Assembly (NCBI GenBank): GCA_020353515.1
Contig: CP070695.1
Coordinates: 4,128,221 to 4,189,812, forward strand
Reading direction: 5' to 3'
Source: Candidatus Heimdallarchaeota archaeon
Lineage (GTDB): Archaea > Asgardarchaeota > Heimdallarchaeia > Hodarchaeales > Hodarchaeaceae
DNA: 61,592 nt
In this document: positions 1 to 61,592 of the stretch, piece after piece
Layout: each line of letters opens with the position of its first letter
Numbering within the stretch: position 1 is the first letter of the stretch
Notes under the pieces: model-generated
Told to the model about the DNA's origin: nothing
Databases searched by the model: none
What the model saw: the letters and a program-made list of their open reading frames with translations, nothing else
Program-made: the position numbers and the translations under genes

Positions 1-1022
1 GAGTTTTGTCATCTGATATTAAAAAACGAGTGTTTTCTTCATATCCTCTTAGTATTATCGATGGATATGATCGAAATGTTACATTCACCAAGGAACCCCA
101 GAGTATCATCAGTATTGCACCCAGTGCCACTGAAGTGATATACGCTGTTGGAGCAGGTGACAAAGTAATAGCGACGGATCCTTACAGTAATTATCCGAGT
201 GAAACTGCTGATTTACCAAAAATAGCTAATTTTCCCACTCTTGATATTGAAGCAATACTCACGTATAATCCTGACGTGGTTTTCGGAGCGGGGATCACAA
301 ATCAAGATGATATTGATCTTTTGGAGGATCAGGGGCTTACAATCTTTATTCTAGCTCCTTTTGATATTAATGATGTCCTAGAGGATATTGAAATCGTAGG
401 CCTTATTACTAACCACGAATCGGAATCAAATCTACTAAAGAGTTCCCTTCAAGAACGCATTGATAGTATCATTCAAAATGTTACTTCTCTCACCTTTAAA
501 CCGAAAATTTACATAGAATTTTCTTCGGATCCCTTTTTGTACACATTTGGAGAAGGGACTTATGGCCATGATTTAGTTGAGCTTGCAGGAGGAATCAATA
601 TTGCAGAAAATGCAACAGGCCTCTATCCACAGATTAATAATGAGTTTGTTATAACTCAAAATCCCGATATAATTCTTTATACAAAAGGCCCATGGACAAC
701 CACAAATGCTACAACTATAGGTGAGAGAATAGGATGGAATACAATTAATGCTGTTAAAAATGGACACATTTATCCCATCAATGAAGATTGGATTTCGCGA
801 GGAGGGCCTCGAATCATAGATGGTTTGGAAGAGATTTATTCTAAAGTCAAACTACTTGCTTCTCCAAGTATGAAAACAAGTACAAGTGAAACTGATTTTG
901 TCAGTAGTACTGGGGAGAGTAGTAGTAGCAATGTAACAGTGGCCTTTGAATGGCCTTTGATTCTCATATTCATCCCTATAACTGTGGTTGTGTTGAGTAA
1001 ACGGCGTTTTTTCTTCCGCTGA
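1..1022 (+). CDS. btuF: Cobalamin/Fe-siderophore ABC substrate-binding protein (BtuF-like), probably 5'-truncated by the window edge; C-terminal membrane anchor
   Basis: IISIAPSATEVIYAVG, EAILTYNPDVV, AVKNGHIY, RGGPRI motifs; frame is open to the window start and no signal peptide is seen; ends in a Ser/Thr linker, hydrophobic helix and basic tail. Confidence 0.85.
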   Translation, partial: VLSSDIKKRVFSSYPLSIIDGYDRNVTFTKEPQSIISIAPSATEVIYAVGAGDKVIATDPYSNYPSETADLPKIANFPTLDIEAILTYNPDVVFGAGITNQDDIDLLEDQGLTIFILAPFDINDVLEDIEIVGLITNHESESNLLKSSLQERIDSIIQNVTSLTFKPKIYIEFSSDPFLYTFGEGTYGHDLVELAGGINIAENATGLYPQINNEFVITQNPDIILYTKGPWTTTNATTIGERIGWNTINAVKNGHIYPINEDWISRGGPRIIDGLEEIYSKVKLLASPSMKTSTSETDFVSSTGESSSSNVTVAFEWPLILIFIPITVVVLSKRRFFFR

Positions 1023-1026
1023 TAAG

Positions 1027-2205
1027 GTGTCATTAAGAAAAGGGTTGCTAGAGAAAATGTCTAGATTCTTTCAGAGGTTTAGTAATTTACAAAATTCAAA
1101 TGATTTTTACGAATATTATCGTAAGAAGAAGCTTTTCTGGGGATTGTTAATTTTTTTTAGTGTATTGGTCCTCCTGTTAAGTGCATTTATTGCACTCTTG
1201 TTTGGGTCCGCAGGTCCAATCGGTCCAGTAAGCACACGTTTGTTAACGGTTTCAGATGTGATTCAACAAATCACAAAAAATAGCTTCAACCTTATATTAC
1301 AGATGTTTGGATTTTCTGTTCAGGAAGAGAATACCATTAAAAAAGTCATTATATGGGATATCCGCTTACCAAGGGTTATCATGGGTGCCTTAGCTGGGAT
1401 GGCCCTTGCTGTTGCGGGCACTATTATGCAGGCAATTTTTAGAAATCCCATGGCGGATCCTTATATTCTTGGATTGGCTTCTGGGGCTTCTGTTGGTGCA
1501 TCTATAGCTATTATTGCTGGAGGAACGATAGGATTCCTCGCTGGATACACTCTTCCTATTTTTGCTTTTGGTGGGTCACTCCTAACTATAATCTTGGTGT
1601 ATTACATTTCTAATATTCGTGGTCAAGTTAGAGTTGATACTTTATTATTGTCTGGAATTGCTGTAGGCTCATTTATGGCAGCAGTAACCTCTTTTTTAAC
1701 ATATCTCTCTGGACAACATTTAAGACCAATAATTTTCTGGTTAATGGGGGGATTATCATTATCTGAGGGCGATTGGGATTCTGTAGTTATAGCTGCTGTG
1801 GTCATCATCCCGTCGTGCATGATCTGTCTGCTTTTCGCCAGATCCTTGAACTTACTACTACTTGGGGAGGAAACAGCTCAGTATCGGGGATTAAACGTCC
1901 AAAAATTTCAGAAAATATTACTAGTGTTAGCATCCTTGATCACTGGGGTTGCAGTCGCGTTTACTGGAGTGATAGGCTTTGTTGGATTAATTATACCTCA
2001 TTTAATCCGATTAATTTCAGGGCCTGATCACAGGATCTTACTCCCTACCTCTTGTTTGATTGGAGGTAGTTTTTTGATTATTGCTGATGTCGTTGCAAAG
2101 ACTATCATTTACCCCACTGAACTCCCAGTTGGAATTATTACAGCTCTTTGCGGCACTCCGTTCTTCCTGTACCTCTTAAGGAAACAAAAGAAGATAGGAT
2201 TTTAA
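1027..2205 (+). CDS. btuC: FecCD/BtuC-family ABC permease
   Basis: IRLPR, FRNPMADPYILG, FVGLIIPH, ELPVGIITAL motifs; many TM helices; real start may be ATG at 1057. Confidence 0.9.
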   Translation: MSLRKGLLEKMSRFFQRFSNLQNSNDFYEYYRKKKLFWGLLIFFSVLVLLLSAFIALLFGSAGPIGPVSTRLLTVSDVIQQITKNSFNLILQMFGFSVQEENTIKKVIIWDIRLPRVIMGALAGMALAVAGTIMQAIFRNPMADPYILGLASGASVGASIAIIAGGTIGFLAGYTLPIFAFGGSLLTIILVYYISNIRGQVRVDTLLLSGIAVGSFMAAVTSFLTYLSGQHLRPIIFWLMGGLSLSEGDWDSVVIAAVVIIPSCMICLLFARSLNLLLLGEETAQYRGLNVQKFQKILLVLASLITGVAVAFTGVIGFVGLIIPHLIRLISGPDHRILLPTSCLIGGSFLIIADVVAKTIIYPTELPVGIITALCGTPFFLYLLRKQKKIGF

Positions 2206-2218
2206 AATAGGTGAAAAA

Positions 2219-3013
2219 ATGGATTTAAAAGTTGAAAATCTGTCGTTCAGTTATGACAACGTTGTTGTTCTTAATAAGGTGACCTTTGAGGCAAAACAAG
2301 GGAGAATAACTGGTATTATCGGTCCAAACGGGTCAGGAAAGACCACATTATTACGTTGTATTGCAAATTTCTTGAAACATGATCAAGGAGCCGTTTTTTT
2401 TGACGATAAAGACATTCGTTTGCTGAAAAACAAAGAAATTGCTAAATTTCTTTCAGTTGTTCCTCAACTCACTAACCTAACAACAGGTTTCACAGTTTTT
2501 GAGACTATTCTGATGGGAAGATACCCACATCTAGGATTACTGCAACGTGAATCAAAGGAAGATTATGAAATAGTAAATTCCACACTAGAACGGGTTGGGA
2601 TATCTCACTTGGCCAAGAGGGATGTTGGTGAGCTTAGTGGTGGGGAAAAACAACTCGTAACAATCGCACTAGCTTTAGCCCAAGAACCACAGATTCTCTG
2701 TCTTGATGAACCAACGCTTCATCTTGATATCAACATGCAGTACATGATTATGGATTTGTGTAAAGAAACGAGTCGTGACAAGCAAATTGTTGTGATTGTT
2801 GTACTTCATGACCTTGCTCTAGCGGCACAGTACTGTGATGATCTTCTTATCCTGAAGAATGGTAAGGTAAAGGCTATGGGGTCACCCGATGAAGTAATTG
2901 TTGAAAAATTCATTTTAGATACCTATGGAGTAGAGGTAATAGTTGGACAGGATGAAATATCCGGAATGAAATATATCCTGCCCAATATCGGTTCTAAAAC
3001 AACAATAACTTGA
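2219..3013 (+). CDS. ABC ATPase, FepC/BtuD family
   Basis: GPNGSGKT, LSGGEKQ, LDEPT, VLHD. Confidence 0.92.
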   Translation: MDLKVENLSFSYDNVVVLNKVTFEAKQGRITGIIGPNGSGKTTLLRCIANFLKHDQGAVFFDDKDIRLLKNKEIAKFLSVVPQLTNLTTGFTVFETILMGRYPHLGLLQRESKEDYEIVNSTLERVGISHLAKRDVGELSGGEKQLVTIALALAQEPQILCLDEPTLHLDINMQYMIMDLCKETSRDKQIVVIVVLHDLALAAQYCDDLLILKNGKVKAMGSPDEVIVEKFILDTYGVEVIVGQDEISGMKYILPNIGSKTTIT

Positions 3014-3066
3014 TAAATTAACACACTTAGAAAAATTCTTCATCAAAGAGATCTGGACATCCTCAT

Positions 3067-3975
3067 ATGAGTAATGTGTTCCCAATCATTTTTTCTATAG
3101 TAATTCTTTTTATTCTTGGAATTTTACTTAAATCTACAACCCTTTTGAAACGAGATGATGCAGATGTCCTTTTAAAAATAGTTTTTTACATCTCGTTGCC
3201 AGCATTGATTTTGAATACTATCCCAACAGTAGATATCAATTTAACTTTCTTTTTTTTGCCGATACTCTCTTCTATAATAATTATTATTACTTTTCTAGTT
3301 TCTAGTTTGGTAGTTAATTACCAAAATTTTGAGGAAAAGACCAAAGGAGTTTTTATAATTGGTACAATGATAATGAATTTAGGATTTAATGTTCCATTTG
3401 TTCTGGGAGCTTATGGTGTTGAGGGATTTGCCCGCGCAACTTTTTTTGATATAGGTAATATAACCTTAACTTTGTCTTTAACTTATTTTATTGCTCAAAA
3501 GCATGGTTCGCTTGAGGGTGAGGAGAAAATTAAATTTCTGAACAAGAAATTGATCACATCACCGCCTTTAATCGCTCTTATTATTGGTTTAATACTCAAT
3601 TTTACTGGAGTTTCTCTTGATTTCAATATTACTTATCTCTTAGACCTTTTAAGTGGATTATTGACACCACTCCTTATCTTGTCAATAGGTATATATTTCA
3701 ATCCGACATTAGAAAATATTTTTCCCGTTACTCAAGTAATTCTCATTAGGATGGGATTAGGATTAACTCTGGGGGTTGTTTTCGCTCTTTTACTAGGATT
3801 AGATGATCTTTCGAGTAAAATCATAATAATTAGTTCTGCAGCTCCAGTTGGTTTCAATACATTAACTTATGCCGCCCTTGAAGACTTGGATAAGGAGTTT
3901 GCAGCTAACATACTCTCAATTGGTATTCCCCTAGGGATTGTGACAATTTCTTTATTGTTAATAATTCTTGGGTAA
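3067..3975 (+). CDS. AEC (auxin efflux carrier) family transporter
   Basis: ~10 TM helices, YISLPALI, NLGFNVP, SPPLIA, AAPVG. Confidence 0.85.
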   Translation: MSNVFPIIFSIVILFILGILLKSTTLLKRDDADVLLKIVFYISLPALILNTIPTVDINLTFFFLPILSSIIIIITFLVSSLVVNYQNFEEKTKGVFIIGTMIMNLGFNVPFVLGAYGVEGFARATFFDIGNITLTLSLTYFIAQKHGSLEGEEKIKFLNKKLITSPPLIALIIGLILNFTGVSLDFNITYLLDLLSGLLTPLLILSIGIYFNPTLENIFPVTQVILIRMGLGLTLGVVFALLLGLDDLSSKIIIISSAAPVGFNTLTYAALEDLDKEFAANILSIGIPLGIVTISLLLIILG

Positions 3976-4042
3976 GGAATTTTTCCACTTCAGGTAACTT
4001 ATTTTATCCATTGTTGTTGTTAATTCAGTTGAGGGATATACC

Positions 4043-4399
4043 ATTACATCAACAATACCCCCCAGTATTCGGAAAATTCTTGATTCAGGCCGGGGAGAGG
4101 TAGCTCAATTAGAACGACAATACCATTTGTGGGTACTCATCACAGTTTTAGCTGTAACTGCCGGCGTTCTTATGATAGGTGTTTCAATCATCTTTTTTTT
4201 GCTTGAAACAGATGAAGATCTTTCTGTTGTTCGTCTAATAATCGGATTAGCAGCAGGAGCTGACTTCATTGTATCTTATTTTGTATTTCAAGAAACAATA
4301 GCTCGGAGACGGTATCTTTTAGAAGTACAGAAAATGATGCTCCAGGGGTTATCGTTTTTAGATTCAGTCCGACGGGGTTTTCGTGATCTATTTGGATAA
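4043..4399 (+). CDS. Hypothetical 2-TM membrane protein; start probably ATT at 4043, upstream of the ORF-track TTG at 4127
   Basis: Frame open upstream of 4127; GAGGGA SD-like at 4031-4036 precedes an in-frame ATT; two hydrophobic helices. Confidence 0.55.
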   Translation: MTSTIPPSIRKILDSGRGEVAQLERQYHLWVLITVLAVTAGVLMIGVSIIFFLLETDEDLSVVRLIIGLAAGADFIVSYFVFQETIARRRYLLEVQKMMLQGLSFLDSVRRGFRDLFG

Positions 4400-4579
4400 C
4401 AGGGTAATGAGCTTAGTTCTAGGCAAAACTGGTTGTTAAAAGCTTTTAAGTCAGGATTTTTGAATATTTGAGTGAATCAAGGAAAGAAGTATTCCTCTAT
4501 ACTTAAAAGATATCATTAAGACCTTAAGCTTAATCTACTTTATTCAACAAATACTACCAAATTGAAGAGGAAATTGGAA

Positions 4580-4984
4580 ATGCCAGAAGTTTCAATACCA
4601 GGGATGGCTTTTAAGGCCAGCTTGACAAAAAAGAGTGGAAGCAATGTTGTTGAGCTCATATTTCGGGGTGATACCATAACAACAGTTGATGTTTCCGGAA
4701 ATTTAACAGAAGCATCTATTCGCAGTGCACTCAAACAAGCGTGCGTTGAATCTGATGTTGAGCATCAAATAACTGAAGCAACATTAAGTCAAGTGGCGGG
4801 AAATTTGTATAAACTAGCAGGAATTGGAGAAGGAAAAACCCTAATACCCCAAGAATTTGAGCTAGGTGGAGAGGCGACGGAATTAGATCGGAAATTAGCT
4901 ATTATCATCACCTCACTCCAGAAACTCCACAAACGCTTGGATAAAATAGAAACGATGCTTGAGCTCACTCCAGAACAAGAATAA
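4580..4984 (+). CDS. Hypothetical protein with C-terminal coiled coil
   Basis: ATG after GAGGA; heptad tail LDRKLAIIITSLQKLHKRLDKIETML. Confidence 0.65.
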   Translation: MPEVSIPGMAFKASLTKKSGSNVVELIFRGDTITTVDVSGNLTEASIRSALKQACVESDVEHQITEATLSQVAGNLYKLAGIGEGKTLIPQEFELGGEATELDRKLAIIITSLQKLHKRLDKIETMLELTPEQE

Positions 4985-5014
4985 TCTTCAAAGATATGAT
5001 TGGGAAAATAGAAG

Positions 5015-5148
5015 TCCCTTGGCCGTGATTTGAACACGGGACAACTCGGTATCTGCTAAACCCCAACTAACGACCTTTTCATCGTATCATCCAAGGTGTG
5101 GCATTTGCGCCTACAGCCGAGGGCTCTTCCAAGCTGAGCTACCAAGGG
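5015..5148 (-). tRNA. tRNA-Tyr(GTA) with a 60-nt intron (5051-5110) at position 37/38
   Basis: Minus strand: acceptor CCCTTGG/CCAAGGG plus A73 (C1:G72 and A73 are archaeal/eukaryotic Tyr identity elements); D-arm GCTC/GAGC; anticodon stem CTCGG/CCGAG around CTGTAG; T-arm CCGTG-TTCAAAT-CACGG; CCA not encoded. Confidence 0.95.
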
Positions 5149-5378
5149 AGTGAATAGTAATAATTCATTAAAAACCAATATTATTTGGTTTTTGTAGTTT
5201 TTTTTTCAAAAACTTACATGAAGATCGAATTACTAATCTTTTTATATTCATTGTGATCATTTTGATTGAAAGTTATCCTATAATGAAGGCAATTTTCTTG
5301 TATTCGCCAGATATTTCTTATAAATGAAGCCTTAAACCAAAGGTACATAAGTACTGATTATTGAGGTATTCTATCTTC

Positions 5379-6644
5379 ATGCAAGAATCTCCCAGTAAAT
5401 GTATAGTTCTGTTATATTGGGATAAAACAACTTGGTATGCACTAGGGGCCTTAACTTCGAGTCTTCAAAAGCACAGTCTTCCTTATGAGATAATTAGGGG
5501 AGATCCGCTCCCCCAAATTCGCACAAAATTAGATCAGGGACTTCACGTAATATATGGAGAATCATCTCGAATTACGACCATAGATTCGCTAAAGGGACGA
5601 TTACAACTAATTAACAACCAGATTTCTTCACCAAATTTGCTGCTAGTCATTGGTGGTCCTCATGCTTCGGGAGCCCCTGAAAAAATATTAAAAATGGGAG
5701 CAGATTATGTTGTAATAGGTGAGGGAGAGGCTACATTTCCTGAACTAATACAAACATGGATAAATAATAAATTTCGATATGAAAGATTACACTCTTTACC
5801 TGGAATAGCATTTCGTGATATTTCTGGAAAATTCATTCAATCTCCCCCTCGACCTCGGATTATTCTTGATGAATATTGCCCTTACTCTGACAACAAAGAT
5901 TTTGCCTTGCATCCCCCCATAGAGCTAATGCGGGGTTGTTCCTTTCGTTGTCGCTTTTGTCAAGTTCCCTATATATATGGGAATCCCCGATTTCGATCCA
6001 TTGAAACTATCACAAAGATTGTAGAGCATTACGTTCAATATTTCAAACCTTTGAAAACGAGTGTTGATATTCGCTTTATTGCCCCCAATTCACTTGGCTA
6101 TATGGAGAAGAAAAGAGGGCAACCAAACTATGAAGCGTTAACTAAGCTCTTGAGGCGACTTACACAATATGAGATTCGGCTATTTTTTGGGACATTTCCT
6201 TCAGAGATACGACCAGAGTATATAACAGACAAAATTCTATCGCTTTTTGATATGATCGCTAATCAGCAATTCTCTGTTGGATTTCAAAGTGGTTCTGATC
6301 GTGTTCTCAAAGAAATGCGTAGAGGCCATTCTGTTGCAGATGGGCTACAGGCGTATGATTTAATGGTTTCCCAAGGGTTTACCCCAGTATTTGATTTCTT
6401 ACTTGGAGTTCCCTCCGAAACAAAAGCTGAACAGTGGCAAACACTCTCATTGATCCGTGAGTTAGGTAAAAAAGCTCAAACACGACTTCACTATTTTATG
6501 CCCCTTCCTGGGACTCCTTGGAAAAATAGTTCACCGGCGCTTTTAAGTCCAGAAATCCAATCAGAAATAGGGAGATTAGCTAAATCAAAAATCATAATGG
6601 GAGCATTCGCTAAACAATTTCAAATCGCATTTAAGGACAAATAG
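5379..6644 (+). CDS. B12-binding radical SAM protein (archaeal TIGR04013-like)
   Basis: GGPHAS and GEGE in the B12-binding domain; CSFRCRFC; PSEIRPE; FMPLPGTP. Confidence 0.85.
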   Translation: MQESPSKCIVLLYWDKTTWYALGALTSSLQKHSLPYEIIRGDPLPQIRTKLDQGLHVIYGESSRITTIDSLKGRLQLINNQISSPNLLLVIGGPHASGAPEKILKMGADYVVIGEGEATFPELIQTWINNKFRYERLHSLPGIAFRDISGKFIQSPPRPRIILDEYCPYSDNKDFALHPPIELMRGCSFRCRFCQVPYIYGNPRFRSIETITKIVEHYVQYFKPLKTSVDIRFIAPNSLGYMEKKRGQPNYEALTKLLRRLTQYEIRLFFGTFPSEIRPEYITDKILSLFDMIANQQFSVGFQSGSDRVLKEMRRGHSVADGLQAYDLMVSQGFTPVFDFLLGVPSETKAEQWQTLSLIRELGKKAQTRLHYFMPLPGTPWKNSSPALLSPEIQSEIGRLAKSKIIMGAFAKQFQIAFKDK

Positions 6645-6757
6645 TGTTTTCCAAATTTTTAGAAAATTTGTTGATCAAAACAGAATTAAGAAAAGTTTAT
6701 TATATTCTGAGGCTGGTTTTTCAATACTATTCATTGAAATAATTGGTGTTGATTACA

Positions 6758-7054
6758 ATGGAAGCACGAGACGTAATAGTAGTACTTCTGACAATCTTAA
6801 TCATGATCGCGATCATAGGTGCAATTGGAGCACTAATTTATCACGTTGTCAATTATGATCTTCCAGTATATATGACTCAAGAAGGTAGTTTTAATGGTAC
6901 TGTAGTGGAAGAAGTAGTTTATAGTGAGGAATACGTAGGTAAAAGGGACACTAACCTGTTTCTTCAGATCCTTGCTTTATTGCTCTTATCTATATCCATC
7001 TTTTACGCTGGTTTACTGAACTATCTAAAAAAACCAGCTCAGATAAACCGTTAG
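6758..7054 (+). CDS. Hypothetical 2-TM membrane protein
   Basis: Two hydrophobic helices flanking a short loop; GGTG upstream. Confidence 0.6.
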   Translation: MEARDVIVVLLTILIMIAIIGAIGALIYHVVNYDLPVYMTQEGSFNGTVVEEVVYSEEYVGKRDTNLFLQILALLLLSISIFYAGLLNYLKKPAQINR

Positions 7055-7072
7055 CCTTAGAGGACGATTGAA

Positions 7073-8779
7073 CTGGAATTCAAAGCCTTCTGTCATATGA
7101 TGGAGAAAGTTGACTCAACTAGAAAAAAGAATGAAAAAGTAGCAATATTTGCATCGTTCTTACAACGATTGTCAGAAAGAGAATTACCTCTTGTTTGTTA
7201 CTATGCCACAGGTCAACCATTTTCAGAAACTTCAGGGAAAAAAGTTCAATTCGGTTGGAGTTCTTTTACGAACGTTGTACATCAATTGACCAACCGTACA
7301 AACGCGGATCTTCGCGGTTTTTATCGGGAAAATGCGGATTTCGGTAGTTTAATAGAGTTCGCTTTAGTAAAACGAAAACCCCAACCAAAGGCTCTTGAGA
7401 CATATTTTGGACAGGCTGACAAAACAGAACTTACAATTGAAGGGATCAATGAGTATCTCACGAATATCGCCTCGTATAAAGGAAAAGGGTCACTAAAAGC
7501 CAAGAAAAACCAATTGCTGCAATTATTACGACATTCTTCCCCTTTAGAAGCCAAATATATTGCTAGAATCATTACATCTGATACAAGAACGGGTTTCAGA
7601 GGGGGATTGTTACTAGATGCGATCGCGTCGGCCTTTGGCCGAAAAAATAAAACCGTAAGATATGCATATATGGTTCTTAGTGACGTTGGAGAAGTGGCTC
7701 TAGTAGCTAAAGATCACAAAATTGATTTGTTGGCAATTAAGCCACGGATATTTCAACCCCTGCGTTCAATGTTAGCCACAAAAGCTGAATCGATAGAAGA
7801 CGCTTTAAATACCTATAAAAATTTAATTTGTGAACCGAAAATCGATGGTTTCCGTGCACAGTTTCATATTGGCAGAAAAGAGTGTAGACTCTATTCACGA
7901 AACCTTGAAGACGTTACTCATGCTTTTCCTGAAATCTTAACTTCACTTCCCGAACGTCTTAGAAAGGAATTAGCTCCTTCTATTCTTGATGGAGAAGTTG
8001 TTGCCCTTGTCGATGGAAGACCTGTATTTTTTCAAGACCTCTTAACACGTATTCAAAGAAAACGAGATATCCAGATTTCGGTAGAATCCACCCCCTGCTA
8101 TTATTATGTCTTTGATATCTTATTTCATCATGATAAATCTCTTTTAAACTCTCCTTTAAAAGCTAGAAAAGCACTCTTACAAACCTTGATTCCAGATTTA
8201 CCCCATATTATCAAAATGGAGTATTATGTGTTAGAAAAAGACGTAGATATCCAAACTCAACTTCAAAAAGCCATACAGAATGGTTCGGAGGGATTAATGC
8301 TCAAAGATCCCACTTCAAATTATCAAGCTGGAAAACGGGGTAAAGGGTGGTTGAAGCTGAAAGTTACCTTACCCACGCTTGACCTAGCTATTGTCGGAGC
8401 AGAGTGGGGGCATGGTAGACGAACTGGGTGGTTATCGAATTATCATCTAGCTGCAAAAGATCGACAAGAATTTGAGGTGATTGGTAAAACTTTCAAAGGA
8501 CTAACTGATACTGAATTCGGTCAATTAACTGAACAGCTCCAGGAGTTGGAAATAGCAAAAGAACCATATGGAATAAGTGTACAACCAAAAATAGTTGTAG
8601 AGGTTGAATTTGATAATATCCAAGAATCATCGAAGTATCCATCAGGGATGGCATTACGTTTCGCAAGAATTAAGAGAATACGCAATGACAAAAACGTTGA
8701 TGAAGTAGACACCATCGAAACAGTTAGAAAGCTATATCAAGAGCAATTACAGCGTCAGAAACGTGCAGATAAAACGTGA
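7073..8779 (+). CDS. lig: ATP-dependent DNA ligase; likely CTG start at 7073
   Basis: EPKIDG (motif I), LDGE, FDIL, EGLMLK, WLKLK, LRFARI; in-frame extension (M)EFKAFCH after GAGGA SD resembles the usual archaeal ligase N-terminus. Confidence 0.95.
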   Translation: MEFKAFCHMMEKVDSTRKKNEKVAIFASFLQRLSERELPLVCYYATGQPFSETSGKKVQFGWSSFTNVVHQLTNRTNADLRGFYRENADFGSLIEFALVKRKPQPKALETYFGQADKTELTIEGINEYLTNIASYKGKGSLKAKKNQLLQLLRHSSPLEAKYIARIITSDTRTGFRGGLLLDAIASAFGRKNKTVRYAYMVLSDVGEVALVAKDHKIDLLAIKPRIFQPLRSMLATKAESIEDALNTYKNLICEPKIDGFRAQFHIGRKECRLYSRNLEDVTHAFPEILTSLPERLRKELAPSILDGEVVALVDGRPVFFQDLLTRIQRKRDIQISVESTPCYYYVFDILFHHDKSLLNSPLKARKALLQTLIPDLPHIIKMEYYVLEKDVDIQTQLQKAIQNGSEGLMLKDPTSNYQAGKRGKGWLKLKVTLPTLDLAIVGAEWGHGRRTGWLSNYHLAAKDRQEFEVIGKTFKGLTDTEFGQLTEQLQELEIAKEPYGISVQPKIVVEVEFDNIQESSKYPSGMALRFARIKRIRNDKNVDEVDTIETVRKLYQEQLQRQKRADKT

Positions 8780-9096
8780 AATTGTTTATGACAAAGAAAA
8801 GGAGTAAGAAACATAAAAACGGTCATGCATGCATCAATCATCCTAACAGCTTTGACACCAAAGAATGTGAGCGATGTCACGAGCATTTTTGTGAGGAATG
8901 CTTCATAGAGGACTGGTCCGTGAACTTTTTTCAACAATTCATTGGTCAGAAAAGGGACTTTGTCCAAAAAATATATTGTAAACCATGTTACAAACGGGTC
9001 AGCCGAATTCGTGTGATTGCATACTCAGGATTATTATTGCTGTTTGGTGGACCCATTATCTTATTGATCATCTTAAACATTTTTTTCAGACCATAA
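8776..9096 (+). CDS. B-box-like zinc finger protein with C-terminal TM helix
   Basis: CxxH-x7-CxxC-x4-CxxC ... CxxC then a hydrophobic tail; overlaps the lig stop codon. Confidence 0.7.
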   Translation: MKLFMTKKRSKKHKNGHACINHPNSFDTKECERCHEHFCEECFIEDWSVNFFQQFIGQKRDFVQKIYCKPCYKRVSRIRVIAYSGLLLLFGGPIILLIILNIFFRP

Positions 9097-9117
9097 TGAT
9101 GACTACTCTAATTATGG

Positions 9118-10842
9118 ATGATGATAGTAACTTTGCCATCACTCCCTTTAAAAGAATATCAAGAAGATCGTCAAGAGCGGGGAGTATATGATAAGCGTAA
9201 CATTATAAATGATTTAACTGGAAAAGAATGGTTATTTTCCACAAAAACGATTATTCCGAAATCTTTTTCCCGAATCTGGCCCTCAAGTATGAAGAGTAGG
9301 AATTACAATCCAATTCCAACAGAGTTAAGTAAAGAGCTTATTGAAACCTTTTCAAAACCAGGTGATACAATTTTAGATCCCTTTGCTGGAATTGGAAGTA
9401 CACTCTTTGGGAGTTATTTGGCTGATACGAATTCTACATCTGCTAAAAGGAAATGTATTGGCATTGAACAGAATGAATCGCTAATAGGGAAATACAGTCA
9501 ATTATTAACTTCATTAAAGATCCCAGACCAAGGAATGTTACTTGGTGATCCTATTCAGATCTTAACAAACATAAAAGACAATTCTGTTGATTTTATCCTC
9601 TCAGATATCCCCATTTGGGATGTTTCAGAACTGGAGGAAGAAGAATCTATTGCAATGATAGTTGAAGATTATCATAAATCCCCTCGGGATTGTATCCAAT
9701 ACTGGAGTTCCTCAGTGTCTAATATTCTCTCCATTGCAACTAAAACATTAAAAAAATCAAAATATCTCGTTGTTTCAATTCCAAATGAAATTTATAGGAA
9801 GGGATCTAGAAAAAAAGACTCCCCACGGGTGAATTTTGCCCTATCTACAATACTAGCTCATAAATTACAAAAATTGGGGTTAACTCTAAAAGCAGAGAGA
9901 ATTTGGTTCGAGTCAGACTCCCAGAAAAAGGAAGGAATTTTCAATAAATTAGATCGGCGGTTTTTAGTATTTCGAAAAGAACATGATCCTAAAAATCATA
10001 TTAATCGAAAAAATATCGATTCTTTGTTTTTTGAGGGAAATATACCAACAGGTGACACATATATAATACATAAGTCTTTTCCACCTTCCTTTGATCATAA
10101 GCTTCGAAGCGAACACGGAGGTATGAAACCTCCAGAGTTGGCTCAAATACTTATAGAAAGATACTCCAAGAACCAAGAAGAAGTTGTATTGGATCCATTT
10201 GCTGGAGTTGGGGGAACTTTATTAGGTGCAAGTTTATCTGACAGAAAGGCGATTGGGATAGACATTAATAAACGTTGGAAAACGATATACCAGCAAGTTT
10301 CTCAAAGTCATGGTCTTACACCTCAAGAATTTCTTATTGGAGACTCTCGACAGCAAGTTAGAGAAACTATTGAAGACGCTAGTATTGACTTAATTTTGAC
10401 AGATGTCCCTTATTGGGCAATGGATAAGCTTCAAAAAACTCGAGGTCGTTTTTCTAAAGCTGGAGAGAAATCACGTGGTAAATTACCTTCCCCTCTTCAT
10501 CATTTCGATCGTGCTTCCATTCTTACAATCGATGAATGGCTTATTCTCTTAAAAACTGTGTTTGGACATTGTTATCCTAAGCTTATTGATGGGAAATACT
10601 TAGTGGTTTTCATTGGCAATATGTATCGAACTATTGAAGAAAAGAGGAACGGTAAAGTTTCAAAAGTAGGTAAATTTTTACTCTTATCGTCAATGCTGGC
10701 GAGAGTGTTGTTGAATATTGGATATTCCTTCAATAGGGAAATTATCTGGTATTCTCCAGATAAGGCATTGCATGTGTTTGGGTACCCCTTTTCTTATATC
10801 CCCAGTATTGTTCATCAAAGCATTCTTGTTTTCACAAAATAA
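9118..10842 (+). CDS. Tandem double-domain N4/N6 amino-methyltransferase (orphan)
   Basis: Two DPFAG(I/V)G SAM motifs, each followed by a motif-IV-like SDIPIW or TDVPYW; N-terminal NDLTGKEW. Confidence 0.8.
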   Translation: MMIVTLPSLPLKEYQEDRQERGVYDKRNIINDLTGKEWLFSTKTIIPKSFSRIWPSSMKSRNYNPIPTELSKELIETFSKPGDTILDPFAGIGSTLFGSYLADTNSTSAKRKCIGIEQNESLIGKYSQLLTSLKIPDQGMLLGDPIQILTNIKDNSVDFILSDIPIWDVSELEEEESIAMIVEDYHKSPRDCIQYWSSSVSNILSIATKTLKKSKYLVVSIPNEIYRKGSRKKDSPRVNFALSTILAHKLQKLGLTLKAERIWFESDSQKKEGIFNKLDRRFLVFRKEHDPKNHINRKNIDSLFFEGNIPTGDTYIIHKSFPPSFDHKLRSEHGGMKPPELAQILIERYSKNQEEVVLDPFAGVGGTLLGASLSDRKAIGIDINKRWKTIYQQVSQSHGLTPQEFLIGDSRQQVRETIEDASIDLILTDVPYWAMDKLQKTRGRFSKAGEKSRGKLPSPLHHFDRASILTIDEWLILLKTVFGHCYPKLIDGKYLVVFIGNMYRTIEEKRNGKVSKVGKFLLLSSMLARVLLNIGYSFNREIIWYSPDKALHVFGYPFSYIPSIVHQSILVFTK

Positions 10843-10852
10843 TTATTTGACT

Positions 10853-12802
10853 TCAATTCTTTCTGCGATTACTAATAAGAAGAGTCATAGCTAAGATTGA
10901 TAAAACAAGAATAAATCCTGGAAATGGAACGCTACTAGTAGGGCCTGTGTTTTCACTAGAAGACGAAGAAAAACTAGATTGTTCTACTGAAAAGAGCTCA
11001 GAAAATCCGCAGCCGCTATGAGTGGAATTGAAGAAATAATATTTTATCTGATATGTTTGATTATCCTCTGAAAGACTTGATATATCAATGGATCCTGACA
11101 TCCAGTAGTTTACTTCAGAATTGAAAGTCAAATTACCATTTATTCCTGTTGAATCTCCTGAATCTGTCAAAATAGTATATGTGGCTCCATCAGCGTTTTG
11201 CCAGTAATGTTCATTCTGGTCAGAGACATTAACATCAGAAATTCTAAGATAGGGACCTTTCGTTGAGAACGATAATCTTCCAGTAGAAATGACTATACCC
11301 ATTGGATTAATCATAAACCAATAATCTTGTGTTGGGGCGGGGTCATCATTATTGTGATCTTGCTTACCAATTGGAGTATAGGAACTAATAGATAATACAA
11401 TTTCATCTGCAGAGATACCATTGGATTCTATTGAAAAGTTTCCGAAATTTTCAACAGAGATCTCGATAGGAATCACTACGGAGCCAAAAGGTTGAGTTGT
11501 GTCATTAGTTAGAATGGCTGTAACCATGAAGTTAGAGGAGGATTCCCCTTGAAATTCCAAGATAAAAGGCTGTCCCACACGTGAAGTGAACCTTAAGTAA
11601 TCTGTGCCCCAATAAGGAACAGAATTTTCAGTTCGGGGGAGAGCTGATGAAAAATAAGACTCTTCAACAGACATAGAAAGGGATATGTTGAAATATCCGT
11701 ATGTTCCGTTTGCAAAAGAAGTATCATCCAAAAAATTAGCTATGGTCCAGTTTCGAAATACTTCTTTGAATTCTACAAGATAACCTTCGTTCTCAAGAGC
11801 TCGTTCAACACTCAGTATACCATCCTCAGAGCGAGTCACTATATTCTGAATGATGGAAGATCCACCATAGTGCTCTGCAAGATAGAGGAAGAATGCAAAA
11901 GAAGCCCCATAATTAGCTAGTACTAAGCTTTCACTATCAGAATAATCCCAATACGTCAAGGATACATCTGGATGTGAACTAAATCGTGTTTTATAAGGAC
12001 TACTGCCACTAAAGGGGTTTCCCCCAATGATATATTCAGCAAACATAGATGCACCTTCATCTAACCAAATATTTTCATCATCATCATGTCCAAAGTGGAT
12101 CATGTGCTGAAATTCATGAGCTACGGTTTCAAAATCCCCTGCTGTCAAGTATGATAACCCTTCGTCGCCATCAATGCACAAAATTTCCGCTTCATTGCTA
12201 TATTGTTGATTTGGGTTAAGATCTTCGTTAAGATATTGGTTTAGAGGGTAGAAAAACCCTGCAACATACTGTCCTCCCCCTAATCCATCAATGATGTCAA
12301 AAACTAGGATAATTACCCTATCATTATCATCTATATCTGGAGGAGAGCCATAAAATTTATCGAGCGTGGGATAAATGACAGTTTCAAACGAGTGGTTCAT
12401 TTCTAAAAAGGTTGGATTGAGACTCGTGGATAGATCTGAATAAATCAAGGTATGCTGGCCAACTGCTCTTAATGTAACGTTGATTTTATAGTGCTCTAGA
12501 GGATTAGTTGAAACATCTGGAACCCAAAACTCCTTCCATTCTTCAAATTCCTGATTTTGAACCTGTTTAATTGGGGGAGCACTGTTTTGATTGAGGATTT
12601 CTCTACCATTTTCATTTACTTCTGAATGAACAGGAGTTTGTGAATTAATTTTCAAATTTTTTTGCGAGGAATTCTGATTAGTCCATTGGATGAGTTGAGA
12701 ATGAGTGCCTTCACTGTTAATAGACACTGAAGATAGTATCAACCATCCTGTTGTGAACATTATAGATAATAGAGCAAAAGAAAAAATCTTAGAATAGTAC
12801 AA
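10853..12802 (-). CDS. Secreted, surface-anchored zinc metalloprotease (M30/M6-like)
   Basis: Signal peptide; HEFQHMIH, WLDEG; C-terminal Ser linker, PFPGF, TM helix, RRKN. Confidence 0.85.
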   Translation of the reverse strand: MYYSKIFSFALLSIMFTTGWLILSSVSINSEGTHSQLIQWTNQNSSQKNLKINSQTPVHSEVNENGREILNQNSAPPIKQVQNQEFEEWKEFWVPDVSTNPLEHYKINVTLRAVGQHTLIYSDLSTSLNPTFLEMNHSFETVIYPTLDKFYGSPPDIDDNDRVIILVFDIIDGLGGGQYVAGFFYPLNQYLNEDLNPNQQYSNEAEILCIDGDEGLSYLTAGDFETVAHEFQHMIHFGHDDDENIWLDEGASMFAEYIIGGNPFSGSSPYKTRFSSHPDVSLTYWDYSDSESLVLANYGASFAFFLYLAEHYGGSSIIQNIVTRSEDGILSVERALENEGYLVEFKEVFRNWTIANFLDDTSFANGTYGYFNISLSMSVEESYFSSALPRTENSVPYWGTDYLRFTSRVGQPFILEFQGESSSNFMVTAILTNDTTQPFGSVVIPIEISVENFGNFSIESNGISADEIVLSISSYTPIGKQDHNNDDPAPTQDYWFMINPMGIVISTGRLSFSTKGPYLRISDVNVSDQNEHYWQNADGATYTILTDSGDSTGINGNLTFNSEVNYWMSGSIDISSLSEDNQTYQIKYYFFNSTHSGCGFSELFSVEQSSFSSSSSENTGPTSSVPFPGFILVLSILAMTLLISNRRKN

Positions 12803-12983
12803 GAGTTTTAATCACCATTGATGCGAGAACTTGAAGTATTTTCTCTGATATCTGTTTTTAATAGGATCCTAATGTGCCTATTCAAATTGATATCGAAATA
12901 AGAAGGTCATGGATAAAGTGATTGAAATTAGATTCTTTGGTATTTTAAGACATATTAAATGTTTAGAGAGCTAGAAACGGTTA

Positions 12984-13679
12984 TTACAAATATGAATCCG
13001 AAATGATATAGCCATCCTCCATTTTTATCAAACGCATACCTGTTTTTAACATTTCTTCGTCATGTGTTACGCATACAATTGTTTTCTTATGTGTTTTGTT
13101 AAGGGAGCTTAGTAATGACATGATTTCACTTCCTATTGCAGAGTCTAGATCTCCTGTAGGCTCATCAGCTAAAATAACGTCAGGATCGTTTGCTAATGAT
13201 CGGGCGATCCCTACTCTTTGTTTTTCTCCGCCTGAAAGTTCGTGTGGCTGGTGATGTTTTCGATTCTCTAAATTTACTAGTCTTAATAGTTCTAATGCAC
13301 GAGGTTCACGGTCAGCACGTTTGATTCCACTAATTAACATGGGTAATTCAACATTTTCTAGCGCGTTCAGGACAGGGTGGAGATTGAAAAATTGAAACAC
13401 AAATCCCAGTTTGTGACGGCGAAGTTGACATAATTCTCGATCACTGAGTGTTGATAATTCTTCTTGATCAATGTGGACTGTACCAGCGGAAGGCCGTTCA
13501 AGGCCAGCCATAACATTTATGAGAGTAGATTTGCCACTTCCAGAAGGCCCCATCACCATAATAAATTCTTCTCTAAAGATGGATAAGTTGATACTGTTAA
13601 GAGCATCAATGGTATGCCCTCCGAGAGTATATCTCTGATTCACGTTTTCTAGTTCAATAAATGGATCTCCTTTACTCAC
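12984..13679 (-). CDS. ABC ATPase, LolD/MacB type
   Basis: GPSGSGKS, GFVFQFFNL, LSGGEKQRV, ADEPTG; likely GTG start overlapping the upstream stop. Confidence 0.92.
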   Translation of the reverse strand: MSKGDPFIELENVNQRYTLGGHTIDALNSINLSIFREEFIMVMGPSGSGKSTLINVMAGLERPSAGTVHIDQEELSTLSDRELCQLRRHKLGFVFQFFNLHPVLNALENVELPMLISGIKRADREPRALELLRLVNLENRKHHQPHELSGGEKQRVGIARSLANDPDVILADEPTGDLDSAIGSEIMSLLSSLNKTHKKTIVCVTHDEEMLKTGMRLIKMEDGYIISDSYL

Positions 13680-14547
13680 TTCCAATATCACCTCGTACTG
13701 GGATTAGTGTGGCAAACCCGTCTCGCATTTCAATCTGTATATGGTTCTTGATTCCAGCCTGACGACGAATTTCGTCTGTAAGACGTAAATTCCCGTGATC
13801 ATCAACATATATCACTTCTTCACGAACAGAGAGTGATTTTGTTGGATCGATTGCTCTATGTAATCCCACTATTCTGCCATCTAAAATACGCATAGCCTTA
13901 TTTGTCATGTTAGCAAATCTATAGTCATGGGTGACCACAATGAAGGTTTTTCCAAGACTTTTATTAAGAAGCTTAAAATAATCAATAATTTTGAACGTTG
14001 TCACACTGTCTAATTCTCCCGTTGGCTCATCAGCAAGTACAATATCTGGATCATTGGCAAGCGCTACTGCTATCCCCGCACGTTGAGCTTCTCCTCCAGA
14101 TAATTGAGGGGGTTTATGGCCAGTACGCCGTTCTAAACCCACATCTTCTAATAGTTGACGTGCTCTCTGTTTCTGTTCACTATAGGTCCATAGACCTGAA
14201 AGCTTCATTGGTAACATAACATTCTTTAAAGCAGTCAGGTTCCAGATTAAGTTTCGTTCTGGGAGTTGATATAAGAAACCAACTCGCTGACGCCGATACT
14301 GAGTCAGTTGCTTTGAATTCATTTTCGTAATGATATTGTCTCCCAGAATGATTTCTCCTGATGATGGACGGTCTACTCCTCCAATTAGATTTACCAAAGT
14401 GCTTTTCCCTGAACCACTGGGCCCAATGATCGCGATTAAATCTCCCTCATTAGCTGTGAGCTCGATTCCTCGCAACGCAGGAACTTGAATCTTGCTTTGT
14501 TCATCAACATATAATTTTATTAGATCTTGACATTCAAGAAAGGCCAT
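13672..14547 (-). CDS. ABC ATPase, LolD type, with C-terminal AbrB-like extension
   Basis: GPSGSGKS, LSGGEAQR, ADEPTG; tail VDDHGNLRLTDEIRRQAGI. Confidence 0.9.
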   Translation of the reverse strand: MAFLECQDLIKLYVDEQSKIQVPALRGIELTANEGDLIAIIGPSGSGKSTLVNLIGGVDRPSSGEIILGDNIITKMNSKQLTQYRRQRVGFLYQLPERNLIWNLTALKNVMLPMKLSGLWTYSEQKQRARQLLEDVGLERRTGHKPPQLSGGEAQRAGIAVALANDPDIVLADEPTGELDSVTTFKIIDYFKLLNKSLGKTFIVVTHDYRFANMTNKAMRILDGRIVGLHRAIDPTKSLSVREEVIYVDDHGNLRLTDEIRRQAGIKNHIQIEMRDGFATLIPVRGDIGSE

Positions 14548-14551
14548 TCAG

Positions 14552-17488
14552 TCATTCCACCTTTAAAATGCGGCTGATATCTTTTCGTGTGGCTAAATAA
14601 GCTGGTACTATTGTACCAATCCCAGCAGTAATACAGATTCCTGAAATTATCTGAACGAGTAATATTGGAGGATGAGTAACTACTAATGGTGGAATTGATT
14701 CTCCGATTTGCATTACTTGTAAAAACATTGTAACAAAGTAAACACCTGTAAAGTATCCAATAATCGAACCAAAAGCTAGGATTGTGGCAGCTTCAACCAG
14801 GAAAGATTGCGCTGTTTGGAATTGAGTCATACCAAGAGCTCGTTCGACGCCGATCTCTTTTCCACGTTCCACGTAGGTAAAGAAAGCAAACATAATTACT
14901 CCAATTACTGCCACTACAATACAAACGAGTAGATCAGAATTCAGGATTGAAAGTGAAAACCGCCATCCGAATCCTGCCTTATATTCCCTGTATTCGAGAG
15001 CGGGAGAGATAGGAGTTATCCCTGTAACATTCTGTATTATTTCCACGGTCATATCAATATTATTCAATGAGTCAATTTTTGCTTGATAAGCAGCCATGGG
15101 AGGATCTAAATAACCAGACTGATTCAATCGGTCAAACAATCCTAAGCTGCCAATTATCCAGAAATTATCAGCAGGATTATACCATTGATATGGATACATG
15201 GTAGGCCAATATTTGAATGTCCCACCAACTCGGAATGAAAGATGTTTAGACATTGTCTCGTTCTCAAAAACAAGTGAAATATTCCCCCCAATCTTTGGTT
15301 TTGAAATATGAGCTTCAAGATTTCTTTGATAGAGTATAATAGTTATATTATCTTTAATTTCATCCATGAGGTTACTTAAAGAGCTACTCAACTTGAAGCT
15401 AGGATCTATAAAAGCAGTTTTTGCATACGTGTTAGGGTCTACGAACAGAAATTCGTAACTTCGATAAAAAGATCGATAAGACCGATACCTTGTTGAATAA
15501 ACTCCAGAAATGCTAGTTAAGTGGGAGATATTGTGTCGAAGAGTTTTTAATATAGTGTTATTTAAGGAAGTACCTGCAGGAACAGCCAAGTCAGCCCCTA
15601 CTTCGTAATAACGTTTAAGATGTTCTGTTTCATCCAAGGAATGGATCAACGAGGAGGAAAGAATTGAAAAAGACAATGCTAGTGTAATAAGGAGTACAGC
15701 ACGATTTGCAGCTTGTTTATGACGTATAATATTCCGAATCGCAAACGCGTTAATACCTCCTTCAATTCGCCAAAGAAGTTCAGCCAACTTCTTCATGAGT
15801 AGAGGAAAAAACCGTGAAATGACCATTATGGTCCCGAAAAACATAAAGAACGGAGCTGGAATTCCTAGGATGGAGACTATCATATACAACAAGAAAGCTC
15901 CAGGCCCTAATACATCACCACCACCACGAATAAGAGTCATAAGAATTATCCATGTGGCGGTACCAATTGTGAACATCACAACATCGAGATAATATCTTTT
16001 CCAAAGCGGATTTCGGATTTCAGTTGGTTCTAAAGTTTCAGTAATTTCCTGGTGACTCATGCGAATAATATTTCGAAAGTTGAGGAGGAGAGCAAAGATC
16101 AGACCCCAAAATATTAGCCCTTGAATCATATTGACGGTAACACGAAGTGGGACTGGAAGGCCTAGAAATTCCAGATAATTACTAGAACGCATTACGACAT
16201 CTGCTAGGAGTGTACTAAGCAAAAATCCAAGAATAACTGCTAAAATTGTAGAAAGAAGCATTTCTCCAAGCAAAACCACAAAGATCTGAAACCATGAACC
16301 CCCTCGGGTTTTAATAATCCCTATTTGTTCTTGTTTCTGCCTTTTGATTAACCCAAACGAATAAACAACCAGATAAAGAGCAATACACAGAACAGGGAAG
16401 CTTAACAGTAATAAGATGATAAGAAATGAAAAAACGGTCATCTCATACTCCTGCATCAGACCTAGAAGGTAAGATTCAACCCACACATCATAAGCTACAC
16501 CATAGAATTGCCATTCTAAAGCACGTCGAAATGATTGTAATTTACTAATTTCACTATTCATATTAAATGCATCAAAATTAGACTTGTCAAGAATTATAGT
16601 GCCTTGAGTCTCTACGTAATAATACATATCATTAATTGGATCTAAAAGATCCTCAAAAATCTCTTCAAAGAATTGTGGTTGAGTTAATAATCCATGGTTC
16701 CACCACCAATTCCTCTTGAGGTATTTCCTTACCAATTTAGTACTATTATCAGGATCTTGGTTATAAGGATTAAAAGGTGTGTGTTCAATTATACCAACAA
16801 CCTTTACAGTTTTATTAGGTCCTCCATCATCCCATTTAGAGGTTAAGGTAATATTTAACTCTGTTCCTAATGTAACGTTTTCGAGGGCATCATATCTCTC
16901 TTGAGGCCAGTATCCCCTATCACGTATTGTCCGAATAAAAATAACTTCCGAGGAATTTAATGGGAAGCGGCCTTTCCCGGTATCATTTAAGATATGTCCG
17001 AGTGAGAGGTAGAATTCACTTGCTGAAGAAGTGCAAAAAGAGACACTTTCTTGAGACATTCCATTATTGTAATCCTCCTCTGTTTGGTTTACCCATATGA
17101 ACCCTTCAAGTCTGGTAGACCAATAATAGTCTAGAATATAATCAGAATAGTTTGCTTGATATATAGATTGGTTGATAAGTGTGTTATAGGATTCATAATC
17201 ATGGAGTTTGTCAGATCCCATCCCAGATTCTATATAGATACTAATATCATCATTATAATAGTCCTCTTCAAGCGATTTGACGACCACTTCCTCAAAAATT
17301 TCTTGGCGATAAGATTCAACCAGAACTCCGCTTTGAGAGATGACTGTCAAAGCAATGATGAGTCCAATCATTGTTGGTAAAATTAGTCGCCTATTCCCAA
17401 TAATTAGCTCATATGTCAGAAAGATGTAATTGGTTACTTTCGTAATTAACAATTTAATTGACATGAGACTCAAATTCCCACATAACAT
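14552..17488 (-). CDS. FtsX/MacB-type ABC permease with two FtsX repeats
   Basis: RQKQEQIGIIKTRG and ERGKEIGVERALG motifs; two large extracytoplasmic domains. Confidence 0.88.
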   Translation of the reverse strand: MLCGNLSLMSIKLLITKVTNYIFLTYELIIGNRRLILPTMIGLIIALTVISQSGVLVESYRQEIFEEVVVKSLEEDYYNDDISIYIESGMGSDKLHDYESYNTLINQSIYQANYSDYILDYYWSTRLEGFIWVNQTEEDYNNGMSQESVSFCTSSASEFYLSLGHILNDTGKGRFPLNSSEVIFIRTIRDRGYWPQERYDALENVTLGTELNITLTSKWDDGGPNKTVKVVGIIEHTPFNPYNQDPDNSTKLVRKYLKRNWWWNHGLLTQPQFFEEIFEDLLDPINDMYYYVETQGTIILDKSNFDAFNMNSEISKLQSFRRALEWQFYGVAYDVWVESYLLGLMQEYEMTVFSFLIILLLLSFPVLCIALYLVVYSFGLIKRQKQEQIGIIKTRGGSWFQIFVVLLGEMLLSTILAVILGFLLSTLLADVVMRSSNYLEFLGLPVPLRVTVNMIQGLIFWGLIFALLLNFRNIIRMSHQEITETLEPTEIRNPLWKRYYLDVVMFTIGTATWIILMTLIRGGGDVLGPGAFLLYMIVSILGIPAPFFMFFGTIMVISRFFPLLMKKLAELLWRIEGGINAFAIRNIIRHKQAANRAVLLITLALSFSILSSSLIHSLDETEHLKRYYEVGADLAVPAGTSLNNTILKTLRHNISHLTSISGVYSTRYRSYRSFYRSYEFLFVDPNTYAKTAFIDPSFKLSSSLSNLMDEIKDNITIILYQRNLEAHISKPKIGGNISLVFENETMSKHLSFRVGGTFKYWPTMYPYQWYNPADNFWIIGSLGLFDRLNQSGYLDPPMAAYQAKIDSLNNIDMTVEIIQNVTGITPISPALEYREYKAGFGWRFSLSILNSDLLVCIVVAVIGVIMFAFFTYVERGKEIGVERALGMTQFQTAQSFLVEAATILAFGSIIGYFTGVYFVTMFLQVMQIGESIPPLVVTHPPILLVQIISGICITAGIGTIVPAYLATRKDISRILKVE

Positions 17489-17796
17489 AGTTTAGAGATA
17501 ACGAACGATAATCACATCAGGGATCGTATAAACGATACCTAATATCAGATAGGTATATATTAAAGTGAAGATATCGGAAGAGAATTTCCCCTATACTCCA
17601 TTAGTAGGGACAAAGGGGAACAGATCGTTTTTTTACCTCCAAGTAATGTCCTTAAAGAAGTCATTTTTTCGAACAGCTAGAAAATTCTCGTTCTAATTTG
17701 TGAACACTGATAAAACTAAAAGATTTGTGGTACAATTTTACAACGAAAATATGTAATTGAAAGTTGTTTACCTATTGCAAGAACTCCATATATCCC

Positions 17797-18342
17797 TTAA
17801 ATCAAGTAGAAAATCATTCCTAGGCCACAAAAAATTGTGCCTGACAATTGCATTATCCAAAACCATGCCAATTCAGGAGTTGGCTTTTCAGTTTTTGTTA
17901 TTAAATAATTTGATCCCCAGCTCTCGATTCGTTTCCCAATAGCTATTCTATGATCTGTAGTTACATAAAGAGCTGCTGTTCGCTCCCCCAAGAAAATACC
18001 CCCAATATAGATAGGTTCTAATCCTGAGAATAAATCTACTCCATAATGAATTGCTATTCCTGTTGTTAATAACCAAATTTCCGGATTGTTATAGAAAAGC
18101 AATCTTGGATCGTTAATTAAGATGAGTATCCATAACAAAATAACAATGAAATAATCGTGGGTTATCTTCCGGACCAAGTCAGATGGAATTTTTAGTCTTC
18201 GTAAGACCAATGAAGCAAAATCAGGCAGCTGACTGCTGATTAAAACAATTAAAATCCAAATCGGAGTAAGTTGAGCATTATGGAAGGCAAACCAAAAAAA
18301 TATGACTCCTAAAGTCCATTCAGTATGTTTTAATGCTTCCAT
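17797..18342 (-). CDS. YdjM-like membrane-bound metal-dependent hydrolase (paralog 2)
   Basis: H..LPD..TH..HxxxD pattern; similar to its neighbour (HTEWTLG, ELAWFW). Confidence 0.65.
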   Translation of the reverse strand: MEALKHTEWTLGVIFFWFAFHNAQLTPIWILIVLISSQLPDFASLVLRRLKIPSDLVRKITHDYFIVILLWILILINDPRLLFYNNPEIWLLTTGIAIHYGVDLFSGLEPIYIGGIFLGERTAALYVTTDHRIAIGKRIESWGSNYLITKTEKPTPELAWFWIMQLSGTIFCGLGMIFYLI

Positions 18343-18360
18343 ATTTTTGTATCACTTCTT

Positions 18361-18900
18361 TCAAAGCATTATGCTAAAATACACAAATATCCCGATCATT
18401 AGAATCCAAGTTCCTAATATAGTTAGAAACCAAAGCCAGGAGAGTTCATCTCCAATGTTTTCAGAACCAATGTATGATTCCTTAATCACTTTCCTAAACC
18501 ATGCTCCAATTTTAATAGACTGTTCTTTGCTTATAATTAAAATACTTCCTCGATGGGTTATAGGGGAAAAGAGAAAGACAGGATTTCCTCCAGAGACAAT
18601 ATCTTCCATTATGTGGAGAAAAGATCCTAAAGTCAATAAGCTAAAAGCGGGAAATACCCAGCTAATAACAATAAGACCAAATATAAAGAATATTGTGTGA
18701 GATAGTTCACGATGTCCTCGGATAAATCGTTCTCCTCTAAATAGTGCCCAATCAAATATATCAGGAAAAACTGATCCTATACATAATAAAAAAAGACCCA
18801 AAGCATCAATTGATGTATTCCATATAGTCAGACAGATTAAACCAATGCCCAGTGTCCATTCTAGGTGAGCAATTGGTTCCATGGGGTCTTTGGTCTCCAA
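18361..18900 (-). CDS. YdjM-like membrane-bound metal-dependent hydrolase (paralog 1)
   Basis: HLEWTLG, FPD, HRELSH, HIMED. Confidence 0.75.
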   Translation of the reverse strand: METKDPMEPIAHLEWTLGIGLICLTIWNTSIDALGLFLLCIGSVFPDIFDWALFRGERFIRGHRELSHTIFFIFGLIVISWVFPAFSLLTLGSFLHIMEDIVSGGNPVFLFSPITHRGSILIISKEQSIKIGAWFRKVIKESYIGSENIGDELSWLWFLTILGTWILMIGIFVYFSIML

Positions 18901-19127
18901 GTTTTCTATTATATCTAATTATCGCTGTTAAAACGGGGTATTCTTAATGACAAAGCGAGATCTTTTAAGCTTGTTGAATTATTTCTTAGAGTATTTCGAG
19001 ATTTTCAAAGAAAGAATATTTTCATCCAAATTATAATGGTGTATAAACAACAAGAAAATTCAACTTACACATATTCTAGTGGTCAAACCAAGAAGTATAG
19101 AGAGTCTGTTAAGTAGAGTGGTTTATT

Positions 19128-27952: not shown

Positions 27953-29434
27953 TCAGACCAGCTTGTGTGTAAAATGGTAAAAACCACTTGTTTCGTATAG
28001 AAATAATACAATGATGACTACAGCAATCAGGCTGAGTCCAAAACAAAAAAGAAATAGTCCAATAATTCCCGCAGGTCCCAAGCTGACAAAGTATCCTCCA
28101 ACAACAGCCCCCATGATGTTTCCCGAAGCCATAAGCGATTGAGTAAAGCCCATCTCACGTCCCCGTTGTCCCGATTTGGTTACATCACTGACTAGACCCA
28201 GAGCAGCTGAAATAAAACAAGAGGCAGAGAGACCGTAAACTATAATCATTAAGACAACAAGGATGTGAGGAATCGGGAGGGGATATTCAGGGATAAAATT
28301 CAAGGAAATTGTATCTGTTAATGATAATGGGTTTCTTATCATATTAGACAATTCAGAAAGTTCCCATACTTGTATTCCATTCACAGATTTATAATCAAGG
28401 ATGGAAGCAAGTGTTACTAAAAGCATACTAGTGCCAACAATTCCAATTACCAAGAAGGGTTTTCGTCCCACGTTATCAGAAAGTCTACCTAATATTGGTT
28501 GCATTATTCCCATTACACAAATCGCAAGAAAGCCTATTATCGCAATAGCAAATCCCACCTCTGTAACGAGGTCGAATATTATAGTGGGTGCTACAAAAGT
28601 GCTTGCTCCTATGAGTGTTGTATAAGCTAACCATGCAATGGCGAATTTTCGAAACTGTTTGTCTTGAAGACTTTCTAGCATGGTTTTAAACGGATTTATG
28701 TCAATTTCTGAATCTGTTACAGTTTGAGTGAAATCTGTTAGCAATATATCAGCTTCTTCATCTAGAACTAAATCTTTACGAGGCTCAAAGAACCTAAACG
28801 CATAAATTGACGTGGCCAAGAACATTATGATCGCAAAGAAGAAGAATGAGTCCTCTTTTAAGATCGTCCATGAAATTAAACCAAATGGATTCCCAATAGC
28901 TCCCCCAGCAGCTTTTGCTAAATAGAATTTTCCCATTGTCTCACCATGCCTTTCATCAGGGGATAAATCTGCAATTACTGCTAATATTGGTCCTGAAATC
29001 ATAGCAGCAGCTAATCCTTTCAACCCATTCGAGAGGACTAAAACTAGAAAACTAAATGGGAGAGTAGCATAGTAAGGATACATAATGGGGAAAATAAGAA
29101 AGGAAATACCTGCTAATGCTGTTCCAATAATTAAAAATGGCCGTCGTCCAAAACGATCACTAATCATTCCGAAAAATGATGCAGTTGACAATGAAACGAA
29201 ATAGTAACTAGCTACAATTATTGCGGTTTCGACCCCCACCATTGTCGTTCCACTTTTTTCGCCCAATTCCCGAAGGTATAGGGGTAAACCAAACGCTGCA
29301 GAAGCAAAAGCACATTCTGTTACGGCTACAGCAATATAAAGAATCATACTTTGCTTCTTTAACAAAAAGGTAATGGGTTGTCCAATGAAATGCAGGGTGT
29401 CTCTAGTGTATTTTGATATTAAACGACGTGGCAC
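27953..29434 (-). CDS. MFS transporter
   Basis: Motif A GMISDRFGRR and GRLSDNVGRK; 12 TM helices. Confidence 0.92.
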   Translation of the reverse strand: MPRRLISKYTRDTLHFIGQPITFLLKKQSMILYIAVAVTECAFASAAFGLPLYLRELGEKSGTTMVGVETAIIVASYYFVSLSTASFFGMISDRFGRRPFLIIGTALAGISFLIFPIMYPYYATLPFSFLVLVLSNGLKGLAAAMISGPILAVIADLSPDERHGETMGKFYLAKAAGGAIGNPFGLISWTILKEDSFFFFAIIMFLATSIYAFRFFEPRKDLVLDEEADILLTDFTQTVTDSEIDINPFKTMLESLQDKQFRKFAIAWLAYTTLIGASTFVAPTIIFDLVTEVGFAIAIIGFLAICVMGIMQPILGRLSDNVGRKPFLVIGIVGTSMLLVTLASILDYKSVNGIQVWELSELSNMIRNPLSLTDTISLNFIPEYPLPIPHILVVLMIIVYGLSASCFISAALGLVSDVTKSGQRGREMGFTQSLMASGNIMGAVVGGYFVSLGPAGIIGLFLFCFGLSLIAVVIIVLFLYETSGFYHFTHKLV

Positions 29435-29696
29435 GATTCTGTTTTCCTTTAGACGCTGATATATTGCTTGATTAACCTTTTTGGATGCTTATATTGATTT
29501 AAGAACTTAATCTTATCTTCTTCTTACTTGTTTTATTATGTTTGCATAACCATTGTACTTCATAATGCAATTAATTTTTAATAAAATGAGCAAAATTTAA
29601 AATTCTTTGTGCCTTATGGGTTGTGAACGGTTTTATTAACTAAATTATTTCTTATAGTGTAAAATCTATTTTGATTTTCGATTTGAGGAATTTAAT

Positions 29697-30599
29697 ATGA
29701 AAATTTCGCTTGTCGGACTAAGTGGCTGCGGTAAAACATCGATTTATTCGACCACATTAGGTGGAATGGCTCCTATGGATGTCAAGGACCTAGGACCAAC
29801 AGTTATGTATGAAGTTAAGTCCCATAATTATTTAGGCCTTCAAATATCTCTTTGGGATTTTGGGGGACAGGAGAAATACAGGCAATCTTATCTGGAAACA
29901 CCGAAACTTCTAGCAAATACAACAATTCTTGTCTTTGTACTGGATCTACATCACCCAGAAGATTTTAAGAAAGCTGATAATTACTTTAAAGAGGTTTTCT
30001 CTGCTATTAAGGAAAGTGGGGGAGACCCCCGTATAATAATTTTCTATCACAAGTATGATACCGAGGAATATCCAAAGGAACAGCTTGAAGGAAATTTAGA
30101 CAAAGCCAGAGAACTACCATTTATCAGTGAGATCGACCCTGAATCTTTCATTACATCTATTTATCGTCAAGAAGAATTAAGTGAGGTATTTCGTCAGATC
30201 CTGATTTCAGACTTCGATGAATTAAGGGACAGCGTTGAACATGCCCAAAAACACCTTATGAAATTAAATTCAAAAATCATTGTCAGCGATGTGAATGGGA
30301 ATGTTATCACTCACAGTATCAAGGGATTTTCCACAGGAATCCAACTTCGTGAGGATTTACGTGATTATATTCTTTCTTGTAATGTTCTGCGGGAGAATTT
30401 CCTCACCAGTGATTCAGCTTCTTTTTCTGCCATCTCAGACACAAAGAAATTGAAATTACACATTTTTAGCTTTGTTCTAGCTGTACTCATTATGGTAGAT
30501 GAGGGTGCAGCAATTGATCCTCCAGAAGATATCGAAGCTTTGTTAACAGATATGAAAGTTTTTGCAGAATTAATTATCGATGCTAGCAGAGAAGAATAA
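29697..30599 (+). CDS. Rag/Arf-like small GTPase with C-terminal roadblock/longin-like domain
   Basis: GLSGCGKT, PT, WDFGGQ, HKYD, TSI; tail IIVSDVNGNVI. Confidence 0.88.
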   Translation: MKISLVGLSGCGKTSIYSTTLGGMAPMDVKDLGPTVMYEVKSHNYLGLQISLWDFGGQEKYRQSYLETPKLLANTTILVFVLDLHHPEDFKKADNYFKEVFSAIKESGGDPRIIIFYHKYDTEEYPKEQLEGNLDKARELPFISEIDPESFITSIYRQEELSEVFRQILISDFDELRDSVEHAQKHLMKLNSKIIVSDVNGNVITHSIKGFSTGIQLREDLRDYILSCNVLRENFLTSDSASFSAISDTKKLKLHIFSFVLAVLIMVDEGAAIDPPEDIEALLTDMKVFAELIIDASREE

Positions 30600-30633
30600 C
30601 CTGGTCAACTCACCCCTGACATTTAGGATTCAG

Positions 30634-32109
30634 TTATTTTTGTAAGAGCTCTGCTACAGATACTTTTTTCGTGAGAAGCTTACCTTCCGTATCAGTTAGA
30701 CTCACCATATATTCACTATCGTCATTAAAACGTGGGAATTCGAAATCTAGTGCCTCTGCAGGGAACCATTCACGAATGGTAGTCTCCCAGTTATGACTTT
30801 CAAATAACTCTCCTGCCAACAGAGTTATCCGAACTTGAACTCGTTCTAGAACCTTTCCACTGCGATTTTGTAGAGTAACTTGGATGCTACGACCTTCATC
30901 TACGAGATTTGTGCTTTGTATGCGAACTAACCTGCGTTTTCTAATCCCACTGACTCCTTTTTCTACCAAAATTTCTCTTGATGGAAGAGGTTGACGTTCA
31001 GCGGGTAGAGTTGAGGGGACTTGGAATGCAAATGATCGACGCCGATTGACGGTGTATAGCTGGACCTTTTTTAGATTTGCAAGTCTCAATACTGGTGTGA
31101 GTTGTTTTACTGTAATTGGTTGAAGTTTGATATAACCGTTGTCAGCAGCATCTTGAAGGATTTCTAATCCTAGTCCTGTACGAACGAGTACGGTATTGTA
31201 TCCCTCAGGAGCTCCAACTGAGCCAACACTAATGTCCGCATTCTCACTAGAAAAGTCAACACAATAATGGCAGGAGCTAGCTCGCAATCTGTCCATTTCT
31301 TTTACTGGATGACTGATTGACTCTCCGCTCTCTTGAATCATATGAAATTTCCCTTTAGAAATTGTCATTTTTTCAATATCTTCCATGGGGATTTTATCGA
31401 CTTCCTCGACAAAATGGCGTAATCTGTCGTAAGAAAAAGCATCCATACAAAAAAGTCCAATTTTTAGAACTGAACTACGCATGAATAATCGAACAAGTCC
31501 ATATGGAGAACTTTGCATCTTCTTTACAGCGTCAATATTGCAAGGACATCCTACAAAAGCAATAGAATTCAATCCAGATTTAATAGCTTCAAGAAGTTTT
31601 CCCACTGCTGAACTTTGACTGTATATGGACCCTGAAGAAGCCAATATTTGATCTTCTTCAGTAGCAATGATAGGTTTTGGTTTCCAATACTCAATTTCAT
31701 CTTTTTTTGTTAAGACAGCTCCATCAATCATTCCCTCACGTAATAGATAGATCAGTAAGCTGGTCACTACTCCTCCATCTTGGCCAGTAACTTCTGAGAG
31801 AAGACTTTTTGCTCGAAAAGCTTCAATGAAATTACCAATTAGCTGAGGAACAGTAGTCTTGGTCTTGGGACATTGGTGGATACAGACCCCACAAGCAGTA
31901 CATTTTCCTGTCAAGCGTGGACGATCATTAATCATTTCTAACGCGTTTTCGACACATGAAGCAACACAAGCCCCACAGGCACTACATAATCCAGTATCTA
32001 TAACTTGTTTCTTCAAAGTGGCAAATTTTGCTTCTTTACTCCCCTGTAACTTACGCTTAGACAATCGATAACTAATTAACTGGTCTTCTTCTTGGTTAAT
32101 TTCCGTCAT
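30634..32109 (-). CDS. FrhB/FdhB-family F420-interacting flavo-FeS protein with N-terminal 2x[4Fe-4S] and an extra C-terminal beta domain
   Basis: CSACGACVASC, CTACGVCIHQCP, GQDGGVVT, VGCPC, IGLFC, CHYCVD, ADISVG; ~120-aa C-terminal extension. Confidence 0.88.
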   Translation of the reverse strand: MTEINQEEDQLISYRLSKRKLQGSKEAKFATLKKQVIDTGLCSACGACVASCVENALEMINDRPRLTGKCTACGVCIHQCPKTKTTVPQLIGNFIEAFRAKSLLSEVTGQDGGVVTSLLIYLLREGMIDGAVLTKKDEIEYWKPKPIIATEEDQILASSGSIYSQSSAVGKLLEAIKSGLNSIAFVGCPCNIDAVKKMQSSPYGLVRLFMRSSVLKIGLFCMDAFSYDRLRHFVEEVDKIPMEDIEKMTISKGKFHMIQESGESISHPVKEMDRLRASSCHYCVDFSSENADISVGSVGAPEGYNTVLVRTGLGLEILQDAADNGYIKLQPITVKQLTPVLRLANLKKVQLYTVNRRRSFAFQVPSTLPAERQPLPSREILVEKGVSGIRKRRLVRIQSTNLVDEGRSIQVTLQNRSGKVLERVQVRITLLAGELFESHNWETTIREWFPAEALDFEFPRFNDDSEYMVSLTDTEGKLLTKKVSVAELLQK

Positions 32110-32146
32110 CTTTTTTCATCCATATACTAGTTAGTTGTCTGAATCA

Positions 32147-32578
32147 TTAATCATTGTGGGAGAACTCTTCTGGAGGCGAAGAATGAGGCTCTAATGAACT
32201 GAAAGCAGCAATTAAGTCATGTGTAGTAATAATTCCTACCAATTCAAAAGTATCGGGATCTTTCACAAGAACTCTCTTGATATTATGTTTATACATCAAC
32301 AGTAAGACATCTTTAATTGTTTCTCTTAAAGAAATCGTAATAAGGTTGGTTGTAGCTATGTCCTTTGCTATTACTTCACAAGGATCTTGACAGTTTAAAA
32401 TGACTCTCTCAATAATGTCTCGTTTTGTAATAATTCCTATCGGTTCCTGATCCTGATGTACTAAGACTGAACCAATATGATTTTCGGCCATTAATTGAGC
32501 AACCTTTTCAAGACTGTCATTGGCAGTCACAGCAACTATTTCTTTTTTCATTAGATCCTTAACTCTGGTTGAATACAC
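32147..32578 (-). CDS. Stand-alone CBS-pair protein
   Basis: VKDLM, IGSVLV, GIITKRDI, IKRVLV, GIITTHDL. Confidence 0.9.
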   Translation of the reverse strand: MYSTRVKDLMKKEIVAVTANDSLEKVAQLMAENHIGSVLVHQDQEPIGIITKRDIIERVILNCQDPCEVIAKDIATTNLITISLRETIKDVLLLMYKHNIKRVLVKDPDTFELVGIITTHDLIAAFSSLEPHSSPPEEFSHND

Positions 32579-32589
32579 AATATAACACC

Positions 32590-33624
32590 CTAACCTATGA
32601 TTCTTTTTACTCTTATGGTTCCTTTTTCGTCCTCAACCTTTAGGAAATATATTATTCCACTTGAATCAGCTAGTTCAAATTCAATTAAAACATCCTGATT
32701 TGGCGCCCATTCCTTTATCTCTGAAATAAGGATGTCCTTACCAAAAAAGCCCTGCGATTCATATATTTTGAGAAGAGCGTTCACAATTAGATTTGAACTG
32801 CTATTGCGAACTGTTACTTGAACCCGTTTATCATCTTCAGAATGTTTTATATTTGTAACTCTTACACGTTTTGGTTCGGGAGCTAGAGTTACATCTGGTT
32901 TTTCTTTACTAATTTCATGTTTGTGACTTGTTGGTATTGAAAATCGTAATCGGGGTTTTTTAGCGGGTTTCTGTATTTGTGATTCATGAGTAGGTGTAGT
33001 TGATGCTCCATTTGTGTCTCCTATGACACTTTCTTCCAATTGACCTTCAAGTTTAGTTATAGGCATTTTCGGAATTAACGAAATACATAATCTAATAAGC
33101 TCGTGTTCAATATCATCGGATTTCTTCTTCAGAAATTCTTCAACGTCCGAATTTTCCTGTTTTTTCAGGTGAAGTTCTACAAGAAAACATAAATTTTCTC
33201 CAATAGAACCTTGTATTCTGGTCTTTAACTCGTGTAATATTTCTTGAGCTATAAAAGAGACTGTAGAAGGAGCTTTTACAATTAAAACAAATCTTTCTGC
33301 TTGCCATTTCTTCGATTCCATTCCCTCTCGTCTTTTAATTCTTCTAGTTTCACATAAAATGAGAGTTCCACAGTAGATAACACCTCCCAATTCAAGATCT
33401 ATTGAAATAAACTTGTCTGTTTCTAGAAATCTATCTTGGTGCCACCAAATACTGTGTATGGAAATAATCTCTTTTTCGTTCTTATTATTCAATAATTGCT
33501 TAGGGTATGAAAAGAGGGGAACATGACCTTGAACTTCGTCAAAAAAGTAGAGAAAAAAGCCATAAGAATCATCTATATTTGATTGGTCAATATCTGTAAA
33601 TGCAGAAAGGTCCCCATATCTCAT
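32590..33624 (-). CDS. Longin/uDENN-like protein A with shared C-terminal beta domain
   Basis: GFFLYFFDEVQGHVPLFSYP N-terminus (FD-x3-G-x5/6-YP, NPRL2/uDENN-like); C-domain aligns with its neighbours. Confidence 0.65.
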   Translation of the reverse strand: MRYGDLSAFTDIDQSNIDDSYGFFLYFFDEVQGHVPLFSYPKQLLNNKNEKEIISIHSIWWHQDRFLETDKFISIDLELGGVIYCGTLILCETRRIKRREGMESKKWQAERFVLIVKAPSTVSFIAQEILHELKTRIQGSIGENLCFLVELHLKKQENSDVEEFLKKKSDDIEHELIRLCISLIPKMPITKLEGQLEESVIGDTNGASTTPTHESQIQKPAKKPRLRFSIPTSHKHEISKEKPDVTLAPEPKRVRVTNIKHSEDDKRVQVTVRNSSSNLIVNALLKIYESQGFFGKDILISEIKEWAPNQDVLIEFELADSSGIIYFLKVEDEKGTIRVKRIIG

Positions 33625-33746
33625 ATCTAATTTTTTCTCCTTTTATTTGAGATTAGACTATTTTTGCATGACTTTAAGACTTTTCTATAACACTTTTCAT
33701 CGTTTTTTATACTGATTTTATCTTTCCTGAGAATCGCAAAGGTTAG

Positions 33747-34685
33747 TTAGACATTGTTTATACCAACCTTAAGAGACTTAATGTCGATTGTTGTTTTCTT
33801 ACTACTGATTATAATTAAGTAATTTTCAACCATTTCCATTCTGGGAAACTCTAAAATTAAATCTTCTTTGAAAGGCCACTCCTCAAGCTCTTGTTCCCAA
33901 ATGGGTTCACTAAAAAATTCAGTTCTTTTTGATACTTGAATTTTAACATCCTTTAGATTCTCACTCTGATTGACTAATACTACCATTATTCCCTGATCAT
34001 TGGTTTCTGATAACAAAACTCGCATTGTAATTTTTTGCTTAAATAAATCGTGAGCACAATGACTTGTTTCTATTGGAATCTTTGATGAATCGGCTTGGTT
34101 TGGGATTATCTCTGGAGTAAATGTTTCAAACTTCTGATTAACGCGAATCACAAATTCCTTCCATGTAGTTTTCAATATCTGATCGATTTTTGCTGTTTGT
34201 TTCACTAATTCTTTATATTCTCGCTTTCTAATTGGATTTGCTTCTAATTCTTCACACTTATACAACAATTCGAGACCTGAACCGAGATTCGATTCTAATG
34301 TGGTTTTAAAATCAATAAAAGCGTTCATTGGAATGGGATTAATATCTTTCCAATTTTTTATAACGATACCATAAATTGGGGTGTCTTCTGCTGTTGTCCC
34401 TTCTTGTGAGGTCGTTTGAAGCTGAAAAGCTGAATAAACGAATTCAGAAAATTTCAGGTCAATACGAAGAGGCACATTTTCTATTTTCCATACACAGTGT
34501 GTCTTCAGAATGTTAATCTCGTTCTTGTCATGCTGTAATTTTGAAGGATAAGAAAAGAGGATCTGAAGACCATTAGTAGTATCAAAGGAACATAAAAAAA
34601 ACCCTAATAAACCCACTTTTGACTGAAAAGTTGGCTTTTCTGGTGTTGTTTTGATATTCGTTTCAAAAAAAGGATCGATATTCAT
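33747..34685 (-). CDS. Longin/uDENN-like protein B with shared C-terminal beta domain (paralog of A)
   Basis: GFFLCSFDTTNGLQILFSYP; KNE..I...H..W..IDL shared with A. Confidence 0.65.
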   Translation of the reverse strand: MNIDPFFETNIKTTPEKPTFQSKVGLLGFFLCSFDTTNGLQILFSYPSKLQHDKNEINILKTHCVWKIENVPLRIDLKFSEFVYSAFQLQTTSQEGTTAEDTPIYGIVIKNWKDINPIPMNAFIDFKTTLESNLGSGLELLYKCEELEANPIRKREYKELVKQTAKIDQILKTTWKEFVIRVNQKFETFTPEIIPNQADSSKIPIETSHCAHDLFKQKITMRVLLSETNDQGIMVVLVNQSENLKDVKIQVSKRTEFFSEPIWEQELEEWPFKEDLILEFPRMEMVENYLIIISSKKTTIDIKSLKVGINNV

Positions 34686-35072
34686 CGTTTCTCCTTACAA
34701 TTTTCATTGATTGAAGAAAATAAGTCTTTTTGGAAAAGTTTTCAGTTGAGGACGATAACTCTCTTCAACTTCAAAAGTTTTCGCAAATACCATGTAAGTA
34801 TTTTTTATAAAACTAATAATCAATAAGAGTCTTTATACTGATCTATTGTTTTTTTTGGACTTTTCTATAAAAGCTAAACGACTAAATAGAGAAATTCCTT
34901 TTTAGACATTAGGAAAAGTCAAGTTTTTGAAATAAAGAAATAACCTCATTAGATTCAAAATCGTAGGAAAATTCTTTCTTTCTTGAAACATAATTTTTTA
35001 GTATATCTACATGAAATCACCCTAATAGAAATAAATAATCAAATAACTCTCATAAACTTGGAGAAGAATATT

Positions 35073-36905
35073 TTGAGTTCACAGTTATGGGATCTCGTCG
35101 TTGTAGGAGGAGGGCCAGCGGGACTTTCCGGTGCAATTAGGGCTGCAGAGTTAGGTCTTCATGTTCTTGTTCTCGAAGCGCGTTCTGGAATAGCTACTGC
35201 AGGCAGTATGGCTGTAGATGGCTATCCTGGCTTTTTCAGCATAACCCGTCAAGAACTATTAGATAAAATGGCCAAGCAAGCAAAGTACCATGCAACAATA
35301 AATTATGCAGAAAAAGTGAGTAGACTTGAATTAAAAGATCCTATTAAGCGGGTATATACCCAAGTTACAAGAGGAGAATTCTTTACTGAAGAATTCAAGT
35401 ACAACTGTAGGGCAGTATTAATTGCAACAGGTCTTCAGCCTAAAAAGCTTGATATCCCAGGAGAGGGAAAATTCAAGGATAAAGGAGTCTATTATTCTCT
35501 TCCTGATGGAGACTACACCGATAAAAATGTTGCTATCATAGGACACACATCCTGGGCTGTCCGAAATGCTCTACATTATGATGCCATAGGAGCACATGTG
35601 TACCTGATTACTTCACGAGATTCGTTTGATGCTCATCCAGCACTCATGAGAAAATTAAATGAAAGTTTTGTTGAAGTTCTTTATTCACATGAAGCATTAT
35701 ATTTCGAGGGCACTGATAAGTTAACAAAAACACGTCTTAAAAGTGCAGATGGAAAACAATTCTCTATTTTAGCAGAAATGGTACTCATTCTGAGTAGTAA
35801 GAATACTAACCGTGAGTTATTTCAAGATGCAGGATTAACAACTACCCCTCAAGGAAGAATTATTGTAGAATCCTCCAATCAAGATACAAATATCCCTGGT
35901 GTATTTGCAGCGGGTAGCGCAACAAGAGGGGACTCAATAGTGGGTGTTGGGGCCGCAGAAGGCATTAAAGCCGCAGAAGAAATTTCAAGGTACCTAACTA
36001 AGCTTGAAGAGAAAGAATCCCTTGCAGAAAAAGAGAAAGAAACACCTATGCTTGTTGAGAGGTTCACTGAAGGAAGATGTGTCATCATTGATAAAAAAGA
36101 TTTATCTCCAGAAATAGTTAAGTGGGTAGTTAAGGCACCTTTAGTTGCAGAAAAAACTCAACCAGGACAGTTTGTCATTCTCCGAGTAACTCAGGATGGA
36201 GAACGAATCCCATTAACTGTTGCTGATAATGATAAAGAAAAAGGTACAATTACTCTAATTTTTCAAAAGATTGGAAAGAGTACCAAGCTTATGGGGACGA
36301 TGAAAGCTGGCGATCACATTCTTAATCTCTTGGGGCCCTTGGGAAGACCTGTGAAAATTGAGAAATGGGGTACCGTCGCTGTTCTTGGTGGTGGTTGCGG
36401 TGTTGCTCCAGTATTGCCTAAAACCAAAGCTTTGAAAGAAAAAGGAAACTATGTAGTAAGTATTATTTCAGCCAGAACATCTCCACTTTTAATATGTCAA
36501 GAAGAGATGCGGGAGGCGAGTAATGAGCTTCATATTGCAACTGATGACGGGACAGAGGGTCATCACGGATTTGGACTTGATCTCTTAAAGCGCTTTGTTG
36601 AAGAAGGAAGACATTTTGATCATGTTGTAGCAGTTGGGCCAATTCCAATGATGAAGTTTACCTGTGCTTTCACTAAAGAACATAATATTCCAACAACTGT
36701 TAGTCTAGCACCTATAATGGTCGATGGTACTGGAATGTGTGGGGCTTGCCGTGTAACTGTTGGTGGTGAGGTTAAGTTCGCCTGTGTTGATGGTCCTAAT
36801 TTTGATGGATTAAAGGTGGATTTTGAAGAATTGACACTTAGATCAAGGGCTTATCTTTATGAGGAGCGTATTTCCAGTGGGAAAATGGCTCGAGAAAAAC
36901 CATAG
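35073..36905 (+). CDS. nfnA: Fusion of a CxxC-less thioredoxin-reductase-like flavoprotein and NfnA/SudB
   Basis: N-half GGGPAG, ATG, GVYYSLPDG, TNIPGVFAAGS; C-half PGQFVILR, ERIPLT, GPLG, MVDGTGMCGAC, CVDGP; likely TTG start at 35073 after GGAG. Confidence 0.85.
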   Translation: MSSQLWDLVVVGGGPAGLSGAIRAAELGLHVLVLEARSGIATAGSMAVDGYPGFFSITRQELLDKMAKQAKYHATINYAEKVSRLELKDPIKRVYTQVTRGEFFTEEFKYNCRAVLIATGLQPKKLDIPGEGKFKDKGVYYSLPDGDYTDKNVAIIGHTSWAVRNALHYDAIGAHVYLITSRDSFDAHPALMRKLNESFVEVLYSHEALYFEGTDKLTKTRLKSADGKQFSILAEMVLILSSKNTNRELFQDAGLTTTPQGRIIVESSNQDTNIPGVFAAGSATRGDSIVGVGAAEGIKAAEEISRYLTKLEEKESLAEKEKETPMLVERFTEGRCVIIDKKDLSPEIVKWVVKAPLVAEKTQPGQFVILRVTQDGERIPLTVADNDKEKGTITLIFQKIGKSTKLMGTMKAGDHILNLLGPLGRPVKIEKWGTVAVLGGGCGVAPVLPKTKALKEKGNYVVSIISARTSPLLICQEEMREASNELHIATDDGTEGHHGFGLDLLKRFVEEGRHFDHVVAVGPIPMMKFTCAFTKEHNIPTTVSLAPIMVDGTGMCGACRVTVGGEVKFACVDGPNFDGLKVDFEELTLRSRAYLYEERISSGKMAREKP

Positions 36906-36919
36906 AAGGAATAAAAGCG

Positions 36920-38323
36920 ATGTCTAAACGAAAACAGACAAAGAAACAACGAATTCGTATGCAGATTCAAGATTCAGGTGAACGAATTCGAAATTTTGAA
37001 GAAGTTGCCCTAGGATTTACTGAAGAGGAGGCAATAGAGGAAGCTTCGCGGTGCCTGCAATGTAAGCGTCCACGTTGTATTCAGGGTTGTCCTGTAAGTG
37101 TACGTATACCTGAATTTATTCTCAAATTGAAAGAAGGAGATGTTGATTCTGCAAAAGAAATTATCCTTTCAACCAATAGTCTACCTGCTATAACAGGACG
37201 TGTCTGTCCCCAAGAAAACCAATGTCAAGAGTTTTGTATCCACCCCAATGCTATTAGTATTGGTGCATTGGAAAGATACGTTGCAGATCATGGAAAACGT
37301 CCTGAAATCAAAACTTCCAAGAAATTACAATCCAAAATTGCAATAATTGGATCTGGTCCATCTGGATTGACTTGTGCAGCTGATCTAGCTAATTATGGTC
37401 ATGAAGTGGTATTATACGAGGCACTACATGAGTATGGTGGAGTATTGACTTATGGGATTCCAGAATTCCGAATGCCTAAACAGATTGTAAATGAGGAGGT
37501 TGAGTATGTACAAAGTTTAGGGGTTCGATTAGAAAAGGATATTCTCATAGGAAAGACCATAACTATTGATGAACTTTTAGATGAGTTCAAATTTGATGCA
37601 GTGTATATTGCTTCTGGGGCAGGAACACCAAACTTTTTGAAAATACCTGGAGAGAATTTAAAAGGAGTTTATTCCGCTAATGAATATTTAACTCGTGTAA
37701 ACCTCCTTAAAGGATATGATTTTCCCGAATATGATACTCCCGTATCAGTAGGAGAAAAAGTTGCAGTCATTGGAGCTGGTAACGTTGCAATGGATGCTGC
37801 TCGAACCTCACTCCGACTAGGAGCACGTGAAGTAGATATTATTTATCGTCGTACCGAAGGAGAATGTCCAGCCCGATTAGAGGAGATTATTCATGCAAAA
37901 GAAGAGGGAGTAGTAATCGGAGAATTGATATCCCCAGTAGAAATTCTTGGAGATAAAAAAGGGAATGTTATCGGTTTGAAGTGTTTACGGATGCAATTAG
38001 GTGAGAAGGATGATTCTGGTCGTAGAAGACCCATCCCCATACCTAATACAGAATTTATCTTCCCCGTTGACACAGTAATCATTGCTATTGGTCAAAAACC
38101 AAACCAATTAATAGCTCAAACCACACCAGGTCTCGAATCCACTAGGTGGGGTACATTGGTGCATAAGGAAGAAACAGGAGAAACAACACGAGAAAAAGTT
38201 TACACTGGGGGCGATGTCGCTACTGGAGCTGCTACAGTCATCCTTGCAATGGAAGCTGGTCGAAAAGCAGCAAAGGCAATACATGAGGTGATATTAGGGA
38301 AAACAATTGCAATTGAGAATTAA
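36920..38323 (+). CDS. nfnB: NfnB/SudA (GltD-like large subunit of NADH-dependent reduced ferredoxin:NADP+ oxidoreductase)
   Basis: CLQCKRPRCIQGCP, GRVCPQENQC, GSGPSG, GAGNVAMD, YRR, GGD; adjacent to nfnA. Confidence 0.9.
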   Translation: MSKRKQTKKQRIRMQIQDSGERIRNFEEVALGFTEEEAIEEASRCLQCKRPRCIQGCPVSVRIPEFILKLKEGDVDSAKEIILSTNSLPAITGRVCPQENQCQEFCIHPNAISIGALERYVADHGKRPEIKTSKKLQSKIAIIGSGPSGLTCAADLANYGHEVVLYEALHEYGGVLTYGIPEFRMPKQIVNEEVEYVQSLGVRLEKDILIGKTITIDELLDEFKFDAVYIASGAGTPNFLKIPGENLKGVYSANEYLTRVNLLKGYDFPEYDTPVSVGEKVAVIGAGNVAMDAARTSLRLGAREVDIIYRRTEGECPARLEEIIHAKEEGVVIGELISPVEILGDKKGNVIGLKCLRMQLGEKDDSGRRRPIPIPNTEFIFPVDTVIIAIGQKPNQLIAQTTPGLESTRWGTLVHKEETGETTREKVYTGGDVATGAATVILAMEAGRKAAKAIHEVILGKTIAIEN

Positions 38324-38415
38324 TCCAAATAAGTATATAAGTATAGAATTATCATATAACTGTATATTCTCAGAGTGACCTAAAGTAATAACTTAAAACA
38401 TATAGTGGGGATATT

Positions 38416-38898
38416 ATGAAAGATAAATGGCGAGTAAAGCCCACACGTATTGGAAGGAGTCGAAAAATCCAAGTTAGACAGTTTGAACCCGAAGAAATTT
38501 GGATTGAATACGAACTAGAAGTTGAAGATGAATCTTCAGCTAATGAAGCTCTTCAAGAAGCAACAAAATTAGCGATGGCTTATTTAAATGAAGAAGAGAG
38601 GAAATTACGGAACAAAACAACGTTACTTAGTGAAGAAGTTGAAAAAAAACCTGTCGAAGAATACTCTCTAGAAATAACAAATGAGGGGAGAAAGTTAGGT
38701 AATTTTCGAGTTAAACCGTCTGAAGATCCACAATATGCAAATTTCGTCCATTTATGGCTAGAAAAAGATCAAAAAGAATTCTATGTAGGTTTTCTACGGA
38801 AAGATACTGGAGATTTTAAATTTAAGGTAAAGAACAAAGAATTAATTCAGGAATATGGAATCAAGAAGGGGAAGCATTTTAAAATTTTGAAGAAATAA
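38416..38898 (+). CDS. Hypothetical protein
   Basis: Clean 160-aa ORF with upstream TATA-like and SD-like sequences. Confidence 0.7.
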   Translation: MKDKWRVKPTRIGRSRKIQVRQFEPEEIWIEYELEVEDESSANEALQEATKLAMAYLNEEERKLRNKTTLLSEEVEKKPVEEYSLEITNEGRKLGNFRVKPSEDPQYANFVHLWLEKDQKEFYVGFLRKDTGDFKFKVKNKELIQEYGIKKGKHFKILKK

Positions 38899-38938
38899 AT
38901 AGAAAAAAGCAAATACAAAGATTTGAGATGAAAATAAG

Positions 38939-39853
38939 ATGCGAGTTCGTACTGCCGTTCGTGCTGGAAGCTGGTATTCTGGTCAGAAAGATCGTTTATT
39001 AAATGAGATTAATGCAATGTACATGCATAAAATAGGGCCAGGTAGAAAACCTCTGGCATTAGATCAAAGAAAAGATGTTAAGAATATCCTAGGAGTAGTT
39101 TCTCCCCATGCAGGATATGCATGTTCTGCACCGACGGCTGCTCATGGTTTTATAGCGTTAGCTGAGGATCGAAAAGAAATCAATACTGTGATATTACTTG
39201 GTAATAAACACACACCTTATGGGCCAGAAATCTCTGTTGCTCCATTTGATGCTTGGGAGACACCTCTTGGCCAAGTTCCTGTGAATATGTCCTTATTGAA
39301 TAGAATAATAGACAATAAACAACAATTACCTGATCGTTTAAGCAAGATATTAGATTTTGATGATACTGCTCATATGGATGAACACTCAATAGAATTACAA
39401 ATTCCTTTTCTTCAAGATATTTATTCAGATTTTAAAATTGCCCCAATAGGAATTGGTCGTCTCCCAACAAACATCACCCGAACTTTTGGCTATTATTTAG
39501 CTGAAATGATAAAAGAAGAAGGAATTGGAGATTCATCTGTTGCAATAGCTAGTACAGATATGACTCACGGTAACTATTCCCCCGTGTTAAATCATGATGA
39601 AGTCTCTTCACTTGATAAATTGGCTTTAACACCAATGTTAAATCGCGACCCTGAGGCGTTAGAAGAGGCGGTACAGAAAAATAATATATCTATGTGCGGC
39701 GTAGGGCCTGTAAAAGTTCTTCTTTCATTTGCGGAAAAGTTAGGAGCTAAATCAGCCAAATTGCTGAATTATTCGACCAGTGGATTGACTTGTGGGCCAC
39801 GAAGTTCAGTGGTTGGTTATGCATCAGTTGCAGTTATGAAAAGTGGAGATTGA
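38939..39853 (+). CDS. amrB: MEMO1 / AmmeMemoRadiSam protein B
   Basis: AGSWY, PHAGY, EHSIELQIPF, STDMTH, SMCG, VVGYAS. Confidence 0.92.
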   Translation: MRVRTAVRAGSWYSGQKDRLLNEINAMYMHKIGPGRKPLALDQRKDVKNILGVVSPHAGYACSAPTAAHGFIALAEDRKEINTVILLGNKHTPYGPEISVAPFDAWETPLGQVPVNMSLLNRIIDNKQQLPDRLSKILDFDDTAHMDEHSIELQIPFLQDIYSDFKIAPIGIGRLPTNITRTFGYYLAEMIKEEGIGDSSVAIASTDMTHGNYSPVLNHDEVSSLDKLALTPMLNRDPEALEEAVQKNNISMCGVGPVKVLLSFAEKLGAKSAKLLNYSTSGLTCGPRSSVVGYASVAVMKSGD

Positions 39854-40859
39854 GAACTTCACGCTATCTGAAGGACGTAGACATTTGGAAAACAAAATTC
39901 TTGTAGTAGGAAAAGTTTGTTTTCACTTAGACTTTTCCATCTCTGATGATTTTTCTTTAATGACTTCTGAGGAGGAAAGAGAACCTTCTACCAGTGCAAC
40001 TGATGTTAAGCGAGTACTTAACGGAATGGGTGCAAATATTGCTTATGGCTTAGCAATTTTAGGGTCATATCCAATCATTGTATCACAGGTAGGATATGAT
40101 TTCAAATGGTTTCATCATCCTCATTTGGAAAAACTTGGAATTGACGTGAGACCATTTATTCACCCTGAAAAAGAAACTGCTTGCTTCTATAAAATCAAAG
40201 ACAATCAAAACAAGAGTCTGATAATTTCCCAGGAAAACTCTTACCATTTCTTTGCAGAAAGAAATCTAGAAGATCAGCTTGAGTCAAACGAATTTCAGGC
40301 GCTTAGAGCTGTTTTTATTGGAACAGGAAAGGTTGAGGCTGATACAAAATTCATTTCCAAAGTTTATGATCTGAATAAAAGACTTCCTGTTATCTATTCA
40401 CCTGACACAAATATTCAAGAATTGACCAAGTGGCGATTGACACAAATCTTTGATAAGATTTCAATCTTAATCTGCACAGAAGACGAATTGAAAATGATCG
40501 AAGAACGGATGAAACAAACATGCGATGAGATATTAGCAAATTCGCAAAGGTTGAAATATATTATTTCGATGATTCAGCGATCAAGAATCATTATCTTTTC
40601 TAAGGAATTTAAGGTGAAAGTTTCCGAAGGTCCAGCAGATGAAGTACTTTCTCAAGAATTTTGGTATGACGCGTTTCGGGCTGGTGTTATTTATGGTGTT
40701 TCTTTGAAGAAACCAATTGAAGAAGCTGCGAAACTTGGTTCTGCTTTAGCATCATATGCTGTTGAAACTCGTGAGAACCAACAATATTCACCTAGTTTAG
40801 AACAGGTTTCACTGCGAGCTTTTGAAGTAAAGACTTCTCGGAAAGAAATATCCAACTAG
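39843..40859 (+). CDS. PfkB/ribokinase-family protein with altered anion-hole motif
   Basis: GMGANIAYGLAILG, VGYDF; FWYDAFRAG in place of GAGDAF. Confidence 0.75.
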   Translation: MEIENFTLSEGRRHLENKILVVGKVCFHLDFSISDDFSLMTSEEEREPSTSATDVKRVLNGMGANIAYGLAILGSYPIIVSQVGYDFKWFHHPHLEKLGIDVRPFIHPEKETACFYKIKDNQNKSLIISQENSYHFFAERNLEDQLESNEFQALRAVFIGTGKVEADTKFISKVYDLNKRLPVIYSPDTNIQELTKWRLTQIFDKISILICTEDELKMIEERMKQTCDEILANSQRLKYIISMIQRSRIIIFSKEFKVKVSEGPADEVLSQEFWYDAFRAGVIYGVSLKKPIEEAAKLGSALASYAVETRENQQYSPSLEQVSLRAFEVKTSRKEISN

Positions 40860-40874
40860 ATTTACAGAATTAGC

Positions 40875-41834
40875 CTACGAAGTAAAATTCGGGATATAAG
40901 ATTTTGCTAAATCATAATATTTGTTTGAAAGAGTAACTAGATCATCTTTTATCTGGGTATTGGGTTCATTCATGCCTTGAAATCCATAAACTTTACCTCG
41001 AACGTATGCTCGATAGCATTTAAAGAAGTCAATGATCTCTGGCAATAATTCGTCTCCACTAAAAGCAACATACTTTTTAATAAATAGCTTCGATAGTTTT
41101 TGTTCCTCCCAAAAATCGAGATCCATAGCTAAGAAACCGACATCCTCACACAGATCCCCATAACGTAACAAAGGATTGAACTCAATACAGTCAAAAATTT
41201 TTATCTGATCATTAGGAAGAATGAAGATATTATTACTACAGAGGTCTCCATGATTATCTGTTATACGGTCATCATTTATACGCTCTTGAAATAGCCCTTG
41301 ATTTCCTCGCATAAATCCGAAGATTTTTTCTTGAAATTCCTCACTTTCAGTCCGAAATTGGGAAGTTGTACGAAAGTTTTCGTCCCATTTTTCCCAGATA
41401 TATTTTAACTTACCTCTTTCAGGAACTTTTTTGGTATGGTCATGAAAATCAGCTAGCACATTAGCAATTTTTTCGATTGCAGATGCAGTTACACCCTTTT
41501 TCATCAAAATATTTTTCATAAGACACTTTTCTGGCATTTGCTTCATTTTTACTCCATATTCGATAATTTCCCCTGGTTGGTTGATTTTTCCTTCAGAATT
41601 TACCGAAAACACGTCAATGTAGATATCAGGAGAAAAACGCCTATTTAGCTCAATTTCTTTTTGACAAAATTTTTTCCGGAGCTCTAAAGTAGAAAAGTCA
41701 AGAATATCTCCAAATTTCACTGATTTTTTGACCTTATAAGCGAAAGAACCTGTTAAAAAAACCCAGGAAATATGAGTTTCTCGTATCTCTATTGATTTAA
41801 TAGGATGTTCATAAGCAGTTTCGGTTTCAAGCAT
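40875..41834 (-). CDS. Aminoglycoside-phosphotransferase-like kinase (COG2187-type)
   Basis: ETHISWVFL, YKVKK, ELNRRF, HGDL, FDCIEFN, YRAYVRGKV. Confidence 0.85.
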   Translation of the reverse strand: MLETETAYEHPIKSIEIRETHISWVFLTGSFAYKVKKSVKFGDILDFSTLELRKKFCQKEIELNRRFSPDIYIDVFSVNSEGKINQPGEIIEYGVKMKQMPEKCLMKNILMKKGVTASAIEKIANVLADFHDHTKKVPERGKLKYIWEKWDENFRTTSQFRTESEEFQEKIFGFMRGNQGLFQERINDDRITDNHGDLCSNNIFILPNDQIKIFDCIEFNPLLRYGDLCEDVGFLAMDLDFWEEQKLSKLFIKKYVAFSGDELLPEIIDFFKCYRAYVRGKVYGFQGMNEPNTQIKDDLVTLSNKYYDLAKSYIPNFTS

Positions 41835-42384
41835 CTTCGGATTGAAAGTCAGCAATATATGAAATCACTTCCTTAAGAATGATTGATAGATCTTTTCCCG
41901 TATCTATCTCTAAATGGGGGGTAGTTATGGTTTCAAATCTGTCTTTTATTTCTAAATAGATGTTAAAATCAGCATCACTAGCATTATCACCTTGAGATTT
42001 TCGTTCCTGTATCCGTTGTTTGATTACTTCTTCAGTACATGTGGTTTTAATGATATAATACTTTTGATTTAGTTGCTGACAGATTTTAATTAGGGGTATT
42101 CTCTTAGTTTGAGAATAAAATGTACCATCTACAATTATAGAGAGATTCTGACTGAGTAAAATCTCAACAATTAGATATAGTGCATTATAAACTAGATCAC
42201 GTTTTTCTTGAGTGTATAACTTGTCCCCAAAGGGTACATAGTGATGATGAGAGAAATCAAAAAGATTTCTACGAATCTTATCAGTACTTAAATAGATTGG
42301 GGGTTCTGATAACGATTGTATAAGTTCTGTTGCCAGGTAAGTTTTTCCAGTACCAGGTAAACCCAATATGATAACTAAGGGCAT
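41827..42384 (-). CDS. AAA_33 P-loop kinase (COG0645-type)
   Basis: GLPGTGKT, STDKIR, VDGTF, SDAD. Confidence 0.85.
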   Translation of the reverse strand: MPLVIILGLPGTGKTYLATELIQSLSEPPIYLSTDKIRRNLFDFSHHHYVPFGDKLYTQEKRDLVYNALYLIVEILLSQNLSIIVDGTFYSQTKRIPLIKICQQLNQKYYIIKTTCTEEVIKQRIQERKSQGDNASDADFNIYLEIKDRFETITTPHLEIDTGKDLSIILKEVISYIADFQSEDA

Positions 42385-42591
42385 TTAAACCAATTCTCTC
42401 AAGGGTATAATTTATTCGCTTTTCTTTTCTTAGACGATGATTTTCTGGTTAAATAAACTTGAAATTCTTAAAATTATTTTCCGTGTGGATGCTAAAACGA
42501 TTTAACACCTTTTAAAGCACATTAAAAGTAAAAAATATTCAATGCGACGTTTTTTATGCTCTCTCTATTTCTTTAAGAAGGTTTTTGAGAG

Positions 42592-42966
42592 TTATAATTG
42601 AACTCCAAGGTCAGCAGCCCCGTGACTCCAAAGCGATATTCTCCTAAAATCTACTAGTTCAAGTCCAATATCAAACAATTCTTTCCGAAGAATTAATTTC
42701 AATCTATTAATAATTATAGGACGCTGGGTGAGAATTTCATCCTCACCTATATCATTGAGCACAAGATCGATGTGACGCTGAACTTGGAAAAATAAGAAGA
42801 TATTAACATCATCCTGTTCTAAGAATCCTCTTGTAGCTCCTTTAATCTGTTCTAGATGCCTAACATGGTAGCTTAGGACTCCCCTAAAGTCAATTTCAGT
42901 TTGTTTCGGTGTAATGCGAGTGTAGGAAAAATCTAGATTGTATATACAATGTTCTTGGACTTTCAT
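42592..42966 (-). CDS. Minimal stand-alone SPFH/band-7-like domain protein
   Basis: ITPKQTEIDFRGVLSYHV...DEILTQRPII...GLELVDF pattern. Confidence 0.55.
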   Translation of the reverse strand: MKVQEHCIYNLDFSYTRITPKQTEIDFRGVLSYHVRHLEQIKGATRGFLEQDDVNIFLFFQVQRHIDLVLNDIGEDEILTQRPIIINRLKLILRKELFDIGLELVDFRRISLWSHGAADLGVQL

Positions 42967-43022
42967 AATATCCTTCTCATCCCTTATTTCTTATGTAAAT
43001 GAAAGAATTTTTCATTTATAAA

Positions 43023-44795
43023 TTAATGGATAATGAGATCTGTGAAGGTGAACTTATCTACATCTACAAGTCCTTTGTCGGTAAGTTTTAGATGAGGGAT
43101 AACAGGGAGAGCCATAAATGATAGCGCCATTAATGGTTCTTCAAACTCAGTAATGTCTTGAAAGGCATTATTTAATTTTATTAATTGATCTTGAAGAACT
43201 GAATATGGTTCAGTGCTCATTAATCCACCATAAGGAAGGGGTAACTTCTGGATTTTATCTTCAGAAATAACAATATAACCTCCTTTAATCTGGTGTAATT
43301 CTTTGACTGCTTCAAGCATTATTTGATGATCAGTTCCTGCTACAATGAGGTTATGACAATCATGAGCTACTGTGGTTGCCATTGCGAAGTTTTTGCTGGT
43401 TATATCAAATCCTTTGATAAATGCATTAGCAATATTCCCGTTGGTTCCATAGCGTTCAATTACAGTCAATGATAGAATATCATCCTCAGGTGTGGGGTGT
43501 ATCCATCCATCTTTCACCTGAAGATTCTCTTCTAACGCTTCTGTTATGACCGAATGCGATAGGACACCAATGACTCGTGTGGGATAAGTCCTATCTGAAA
43601 GAGAGACAGTTGCTCGAAAAGACTTATGATTGATTTGTTCTGGTAATTTTACTGTGTCGATTGCCCATTGTGGAAATTCAGGTTCAGGAATATTCCAGTT
43701 GAGTTTCTCATCTTTAAAGACGATCTTTCCATCAAAAATTACCGAATTTATCTTAAACTGTTGAAGATCCTCAAAAATCACGATATCAGCAATCTTTCCA
43801 GGGGCAATACTACCAATTTCATTTCCCAAGCCTAGATATGTTGCAGGATTGATAGTGACCATTTGCAATACTGATAATGGGGAGATTCCTTCTTCAACAG
43901 CTATTCGTAGATGATTATCAAGATGCCCATTTCTTAAATGATCAAAGAAATTGCGATCATCGGATGCAATAAGACAATTTCGGAGATCTAGATCTGTTCC
44001 TTTCACTGCTTTGAGTACATTCCGAAGATCCTTCGTTAAGGAACCCTCTCGTGCCATAACCCTCATCCCTTTACGTAGTTTTTCTAAAAATTCCTCTGGC
44101 GTGGTGCTTTCATGGTCTGATTGAGGACCAGCAGCAATATAAGCATCTAAATCATTACCAGAAACCCCTGGGCTGTGTCCATCTATTATATTTAATTTAG
44201 AACCAAGAATAATTTTGTTTAAAACCTCATCGTCTTTAAAAAGCACCCCTGGATAATTCATTACCTCTCCAAGGCCAAAAAAACGAGGTTCTTTCTCAAT
44301 CAGTTCTTTGATAGTGTTCGAGTCAATGATGTGTGCTGATGTCTCCAATCCTGGTGCTGCAGGCACACAAGAAGGGATCTCAATAAGAAAGCGTACAGGA
44401 AGCCCCTCGGCTTGGTTCATGAGAAGTTGAAGTCCATCTACTCCAAGGGCGTTACCAATTTCGTGTGGATCGAGTAAGACTGTGGTGGTTCCTCTGGGTA
44501 CGACAACTTTTGCAAATTCACTTGGGGGTAACATAGTACTTTCAATGTGAAGGTGTGATTCAATGAGTCCAGGAGAAACGTACTTTCCTCTAATATCAAG
44601 AGTATTATGGCTATTCTCCTGATCTAATAACCCCTGTTTCGCTACATTTGCTATTCGATTACGATATATTGCTATATCAGCTTCATACAATTCCCGAGTA
44701 ATAACGTTAACAAGAGTTCCGTTCTGAATTAGTAAATCAGAAGGAATTTCTCCGCGAGCACAAGAAATTAATTCTTTGAGGAATGAGATATTCAT
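43023..44795 (-). CDS. ade: Adenine deaminase
   Basis: HLHIES, DPHEIGN, GEVMNY, DGHSPG, SDHE, REGS, SDD, AHDCHN, LPVIPHLK. Confidence 0.95.
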   Translation of the reverse strand: MNISFLKELISCARGEIPSDLLIQNGTLVNVITRELYEADIAIYRNRIANVAKQGLLDQENSHNTLDIRGKYVSPGLIESHLHIESTMLPPSEFAKVVVPRGTTTVLLDPHEIGNALGVDGLQLLMNQAEGLPVRFLIEIPSCVPAAPGLETSAHIIDSNTIKELIEKEPRFFGLGEVMNYPGVLFKDDEVLNKIILGSKLNIIDGHSPGVSGNDLDAYIAAGPQSDHESTTPEEFLEKLRKGMRVMAREGSLTKDLRNVLKAVKGTDLDLRNCLIASDDRNFFDHLRNGHLDNHLRIAVEEGISPLSVLQMVTINPATYLGLGNEIGSIAPGKIADIVIFEDLQQFKINSVIFDGKIVFKDEKLNWNIPEPEFPQWAIDTVKLPEQINHKSFRATVSLSDRTYPTRVIGVLSHSVITEALEENLQVKDGWIHPTPEDDILSLTVIERYGTNGNIANAFIKGFDITSKNFAMATTVAHDCHNLIVAGTDHQIMLEAVKELHQIKGGYIVISEDKIQKLPLPYGGLMSTEPYSVLQDQLIKLNNAFQDITEFEEPLMALSFMALPVIPHLKLTDKGLVDVDKFTFTDLIIH

Positions 44796-44831
44796 AAAAA
44801 AAGCTCCTAAGAATAGAAAAATTCATTATTC

Positions 44832-45683
44832 TTATTTAAAAGATTTATGGATTATCTCCCAAAGGTCTTCGATAAGTAAACTCCTCCGCTTGATGATTTT
44901 TAACTTCAGCTCTGACTCTTGAGACTCAAACTGGAGATATTCGGTGAAATTCTCGAGTAAAGCTTGTTTTAACATAAGAGGTAGTGTCAAACGAAGGAAT
45001 GCTTTGTTCCTTTCTGCTGTTTGATCCATATTATAATTTACTATGGTAATAAGCTCATCTGTTCGGGAGATAAGTCGTTTAAAGTCACTTCCAATGATAT
45101 TTACAATCGATTCTTCAGAATTTAATTCCCGATCTAAAGAGAATACTTCATTCATAGTTACTGACATAGGCTTGAGGACGTTCTCAGAGAATGTAGCAAG
45201 GGATGTTTCTAATTGCTCTTCAAAATCGATTTCAAGCAAAGTGTTCAGTGCAACGAAATAATCCTTCCTCAGAGGTCTGAGTTCAGCTGTCAAAGCATAC
45301 AGTTGTTTATCAGAGCCACGAATAGAGATAGGATAAAGATCTCCCCGATAAAACTCAAAATACCCTGCTTTCGGGGGTTCCGAGAAAATTAGTGTGTATC
45401 CTTCGATTTTTTTGGCGATTTCTTCTAGAAACTCTATTGTAACAAGTGGCATGAGTTCTAAAGGAAAATCAGCATCAGGTTGAAGCCGATGATTCACATC
45501 TGGGACTGGATCGTTAAAATCAATTACATCGAATGTTTTATCAATACCATCGACATCAATGACGCAACTAACTCTTTCTGTTGTTATACGAACAGATTTT
45601 AATGCTTCTAGTCCAGATATATCAACGCTTTTTTCTACTGCTGTCCCTTCAATTGAGATAGGAGGGAATAGGGTAAAATACAA
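44832..45683 (-). CDS. Hypothetical protein, co-oriented with ade
   Basis: 283-aa ORF; GGTGA SD before TTG. Confidence 0.7.
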   Translation of the reverse strand: MYFTLFPPISIEGTAVEKSVDISGLEALKSVRITTERVSCVIDVDGIDKTFDVIDFNDPVPDVNHRLQPDADFPLELMPLVTIEFLEEIAKKIEGYTLIFSEPPKAGYFEFYRGDLYPISIRGSDKQLYALTAELRPLRKDYFVALNTLLEIDFEEQLETSLATFSENVLKPMSVTMNEVFSLDRELNSEESIVNIIGSDFKRLISRTDELITIVNYNMDQTAERNKAFLRLTLPLMLKQALLENFTEYLQFESQESELKLKIIKRRSLLIEDLWEIIHKSFK

Positions 45684-45802
45684 TTAGCTTTCACCAGTTT
45701 AGTGTTTTTTATCAGGAAATCTTTACTTTATTATGATGATAACTTCTTACATATAAGACTTGTTTTAATCCAACTTTCAATACATATTTTAGTATTCAGT
45801 TT

Positions 45803-47608
45803 TCATTTTTTCAATAGGTCTGCCAATCCACTTGATTCTAACCATTCCCGATCAGTACTCTTCATTCGTGAAAAAGCAGGTGTTTCTTTCTTCATTGTTT
45901 TAGACGACTTTTGTGATGTTAAGGCGTCAATCAATTGGAAAATCATTACTTTCGTATTCGAGATTGACAATTCGTGGATTCTGTTTGAAAACCATGGTTC
46001 TAAACTCTTTGTCCTCTTTTTTGATAACCAACGGAAGTTCCCATCAAAACAGATTGATATTCCCCAGTCTGAGTCATTTCGCTGAATTCTACCGTGAGCT
46101 TGTTGTATTGAGATTAAAACGTCATTTTCAAGGAATTGAGGATATTTTTTTGCTTTTTTCTGAATAATTGGATCTTTTAGCATAGGAAACGGCAATTTCG
46201 GAATTAAACATAACCGTGCTAAGTCATCGTCTAAAGAAATCCCTTCCCAAGCTGAAGGAGTAATGAGGACATCTCCTTTACGATTTACAATAAAGCTCTT
46301 AATAGCTGCATCAGATTTCCCAGCTGTGTGGGTAATAACTTGAAGTTTATTTTCCTTAGCAAGTTGTCCCATCAAATTTGCTAATTCAAAGCTGGATGTT
46401 AGGATCAATCCACGTAAACGACGTTGTTTTAATAACTCGAGAAATTGTTGTGATTGATCTTCGATGACTCCAAATGAGTATTGCTTTTTCTCACGGGTCG
46501 CGGTAGAAATTCTCTCTGCTTCCTTCAATAAGACAAAAGGATGATTTTTTTTATCAAATGATGAGGTTTCATGAATGTAATGACAATATTGAGGATTCAG
46601 GCCTAGTAATTGAGCTAAATATTCACCATCACCGATTGTTGCAGATAAAAATAGGTTCTTGCTTCCCCGAAACAGCTTAGAGAAAATAAAAGCTAAGTCA
46701 AATGGTTGAACTATAAGCTGAACCTGTTTTGTAAATCTATCACGCTGGAAGAAGAAAGTTAAATCTGAAGATTCAGGATTTTTGATTAATTCAGAAAGAG
46801 CTGAAATCATTTCAGTTATCTTTCTTAGCTCTCTCAAAGTCTCTAAATTTATGTTTTTAGGGTTTTCATTTAAAACAGATGCAATGTCTTTCTCGCGTTC
46901 TGTTAAGATACCCTGAAGTTTTCTGAGGAAGTTCAAACCTTCTTTCATAACTATTTCGATGAATTGTTTGTTTTCCAATTGATTTTCCCAAATAATAAAT
47001 TCTTCGAGAATATTTTGATTCTTTATAAGATTCTGTAAGAAATTGGGGTGGATTTCAACACGTAACAGGCTTTCTAAATTTAATAAATTGTGAGCTTCAT
47101 CAAAAATTCGAAATATCGCTTTATCTTCACCTAAATCTACATATTTGAATACCCACCAATTTAAAATCCGAACTTGGCTTCTTCGAATTCTCCTCCGGGC
47201 TTTCAATAGAGGACATCTCTGTTTCGAACGGCAGGTCTGAGCATAATTTGGATCAAATGCACACGGGGAGATATTTGCACCTGATCTGATAATAGGGCAG
47301 TAATAAGAGGATCTTCCCTTAAGTAACGCTACAGAAAAGCCATGTTTTCGAGCATATTTCCTTAAAATTTGATACCAAAAATCTTGATGCATACGATATG
47401 GGACCAAGATATCTATCTTATCCATTGAGTTAGTATGAAGATAATCAGTCAATATACAAGCCGCAAGATCAGTTTTACCAGATCCTGTGGGGAGTGAGCA
47501 GAAAAATGAATTATATTGAGACCATTTTTGTTGAATAGAATCAAAGGTACGTTGTTGTTGAGGACGAACTGTGGGGTGGATAATTAAATTTGAAATAGAA
47601 GTATTCAA
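45803..47608 (-). CDS. XPD/DinG/Rad3-family SF2 helicase with FeS cluster
   Basis: RPQQ Q-motif, PTGSGKT, four Cys, DEAH, SAT, WEGIS, QAHGRIQR. Confidence 0.88.
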   Translation of the reverse strand: MNTSISNLIIHPTVRPQQQRTFDSIQQKWSQYNSFFCSLPTGSGKTDLAACILTDYLHTNSMDKIDILVPYRMHQDFWYQILRKYARKHGFSVALLKGRSSYYCPIIRSGANISPCAFDPNYAQTCRSKQRCPLLKARRRIRRSQVRILNWWVFKYVDLGEDKAIFRIFDEAHNLLNLESLLRVEIHPNFLQNLIKNQNILEEFIIWENQLENKQFIEIVMKEGLNFLRKLQGILTEREKDIASVLNENPKNINLETLRELRKITEMISALSELIKNPESSDLTFFFQRDRFTKQVQLIVQPFDLAFIFSKLFRGSKNLFLSATIGDGEYLAQLLGLNPQYCHYIHETSSFDKKNHPFVLLKEAERISTATREKKQYSFGVIEDQSQQFLELLKQRRLRGLILTSSFELANLMGQLAKENKLQVITHTAGKSDAAIKSFIVNRKGDVLITPSAWEGISLDDDLARLCLIPKLPFPMLKDPIIQKKAKKYPQFLENDVLISIQQAHGRIQRNDSDWGISICFDGNFRWLSKKRTKSLEPWFSNRIHELSISNTKVMIFQLIDALTSQKSSKTMKKETPAFSRMKSTDREWLESSGLADLLKK

Positions 47609-47711
47609 AAGTTTTCCTCTGATTAGAGATCATTAGAAGATTTATTTTACATCAATATTCTGTTTTTAAAAATAGAAGGAATGAGAAAAAAATCCTTGTG
47701 CTTCTGGCATT

Positions 47712-47909
47712 CTAGTATTTGTAACGTGTTGCTTTTTTTAATTTTTTTGCGGTTTTTTTGTTCATTCCTTTTGGGACTCGAGTAGAAGGAAAAAGTACTC
47801 CATTACCTTTCTGGACTCCAGGATCTTTTGGCCGTTGGCTTTTAGGCCTAAGTCGGGATGCTCTCTTTCTTTTTTTTCCACGTAGTGAAAGTTTGTCTTT
47901 TGGGGACAT
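47712..47909 (-). CDS. Small, highly basic protein (candidate nucleic-acid/ribosome binder)
   Basis: 65 aa, very K/R-rich, ATG start, fills the gap between co-oriented genes. Confidence 0.6.
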   Translation of the reverse strand: MSPKDKLSLRGKKRKRASRLRPKSQRPKDPGVQKGNGVLFPSTRVPKGMNKKTAKKLKKATRYKY

Positions 47910-47957
47910 TACGAATTAATTCCCATGTTACAATACTATTTCTTCAAATGTTTATCG

Positions 47958-48647
47958 TTATTTTTTACGGAATCGGCTAAATAAACGATTTAGGAAAGAT
48001 TGTTTTTGTTCTAATTTCTCAATTTTAGTTCTTACATCAGGATCTCTATGGTGAATAGCCTTAAGGTGTATCAGTGCTTTCCTATTCTCTCCATGTTCAA
48101 TGTAGTAATCTGCTATGAGTTTATTTGTTTCAAGATCATTTGGATTAAGTTGCTGACTCTTTTTTAGTTTCTCAAGTGCTTTTTCGGATTCACCTTGGTG
48201 TATTAAGATTTCTGCTTGACGACACAGTGCTTGAGAAAAATCAGGTTTCAATTTTATTGCCTGATCATATTTTTTGTAAGCAACATCCAACTGTTCTTGT
48301 AATTGTAGAATTCTGGCTGAATTGAAATGAGCCCATTCATTTTCATCTATAACGCTACTCAGATCGTAATACTCTAATGCTTGAGAAATGTTTCCCTCAC
48401 AATAATAATAATTCCCTAACCGAATAAATAAACGTTGATCAAATCCTTCCTCAAGATTACTGGGATTTTTGCGTATTTCCTCAAGGCCAAATTCAAACTT
48501 TTCAATCAGGAGGGATAATTGATCTTGTTCTTGTGGTGATAATTCGTTTAATGACATATTGGCCTGAATTTCCTGAGTAATACCAATTCTATCAAAGATC
48601 AATGAAAGACTGTTCTGTAGATGATAAAGTTCTTGGATTACTGTCAC
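47958..48647 (-). CDS. Tetratricopeptide repeat protein
   Basis: LGNYYY..G...A..YY; A...YDQAIKLKPDF; A...LKKSQQLNPND. Confidence 0.85.
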   Translation of the reverse strand: MTVIQELYHLQNSLSLIFDRIGITQEIQANMSLNELSPQEQDQLSLLIEKFEFGLEEIRKNPSNLEEGFDQRLFIRLGNYYYCEGNISQALEYYDLSSVIDENEWAHFNSARILQLQEQLDVAYKKYDQAIKLKPDFSQALCRQAEILIHQGESEKALEKLKKSQQLNPNDLETNKLIADYYIEHGENRKALIHLKAIHHRDPDVRTKIEKLEQKQSFLNRLFSRFRKK

Positions 48648-48963
48648 GGTATTTTCACTCTTTACAAAAACAGGTTTTTCATTGGAATAATAGTCATCAT
48701 TGTGAGTACTTTGATTTCGGGTTTTAGTTCAATCGGAATTCTGATTCCTACGGAGGGACTAAGTGGATGGATAAAAAAGTTTTTCCTTTTTGTTGCTTAA
48801 CTACTTTTTATTTAGACTATTCTTGGAAGAATAATCGATCTTTTGTACTAAAAAACTTCTTTTTCACTGGAACCTGATTTATTCTGATAATATTCATAAC
48901 CAAAAAAGTAATCGGCCTTATCAGTCTATTGAGGATGTTTTTTTTTATTTTTAATAAAAAAGG

Positions 48964-49029
48964 TAGTCTGTGATAATGATAGTTGAATAATTATAATAGT
49001 CTGTGATAATGATAGTTGAATAATTATAA
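48964..49029. repeat. Perfect 33-bp tandem duplication
   Basis: TAGTCTGTGATAATGATAGTTGAATAATTATAA at 48964-48996 and 48997-49029. Confidence 0.95.
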
Positions 49030-49144
49030 TAAACAAACAAATTTAATAGTAGATTTATTTCTTATCATCATAACAAAATCACCATGTAGAATAAAGATAT
49101 TTCATTATCGGAGTAAAAATACCAAGTGAAAAGGATTGAGATCC

Positions 49145-49399
49145 ATGGTTGATGCTGTTGTATTATTATGTGTTTATCCAGGCAAGGAACATCCTGTAAA
49201 AGAAGAAATATCAAAAATCGCTCAAGTAAAATCCTGTCGGATTACCTTTGGTGAGTATGACTTAGTTGCTGAGGTTCAAACTGAGAAAGTTAAGGCACTA
49301 GGAACTCTTATGACAAAAAAAATTCGTGCAATTGAAGGAATTACGAAATCAGTAACCCTCATAATCAGTGAGTCATTGGAGAACAATAATCCTTTTTAA
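49145..49399 (+). CDS. Stand-alone Lrp/AsnC ligand-binding (RAM) domain
   Basis: ITFGEYDLVAEV...IRAIEGITKSVTLI; no HTH. Confidence 0.88.
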   Translation: MVDAVVLLCVYPGKEHPVKEEISKIAQVKSCRITFGEYDLVAEVQTEKVKALGTLMTKKIRAIEGITKSVTLIISESLENNNPF

Positions 49400-49439
49400 T
49401 TGTAGCTCTCATTTGGGGATGTTGAAGAATCAACTCAAG

Positions 49440-50504
49440 CTAAAACCAATGTATTTTCTTATGAGGGACTATTAGGGAGAGAGATTCTCCTATGGTTGGA
49501 AGAGAAATATTGTCTGCAAATATTTGAACAATAAGCTGATTGTTGTCATGAAGTTGGAAAATGAGCTTATGTTTAGTACGGCCCCAAATAATCCCCACTA
49601 ATTCTCCATCAATCCGAAAACTGTCGTTGGGATTTTCATGGGTTTTTTGAATAATAATTTCGGTTTCAGGAATCCAAAATCCCGATAATAGTGTCTCACG
49701 CGTAAAATCTGGACGAGGAAACGAACCGAGCGATGTTAATAGAACCTCTTCTCCTTTTTCATCCTCAATTATTTTTATGATTGGGAAGATGTTTGATTTC
49801 CCCATGATTTGTAAAACTTTCACAGAAGTAGGAGAGGTAAAAACTTCTTTTGATGAGACAGTTTGAAGTGTTTTTCCAGAATCCATTAAAACTAAGCGAT
49901 CGCAAATCGAAATAGCTTCCTCAGGATTATGAGTAACAAAAATGGCTGTAGTTGTGGTTGCTTTCAAAACTTTTCTTACTTCCCAGCGTAAGTGGAAAGA
50001 TAATGTAGTATCTAATGAGGTCAATGGTTCATCCATCAGTAAAAGGGTGGGCTCTGGAGCAAGAGCCCGTGCAAGCGCAACTCTTTGTTGTTGTCCTCCA
50101 CTAATCTCATGAGGTAATTTTGATTCTAATTCTTGTAACTTTAGTAATTTTATAAGAGATTTAGTTTTTAACATAATATTCTTATTTTTCCACTTTTTTG
50201 CCTTTAATCCGAAAGCAATATTTTCAAAAACGGGTAAATGAGGAAATAACGCTAAATTTTGAGGAATATATCCAAAATTTCGCAATTCTGGTGGAATATT
50301 AACAATGGATTCGCCTTCAAGACGAATGTCTCCAATGGTGGGAGTCAATAATCCAAGTATTACCTTTAGAATAGTTGTTTTTCCACAACCTGATGGTCCA
50401 AGAATTCCTAATATTTCTCCTTTTGAAACCGAAAAACTAACTGAATCAACAGCAACTACCTCTTCAAAATTTTTAGTTAGTTTCTCAATTTCAAGGAAAA
50501 CCAT
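49440..50504 (-). CDS. thiQ: Thiamine ABC ATPase (ThiQ/FbpC-like)
   Basis: GPSGCGKT, ALFPHL, ISGGQQQRV, DEP; in the thiBP operon. Confidence 0.8.
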   Translation of the reverse strand: MVFLEIEKLTKNFEEVVAVDSVSFSVSKGEILGILGPSGCGKTTILKVILGLLTPTIGDIRLEGESIVNIPPELRNFGYIPQNLALFPHLPVFENIAFGLKAKKWKNKNIMLKTKSLIKLLKLQELESKLPHEISGGQQQRVALARALAPEPTLLLMDEPLTSLDTTLSFHLRWEVRKVLKATTTTAIFVTHNPEEAISICDRLVLMDSGKTLQTVSSKEVFTSPTSVKVLQIMGKSNIFPIIKIIEDEKGEEVLLTSLGSFPRPDFTRETLLSGFWIPETEIIIQKTHENPNDSFRIDGELVGIIWGRTKHKLIFQLHDNNQLIVQIFADNISLPTIGESLSLIVPHKKIHWF

Positions 50505-50525
50505 TTTTCTTTTCAATCTCCTTTG

Positions 50526-52463
50526 CTAGAAGTGAAATTCGTCTTCACCAAGTTTTTGAACTAGGAGGAAGGCAAAAACACATACTAAGATTAAAATTGA
50601 AGCCATAATAGAGGAATTTTGTAATTGTCTCAAATTTAAGAATTTATAGATTCCGATCGTCATCGTTGTAAATTCTGACCGAGCAATAAAATAAGTTGCT
50701 CCAAATTCACCAAAACTAATAGCTAAAGCAAAAGTTGCCCCAGCTAAAATGCCAGAAGAGATTATCGGAAATTCAATATCTCGAAAAATATGCCACCGAG
50801 AGGCTCCCAAAGTTTTCCCCATTTCGATAAGGCCATAATCAATCTTGTTATAAGCTGTACTAACACTCCGAGATACAAATGGATAAGCAGCAATAAGATG
50901 AGCAAGGATGATAGGTATCCATGCGTCTTGGGAGGAAATACGGATAAATCCAAACGCACGAAGCATTCCAAGGCCAATGGTAATGGAGGAAGTTACTAAT
51001 GGAAGAACAAGAGACCAAGAGAGGATCAAGCCCATAACTGGATGTCGCCCTAAAAAATCCGATCTTCTAATCATATAGATAGATAAAATTCCAAAAAAAG
51101 CAGATAGTATTAATGTAACAAGAGCAAAGACTAAAGAATTGAAAATTAAATTGATTGCTGTAGTACTTGCTCCTAACGCTGGAATCGACTCGGGAGCCCA
51201 AATCAACCCTTTCTCATTAACTTTTAAACCAAGAAGGTTGAAGAACGCCTCAATGTTCCAACTGTTAGTCATACGATCATAAAAGGCAGAAATAAAGATT
51301 ATCAAGATTGGGGAGAGAAGAAAAATTGTTAAAGAAGTGATATAGATGATTACCATACTAAAACGGATTTTATCTAGTATAAAAAGATCTATCAATCTTC
51401 TCTTTGACCTTTCTCTAATTTCTCCAATGGTTAAAGGAGTGGTACGACCAAACTTCCAAAATCCCGCTCCAATGAGTCCTAATAATAATATCAGCAAAAT
51501 TTCGACTCGGAAATAAAGTAAAAGCAGAACAATACCTCCAATAACCAAAAATTGGATGAATCGTTTCAAAATTAGAGGTAAGAATGCAGGGAATCTTTCA
51601 CGCTTGAATACAGGTTCAGAGAAATAAAGATATAATATGATAAGAACCGATGTAATGAGTAATTGAAACAACGCTAAGGCTGCAGCTTGGTGATAATCAT
51701 ATCGATAGTGAAATAACGAGTAGATCTGTACTTCTAAGGTTTTATATTGAATTCCTCCCAGTGACAAGACAACTGCAAAAGAAGTAAAACAGTAAAGAAA
51801 AGTAAGAATACCACTAGCTAAAATAGCAGAGCTAATCTGCGGGAATGTTACATAACGAAATAAATGAAAATTTCGGCTCCCAAGAGTAGTCGCTACTTCT
51901 TCCATGTCTACGTTTGCTTTTTTCCAAGCACTAGATACTAGATGTAAAACGATAGGGACATTGTAAAACGCATGGACTAAGATAATTCCTTCGAATGTTT
52001 TATATAGCTGGATGGGAGGATTCTTTAATTGAAAAACGCTCATTAAAACAGAGTTGAGGATTCCATTAGGCCCCAAAAGCAATACAAAACCTAAAACTAC
52101 CACTATTGGAGGTAACACAAACGGGACTGTCAAAATCGTCTTAAGAACACGATCTCCAGGAAATTGATACTTAGCAAAAATATAGGCGCCAGGTAAACCA
52201 ATGATTACCGTTATGATTGAACTGATAATTGCTTGATTTATAGTAAATCGGATAAAGTATAGATTTAAAGGATTGATAAGCGCTTCTTGTATGAATTCAA
52301 ATGTAATATAACCAGAGTCTGATAGAACTGCATCAATTAGAACAAAAAAAAGGGGAATGAAGAAGAAGAATAGGGAAACTAGTAGGGGAGTTAATAAGAT
52401 TAAATTGAATGAATCGTTAATGATTCGGTCTTTTGATAATCGTCTCTCGAATGTGTGCACCAC
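50526..52463 (-). CDS. thiP: Thiamine ABC permease ThiP (duplicated BPD_transp_1)
   Basis: PFVLPPIVV, HAFYNVP, EEVATTLG, SFGEFGAT. Confidence 0.85.
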   Translation of the reverse strand: MVHTFERRLSKDRIINDSFNLILLTPLLVSLFFFFIPLFFVLIDAVLSDSGYITFEFIQEALINPLNLYFIRFTINQAIISSIITVIIGLPGAYIFAKYQFPGDRVLKTILTVPFVLPPIVVVLGFVLLLGPNGILNSVLMSVFQLKNPPIQLYKTFEGIILVHAFYNVPIVLHLVSSAWKKANVDMEEVATTLGSRNFHLFRYVTFPQISSAILASGILTFLYCFTSFAVVLSLGGIQYKTLEVQIYSLFHYRYDYHQAAALALFQLLITSVLIILYLYFSEPVFKRERFPAFLPLILKRFIQFLVIGGIVLLLLYFRVEILLILLLGLIGAGFWKFGRTTPLTIGEIRERSKRRLIDLFILDKIRFSMVIIYITSLTIFLLSPILIIFISAFYDRMTNSWNIEAFFNLLGLKVNEKGLIWAPESIPALGASTTAINLIFNSLVFALVTLILSAFFGILSIYMIRRSDFLGRHPVMGLILSWSLVLPLVTSSITIGLGMLRAFGFIRISSQDAWIPIILAHLIAAYPFVSRSVSTAYNKIDYGLIEMGKTLGASRWHIFRDIEFPIISSGILAGATFALAISFGEFGATYFIARSEFTTMTIGIYKFLNLRQLQNSSIMASILILVCVFAFLLVQKLGEDEFHF

Positions 52464-52500
52464 ATAAGATCCCTTAGATATATTGGATTAGAAAGTCAAT

Positions 52501-53757
52501 CTATCTTCTTCTGCTTTTTTTTCGAATGACAACAATCATTATTGGGATTAGAAAGAATAAACTTGGAGGTAATGGCGTTGCAGTAGAAGTGTAACCCAAA
52601 ATTATGACTTGTTCCCAAGTTTCTAGCCATATATCAATGGATTCTTTCAATTCATTAGTAGTAAATAAATCATTCAATGGTTTAACAGTTGTAGGATCAA
52701 TAGCATAATCATAACTATCTGGAAGTTCAGCAAGTACATTAGCAGGGTACATCCAATTGTTTTCAGGAATTATCTCTTGGACAGTTTTTCCTGTGAACCA
52801 ATCGATAAACTTTTGCGCAAGTGAAAGATTTTTGGTGCCTTTAAGAATTCCTAATCCCTCAATTTGTAACCATCCGTACTCTGAATTATTTTCATGAGAT
52901 ACAGTCGCTCCTATTGAAGGTGTTCCACCTGGTTCACCATAGAAAAGATAGTCATATGCTGGGTCTGTTCCGTACGACACCACCATAGGACGATTTGCTG
53001 CAGGAGTATAAAAAACATCAAAGGCATCACCCCAGCTGTCTTCAACTTGAATATCGTTTCTCGTATCGTTCCACCAGAGCTCCCAGTCCTTATTAAGTAC
53101 CTTTTCATATATTCCAATAGTCCACATCAAAAAACCAAGTCCAGTACTGCTTAAAGTTGGATCCTCGGTGACAAGCAATTGAGTTACTTCAGGGGAAAGC
53201 AAGTCTTCAAGTTTAAGATTGTCAATAGTCGGTACATTTGTTGAATTCACTAGATGCTTGTGGTAAATTATTGCGATAAGGCCATAGTCGTAGGGAGTGA
53301 CATAATGTTCTGGATCCAGTCCATTAACCGCACTTTCTAAGAGATTAGACATTGTAGAGGCTTCATAAGGAATAAGAATATCTTGAGCTTTTGCCTCGTA
53401 AATCAGCACATTATCGATACCTATGATAATATCAGCTTTTGGTGAGTTTTTTTCTGCTACTGCTTTAGCCAAGACTGAATTGGCATCATCAAAATATTCT
53501 AATTCAATTATGCAATCTTCTTGAGCTTCAAAGGCATCGAAAACACGAGCGTTAGCATCAGTAGGGTTTAATCCCCAATTTATCAGAGAATCATATGTGT
53601 AAATAGTCAAAGTTGGAGTTTGATTGGTTGTATTAGGATGATTACTACTTGATGAAACTTGAACTATGACAAGGGAGGCTGAAAAAATAAGAATTGCCAT
53701 TACTAAGGCCCTTTTCAAGTATATTCCATAACTTGGTTTTTTTACTTCTTTTATCAT
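52501..53757 (-). CDS. thiB: Thiamine-binding protein ThiB with C-terminal anchor
   Basis: LTIYTYDS, ADIIIGIDN, PYDYG, PTLSSTGLGF, WGDA, VVSYGTDP, QIEG, NWMYP. Confidence 0.9.
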   Translation of the reverse strand: MIKEVKKPSYGIYLKRALVMAILIFSASLVIVQVSSSSNHPNTTNQTPTLTIYTYDSLINWGLNPTDANARVFDAFEAQEDCIIELEYFDDANSVLAKAVAEKNSPKADIIIGIDNVLIYEAKAQDILIPYEASTMSNLLESAVNGLDPEHYVTPYDYGLIAIIYHKHLVNSTNVPTIDNLKLEDLLSPEVTQLLVTEDPTLSSTGLGFLMWTIGIYEKVLNKDWELWWNDTRNDIQVEDSWGDAFDVFYTPAANRPMVVSYGTDPAYDYLFYGEPGGTPSIGATVSHENNSEYGWLQIEGLGILKGTKNLSLAQKFIDWFTGKTVQEIIPENNWMYPANVLAELPDSYDYAIDPTTVKPLNDLFTTNELKESIDIWLETWEQVIILGYTSTATPLPPSLFFLIPIMIVVIRKKSRRR

Positions 53758-53844
53758 GCTTAAACAACCTCAATGTATATATGTAGAAACTAAATTAGCC
53801 TTCTTTCAACAATATAAATAGTATAGCCTGATAATATAGGGCAG

Positions 53845-54801
53845 TTATAATGACTCAATAAGCTGCAATGCACGAAATCTATCTTGGGCTAAAGCAATGT
53901 ACTCATTAAAAGAAGTATTTTCCTCTGAAACGAGGTGGGGTGCTGTTTGAAACCTTGCTGCTTGAATTATATACCAAAGTCCTGACATTAAATTCATTAA
54001 GTCACAGGTTAGCTCTAAAACTCTTGGTATGATCTGAAACCCTAGTTTTTCCTCAAATTTCTTTGTGAAAATTCTTTGTATTTCTTGTGAGAGCTGGTTT
54101 TGAGTGATAAAATATGCTAAATCAATGCATGGATCAGCCAGGGTTGAATATTCCCAGTCGATGAAGACTATTTTGGAACTCTCTGGCGTGACGATAATAT
54201 TGGAAAAAACTAAGTCTCCATGAATTCGAACAAGAGGATTAACAGAATTAATCTTCTGAAGTTGGGTTATATGGTCATTAAAAAACCGATCAATCCTTTC
54301 ATAAGGAGGAAAAAGTGAAAACTTCCTGTCAGTCGGGGGTGAGGTGGGGTAGTGGCGTCTTATTCCTTTATATTCAAGAAGATATCTTTTAATCACATCA
54401 TAGTAATGGAAATCCCCAGAAGTGGATTCAGTTATGCTCTGAATAGACATAATTGCATTGATTAAGGATTCCATGTTAGTCTGGAGATAATCATGAGTGA
54501 GGGTATTTCCCTCAACCCATTCACGAGTAATGTAAAATTTTATACCATCATCGTAATATTTCAACAGTTGTGGAGCATGATGGTCATTTTTGAGTAGCAA
54601 AAGGCTATCTTTTTCCCGTAAAAAGCGCAAGTAGACTGGATCATTAGCCTCGTCTTTGATAAGATATTCCTTGACTAACCATGACTCGTTGATGATGATA
54701 TTCCTGTTGTTCAGCCCACCTGTTATTAAACGTGCTGAAGTAATCTTTTTTGGCAAAAGAATAGGAGGAACCTGTTCTAAAAGCTCTGCGTTGTGATTCA
54801 T
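53845..54801 (-). CDS. Choline/APH-family kinase, candidate thiamine kinase
   Basis: GGLNN, HGDLVFSNI, IDWEY; immediately upstream of thiBPQ. Confidence 0.7.
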   Translation of the reverse strand: MNHNAELLEQVPPILLPKKITSARLITGGLNNRNIIINESWLVKEYLIKDEANDPVYLRFLREKDSLLLLKNDHHAPQLLKYYDDGIKFYITREWVEGNTLTHDYLQTNMESLINAIMSIQSITESTSGDFHYYDVIKRYLLEYKGIRRHYPTSPPTDRKFSLFPPYERIDRFFNDHITQLQKINSVNPLVRIHGDLVFSNIIVTPESSKIVFIDWEYSTLADPCIDLAYFITQNQLSQEIQRIFTKKFEEKLGFQIIPRVLELTCDLMNLMSGLWYIIQAARFQTAPHLVSEENTSFNEYIALAQDRFRALQLIESL

Positions 54802-54919
54802 CTGACGAGATACCCTATTCGATCAGCTGATAATTAGATCTTAAGCTATATCAACTTTCAGCTATTTCCTAAATTGTTAAGCTATGAATTAAGATGGCAA
54901 AGGCTTATGACAAATTTAG

Positions 54920-56372
54920 GTTATTAATATTGATCATATCAAATATATCAATGTTATTTACAGGAGGTCATCAACTAGCTCATTACTGGTGCCAATCTCC
55001 ATCGTGCGGGCTGTAACCCAACAGCCTCTATCCTATTTGCCCTAAAGGCATTTGGGACTGCCTTTTTCAAAATATTATATGCTCCATTTACATCAGCATT
55101 GATAATAATGCCTTTTTTTGATTTGAATAACCCTCGCCTAATCCTTTTTCCGAGATAGCTATCGTGATACATTATTGGTTCATTGTCTAAAAATGAACAC
55201 TTGCTTGAATGATTCTCCTTTTGTTTAATGATCACTATTCCCTGTTCTTCTGCTTTATATTCAAGTTGGAGAATAAGTTTATAATAAGGAATAGTGACAA
55301 AATTTTGTGTGTTTCTCTTCCCAATCTGACATTTTTGTTTCCAATTAGGGTTATATCCAATCACTATTCTACCAATATCATTTTTAATACAATATTCCGT
55401 TATTTTCTTACTAATCATATGAAAATAATTATCAAGCTTCCTATTACGTTTATTTATCAGTTTTTGCATTTTTTTTCCTGTTTTTATTCCCTGTCGGTCA
55501 TATATTGATTGAACTCTTGCTTTCTCTTTGTTGAAGTATTGATTAATAGATTTAACAACCCCACCTTTAATAATAAATGGTTTCAATCCATTATTATTGA
55601 CCACAGTTATGAGTTTGCGTACCCCTAGATCTATTGCTATTATTTTGTCTTTAGATAAGCATTTTGGTAAAATTTCTTTCTTATAAACAATTTCTATTAT
55701 GTAACCCACCCCTTTTGGAACCACATGTACCTCTCGGATGTCAGTATTCTTAGGAAGCCTTGTTCTCAATTCCAATCCTACTTTGTTGGGAAATCGAAGG
55801 ATTCCATCATTTAATCTCACTTGTTGATTTGTAAAATATAAAATAAATTCCCCATTCTTCGACTTGTACCTTGGGGGTTTTGGTTTGGTTTTAAACTTCG
55901 ATTTATCATTCTTCCATTCTTTAATCGTGCGAAAAAAAGATTTCCAATTCCTATCTAACATTCTCAAGATTTGTTGACCAGTTTGAGCAGGAAGTTGTTG
56001 GTAGTTATCTGAGGTTTTAATATTATGATAAAGGGAATTATAACGAAGCCAATGACCATTGTTGAAAAAATCCTGACGTATCATATAATTTGCTTCATTG
56101 TAGAGGTTCTTTGAGAGATGACAGAGCCAAGAAAGGGTTTTTCTTGATTTTTTCCAAATCTTCTCTGTTCGAAAAACAGTCAAAATTTCTATCAATCAAG
56201 ATCACTTAGAAATTGTCTTAACAAGTATTTTTAATCTTAACAGTTTCTACAAGATGATATGCATAGATCCTATCAAAATATAAACCACAAATCACCTTAT
56301 AATCACCTAAGAATAACTTAGTTAACGTCATCAGCTAATAATCTCCCCTTTATGAAATAATGAAGTTAACTA
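54920..56372 (-). mobile_element. Putative non-autonomous tnpB-only IS element (ends approximate)
   Basis: No tnpA; hairpin ATTGAT...ATCAAT just before TTAATAAC downstream (candidate right end ~54920); 12/13 inverted repeat at 56319-56331/56360-56372 upstream. Confidence 0.5.
54975..56195 (-). CDS. tnpB: IS200/IS605 (IS1341-type) RNA-guided nuclease TnpB
   Basis: SKNLYN, LPAQ, AIDLG, IVIGYN..WKQ, ENHSSKCS, NADVNGAYNI. Confidence 0.92.
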   Translation of the reverse strand: MIEILTVFRTEKIWKKSRKTLSWLCHLSKNLYNEANYMIRQDFFNNGHWLRYNSLYHNIKTSDNYQQLPAQTGQQILRMLDRNWKSFFRTIKEWKNDKSKFKTKPKPPRYKSKNGEFILYFTNQQVRLNDGILRFPNKVGLELRTRLPKNTDIREVHVVPKGVGYIIEIVYKKEILPKCLSKDKIIAIDLGVRKLITVVNNNGLKPFIIKGGVVKSINQYFNKEKARVQSIYDRQGIKTGKKMQKLINKRNRKLDNYFHMISKKITEYCIKNDIGRIVIGYNPNWKQKCQIGKRNTQNFVTIPYYKLILQLEYKAEEQGIVIIKQKENHSSKCSFLDNEPIMYHDSYLGKRIRRGLFKSKKGIIINADVNGAYNILKKAVPNAFRANRIEAVGLQPARWRLAPVMS

Positions 56373-56493
56373 TTGATTTCAGGATTTTCAGGTAAAAAAA
56401 AAGTTTCTTGAAAAATTTAGATCAAATTTATATGTTAGTCTTTTCTTGATGATATTTGATAGCAGAGATTACCTCTGAAGAGAAAAAACTAAA

Positions 56494-57423
56494 TTGAATT
56501 CATGTGGTTCTATGCAGTTCATTTGTGAAATTGTCCCATCAAGTTTTTTAACCCCTCTACGAAGAGCACTAGCTCAAGAATTAGCACGCCTTGGTTATGT
56601 TCAGATTGAGATTGCAAAAATTCTCGGGGTCTCACAGCCAGTAGTTTCATCATATTTGAAGGATCTTAAAATCTCTTCAACATCAATAACATCAAGACCA
56701 GCCTTTGAAGAGCTAGTCTCTGGTCTTGTAATGAGAATAAAGAGTGAGTCTACAGCACCAATAGATCTTATGGAAGTAATATGTCAGGAATGTCAACAAT
56801 TCAGGACAGCGGGCCCTTTATGCGACGTTCATAGGAAAAAAACCTCAATGAATTTTCCTCCTGACTGTAATATTTGTTTTCCCACCTCTGAGTTATCAGA
56901 AGTTTTTAATCAAAAGCTTCAAGCAACACGAGAGCTGTATGAAGCAGCACAGAAGTTAGTCGTTACTGAAGAGAAGTTCGGGGATTTCATCCCTGAAATA
57001 GGCTGTCAATTCGTGAGTATGATTGAAAACAATGAGCAGTTAGCGGATATTGCTGGTTTTCCAGGTAGGATTGTTAAAGTAAAAGGGAAAGGAAATATAA
57101 TTGCATCACCAGAATTCCAGCAAGGGGCTACTCTCGCTCAAATTTTAATTCATTTTAGAAAAAACGGGTCACCCTATAGATCAGTAATTTCTTTACGAAA
57201 CACAAAAGAAATCTTAGAAACGATTGCATCAGAGAAAACGGTAATAGAAACTAAGGAAGCTGATAAAGATTGGAAGAAAACCCTTGAATCGCTATCTTCC
57301 GAAAAAGTCAAGGTTGTTGACGCGATTGCAGACGCAGGAGGAGTTGGATTCGAAGCTATCCTCTATTTATTTGGAAGAAATCCTTCTGAAATAGCAGAAT
57401 ACCTGATTTCTAAATTTAATTGA
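56494..57423 (+). CDS. thiR: ThiR-type thiamine regulator (HTH, Cys-rich linker, ThiN-like domain)
   Basis: QIEIAKILGVSQPVVSSY; CQEC..C..H..CNIC; IPEIG, AGFPGRIV, GFEAILY; divergent from the thi operon; start may be ATG at 56512. Confidence 0.82.
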   Translation: MNSCGSMQFICEIVPSSFLTPLRRALAQELARLGYVQIEIAKILGVSQPVVSSYLKDLKISSTSITSRPAFEELVSGLVMRIKSESTAPIDLMEVICQECQQFRTAGPLCDVHRKKTSMNFPPDCNICFPTSELSEVFNQKLQATRELYEAAQKLVVTEEKFGDFIPEIGCQFVSMIENNEQLADIAGFPGRIVKVKGKGNIIASPEFQQGATLAQILIHFRKNGSPYRSVISLRNTKEILETIASEKTVIETKEADKDWKKTLESLSSEKVKVVDAIADAGGVGFEAILYLFGRNPSEIAEYLISKFN

Positions 57424-57767
57424 ATTTAAATTTAAAATAGATAAAAAAAACCGATATATAAAGTGAGGAAGGGAAATGATATTTTCAAGAAATAACGAAA
57501 GAACGACTTTCATGTTAGCAATCTATAGGCTGGAAAAAATTGCGTCGCTCCATTAGGAAGAGGTTAAAAGTAAAAAATCGAAAAATTGCCTGTTAGAGTG
57601 AAATAAATACCTTATTAGTTGAAATTCCTATTATCAACATAATATTGTTATATTTCAAATAAAAATGAATCTCTTACAGACATTCAGGAATGGATGCGTA
57701 TTTCCGTTTCAAGTGGATTATTTTTGAAGTTCATCGCTGTAACAATACTGGTCTGAGGATAAAATAA

Positions 57768-60700
57768 ATGCGACTAAAATCCCATAAATACATTATGAAA
57801 GGAATATTATTGCTGTTACTTTGCTTAATGATAACTTCAGTATCAGCAAGCCGACCTGACAATACCATTTATCCTTTATATAATTACTTCGCATTTGGGA
57901 AGGATGGAACTATTACTAGAGGTCTTCATAACCAAAGTTTTGTGTCCAAAGAAGGGATGAAGATCCATGAGGTTACTAGTGAGCAAGATGTCTATAAATT
58001 CCGATTTATATTCAAAACTCCTAAAAAGCCTTTTGATGTACTTTCTATGCGAGTGAAAGCCCTTTTCACCCGCAACACATCAGGCTTTATTCGTTGGGGA
58101 GGATTGCATAATGTGACCATCAGTGTTTTTCCCTTTGAGTTGGTAACAATTGATGGAAATAATAATTCTGTTCAAGTTTTAAATGGACGAGATTTATATC
58201 AGGGAGCGAATATTCAATTCAAGTTTAATACTAGTGCATTTGAAGAAGTTGAATACTTTGAATTAGGTTTTTCGTCATGGAATAGTACTGAAAGCCTGCG
58301 AGGAGTACAATTTGAGCAGATCCACTTCCACAGAATATTCCACAATTATCTCTCGGAAACTATCCTATTAGTTTTAGGTGGCTCCGTAAGCATATTCAGC
58401 CTTGCAATATATTCTCCTCGGAAGTTTGGGATTCTGTTGACATTTTTGATCACAGCGGTCCTTGTGATCGTTCCAATGGTTATAATTATCCGAACTCAGA
58501 GTTATCTGAGTTCTCTTCCTCAAATTGAAGAGGGAGTTGATCGCTTTACTTTCTTTGGAAGAGTCTATGAACGCCGGGATTTGGGAAATGGATTATTTTC
58601 CCTCCAAATGGTGAAAGATCTTTCAAAAGCATTTGAATTAAAGGCGTTATCAGGAACCGGATCTCAGGTTGTTTATCCACAGCTCGAAATCGAAAGTATA
58701 ACTGAAGAGATCGAAATACAGATCGAGACCGAAAGTGGAAATACAGACAGTTCCAAAATACAAACAGAAGAATCAACGACTATATCAAATACCCCATCAT
58801 CATCGTTTAATCCTTTTTTCCCTTTTTTTGGTGCTGGGTTAGTGCAAATCGATATCAGTAACATCTCCATTACTGATTCTGATTCTGGAGTAGTCCATTC
58901 CAATAGAAAGTATTATTCTTTTGAGGTAATAGTAAGTGACCAAGATGGATATGGGGACTTAGAGTTTGTGCAGCTTAATTTTACAGTTAATTCATTTGAG
59001 TATTCGGTTGGATACGACAATGGAACAAATACCTTCAGTGAAATCAACGATGATGGAGCCGACCATATTACCCTAGGAGGAGGGTCATCAACAAGTCGTA
59101 ACGGGAACTATTTAACGGTAACATTCAAAATTCAAACAGATTGGGATTTACCTAATGAAAACAATGTGGCTCTCACAGCATGGGCAAATGATACGAGCTC
59201 AAATTACGATGAGACAACATCCACTGCAACCTACAACTTTAATCATGATATCGAAGTAGCTTCTTTTAGTGTAGATAATAACAATATTAATCCAAATTAT
59301 GCATCTAATCTCGTATTTACAGGCAATGTTTATTATCAAGGCGCCGCTCTTTCCGTTCCCACTGATGAGATTGATGTTGTAACAATATTTCGAAATGATA
59401 CTCCTTCAGATATCAATGTTGCCATTGTAAATGATACTGATGCCTTAGTTAGTATTTCGGTTGATTCTGAAACAATTGTGGGCAATTATACTTACTATCC
59501 ATACGTTGAATTAGCAGGGGATGGATCTGATTTTAATGGATCAGCAACCACAACACAAGAAGTCCATGTTGATTGTGTTAAAATCACCAATATTGCTGTT
59601 CAAAGTGATAGCTATGAGCATTTTGATGGTTCACGGTACTGGGACAATAATAATGCTTCTTTTGATGATATAATTATAGTTATTACCGCTGTATGGAATT
59701 TTACAGGAAATCCCTATCAAGGAGAAGTAAATATAGGTTATAGCGGTAATGAAGACATATATGGGGCTTCTTCAGGATTAACAAAAGATATTGAAGAAGA
59801 CCCAGCCTCGGGAACTTCAATCACCAGAGACGGGATTACTGTTGGATCCGCTGTAATAGGGGCGGGTAATGACTATGGAATACAGGTCTATACTTCTCAG
59901 GTACCTTCATTTCCCAATACTGGCTGGGATAATGCCGCTCCAAGTGGTTACTCCGTCACCATGGATTCGGGCTGGTTCTATGCGGATATTACAAATGACA
60001 GTTCCCCAACATGTACGGGAAATGTGGGATCTGCTACCGATGTGGGGTCAGGGATTCATGACACAAGTCCCTATAATTTTCGACATAGAGTTGATGGCGG
60101 AAGTTGGACATACCGTGGCTGGTCATCCGTGACCACTTATACACCATCCATAGGTGCTAGTACGCAGGATTTTGATGTAGAAATGGATATACGAGATAAT
60201 GTTGGCAATGTAGCTGGATATACAATTGCATTCGATCATGATAACGTTGTAGACCTACTTGCTCCATCTTTCAGTAATATTGGTGGATCTGAGGCATCTG
60301 AATGGTTACATGCACCAGGTGCCACCACTGATTATGGTTATTATTCAGATAATATGGGATTAACTCTTACTAACTTTAATGTGATAGGGGATGTGACCGA
60401 TAATATTGGTCTAGAAAAAGCGAATGGTTCCCTCGCGTTTTCAGATACTCCCCAGGATATAACGATCACAAGTACCTCGGATTCCTTTTTTTGCACATAT
60501 ACTATTAATAATGGTGATTTTGGTTCGGGAACTCAAGTTGTTACTATCTATCTCTATGACCAAGGAGGAAACTTTGTAACCGATACTTTTACATTTTACG
60601 AGGACAATTCACCACCTACTTTAAGCGATGCTATGTCGGATTACGCAGAATCAGGAGATACAGATGAAGTTTATAATGACAGTATCAGTAATACGTTCTA

Positions 60701-61592
60701 TTTCTCAAACTCCTTTGATTCTTCGGCCACCATAACATTTACAGCTACAGGTTCTGATAATGGACCATCAGGTGTTCGGGGAATAGATTTTGGGGTTTTT
60801 GGAGCCGACAATCCTACTGAGGACACCAGCTTTCCTTATCAGGGGCAATATACCATTGATACTACTGATGAATTAGGATCAATTCTTGTAACAATCTACG
60901 ATAATGTGGGAAATTCTGATTCTAATTCTATAACCTGTACGGAAGACTCCGCTATTCCTAATATCATCCTTACAGAGGAGGCTGAAAGTAGTGATCATCT
61001 TTATGCTGAACACGGAGACGGATCGGAAGGTGTATATGGCTCGGGAATGAGTTCTGGTGAATCTTATACCATCAGTGGGACTGCTTCTGATGGATCATCA
61101 GGAATGTTTAGTGTTACAGATGATACAACATTCGGAGGAAATCCTTCAAATGGAGGTTCGCCTACTTCGTGGAATTTTGAATATTCGGTGACATCCTCAG
61201 ATGATGGGGATGTAACTGTCACTTACACTGCCACGGATAACGTAGGGAATACGAATACAACTACATATACTTTTTATGAGGATAATACAGATCCAACAAT
61301 TACAGATGTAATGGCTGACTATCTTGAAATCTCGGGAGATTTGGATGAGGTGCATGGTGATGTATCTTCCAACATCTTCTATTTCTCTGGGTCATTTGAT
61401 GGAGCTCCAGCAACCATCATATTTAATGCAACCGGAACAGACACAGGTGTCGCAGGACTTCGTGGGATTGATTTTGGAGCGTTTAGTGGGGAAGATCCAC
61501 CTGAGGACCCAAGTCCACCCTACAGTGGCCAATATTCAATAGATGGTACTGAAAATTCAGGTTTTATTACAGTTGATATTTATGATAATGTG
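57768..61592 (+). CDS. Giant surface/S-layer-like protein with Ig-like repeats, 3'-truncated (>1275 aa); absent from the ORF track
   Basis: ATG at 57768 after GAGGA; signal peptide MRLKSHKYIMKGILLLLLCLMITSVSA; translated by hand near the start and in the repeats, same frame at the window end; recurring D.VGN, D.TAP, YEDN motifs; many N-x-S/T sequons. Confidence 0.88.
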   Translation, partial: MRLKSHKYIMKGILLLLLCLMITSVSASRPDNTIYPLYNYFAFGKDGTITRGLHNQSFVSKEGMKIHEVTSEQDVYKFRFIFKTPKKPFDVLSMRVKALFTRNTSGFIRWGGLHNVTISVFPFELVTIDGNNNSVQVLNGRDLYQGANIQFKFNTSAFEEVEYFELGFSSWNSTESLRGVQFEQIHFHRIFHNYLSETILLVLGGSVSIFSLAIYSPRKFGILLTFLITAVLVIVPMVIIIRTQSYLSSLPQIEEGVDRFTFFGRVYERRDLGNGLFSLQMVKDLSKAFELKALSGTGSQVVYPQLEIESITEEIEIQIETESGNTDSSKIQTEESTTISNTPSSSFNPFFPFFGAGLVQIDISNISITDSDSGVVHSNRKYYSFEVIVSDQDGYGDLEFVQLNFTVNSFEYSVGYDNGTNTFSEINDDGADHITLGGGSSTSRNGNYLTVTFKIQTDWDLPNENNVALTAWANDTSSNYDETTSTATYNFNHDIEVASFSVDNNNINPNYASNLVFTGNVYYQGAALSVPTDEIDVVTIFRNDTPSDINVAIVNDTDALVSISVDSETIVGNYTYYPYVELAGDGSDFNGSATTTQEVHVDCVKITNIAVQSDSYEHFDGSRYWDNNNASFDDIIIVITAVWNFTGNPYQGEVNIGYSGNEDIYGASSGLTKDIEEDPASGTSITRDGITVGSAVIGAGNDYGIQVYTSQVPSFPNTGWDNAAPSGYSVTMDSGWFYADITNDSSPTCTGNVGSATDVGSGIHDTSPYNFRHRVDGGSWTYRGWSSVTTYTPSIGASTQDFDVEMDIRDNVGNVAGYTIAFDHDNVVDLLAPSFSNIGGSEASEWLHAPGATTDYGYYSDNMGLTLTNFNVIGDVTDNIGLEKANGSLAFSDTPQDITITSTSDSFFCTYTINNGDFGSGTQVVTIYLYDQGGNFVTDTFTFYEDNSPPTLSDAMSDYAESGDTDEVYNDSISNTFYFSNSFDSSATITFTATGSDNGPSGVRGIDFGVFGADNPTEDTSFPYQGQYTIDTTDELGSILVTIYDNVGNSDSNSITCTEDSAIPNIILTEEAESSDHLYAEHGDGSEGVYGSGMSSGESYTISGTASDGSSGMFSVTDDTTFGGNPSNGGSPTSWNFEYSVTSSDDGDVTVTYTATDNVGNTNTTTYTFYEDNTDPTITDVMADYLEISGDLDEVHGDVSSNIFYFSGSFDGAPATIIFNATGTDTGVAGLRGIDFGAFSGEDPPEDPSPPYSGQYSIDGTENSGFITVDIYDNV
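60250..61592 (+). repeat. Internal ~680-bp (two-domain, ~227-aa) repeat in the giant protein
   Basis: FYEDN..P...D.M.DY.E.SGD.DEV...FYFS.SFD...G.RGIDFG.F...PY.GQY.ID...IYDNV occurs near 60594-60908 and 61273-61592. Confidence 0.85.

Follow-up and report, generated by a model that had tools for sequence, protein, structure and literature searches.

Eukaryotic Rag GTPases work through effector recruitment. FNIP binds AMPK, the gamma subunit of which contains four CBS domains, and the prokaryotic regulator MglB is a roadblock homodimer that is not known to have an arginine finger. Rag, Arf and Rab-like GTPases are numerous in Asgard archaea, as are longin/roadblock proteins; the pairing of regulators with GTPases and the signals that are sensed are an open problem. 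Asgard longins close to eukaryotic GAP longins (NPRL2-like, FLCN/SMCR8-type) have been described as candidate Rag/Arf regulators, the published GAP-type set containing 15 sequences (bioRxiv 10.1101/2020.10.19.343400; PMC12290439). A «GP motif», located where beta2 begins, was proposed as a mark of GAP longins, and the identity of the partner GTPases of GAP-like Asgard longins was posed as a question (PMC12290439). Asgard GTPases are generally found outside longin operons, and the scarcity of operons makes the matching of GTPases and regulators hard (PMC10933270).

The window analysed here, entirely in silico, is a stretch of 61,592 nucleotides from Candidatus Heimdallarchaeota archaeon (CP070695.1:4128221-4189812). 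As proposed in the original prediction and borne out by the ORF coordinates, four genes (A, B, CBS and FrhB) run in the same direction on the minus strand, separated by 122, 11 and 37 nt. The features are the following, in window coordinates:

33747..34685, minus strand: gene A (P0001), 312 aa; longin domain (about 22-115), helical region (about 120-188), disordered linker and C-terminal domain, hereafter C-dom (218-312)
33750..34034, minus strand: C-dom of A, an Ig-like beta-sandwich
32590..33624, minus strand: gene B (P0002), 344 aa; longin domain (about 20-119), helices (120-200), disordered linker (198-248) and C-dom (250-344)
32593..32877, minus strand: C-dom of B, an Ig-like beta-sandwich
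33523..33540, minus strand: D29-H34 of B (D-E-x-x-G-H), loop from beta1 to the start of beta2
33319..33345, minus strand: R94-M102 of B, candidate arginine-finger loop, between beta4 and beta5
32147..32578, minus strand: stand-alone CBS pair (P0003), 143 aa, GTG start
30634..32109, minus strand: FrhB/FdhB-family flavoprotein (P0004), 491 aa; 2x[4Fe-4S] region (36-83), FrhB_N (101-173), FrhB_C (181-333) and C-dom (about 397-491)
30637..30921, minus strand: C-dom of FrhB, the same domain of about 95 aa
29697..30599, plus strand: Gtr1/RagA-family GTPase (P0005), 300 aa; P-loop GLSGCGKT, DFGGQ, HKYD and a C-terminal domain of about 110 aa, putatively of roadblock type
34858..34870, minus strand: 13-mer TTATAGAAAAGTC, copy 1, 173 nt upstream of A
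33678..33690, minus strand: 13-mer TTATAGAAAAGTC, copy 2, 54 nt upstream of B, inside the 122-nt A-B gap

The Rag and FrhB genes converge, their stop codons 34 nt apart, and are not co-transcribed in the window. The presence of TTATAGAAAAGTC upstream of both A and B is a weak hint that they may share a promoter or a regulator site. It must be noticed that NfnA-like and NfnB-like genes are found upstream in divergent orientation, in the window as well as in relatives.

A and B are paralogs, as anticipated: they align over their full length (BLASTP 5e-13, 24% identity), and the FD-x3-G-x4-FSYP signature that had been noticed in both is found at F34-P47 of A and F28-P41 of B. Their AF2 models have the longin topology, i.e., beta-beta-alpha-beta-beta-beta-alpha. 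According to DSSP, the elements are E26-35, E39-46, helices, E73-76, E82-89, E104-112 and H120-134 for A, and E22-29, E33-40, helices, E75-79, E82-92, E109-119 and H120-144 for B. Structure comparison places both near many solved longins (Z 9-11 across 115-148 residues). The best solved matches of B are 8fw5_B of GATOR1 (Z 10.2, 136 residues aligned, rmsd 3.4), which is probably NPRL2 from its chain length, and 6nzd_H of a folliculin complex (Z 10.1). A is closest to a Lokiarchaeota longin (Z 10.9), followed by 6ulg_N of FLCN-FNIP2 (10.8), the Lst4 longin (10.7), C9orf72-SMCR8 (10.6), GATOR1 (10.6), a folliculin complex (10.3) and the SEA complex (10.1); at Z of about 10, the non-GAP longins Sec22 and VAMP7 are within 1 Z unit of GAP longins for both proteins. 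The N-terminal domains had been predicted to be of longin/uDENN type. The longin part of this assignment stands (AF2 topology, Z of about 10-11), the DENN core does not: in the AF2 models of A and B no DENN domain follows the longin, which is followed instead by 3-4 helices, a disordered linker and an Ig-like beta-sandwich, and DENND1A aligns via its N-terminal longin part alone (6ekk_A residues 2-146).

Sequence families are silent on this relationship. A and B have no Pfam match at E<=1 except an unrelated weak one (NPR2, Folliculin and FNIP are absent) and no NCBIfam match; a profile search of PDB sequences gave no relevant match. Genome-wide, PF06218 (NPR2) found nothing and PF11704 (Folliculin) gave a sole sub-threshold match, at a locus other than that of A and B. 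An Atlas search listed a eukaryotic NPR2 family, plus a Heimdall cluster (23% Folliculin). B-family proteins are annotated «hypothetical» throughout by their sources.

Two loops distinguish B. B-type proteins of at least five Asgard families all have E30, G33, R95, K97, R99 and G101; the R-x-K-x-R-x-G loop is a phylum-wide invariant of B, and the equivalent loop of A has no Arg. R95/R99 are candidates for an arginine finger and putative counterparts of NPRL2 R78 or FLCN R164. The E-x-x-G-H loop coincides with the position of the published «GP motif» (PMC12290439), in a register taken from secondary structure alone; at this position B has the invariant G33 followed by His (G-H-x-P) and A has G-L. 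B is presumed to be the catalytic subunit and A a non-catalytic partner with an FNIP/NPRL3-like role.

P0005 belongs to the Gtr1/RagA family (PF04670, 1.4e-22, 80.7 bits for a cut-off of 22). GxxxxGKT, DFGGQ and HKYD are invariant among 43 homologs, i.e., G1, G3 and the Rag-type G4 (HKxD) are intact. A complex was predicted from residues 20-192 of A and 15-200 of B together with Rag and GTP, and was scored for binding of the longin pair to Rag. The expected interaction of the A/B longin pair with the adjacent Rag was predicted above controls: the score is 0.77 (best control 0.45), a mark that 58 of 80 solved complexes attain, against 2 of 110 mismatched pairs. The runs share at least 86% of contacts and the pLDDT of the partner is at least 87. 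Both A and B touch Rag; residues 28-35 and 99-104 of B lie on residues 9-10 and 58-61 of Rag (P-loop and switch II), and the D-E-x-x-G-H loop is predicted to contact Q58-Y61 and the P-loop. With an unrelated protein in place of B the score is still 0.45. The complex score may stem from the memory that the model has of solved GATOR1-Rag and FLCN-Rag structures.

The domain of about 95 aa said to be shared by the C-termini of A, B and FrhB is confirmed by pairwise matches (B vs. FrhB 4e-5; A vs. FrhB 2e-5), by alignment and by a genome profile search. Among 21 aligned sequences from three families, N, F, W and F are invariant. In the 4.94-Mb genome, the profile matches the three genes of the cluster alone (best values 1.7e-32, 4e-31 and 2.5e-27; next best 0.08). 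C-dom is rare (1.84 billion representative proteins gave 74 matches at E<=1e-3) and its phyletic pattern mirrors that of B. It would be a docking module private to the A/B/redox system and would mediate assembly.

The assignment of P0004 to the FrhB/FdhB family holds (PF04422, 7.2e-21, 74.6 bits; PF04432, 2.1e-43, 148.2 bits), with a 2x[4Fe-4S] region at the N-terminus. It is the sole FrhB-family gene of the genome, and scores below the equivalog cut-offs of FrhB and FpoF as well as below the PRK09325 subfamily cut-off. The F420 synthesis genes CofH, CofD and CofE are above cut-offs in the genome, therefore the use of F420 is plausible; no CofG is above cut-off in the genome. In the relatives L004 and L005, and in about 9 of 20 genomes of the same genus, a GltD-like flavoprotein (578-588 aa) which ends in the same C-dom (1.4e-17) stands in for FrhB::C-dom. 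In L004, this tagged subunit is within a large NuoEFG-like/molybdopterin operon. Where FrhB is replaced, Rag stays nearby, about 5 kb past the inserted operon. For the proposed F420-linked oxidoreductase, Pfam supports the family. A redox input tied to F420 in particular is not upheld, since the GltD-like NAD(P)H flavoprotein serves instead in about half of the close relatives. That the redox enzyme is exchangeable while the docking domain is kept supports, on comparative grounds, a physical module.

P0003 is indeed a stand-alone CBS pair (PF00571, two stretches, 4.2e-27). In a Helarchaeota-labelled protein (P0287), B, C-dom and four CBS domains are fused, and this gene adjoins a Rag ortholog; the fusion also lends support to a physical module. 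Conservation of the gene cluster is observed across several Asgard classes; of the three grounds for rejection named with the original prediction (fold, conservation and interaction), none led to its rejection. The order A-B-CBS-FrhB followed by the convergent Rag is kept at 47-62% identity, and the adjacency of A and B is conserved among relatives. Freyr-, Jordarchaeia and other families have a co-directional set of CBS, B, FrhB::C-dom, Rag and another protein with C-dom, X::C-dom; in these sets Rag lies between FrhB::C-dom and X::C-dom, and it is the ortholog of P0005 (1e-127 to 1e-145). The Rag family is about 50% identical in proteins named Loki-, Hel- and Odinarchaeota. Since this family occurs there and no B came up in several of the large Asgard families searched, Rag is probably not strictly dependent on B.

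We give about an even chance to the following reading: the locus encodes a Rag regulator, likeliest a GAP, to which an adenylate (CBS) and a redox module are linked. The A + B longin heterodimer would bind and regulate the neighbouring Rag-family GTPase, most likely as a GAP comparable to NPRL2-NPRL3 (GATOR1) or FLCN-FNIP. The catalytic role would fall to B, whose E-x-x-G-H and R-x-K-x-R-x-G loops would face the P-loop and switch II of Rag, and A would be non-catalytic. C-dom would hold A, B and a flavin/iron-sulfur enzyme that oxidises a hydride carrier together in one assembly; this enzyme would be FrhB-type here, plausibly with F420, and in sister genomes GltD-type, with NAD(P)H. The adenylate-binding regulatory subunit would be the CBS protein, and the assembly would set the GTP/GDP state of Rag in response to the redox state and energy charge of the cell. 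What we infer is that the activity is that of a GAP and not of a GEF, that C-dom mediates assembly, which ligands are bound and in which direction the signal flows; the CBS and redox proteins would be sensors feeding the GTPase, not its targets.

The direction of the signal may be reversed, which we hold to be unlikely. In that case Rag and the longin pair would control the FrhB-/GltD-type redox enzyme, e.g., by recruiting, assembling or gating the electron-input module in a GTP-dependent way; the enzyme would be the output, and CBS would add adenylate control. C-dom marks whichever electron-input flavoprotein occupies the locus, the tagged GltD-like subunit of L004 is part of a large NuoEFG-like/molybdopterin operon, the NfnA-like and NfnB-like genes are divergent upstream in the window and in relatives, and effector recruitment by eukaryotic Rag is a precedent. 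However, the invariant Arg loop of B is at the nucleotide pocket in the model; therefore a complex regulating the GTPase is favoured over the reverse, and both directions could coexist.

It is rather improbable that A/B are a GEF or a nucleotide-independent Rag scaffold (as Ragulator, TRAPP or Mon1-Ccz1) instead of a GAP. Longin and roadblock platforms mostly serve as GEFs or scaffolds (PMC12290439), the strict GP motif is missing (G-H in B, G-L in A) and non-GAP longins are less than 1 Z unit from GAP longins. On the other hand, chains of GAP complexes rank top among the solved matches, the R-x-K-x-R-x-G loop, invariant in B, has been lost from A, which is how catalytic and non-catalytic subunits differ, and this loop is predicted at the P-loop and switch II of Rag. 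It is very improbable that A, B, CBS and the flavoprotein are a metabolic enzyme complex with purely structural longin-like domains and Rag as an incidental neighbour. Such a reading agrees with the convergent orientation in the window (34 nt separating the stop codons) and with the fact that no sequence family ties A or B to GTPase regulators, but not with the co-directional ortholog between FrhB::C-dom and X::C-dom in Freyr-, Jordarchaeia and other families, nor with the adjacency kept at the Helarchaeota-labelled fusion locus (and at about 5 kb where FrhB is replaced), nor with predicted binding above controls.

If the Rag-regulator reading is confirmed, this would be the first prokaryotic Rag-GAP system and a hint to what the pre-eukaryotic Rag pathway sensed. 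The rare putative docking domain is common to three proteins, therefore the locus looks like a prokaryotic forerunner of the nutrient/energy sensing of eukaryotes. It is a tentative and rather doubtful proposal that it is a surviving relative of the ancestral Rag-control module that gave GATOR1 and FLCN-FNIP, with a longin GAP hard-wired, via the private docking domain, to a redox enzyme and a CBS adenylate sensor; if true, Rag signalling began as a redox/energy-charge sensor in anaerobic Asgards, before lysosomal amino-acid sensing. The locus offers a defined conserved set, i.e., one Rag, a catalytic-longin candidate with a point-mutable arginine loop, a partner longin, CBS and a redox enzyme, together with a new putative docking domain of about 95 aa whose role is accessible by deletion.

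The comparison with known systems leads to the following picture. Like GATOR1 (NPRL2-NPRL3-DEPDC5, a GAP for RagA/B), the locus has two paralogous longins and a Gtr1/RagA-family GTPase, and the asymmetry of NPRL2 vs. NPRL3 (one catalytic arginine) is mirrored by the Arg loop present in B and absent from A. Unlike GATOR1, it has no DEPDC5, no NPRL C-terminal domain and no Pfam NPR2/NPR3 match, and has the Ig-like C-dom instead; a CBS protein and a redox enzyme stand where GATOR1 has GATOR2, KICSTOR or amino-acid sensors. With FLCN-FNIP (Lst7-Lst4, a GAP for RagC/D), A/B would share a longin heterodimer on Rag (A matches 6ulg_N and Lst4, B matches 6nzd_H); they differ by the lack of DENN domains and of a Pfam Folliculin match, and by G-H or G-L at the GP motif. 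The CBS link of the locus recalls the binding of AMPK by FNIP, by analogy only. As in the CBS (Bateman) adenylate sensors of AMPK gamma type, CBS domains occur at the locus, as a pair in this genome and as four fused copies in the Helarchaeota-labelled variant; unlike AMPK, there is no kinase, and the adenylate ligand of the CBS pair is putative. In MglA-MglB also, a prokaryotic small GTPase gene is beside the gene of a roadblock/longin-superfamily regulator, but that system is not known to have a metabolic enzyme, CBS partners or a docking domain. For the published Asgard longins, unlike A/B, neither a cognate GTPase nor a conserved operon with CBS and redox genes was named. The novelty first claimed is reduced to this extent: NPRL2/FLCN-like Asgard longins are already published (PMC12290439) and known in general terms, whereas the four-gene arrangement with Rag appears to be new.

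The host genome is closed (4.94 Mb) and the window spans its positions 4128221-4189812. The nearest homologs of the window's proteins are named Hodarchaeales, Heimdallarchaeota or Promethearchaeota, i.e., Asgard archaea. The genes considered are:

33747-34685, minus strand: protein A, 312 aa
32590-33624, minus strand: protein B, 344 aa
32147-32578, minus strand: CBS protein, 143 aa
30634-32109, minus strand: FrhB-family protein, 491 aa
29697-30599, plus strand: Rag GTPase (P0005), 300 aa, convergent on FrhB

The ORF positions confirm that A, B, CBS and FrhB are co-oriented, head to tail, with intergenic gaps of 122, 11 and 37 nt; an AAGGAG-type ribosome-binding site precedes both A and B. The original prediction also holds for the paralogy of A and B, which align over their full length (5e-13, pairwise alignment) and share the FD-x3-G-x4-FSYP motif, for the CBS pair (two CBS domains) and for the FrhB/FdhB identity (2x[4Fe-4S] region, then FrhB_FdhB_N, then FrhB_FdhB_C). 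The latter protein, encoded by the sole FrhB-family gene of the genome, lies under the equivalog cut-offs for FrhB and FpoF and under the PRK09325 subfamily cut-off. A and B are assigned to no family in the Pfam and NCBIfam scans, and the B-family profile has a single, spurious match (E=1.7) among PDB sequences. A and B are each preceded by the same 13-mer, TTATAGAAAAGTC, at 34858-34870 and 33678-33690, respectively (minus strand). The evidence for a promoter or operator element common to both genes is weak: 3 copies in the 4.94-Mb genome (one beyond those at A and B) vs. 2 for the reversed control pattern.

The domain of about 95 aa that was said to end three of the four proteins is indeed found at the C-terminus of A, B and FrhB, with invariant N, F, W and F. 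This C-terminal domain (C-dom) resembles common Ig-like sandwiches, e.g., FlaG/FlaF, PDE-delta, DUF3244 and the Fn3-like domains of GH2/GH3 enzymes. The Foldseek matches of the whole-B model are mostly to it; they (FlaG/FlaF, PDE-delta, GH3 Fn3-like) are common beta-sandwiches and point to no specific function. Among 1.84 billion representative proteins, C-dom has just 74 matches at E<=1e-3. These have A/B-like lengths (~300-390 aa) or are short and possibly fragmentary, aside from a few large proteins of the multi-repeat type that match weakly and in part. The matches put through Pfam comprise four FrhB fusions, a 641-aa fusion protein (P0287) and five proteins of 249-450 aa without Pfam family. 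Of 301 Asgard genomes, 96 have the B family and 102 have C-dom, and the families that have one also have the other. No match to either came from the rest of the families searched, among them three from the class of the window's genome (0/29, 0/11, 0/11) and two large ones (0/76, 0/19).

The comparative evidence is the strongest part of the case. Relatives keep the gene order A-B-CBS-FrhB with Rag convergent behind it: B is 62% identical in a Heimdall contig of 3.16 Mb, and identity is 47% in relatives further away. At two loci (L004 and L005), an operon takes the place of the FrhB gene, with Rag still nearby; its GltD-like subunit (Fer4_20 + Pyr_redox_2, 578 aa) ends in C-dom (1.4e-17). The 20 other genomes of the same genus divide about equally between FrhB::C-dom (492-509 aa) and GltD-like::C-dom (581-588 aa). 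C-dom genes number three in most of them and lie within ~4 kb where positions are listed. P0287, named Helarchaeota, joins B, C-dom and four CBS domains in a single chain (hhalign 4.7e-27 with the B family), and its locus also contains a CBS protein, a Rag ortholog (1.9e-138) and a 385-aa C-dom protein. CBS, B, FrhB::C-dom, Rag and a further C-dom protein (X::C-dom) are co-directional in Freyarchaeum (L017, where an unrelated peptidase gene is interposed between B and FrhB), in Freyrarchaeum (L022) and in a further family (L024). At the Jordarchaeales locus L018, CBS-B is found with FrhB::C-dom ~7 kb off; at L023, Rag and X::C-dom are convergent on FrhB::C-dom. Chance clustering is rejected because synteny, private domain, enzyme swap and fusion are mutually independent.

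Outside Hodarchaeales, X::C-dom (385-398 aa) is the next gene after Rag:

L017:5070-6242, minus strand: X::C-dom
L024:13725-14921, plus strand: X::C-dom
L013:4491-5648, minus strand: X::C-dom

X::C-dom matches no Pfam family. Since hhalign finds no alignment between X and the A family outside C-dom, X is not an A ortholog. Its N-terminal 300 aa are possibly arrestin/Vps26-like, a lead obtained from language-model features only (score 0.92). It must be mentioned that two ~425-aa proteins with C-terminal V4R domains (TRAPPC3/Bet3 superfamily) are encoded directly downstream of Rag-X in Freyarchaeum (L017:2246-4864, minus strand); L013 has a 416-aa protein without Pfam family at this place.

As for the redox input, originally ascribed to F420, the use of this cofactor in the host is plausible: CofH (419.6 bits), CofD (301.6) and CofE (287.5), encoded outside the window, all pass their cut-offs. 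CofG is not above its cut-off in this genome, its model matching the CofH locus only, and weakly (36.6 bits); Fo synthesis may be incomplete or divergent. F420 as such is not the general requirement, as the GltD-type alternative shows; that requirement is a flavin/iron-sulfur module oxidising a hydride carrier. Two redox genes lie upstream of A and divergent from it (34983-38323, plus strand). One encodes 640 aa, with a Pyr_redox_2 region fused to FAD_binding_6, NAD_binding_1 and DHODB_Fe-S_bind (NfnA-like), and the other 467 aa, with Fer4_20 + Pyr_redox_2 (NfnB/GltD-like). L004, L006 and L007 have the same pair upstream of A; conservation thus extends to the redox neighbourhood. On one side of the cluster, an MFS transporter gene (27953-29434, minus strand) diverges from the Rag gene; on the other side are genes for a Memo-like protein and a PfkB kinase (38939-40859, plus strand). 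All three keep their relative positions in L003, L004 and L006.

In the AF2 models of A and B (alignments of 49 and 52 sequences, mean pLDDT ~72), a confident N-terminal beta-beta-alpha-beta-beta-beta-alpha domain is followed by 3-4 helices, then by a disordered linker and finally by a beta-sandwich of seven strands. In the search against representative structures, B matches best 8fw5_B of GATOR1 (Z 10.2, 136 aligned, rmsd 3.4), then 6nzd_H of the folliculin complex (10.1), Sec22 (9.8) and the SEA complex (9.6). A matches a Lokiarchaeota longin (Z 10.9), 6ulg_N of FLCN-FNIP2 (10.8), Lst4 (10.7), C9orf72-SMCR8 (10.6), GATOR1 (10.6), the folliculin complex (10.3) and SEA (10.1). Judged from chain lengths, the matched chains would be NPRL2, FLCN, FNIP2 and C9orf72. 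The longin fold of the N-domains is thus secure, but the affinity to GAP longins is only suggestive, because in both searches other longins tie with them to within 1 Z unit. The Atlas shape search yields a eukaryotic NPR2 family (TM ~0.4) and a Heimdall cluster, 23% of whose members have the Folliculin family. Of the longin/uDENN assignment, the longin part stands; a DENN core is absent from both models. The only Folliculin-like (PF11704) signal of the genome, at G000:C1:680440-680601 and thus outside the window, is sub-threshold (21.5 bits); it falls in an ORF of 451 aa, distant from the locus, which may belong to the published FLCN-type class of Asgard longins.

P0005 scores 80.7 bits with Gtr1_RagA (cut-off 22); its G motifs are intact, the Rag-type HKYD among them. 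Rag is far more conserved than A or B (93% identity in the closest relatives vs. ~75%), and homologs that share ~50% identity with it carry the names Loki-, Hel-, Odin- and Freyrarchaeota. The expected association with the neighbouring GTPase is backed by complex prediction: with A(20-192), B(15-200), full-length Rag and GTP, the score for Rag as partner is 0.77, the best of three controls reaching 0.45. Of 80 solved complexes, 58 attain this mark, as do 2 of 110 mismatched pairs. Contact agreement between runs is at least 86% and partner pLDDT at least 87. The predicted contacts link B 28-35 and 99-104 with Rag 9-10 (P-loop) and 58-61 (switch II, after DFGG), and A 36-40 with the Rag interswitch and switch II region.

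A second Rag cluster (23521-27327, minus strand) lies ~2.4 kb beyond the 300-aa Rag gene:

26251-27327, minus strand: Gtr1_RagA GTPase (5.8e-36)
25293-26312, minus strand: weak Gtr1-like protein (7.8e-4), between the two GTPases
23521-24450, minus strand: Gtr1_RagA GTPase (1.3e-33)

A 265-aa protein without Pfam family is also encoded between the two GTPases, which could be further candidate substrates of A/B.

One assembly of A/B, Rag, redox enzyme and CBS is the best fit to these results. The A/B longin dimer would act on the Rag GTPase, presumably as a GAP; C-dom would dock the redox enzyme onto the dimer, and the CBS subunit would give an adenylate input. That these genes form one functional module is very probable. 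The regulation of this Rag by A/B is likely, to a lesser degree. A rival reading is that of an enzyme complex with Rag as an incidental neighbour: the recurrence of Rag beside both enzyme types speaks for the common assembly. The A/B-Rag score may come from resemblance to known structures and not from binding by this pair, since the GATOR1-Rag and FLCN-FNIP-Rag complexes are already solved. A/B could also be a GEF or a scaffold, readings to which the tied Z values are open and the arginines of B less so; a specific GAP role is nearly as probable as all others together. The signal flow may also be reversed; that enzyme and CBS are inputs rather than outputs is somewhat doubtful.

The NPRL2-like longins and FLCN-like DENN proteins of Asgard archaea are already described (Liu et al., bioRxiv 10.1101/2020.10.19.343400), as are Heimdallarchaeia longins with GP motif/Arg finger (PMC12290439), and Asgard GTPases are generally outside operons with longins (PMC10933270). 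A literature search on Asgard with FrhB, CBS, Rag and operon did not find this arrangement described. The locus makes an open question directly testable.

A candidate catalytic site is seen in the alignment of B-type proteins, which covers five or more Asgard families (those named by source being Hodarchaeales, Freyr-, Jord- and Helarchaeota). The invariant residues of the N-domain are E30, G33, L37, P41, H57, W60, E78, R95, K97, R99, G101, E110 and P119. R95-x-K97-x-R99-x-G101 sits in the beta4-beta5 loop; in the equivalent loop of A the glycine is kept and the arginine is absent, an asymmetry which matches what a pair of catalytic and non-catalytic subunits would display. E30-x-x-G33-H34 lies in the beta1-beta2 loop and at the start of beta2. 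In NPRL2, FLCN, SMCR8 and C9orf72 the 'GP motif' adjoins the arginine finger (PMC12290439); in B, the position of this motif, as judged from secondary structure, is occupied by G-H-x-P.

Follow-up and report, generated by a model that had tools for sequence, protein, structure and literature searches.

Asgard genomes are rich in GTPases resembling Rag, Arf and Rab, as well as in longin, roadblock and arrestin proteins, and the pairings among these are largely unknown. Genome layout seldom lets a GTPase be matched to its regulators (Tran et al., PMC10933270). A stretch of 61,592 nucleotides from Candidatus Heimdallarchaeota archaeon (contig CP070695.1; hereafter the window) raises the question why an enzyme and two neighboring proteins should end in the same unnamed beta domain, as was claimed in a preliminary description made from the sequence alone.

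Homologous tails on three neighboring proteins

The three proteins are encoded on the minus strand, i.e., at positions 30634-32109 (FrhB-like protein, 491 aa), 32590-33624 (protein A, 344 aa) and 33747-34685 (protein B, 312 aa), and the peptides quoted in the preliminary description were located in these reading frames. The repeat is real: the terminal 91-98 residues are homologous, with pairwise BLASTP E values, tail against tail, of 3e-6, 3e-7 and 3e-7 at 24-29% identity. Profiles built from the orthologues of one host type each, excluding the window's own rows, were searched against the genome of origin, translated in six frames (14,528 ORFs of 60 aa or longer). The FrhB-type profile recovered the other two types at E = 1.7e-11 and 1.3e-9, the A-type profile at E = 3.7e-17 and 1.2e-13, and the B-type profile at E = 6e-9 and 9e-9; the FrhB-like tail was matched by the other profiles at E = 3.7e-17 and 6e-9. 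The preliminary description had let its claim depend on the significance of such pairwise profile comparisons, and cross-type E values were on the order of 1e-9 to 4e-17. Apart from one weak match to a 1018-aa ORF (E = 7e-4), no further cross-type match was found among the 14,528 ORFs, and the copy number of the domain in this 4.94-Mb genome is exactly three. The HMM envelopes (Table 1) lie close to the coordinates first given for the domains, and no hydrophobic stretch like that of a signal peptide is seen at any of the three N-termini, in agreement with the preliminary description. All three copies in the window are within 4 kb of one another.

Table 1. Positions of the shared domain, its host proteins and neighboring genes in the window
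Feature	Position	Strand	Evidence
Rag/Gtr1-type GTPase (Rag1) with roadblock-like C-terminal half	29697-30599	+	Pfam Gtr1_RagA, motifs, linkage
Shared domain copy 1, FrhB-like protein aa 394-491	30637-30930	-	HMM envelope, AlphaFold2 model, cross-type profiles
FrhB-like flavin/Fe-S body	30931-32109	-	Pfam, solved-chain matches
CBS-pair protein, 143 aa	32147-32578	-	Pfam CBS (E = 4e-27), two repeats
Shared domain copy 2, protein A aa 252-344	32593-32871	-	HMM envelope, cross-type profiles, model
Protein A, N-terminal part	32872-33624	-	Model, Foldseek, VIA-align, alignment
Shared domain copy 3, protein B aa 222-312	33750-34022	-	HMM envelope, cross-type profiles
Protein B, N-terminal part	34023-34685	-	BLASTP against A, alignment
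NfnA-like fusion (TrxR-like + DHODB Fe-S) and NfnB/GltD-like protein	34983-38323	+	Pfam; context only

An Ig-like fold without a Pfam or NCBIfam family

The domain had been described as an unnamed, Ig-like beta domain of about 95 residues, each copy following a probable flexible linker, and the models agree with this description. The AlphaFold2 model of copy 1 (m07985172a450; pLDDT 92.6, pTM 0.83) has seven strands in an Ig-like sandwich and a short C-terminal helix. In the model of protein A (m86c732b4bf9e), the domain has strands at residues 254-342 (pLDDT >90) and is preceded by residues 205-250 with pLDDT <50, as expected of a flexible linker. No Pfam or NCBIfam family matches the domain; when 102 domain copies were tested singly against Pfam (E <= 1), the best recurrent match was Por_Secre_tail, in 6 of the 102 copies and with E values of 0.003 or weaker. 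Foldseek returned generic fold matches only (CARDB-like, FN3 and transglutaminase-C; best E = 1.3e-3), and VIA-align gave a flat list of many Ig-like domains with Z scores of 8-9.7. As the fold is very widespread and every match to it is generic, it is uninformative on the partner of the domain.

E-set domains of the CARDB, NPCBM_assoc and DUF11 type are likewise seven-stranded sandwiches of similar size. Among the named ESM-Atlas clusters, those of CARDB and NPCBM_assoc come closest once the domain's own family is set aside, at the level of the fold only (TM 0.65-0.74), and the strand-2 motif V-x-L-x-N-x-S/G of the domain resembles the V-x-N-x-G of CARDB. CARDB was rejected by profile comparison (hhalign; 102-sequence family profile versus 13 genuine CARDB domains above cut-off, taken from related genomes; probability 1.3%, E = 0.041) as well as by HMM, CARDB (PF07705) being absent from the recurrent families in the scan of 102 copies at E <= 1. 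CARDB domains typically occur in secreted or S-layer proteins, whereas the hosts described here lack signal peptides and are Fe-S or regulatory proteins of the cytoplasm.

The ear (GAE) appendages of adaptins, GGAs and the BBSome are small beta-sandwiches on a flexible hinge, which serve as docking platforms of trafficking and regulatory proteins. The shared domain is built and attached in a similar way, and GAE-type chains of the BBSome were matched at VIA Z scores of 8.3-9.1. These scores, however, tie with those of dozens of unrelated sandwiches, no adaptin ear was found in the top 50 structural matches, and ear/GAE appendages show no sequence relationship to the domain. Neither adaptin ears nor TRAPP, for which a Foldseek comparison had been proposed, was prominent among the fold matches.

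The least confident loop of the domain model (block pLDDT 69) contains an almost invariant aromatic pair (FF or LF; F43 in the numbering of the FrhB tail). This pair, together with the appearance of C2, RhoGDI, PDE6delta and UNC119 among many equals in the Foldseek list (E 5e-4 to 7e-3), would suit a localization or ligand module, which would bring its hosts to the same site, or make them respond to one signal, through a membrane, a lipid or a small molecule, without protein docking. We consider this quite unlikely: the C2- and RhoGDI-type matches are equaled or surpassed by those to dozens of unrelated Ig-like domains, and a lipid-tail mechanism of the RhoGDI/PDE6delta type would find no obvious substrate, as the C-terminus of the adjacent GTPase Rag1 (...DASREE) has no prenylation motif.

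A flavin/Fe-S enzyme and a longin pair as hosts

The FrhB-like protein consists of a 2x[4Fe-4S] ferredoxin part (aa 36-83, matched by Fer4 models), FrhB_FdhB_N (aa 101-173), FrhB_FdhB_C (aa 181-333) and a linker of about 60 aa (PF04422, E = 7e-21; PF04432, E = 2e-43); the features that define membership in the FrhB/FdhB family, i.e., both halves and the Fe-S part, are present. Its N-terminal 360 residues are like those of solved FrhB, Fsr and related chains (E 4e-53 to 1e-47). Solved chains of the family cover only residues 29-361 (e.g., 8riu_B, E = 4e-53; Fsr 7np8, E = 1e-50), and no solved or NCBIfam-named FrhB/FdhB member reaches into the tail. The protein scores under the NCBIfam equivalog cut-offs for true FrhB and FpoF, and no hydrogenase or formate dehydrogenase partner gene was found within its gene cluster.

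The preliminary description spoke of an enzyme and two signaling proteins; the latter are a regulatory-type pair and, more exactly, paralogous longin proteins with an NPRL2/NPRL3-like fold. Protein B is a full-length paralogue of protein A (BLASTP E = 5e-13 over 330 columns). In the model of A, a longin fold (aa 22-119; beta-beta-alpha-beta-beta-beta) with strands at 22-29, 33-40, 75-79, 82-92 and 109-119 and a helix at 42-56 is followed by long helices (aa 120-201; the first at 120-154) and the disordered linker. For the N-domain of A, Foldseek returned GATOR1/SEA chains only (E 4e-4 to 1e-3), and VIA-align matched 8fw5_B (GATOR1; Z = 10.5, 139 residues aligned) and 8adl_S (Z = 9.8), other longins coming next at Z 9.5-8.5, so that the ranking within longins is nearly tied. 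The N-domains of A and B showed no match to the Pfam NPR2 and Folliculin models (E <= 1) or to NCBIfam, and a profile of 53 A/B-type sequences found no related PDB chain.

The GP motif of longin GAP subunits (NPRL2/NPRL3, FLCN/FNIP and SMCR8/C9orf72) is located in the loop before strand 2 (PMC12290439). Among the 53 A/B-type sequences, G33 is invariant and is followed by H, L, Q or N, with no conserved P. In A-type proteins, strands 4 and 5 are joined by an R-x-K-x-R-x-G loop that is conserved even in distant lineages, and the alignment shows B-type proteins to be without this basic loop. The gene for the CBS-pair protein follows A after 11 nt and precedes the FrhB-like gene by 37 nt.

Distribution across Asgard archaea

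A first profile made from the three sequences had only 68 matches among 1.84 billion representatives. With a 102-sequence profile, 183 of 400 Asgard genomes proved to have the domain, mostly in three copies each. The three tails are thus homologous, as claimed, but not peculiar to these neighbors; the domain is an Asgard-wide family. The search of further proteomes and the listing of fusion partners, both proposed at the outset, yielded few recurring host types, and the host set is always small: an FrhB-like protein, an NPRL2-like longin, an arrestin/Vps26-like protein (T3) or a second longin B, and an NfnB/GltD-like protein. In the window, longin B stands in for the arrestin/Vps26-like host, which marks a Hodarchaeales variant of the set. 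CBS domains are often adjacent or fused to the longin proteins that carry the domain, and in two lineages (P0034 and L053:10777-12672) A-like proteins have CBS fused immediately after the domain.

In a phylogenetic tree, domain copies cluster by host type (support of 100 for B, 95 for GltD and 80 for T3), and the domain is about as conserved as the host bodies, which argues for selected, non-interchangeable roles. Host-type-specific clades would also be expected of non-equivalent subunits, and three is the most frequent copy number per genome across a broad evolutionary span. One alternative, which corresponds to the hetero-oligomerization idea of the preliminary description, is that the copies bind each other, i.e., that three type-specific domains hetero-oligomerize (e.g., as a 1:1:1 trimer), thereby linking the enzyme to the two adaptor proteins, and do not touch the GTPase directly. 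This appears unlikely to us, as genomes with one, two, four or five copies, as well as family f9 with an FrhB copy only, are awkward for an obligate hetero-trimer.

Linkage to a Rag-type GTPase and exchange of the redox enzyme

Tail-to-tail with the FrhB-like gene lies the gene for Rag1, which matches Gtr1_RagA (PF04670) at E = 1.4e-22 (80.7 bits against a cut-off of 22) and whose GxxGCGKT (G1), DFGGQ (G3) and HKYD (HKxD) motifs are conserved in 15 orthologues. Rag1, the most conserved partner gene, falls outside the coordinates of the preliminary description. Among 80 loci with a Rag1 orthologue, 74 have one or more domain-bearing ORFs within 7 kb; this and the other counts overstate independence, since the compared genomes share ancestry. 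The families with Rag1 orthologues (identity of 43% or more) coincide with those that have the domain (f1, f13-17, f20, f21 and f32), and no Rag1 orthologue was found in families f2-f12, f19 and f22-30. The recurrent gene order is FrhB with the domain, Rag1 and arrestin with the domain, with a domain-bearing longin and CBS alongside; it was seen in contigs labeled as Helarchaeota, Jordarchaeia, Freyarchaeota, Sigynarchaeum, Promethearchaeia, Hermodarchaeota and Thorarchaeota. In Lokiarchaeia-type genomes, domain-bearing longin genes can be 13-45 kb away from the FrhB-Rag1-arrestin unit, so linkage is not always tight.

In half of the genus, an NfnB/GltD-like protein with the domain takes the position of the domain-bearing FrhB-like protein, its gene sitting inside an operon of NuoE-, NuoF-, NuoG- and NfnA-like genes. 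The domain of this NfnB-like protein groups with the FrhB-type copies (support 85), and the domain thus moved between redox enzymes while A, B and the CBS protein stayed. The divergently transcribed NfnA-like and NfnB-like proteins of the window (Table 1) are without the shared domain, and their arrangement is syntenic in all members of the genus examined.

Ig-like sandwiches are frequent accessory domains. The tails, which lie so close together in the window, might accordingly be passive structural or solubility appendages spread by local duplication, with neither a common partner nor a functional link. However, the same hosts are kept across Asgard classes at 20-40% domain identity, the domain is conserved as much as the host bodies, it moved onto another redox enzyme with its neighbors retained, and it co-occurs with one GTPase orthologue; a passive role seems very unlikely.

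A possible docking plug around Rag1

The proposal that the domain is a docking module, made in the preliminary description, fits the comparative data (i.e., the same few hosts, the move from FrhB-like to NfnB-like enzymes and the linkage to a Rag GTPase). Homology, fold, linker, host range, gene linkage, co-distribution and the exchange of hosts are shown by the data; binding by the domain, its partner (the roadblock half of Rag1 or other copies) and the direction of signaling are inferred. We see about an even chance that the tails are a tethered docking plug, which gathers the redox enzyme and the longin regulators around Rag1. The three tails would then represent one Asgard-specific Ig-like domain on a flexible linker, used as a shared plug that brings its hosts to one assembly centered on Rag1. 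In this genus, the assembly would comprise the FrhB-family flavin/Fe-S enzyme, longins A and B, and the putative CBS adenine-nucleotide sensor encoded between them. The longin pair may act as GAP or GEF on the nucleotide state of Rag1, the conserved basic loop making A the candidate for the catalytic role. The tethered redox enzyme and the CBS protein may either feed redox and energy status into the switch or be its targets. A further step, that the tail is the connector by which an archaeal Rag hub reads redox and energy state, with the flavin/Fe-S enzyme and the CBS sensor docked through it to an NPRL2/3-like longin pair that sets the nucleotide state of the GTPase, we regard as improbable; if true, Rag signaling would have begun as a redox/energy sensor, predating the lysosome and TOR.

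Gene order, co-distribution and a private shared domain here tie one Rag GTPase to a defined set of proteins (i.e., an NPRL2-like longin, an arrestin or second longin, a CBS protein and a redox enzyme), which yields a set of partners that can be tested for this archaeal relative of the nutrient switch of eukaryotes. A search of the literature available found no description of the domain or of a link between FrhB and Rag.

Comparison with eukaryotic Rag systems

To our knowledge, an Ig-like tail shared by longins, a redox enzyme and arrestins has no eukaryotic counterpart, and none was found in our literature search. As in the eukaryotic Rag/Gtr system, the window has a Gtr1/RagA-type GTPase with a roadblock-like C-terminal half. 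The best solved fold matches of the A and B longins are GATOR1 and SEA-complex (SEACIT) chains, with FLCN-FNIP close behind, and the presence of the basic loop in A but not in B recalls the asymmetry of the NPRL2/NPRL3 and FLCN/FNIP pairs (PMC12290439). Asgard longins of the NPRL2-like kind were described previously (bioRxiv 10.1101/2020.10.19.343400). The analogy to the eukaryotic longin GAPs is incomplete: A and B have no sequence match to the NPR2/Folliculin models or solved chains, and the GP motif is reduced to its invariant G. Compared to the eukaryotic complexes, the Asgard set lacks DEPDC5 as well as a DENN or NPRL C-terminal domain; it has instead the C-terminal Ig-like domain, which is also present on a redox enzyme and an arrestin-like protein. 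If the flavin/Fe-S link, which is without a eukaryotic counterpart, is real, it would hint at an ancestral input of the Rag pathway.

Homology of the C-terminal domains and organization of the locus

The preliminary description had proposed, from a hand alignment, that one beta domain of about 95 residues is repeated at the C-termini of three neighbouring proteins. This likeness was confirmed: the final 91-98 residues (the tail) of the FrhB-like protein and of the longin proteins A and B are mutually alignable, with pairwise BLASTP E values of 3e-6, 3e-7 and 3e-7. For a stricter test of homology, one profile per host type was built from orthologues only, with the window's own rows excluded, and searched against the 4.94-Mb genome of the organism itself, represented by its 14,528 six-frame ORFs of 60 aa or longer. 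Each profile found its own host type and then both others (E 1e-9 to 4e-17), with no further match in this genome except one weak match to an ORF of 1018 aa; the genome contains exactly three copies of the domain. The matches of the 1018-aa ORF, which lies outside the window, to the FrhB-type tail profile are fragmentary (E 7e-4) and probably reflect chance or a repetitive protein. Beyond their tails, A and B are paralogous over their entire length (E 5e-13).

The three host genes and a gene for a CBS-pair protein form a co-directional set of four on the minus strand (30634-34685), with the Rag/Gtr1-type GTPase gene Rag1 at one end. Pfam assigns a ferredoxin part and both FrhB/FdhB halves to residues 36-333 of the FrhB-like protein. 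Leftward beyond Rag1 come genes for an MFS transporter and another Rag-type GTPase; the opposite flank carries a thioredoxin-reductase-like/NfnA-like fusion followed by an NfnB/GltD-like gene, a pair that is syntenic with the A and B genes in every member of the genus examined. Elsewhere in the same genome, a second Rag1-type GTPase copy is 60% identical to Rag1 over residues 1-293.

Features of the locus and of related loci (unprefixed positions refer to the window; G000, genome of the window organism; L, loci in other genomes)
Feature	Position	Strand	Remarks
Second Gtr1/RagA GTPase	26251-27327		Pfam E 6e-36; unnamed neighbours at 23521-26312
MFS transporter	27953-29434		between the two Rag genes
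Rag1, Gtr1/RagA-type GTPase	29697-30599	+	300 aa; end 34 nt from FrhB stop; Pfam
FrhB-like protein	30634-32109	-	491 aa; 37 nt downstream of CBS gene
CBS-pair protein	32147-32578	-	11 nt downstream of A; CBS repeats by Pfam
A	32590-33624	-	344 aa; 122 nt downstream of B
B	33747-34685	-	312 aa
Thioredoxin-reductase-like Pyr_redox_2 module fused to NfnA/DHODB-type Fe-S domain	34983-36905	+	640 aa
NfnB/GltD-like	36920-38323	+	directly after NfnA-like fusion
Second Rag1-type GTPase copy	G000:C1:1525257-1526135	+	outside window
1018-aa ORF	G000:C1:2439934-2442987	-	outside window
Extra A-type longin with domain	L037:5586-6611	-	genus member G008
Extra A-type longin with domain	L038:5094-6116	-	genus member G008
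Arrestin-like host (T3)	L047:5808-6968	+
Peptidase_C25 insertion	L046:9059-11080	-
Peptidase_C25 insertion	L054:8138-10750	-
Peptidase_C25 insertion	L048:7639-10188	-
GNAT acetyltransferase	L050:10051-10539	+
GNAT acetyltransferase	L051:9934-10413	+
GNAT acetyltransferase	L049:9684-10178	+

Fold of the tail

AlphaFold2, applied to an alignment of 102 tail sequences (A2), yielded a confident model (pLDDT 92.6, pTM 0.83) with seven strands plus a short helix at the terminus. Foldseek searches of the PDB gave only weak and mixed Ig-like matches (best E 1.3e-3), i.e., FlaF/FlaG, Asf1, GH3 FnIII-like domains, ApaG, RhoGDI and C2, and an exhaustive VIA-align search gave a flat list (Z 8-9.7) of transglutaminase C-domains, GH2 Ig-like domains, DUF3244, FN3, HAP2 domain 3 and BBSome GAE-type domains. 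The adaptin ear and TRAPP, named in the preliminary description as folds for comparison, were absent from the top 50 of either search. In the ESM Atlas, the closest models were members of this very family, namely Promethearchaeota hypothetical proteins of 344-402 aa (TM 0.73-0.87), and CARDB/NPCBM_assoc clusters came next (TM 0.65-0.74); scores in the ESM-Atlas feature search were at most 0.83, which is within noise. At the sequence level, the tail is not a recognizable CARDB domain (probability 1.3% in an hhalign comparison with 13 bona fide members). Searches with the tail, with A and B and with the arrestin-like host gave no match in Pfam or NCBIfam, and none of the 102 copies showed a convincing match to a Pfam family. 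The lack of convincing Pfam matches and the hhalign result against CARDB thus indicate that the tail is an unnamed sequence family having a common fold.

According to the alignment and the model, four residues (N22, F43, W55 and E59; FrhB-tail numbering) are invariant or nearly so across all hosts; N22 ends strand 2 within an N-x-S motif, and F43 is found in the least confident loop of the model. In the full-length model of A, residues 205-250, immediately before the domain, have a pLDDT below 50, which supports a flexible tether at this position.

Host proteins

The body of the FrhB-like protein matched solved FrhB-family chains with E values down to 4e-53, none of these chains extending into the tail, and the protein scores under the NCBI equivalog cut-offs. 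In the model of A, residues 22-119 adopt a longin fold, and long helices come after it. GATOR1 and SEA-complex chains were the sole Foldseek matches of the longin part (E 4e-4 to 1e-3), and VIA-align placed 8fw5_B (GATOR1; Z 10.5) first and 8adl_S (SEA complex; Z 9.8) second, with Sec22, BLOC-3, CPLANE, FLCN-FNIP2 (6nzd_H; Z 9.3), AP sigma subunits and a Lokiarchaeal longin at lower ranks. The longin assignment of the N-terminal part of A is safe; the model is only suggestive of an NPRL2/3-like flavour, as VIA-align rows within one Z unit are considered tied. When the A/B family was used as a sequence profile against the PDB, only helical matches attributable to chance appeared. NPRL2-like and FLCN/SMCR8-like longins have been described previously in Asgard archaea (bioRxiv 10.1101/2020.10.19.343400; PMC12290439); the "GP" motif of longins (PMC12290439) is reduced to an invariant G33 in A and B. 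An R-x-K-x-R-x-G loop between strands 4 and 5 is kept in A-type proteins, including distant ones, and is absent from B-type proteins, an asymmetry that recalls catalytic versus non-catalytic longin partners.

The host of approx. 390 aa found in other Asgard lineages (T3) has an N-terminal part that is, as judged from models, arrestin/Vps26-like (Atlas feature score of 0.91 to Arrestin_N/C clusters; TM 0.58-0.75 to arrestin and Vps26 models); neither Pfam nor a PDB sequence-profile search yielded any match for this family. The tail is not recognizable by sequence as a third arrestin lobe (probability 0.7%; hhalign against the two T3 arrestin lobes). T3 and its orthologues (alignments A4 and A10) have four invariant cysteines (C45, C177, C179 and C186 in L047 numbering; motif C-x-C-P...C), which may constitute a metal-binding or redox-active site within an arrestin fold.

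Distribution and gene context in Asgard archaea

A three-sequence profile detected the domain in every one of the 21 genomes of the genus, found it in no other member of the class, and matched only 68 proteins among 1.84 billion representatives. Confinement to the genus was overturned by the 102-sequence profile, which located the domain in 183 of 400 genomes of the phylum, most commonly in three copies. It is near-universal in several families (e.g., 130 of 135 genomes in f20 and all genomes in f13-f17 and f21); within the window's own class, it was found only in the organism's own genus. The closely related carriers are named as Hodarchaeota/Heimdallarchaeota MAGs, among them "Candidatus Hodarchaeum mangrovi" and B3_Heim, and the more distant ones bear the labels Helarchaeota, Jordarchaeia, Freyarchaeota, Sigynarchaeum, Promethearchaeia, Hermodarchaeota and Thorarchaeota. 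When families are compared, the patterns of presence and absence of the domain and of the Rag1 orthologue almost coincide.

One member of the genus (G008; 5.9 Mb) has two extra A-type longin genes with the domain at unrelated loci, for a total of five copies. Four contigs filed as non-Asgard (L076, i.e., LJUQ01000002.1; L103; L104; L144), labelled as Bacteroides sp. SM23_62_1, Deferrimicrobium, and Thermoproteota and Bathyarchaeota MAGs, carry the Rag1 cluster with FrhB plus longin or arrestin genes; on the Bacteroides sp. SM23_62_1 contig, Rag1 is 95% identical and both A and B are present. These are probably mis-binned Asgard contigs.

In distant lineages, the gene order is FrhB with the domain, the Rag1 orthologue (43-52% identical) and then a further domain-bearing protein, of approx. 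390-400 aa. Beside these FrhB-Rag1-arrestin genes lie a CBS gene and the gene of an A-like longin with the domain, and all five form one co-directional run in Helarchaeota Hel_GB_A; in two occurrences, CBS domains are fused behind the shared domain of an A-like protein. Among 80 Rag1-centred loci, from genomes related to one another and with many flanks ending at contig ends, 74 had one or more ORFs with the domain within 7 kb; these ORFs were FrhB at 62 loci, the arrestin-like host at 35 and an NfnB-like protein at 8. In Freyarchaeota- and Jordarchaeia-type loci, the longin and FrhB genes that carry the domain are separated by the gene of a large gingipain-like protein (Peptidase_C25) that has CarboxypepD_reg domains, and in Lokiarchaeia-type genomes a small GNAT acetyltransferase gene follows the A-like longin in place of the CBS gene.

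Genus-specific variant and enzyme exchange

The genus has no arrestin-like host, and the third copy of the domain is borne by the second longin paralogue, B. In about half of the species, the place of FrhB with the domain is taken by an NfnB/GltD-like protein of 577 aa that has the domain at its C-terminus; it occupies the same position (after CBS, on the opposite strand) and is encoded with NuoE-, NuoF-, NuoG/Fdh- and NfnA-like genes. The A, B and CBS genes are unmoved in these genomes, as is the divergent NfnAB-like pair, and Rag1 is a few kb upstream. A quick maximum-likelihood tree of 73 copies, which is short and leaves many forks without resolution, clustered the domains by host type (B 100, GltD 95, T3 80, genus A 100) and placed the NfnB-borne copies inside the FrhB-type group (support 85). 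Read most simply, this means that the domain passed from one flavin/Fe-S enzyme to another and the remaining system was kept.

Possible function of the domain

The domain is private and tethered, has a fixed small set of hosts and type-specific conservation, is tightly linked to and co-distributed with one Rag-type GTPase and CBS, and changed hosts among redox enzymes; these facts are best explained by a docking module that gathers its hosts into a single complex or brings them to a common site. The good conservation of the domain, together with its transfer, makes a passive appendage unlikely. The partner of such a docking module could be the GTPase, the other tails, a membrane or a ligand; a single complex-prediction job on Rag1 with the A and B tails, in which the FrhB tail was the scored partner, gave an ipSAE of 0.01 against a mark of 0.32, a score that speaks neither for nor against an interaction. 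We favour, at about even odds, an assembly centred on Rag1, in which the longin pair would regulate the GTPase, and the FrhB-like enzyme and the CBS protein would provide redox and adenylate input or, alternatively, represent the output.

Comparison with known systems

In the searchable literature, we found no description of the shared domain or of its occurrence on FrhB/NfnB-type enzymes, and none of a conserved FrhB-Rag-arrestin/longin unit. The fold of the tail is ordinary, and both Rag GTPases and NPRL2-like longins of Asgard archaea are already known. Overall, the nearest known kind of system is represented by Rag GTPase regulatory modules, and the additions made here are the Hodarchaeales variant, the enzyme exchange, the cross-type test of significance and the named taxonomic spread.
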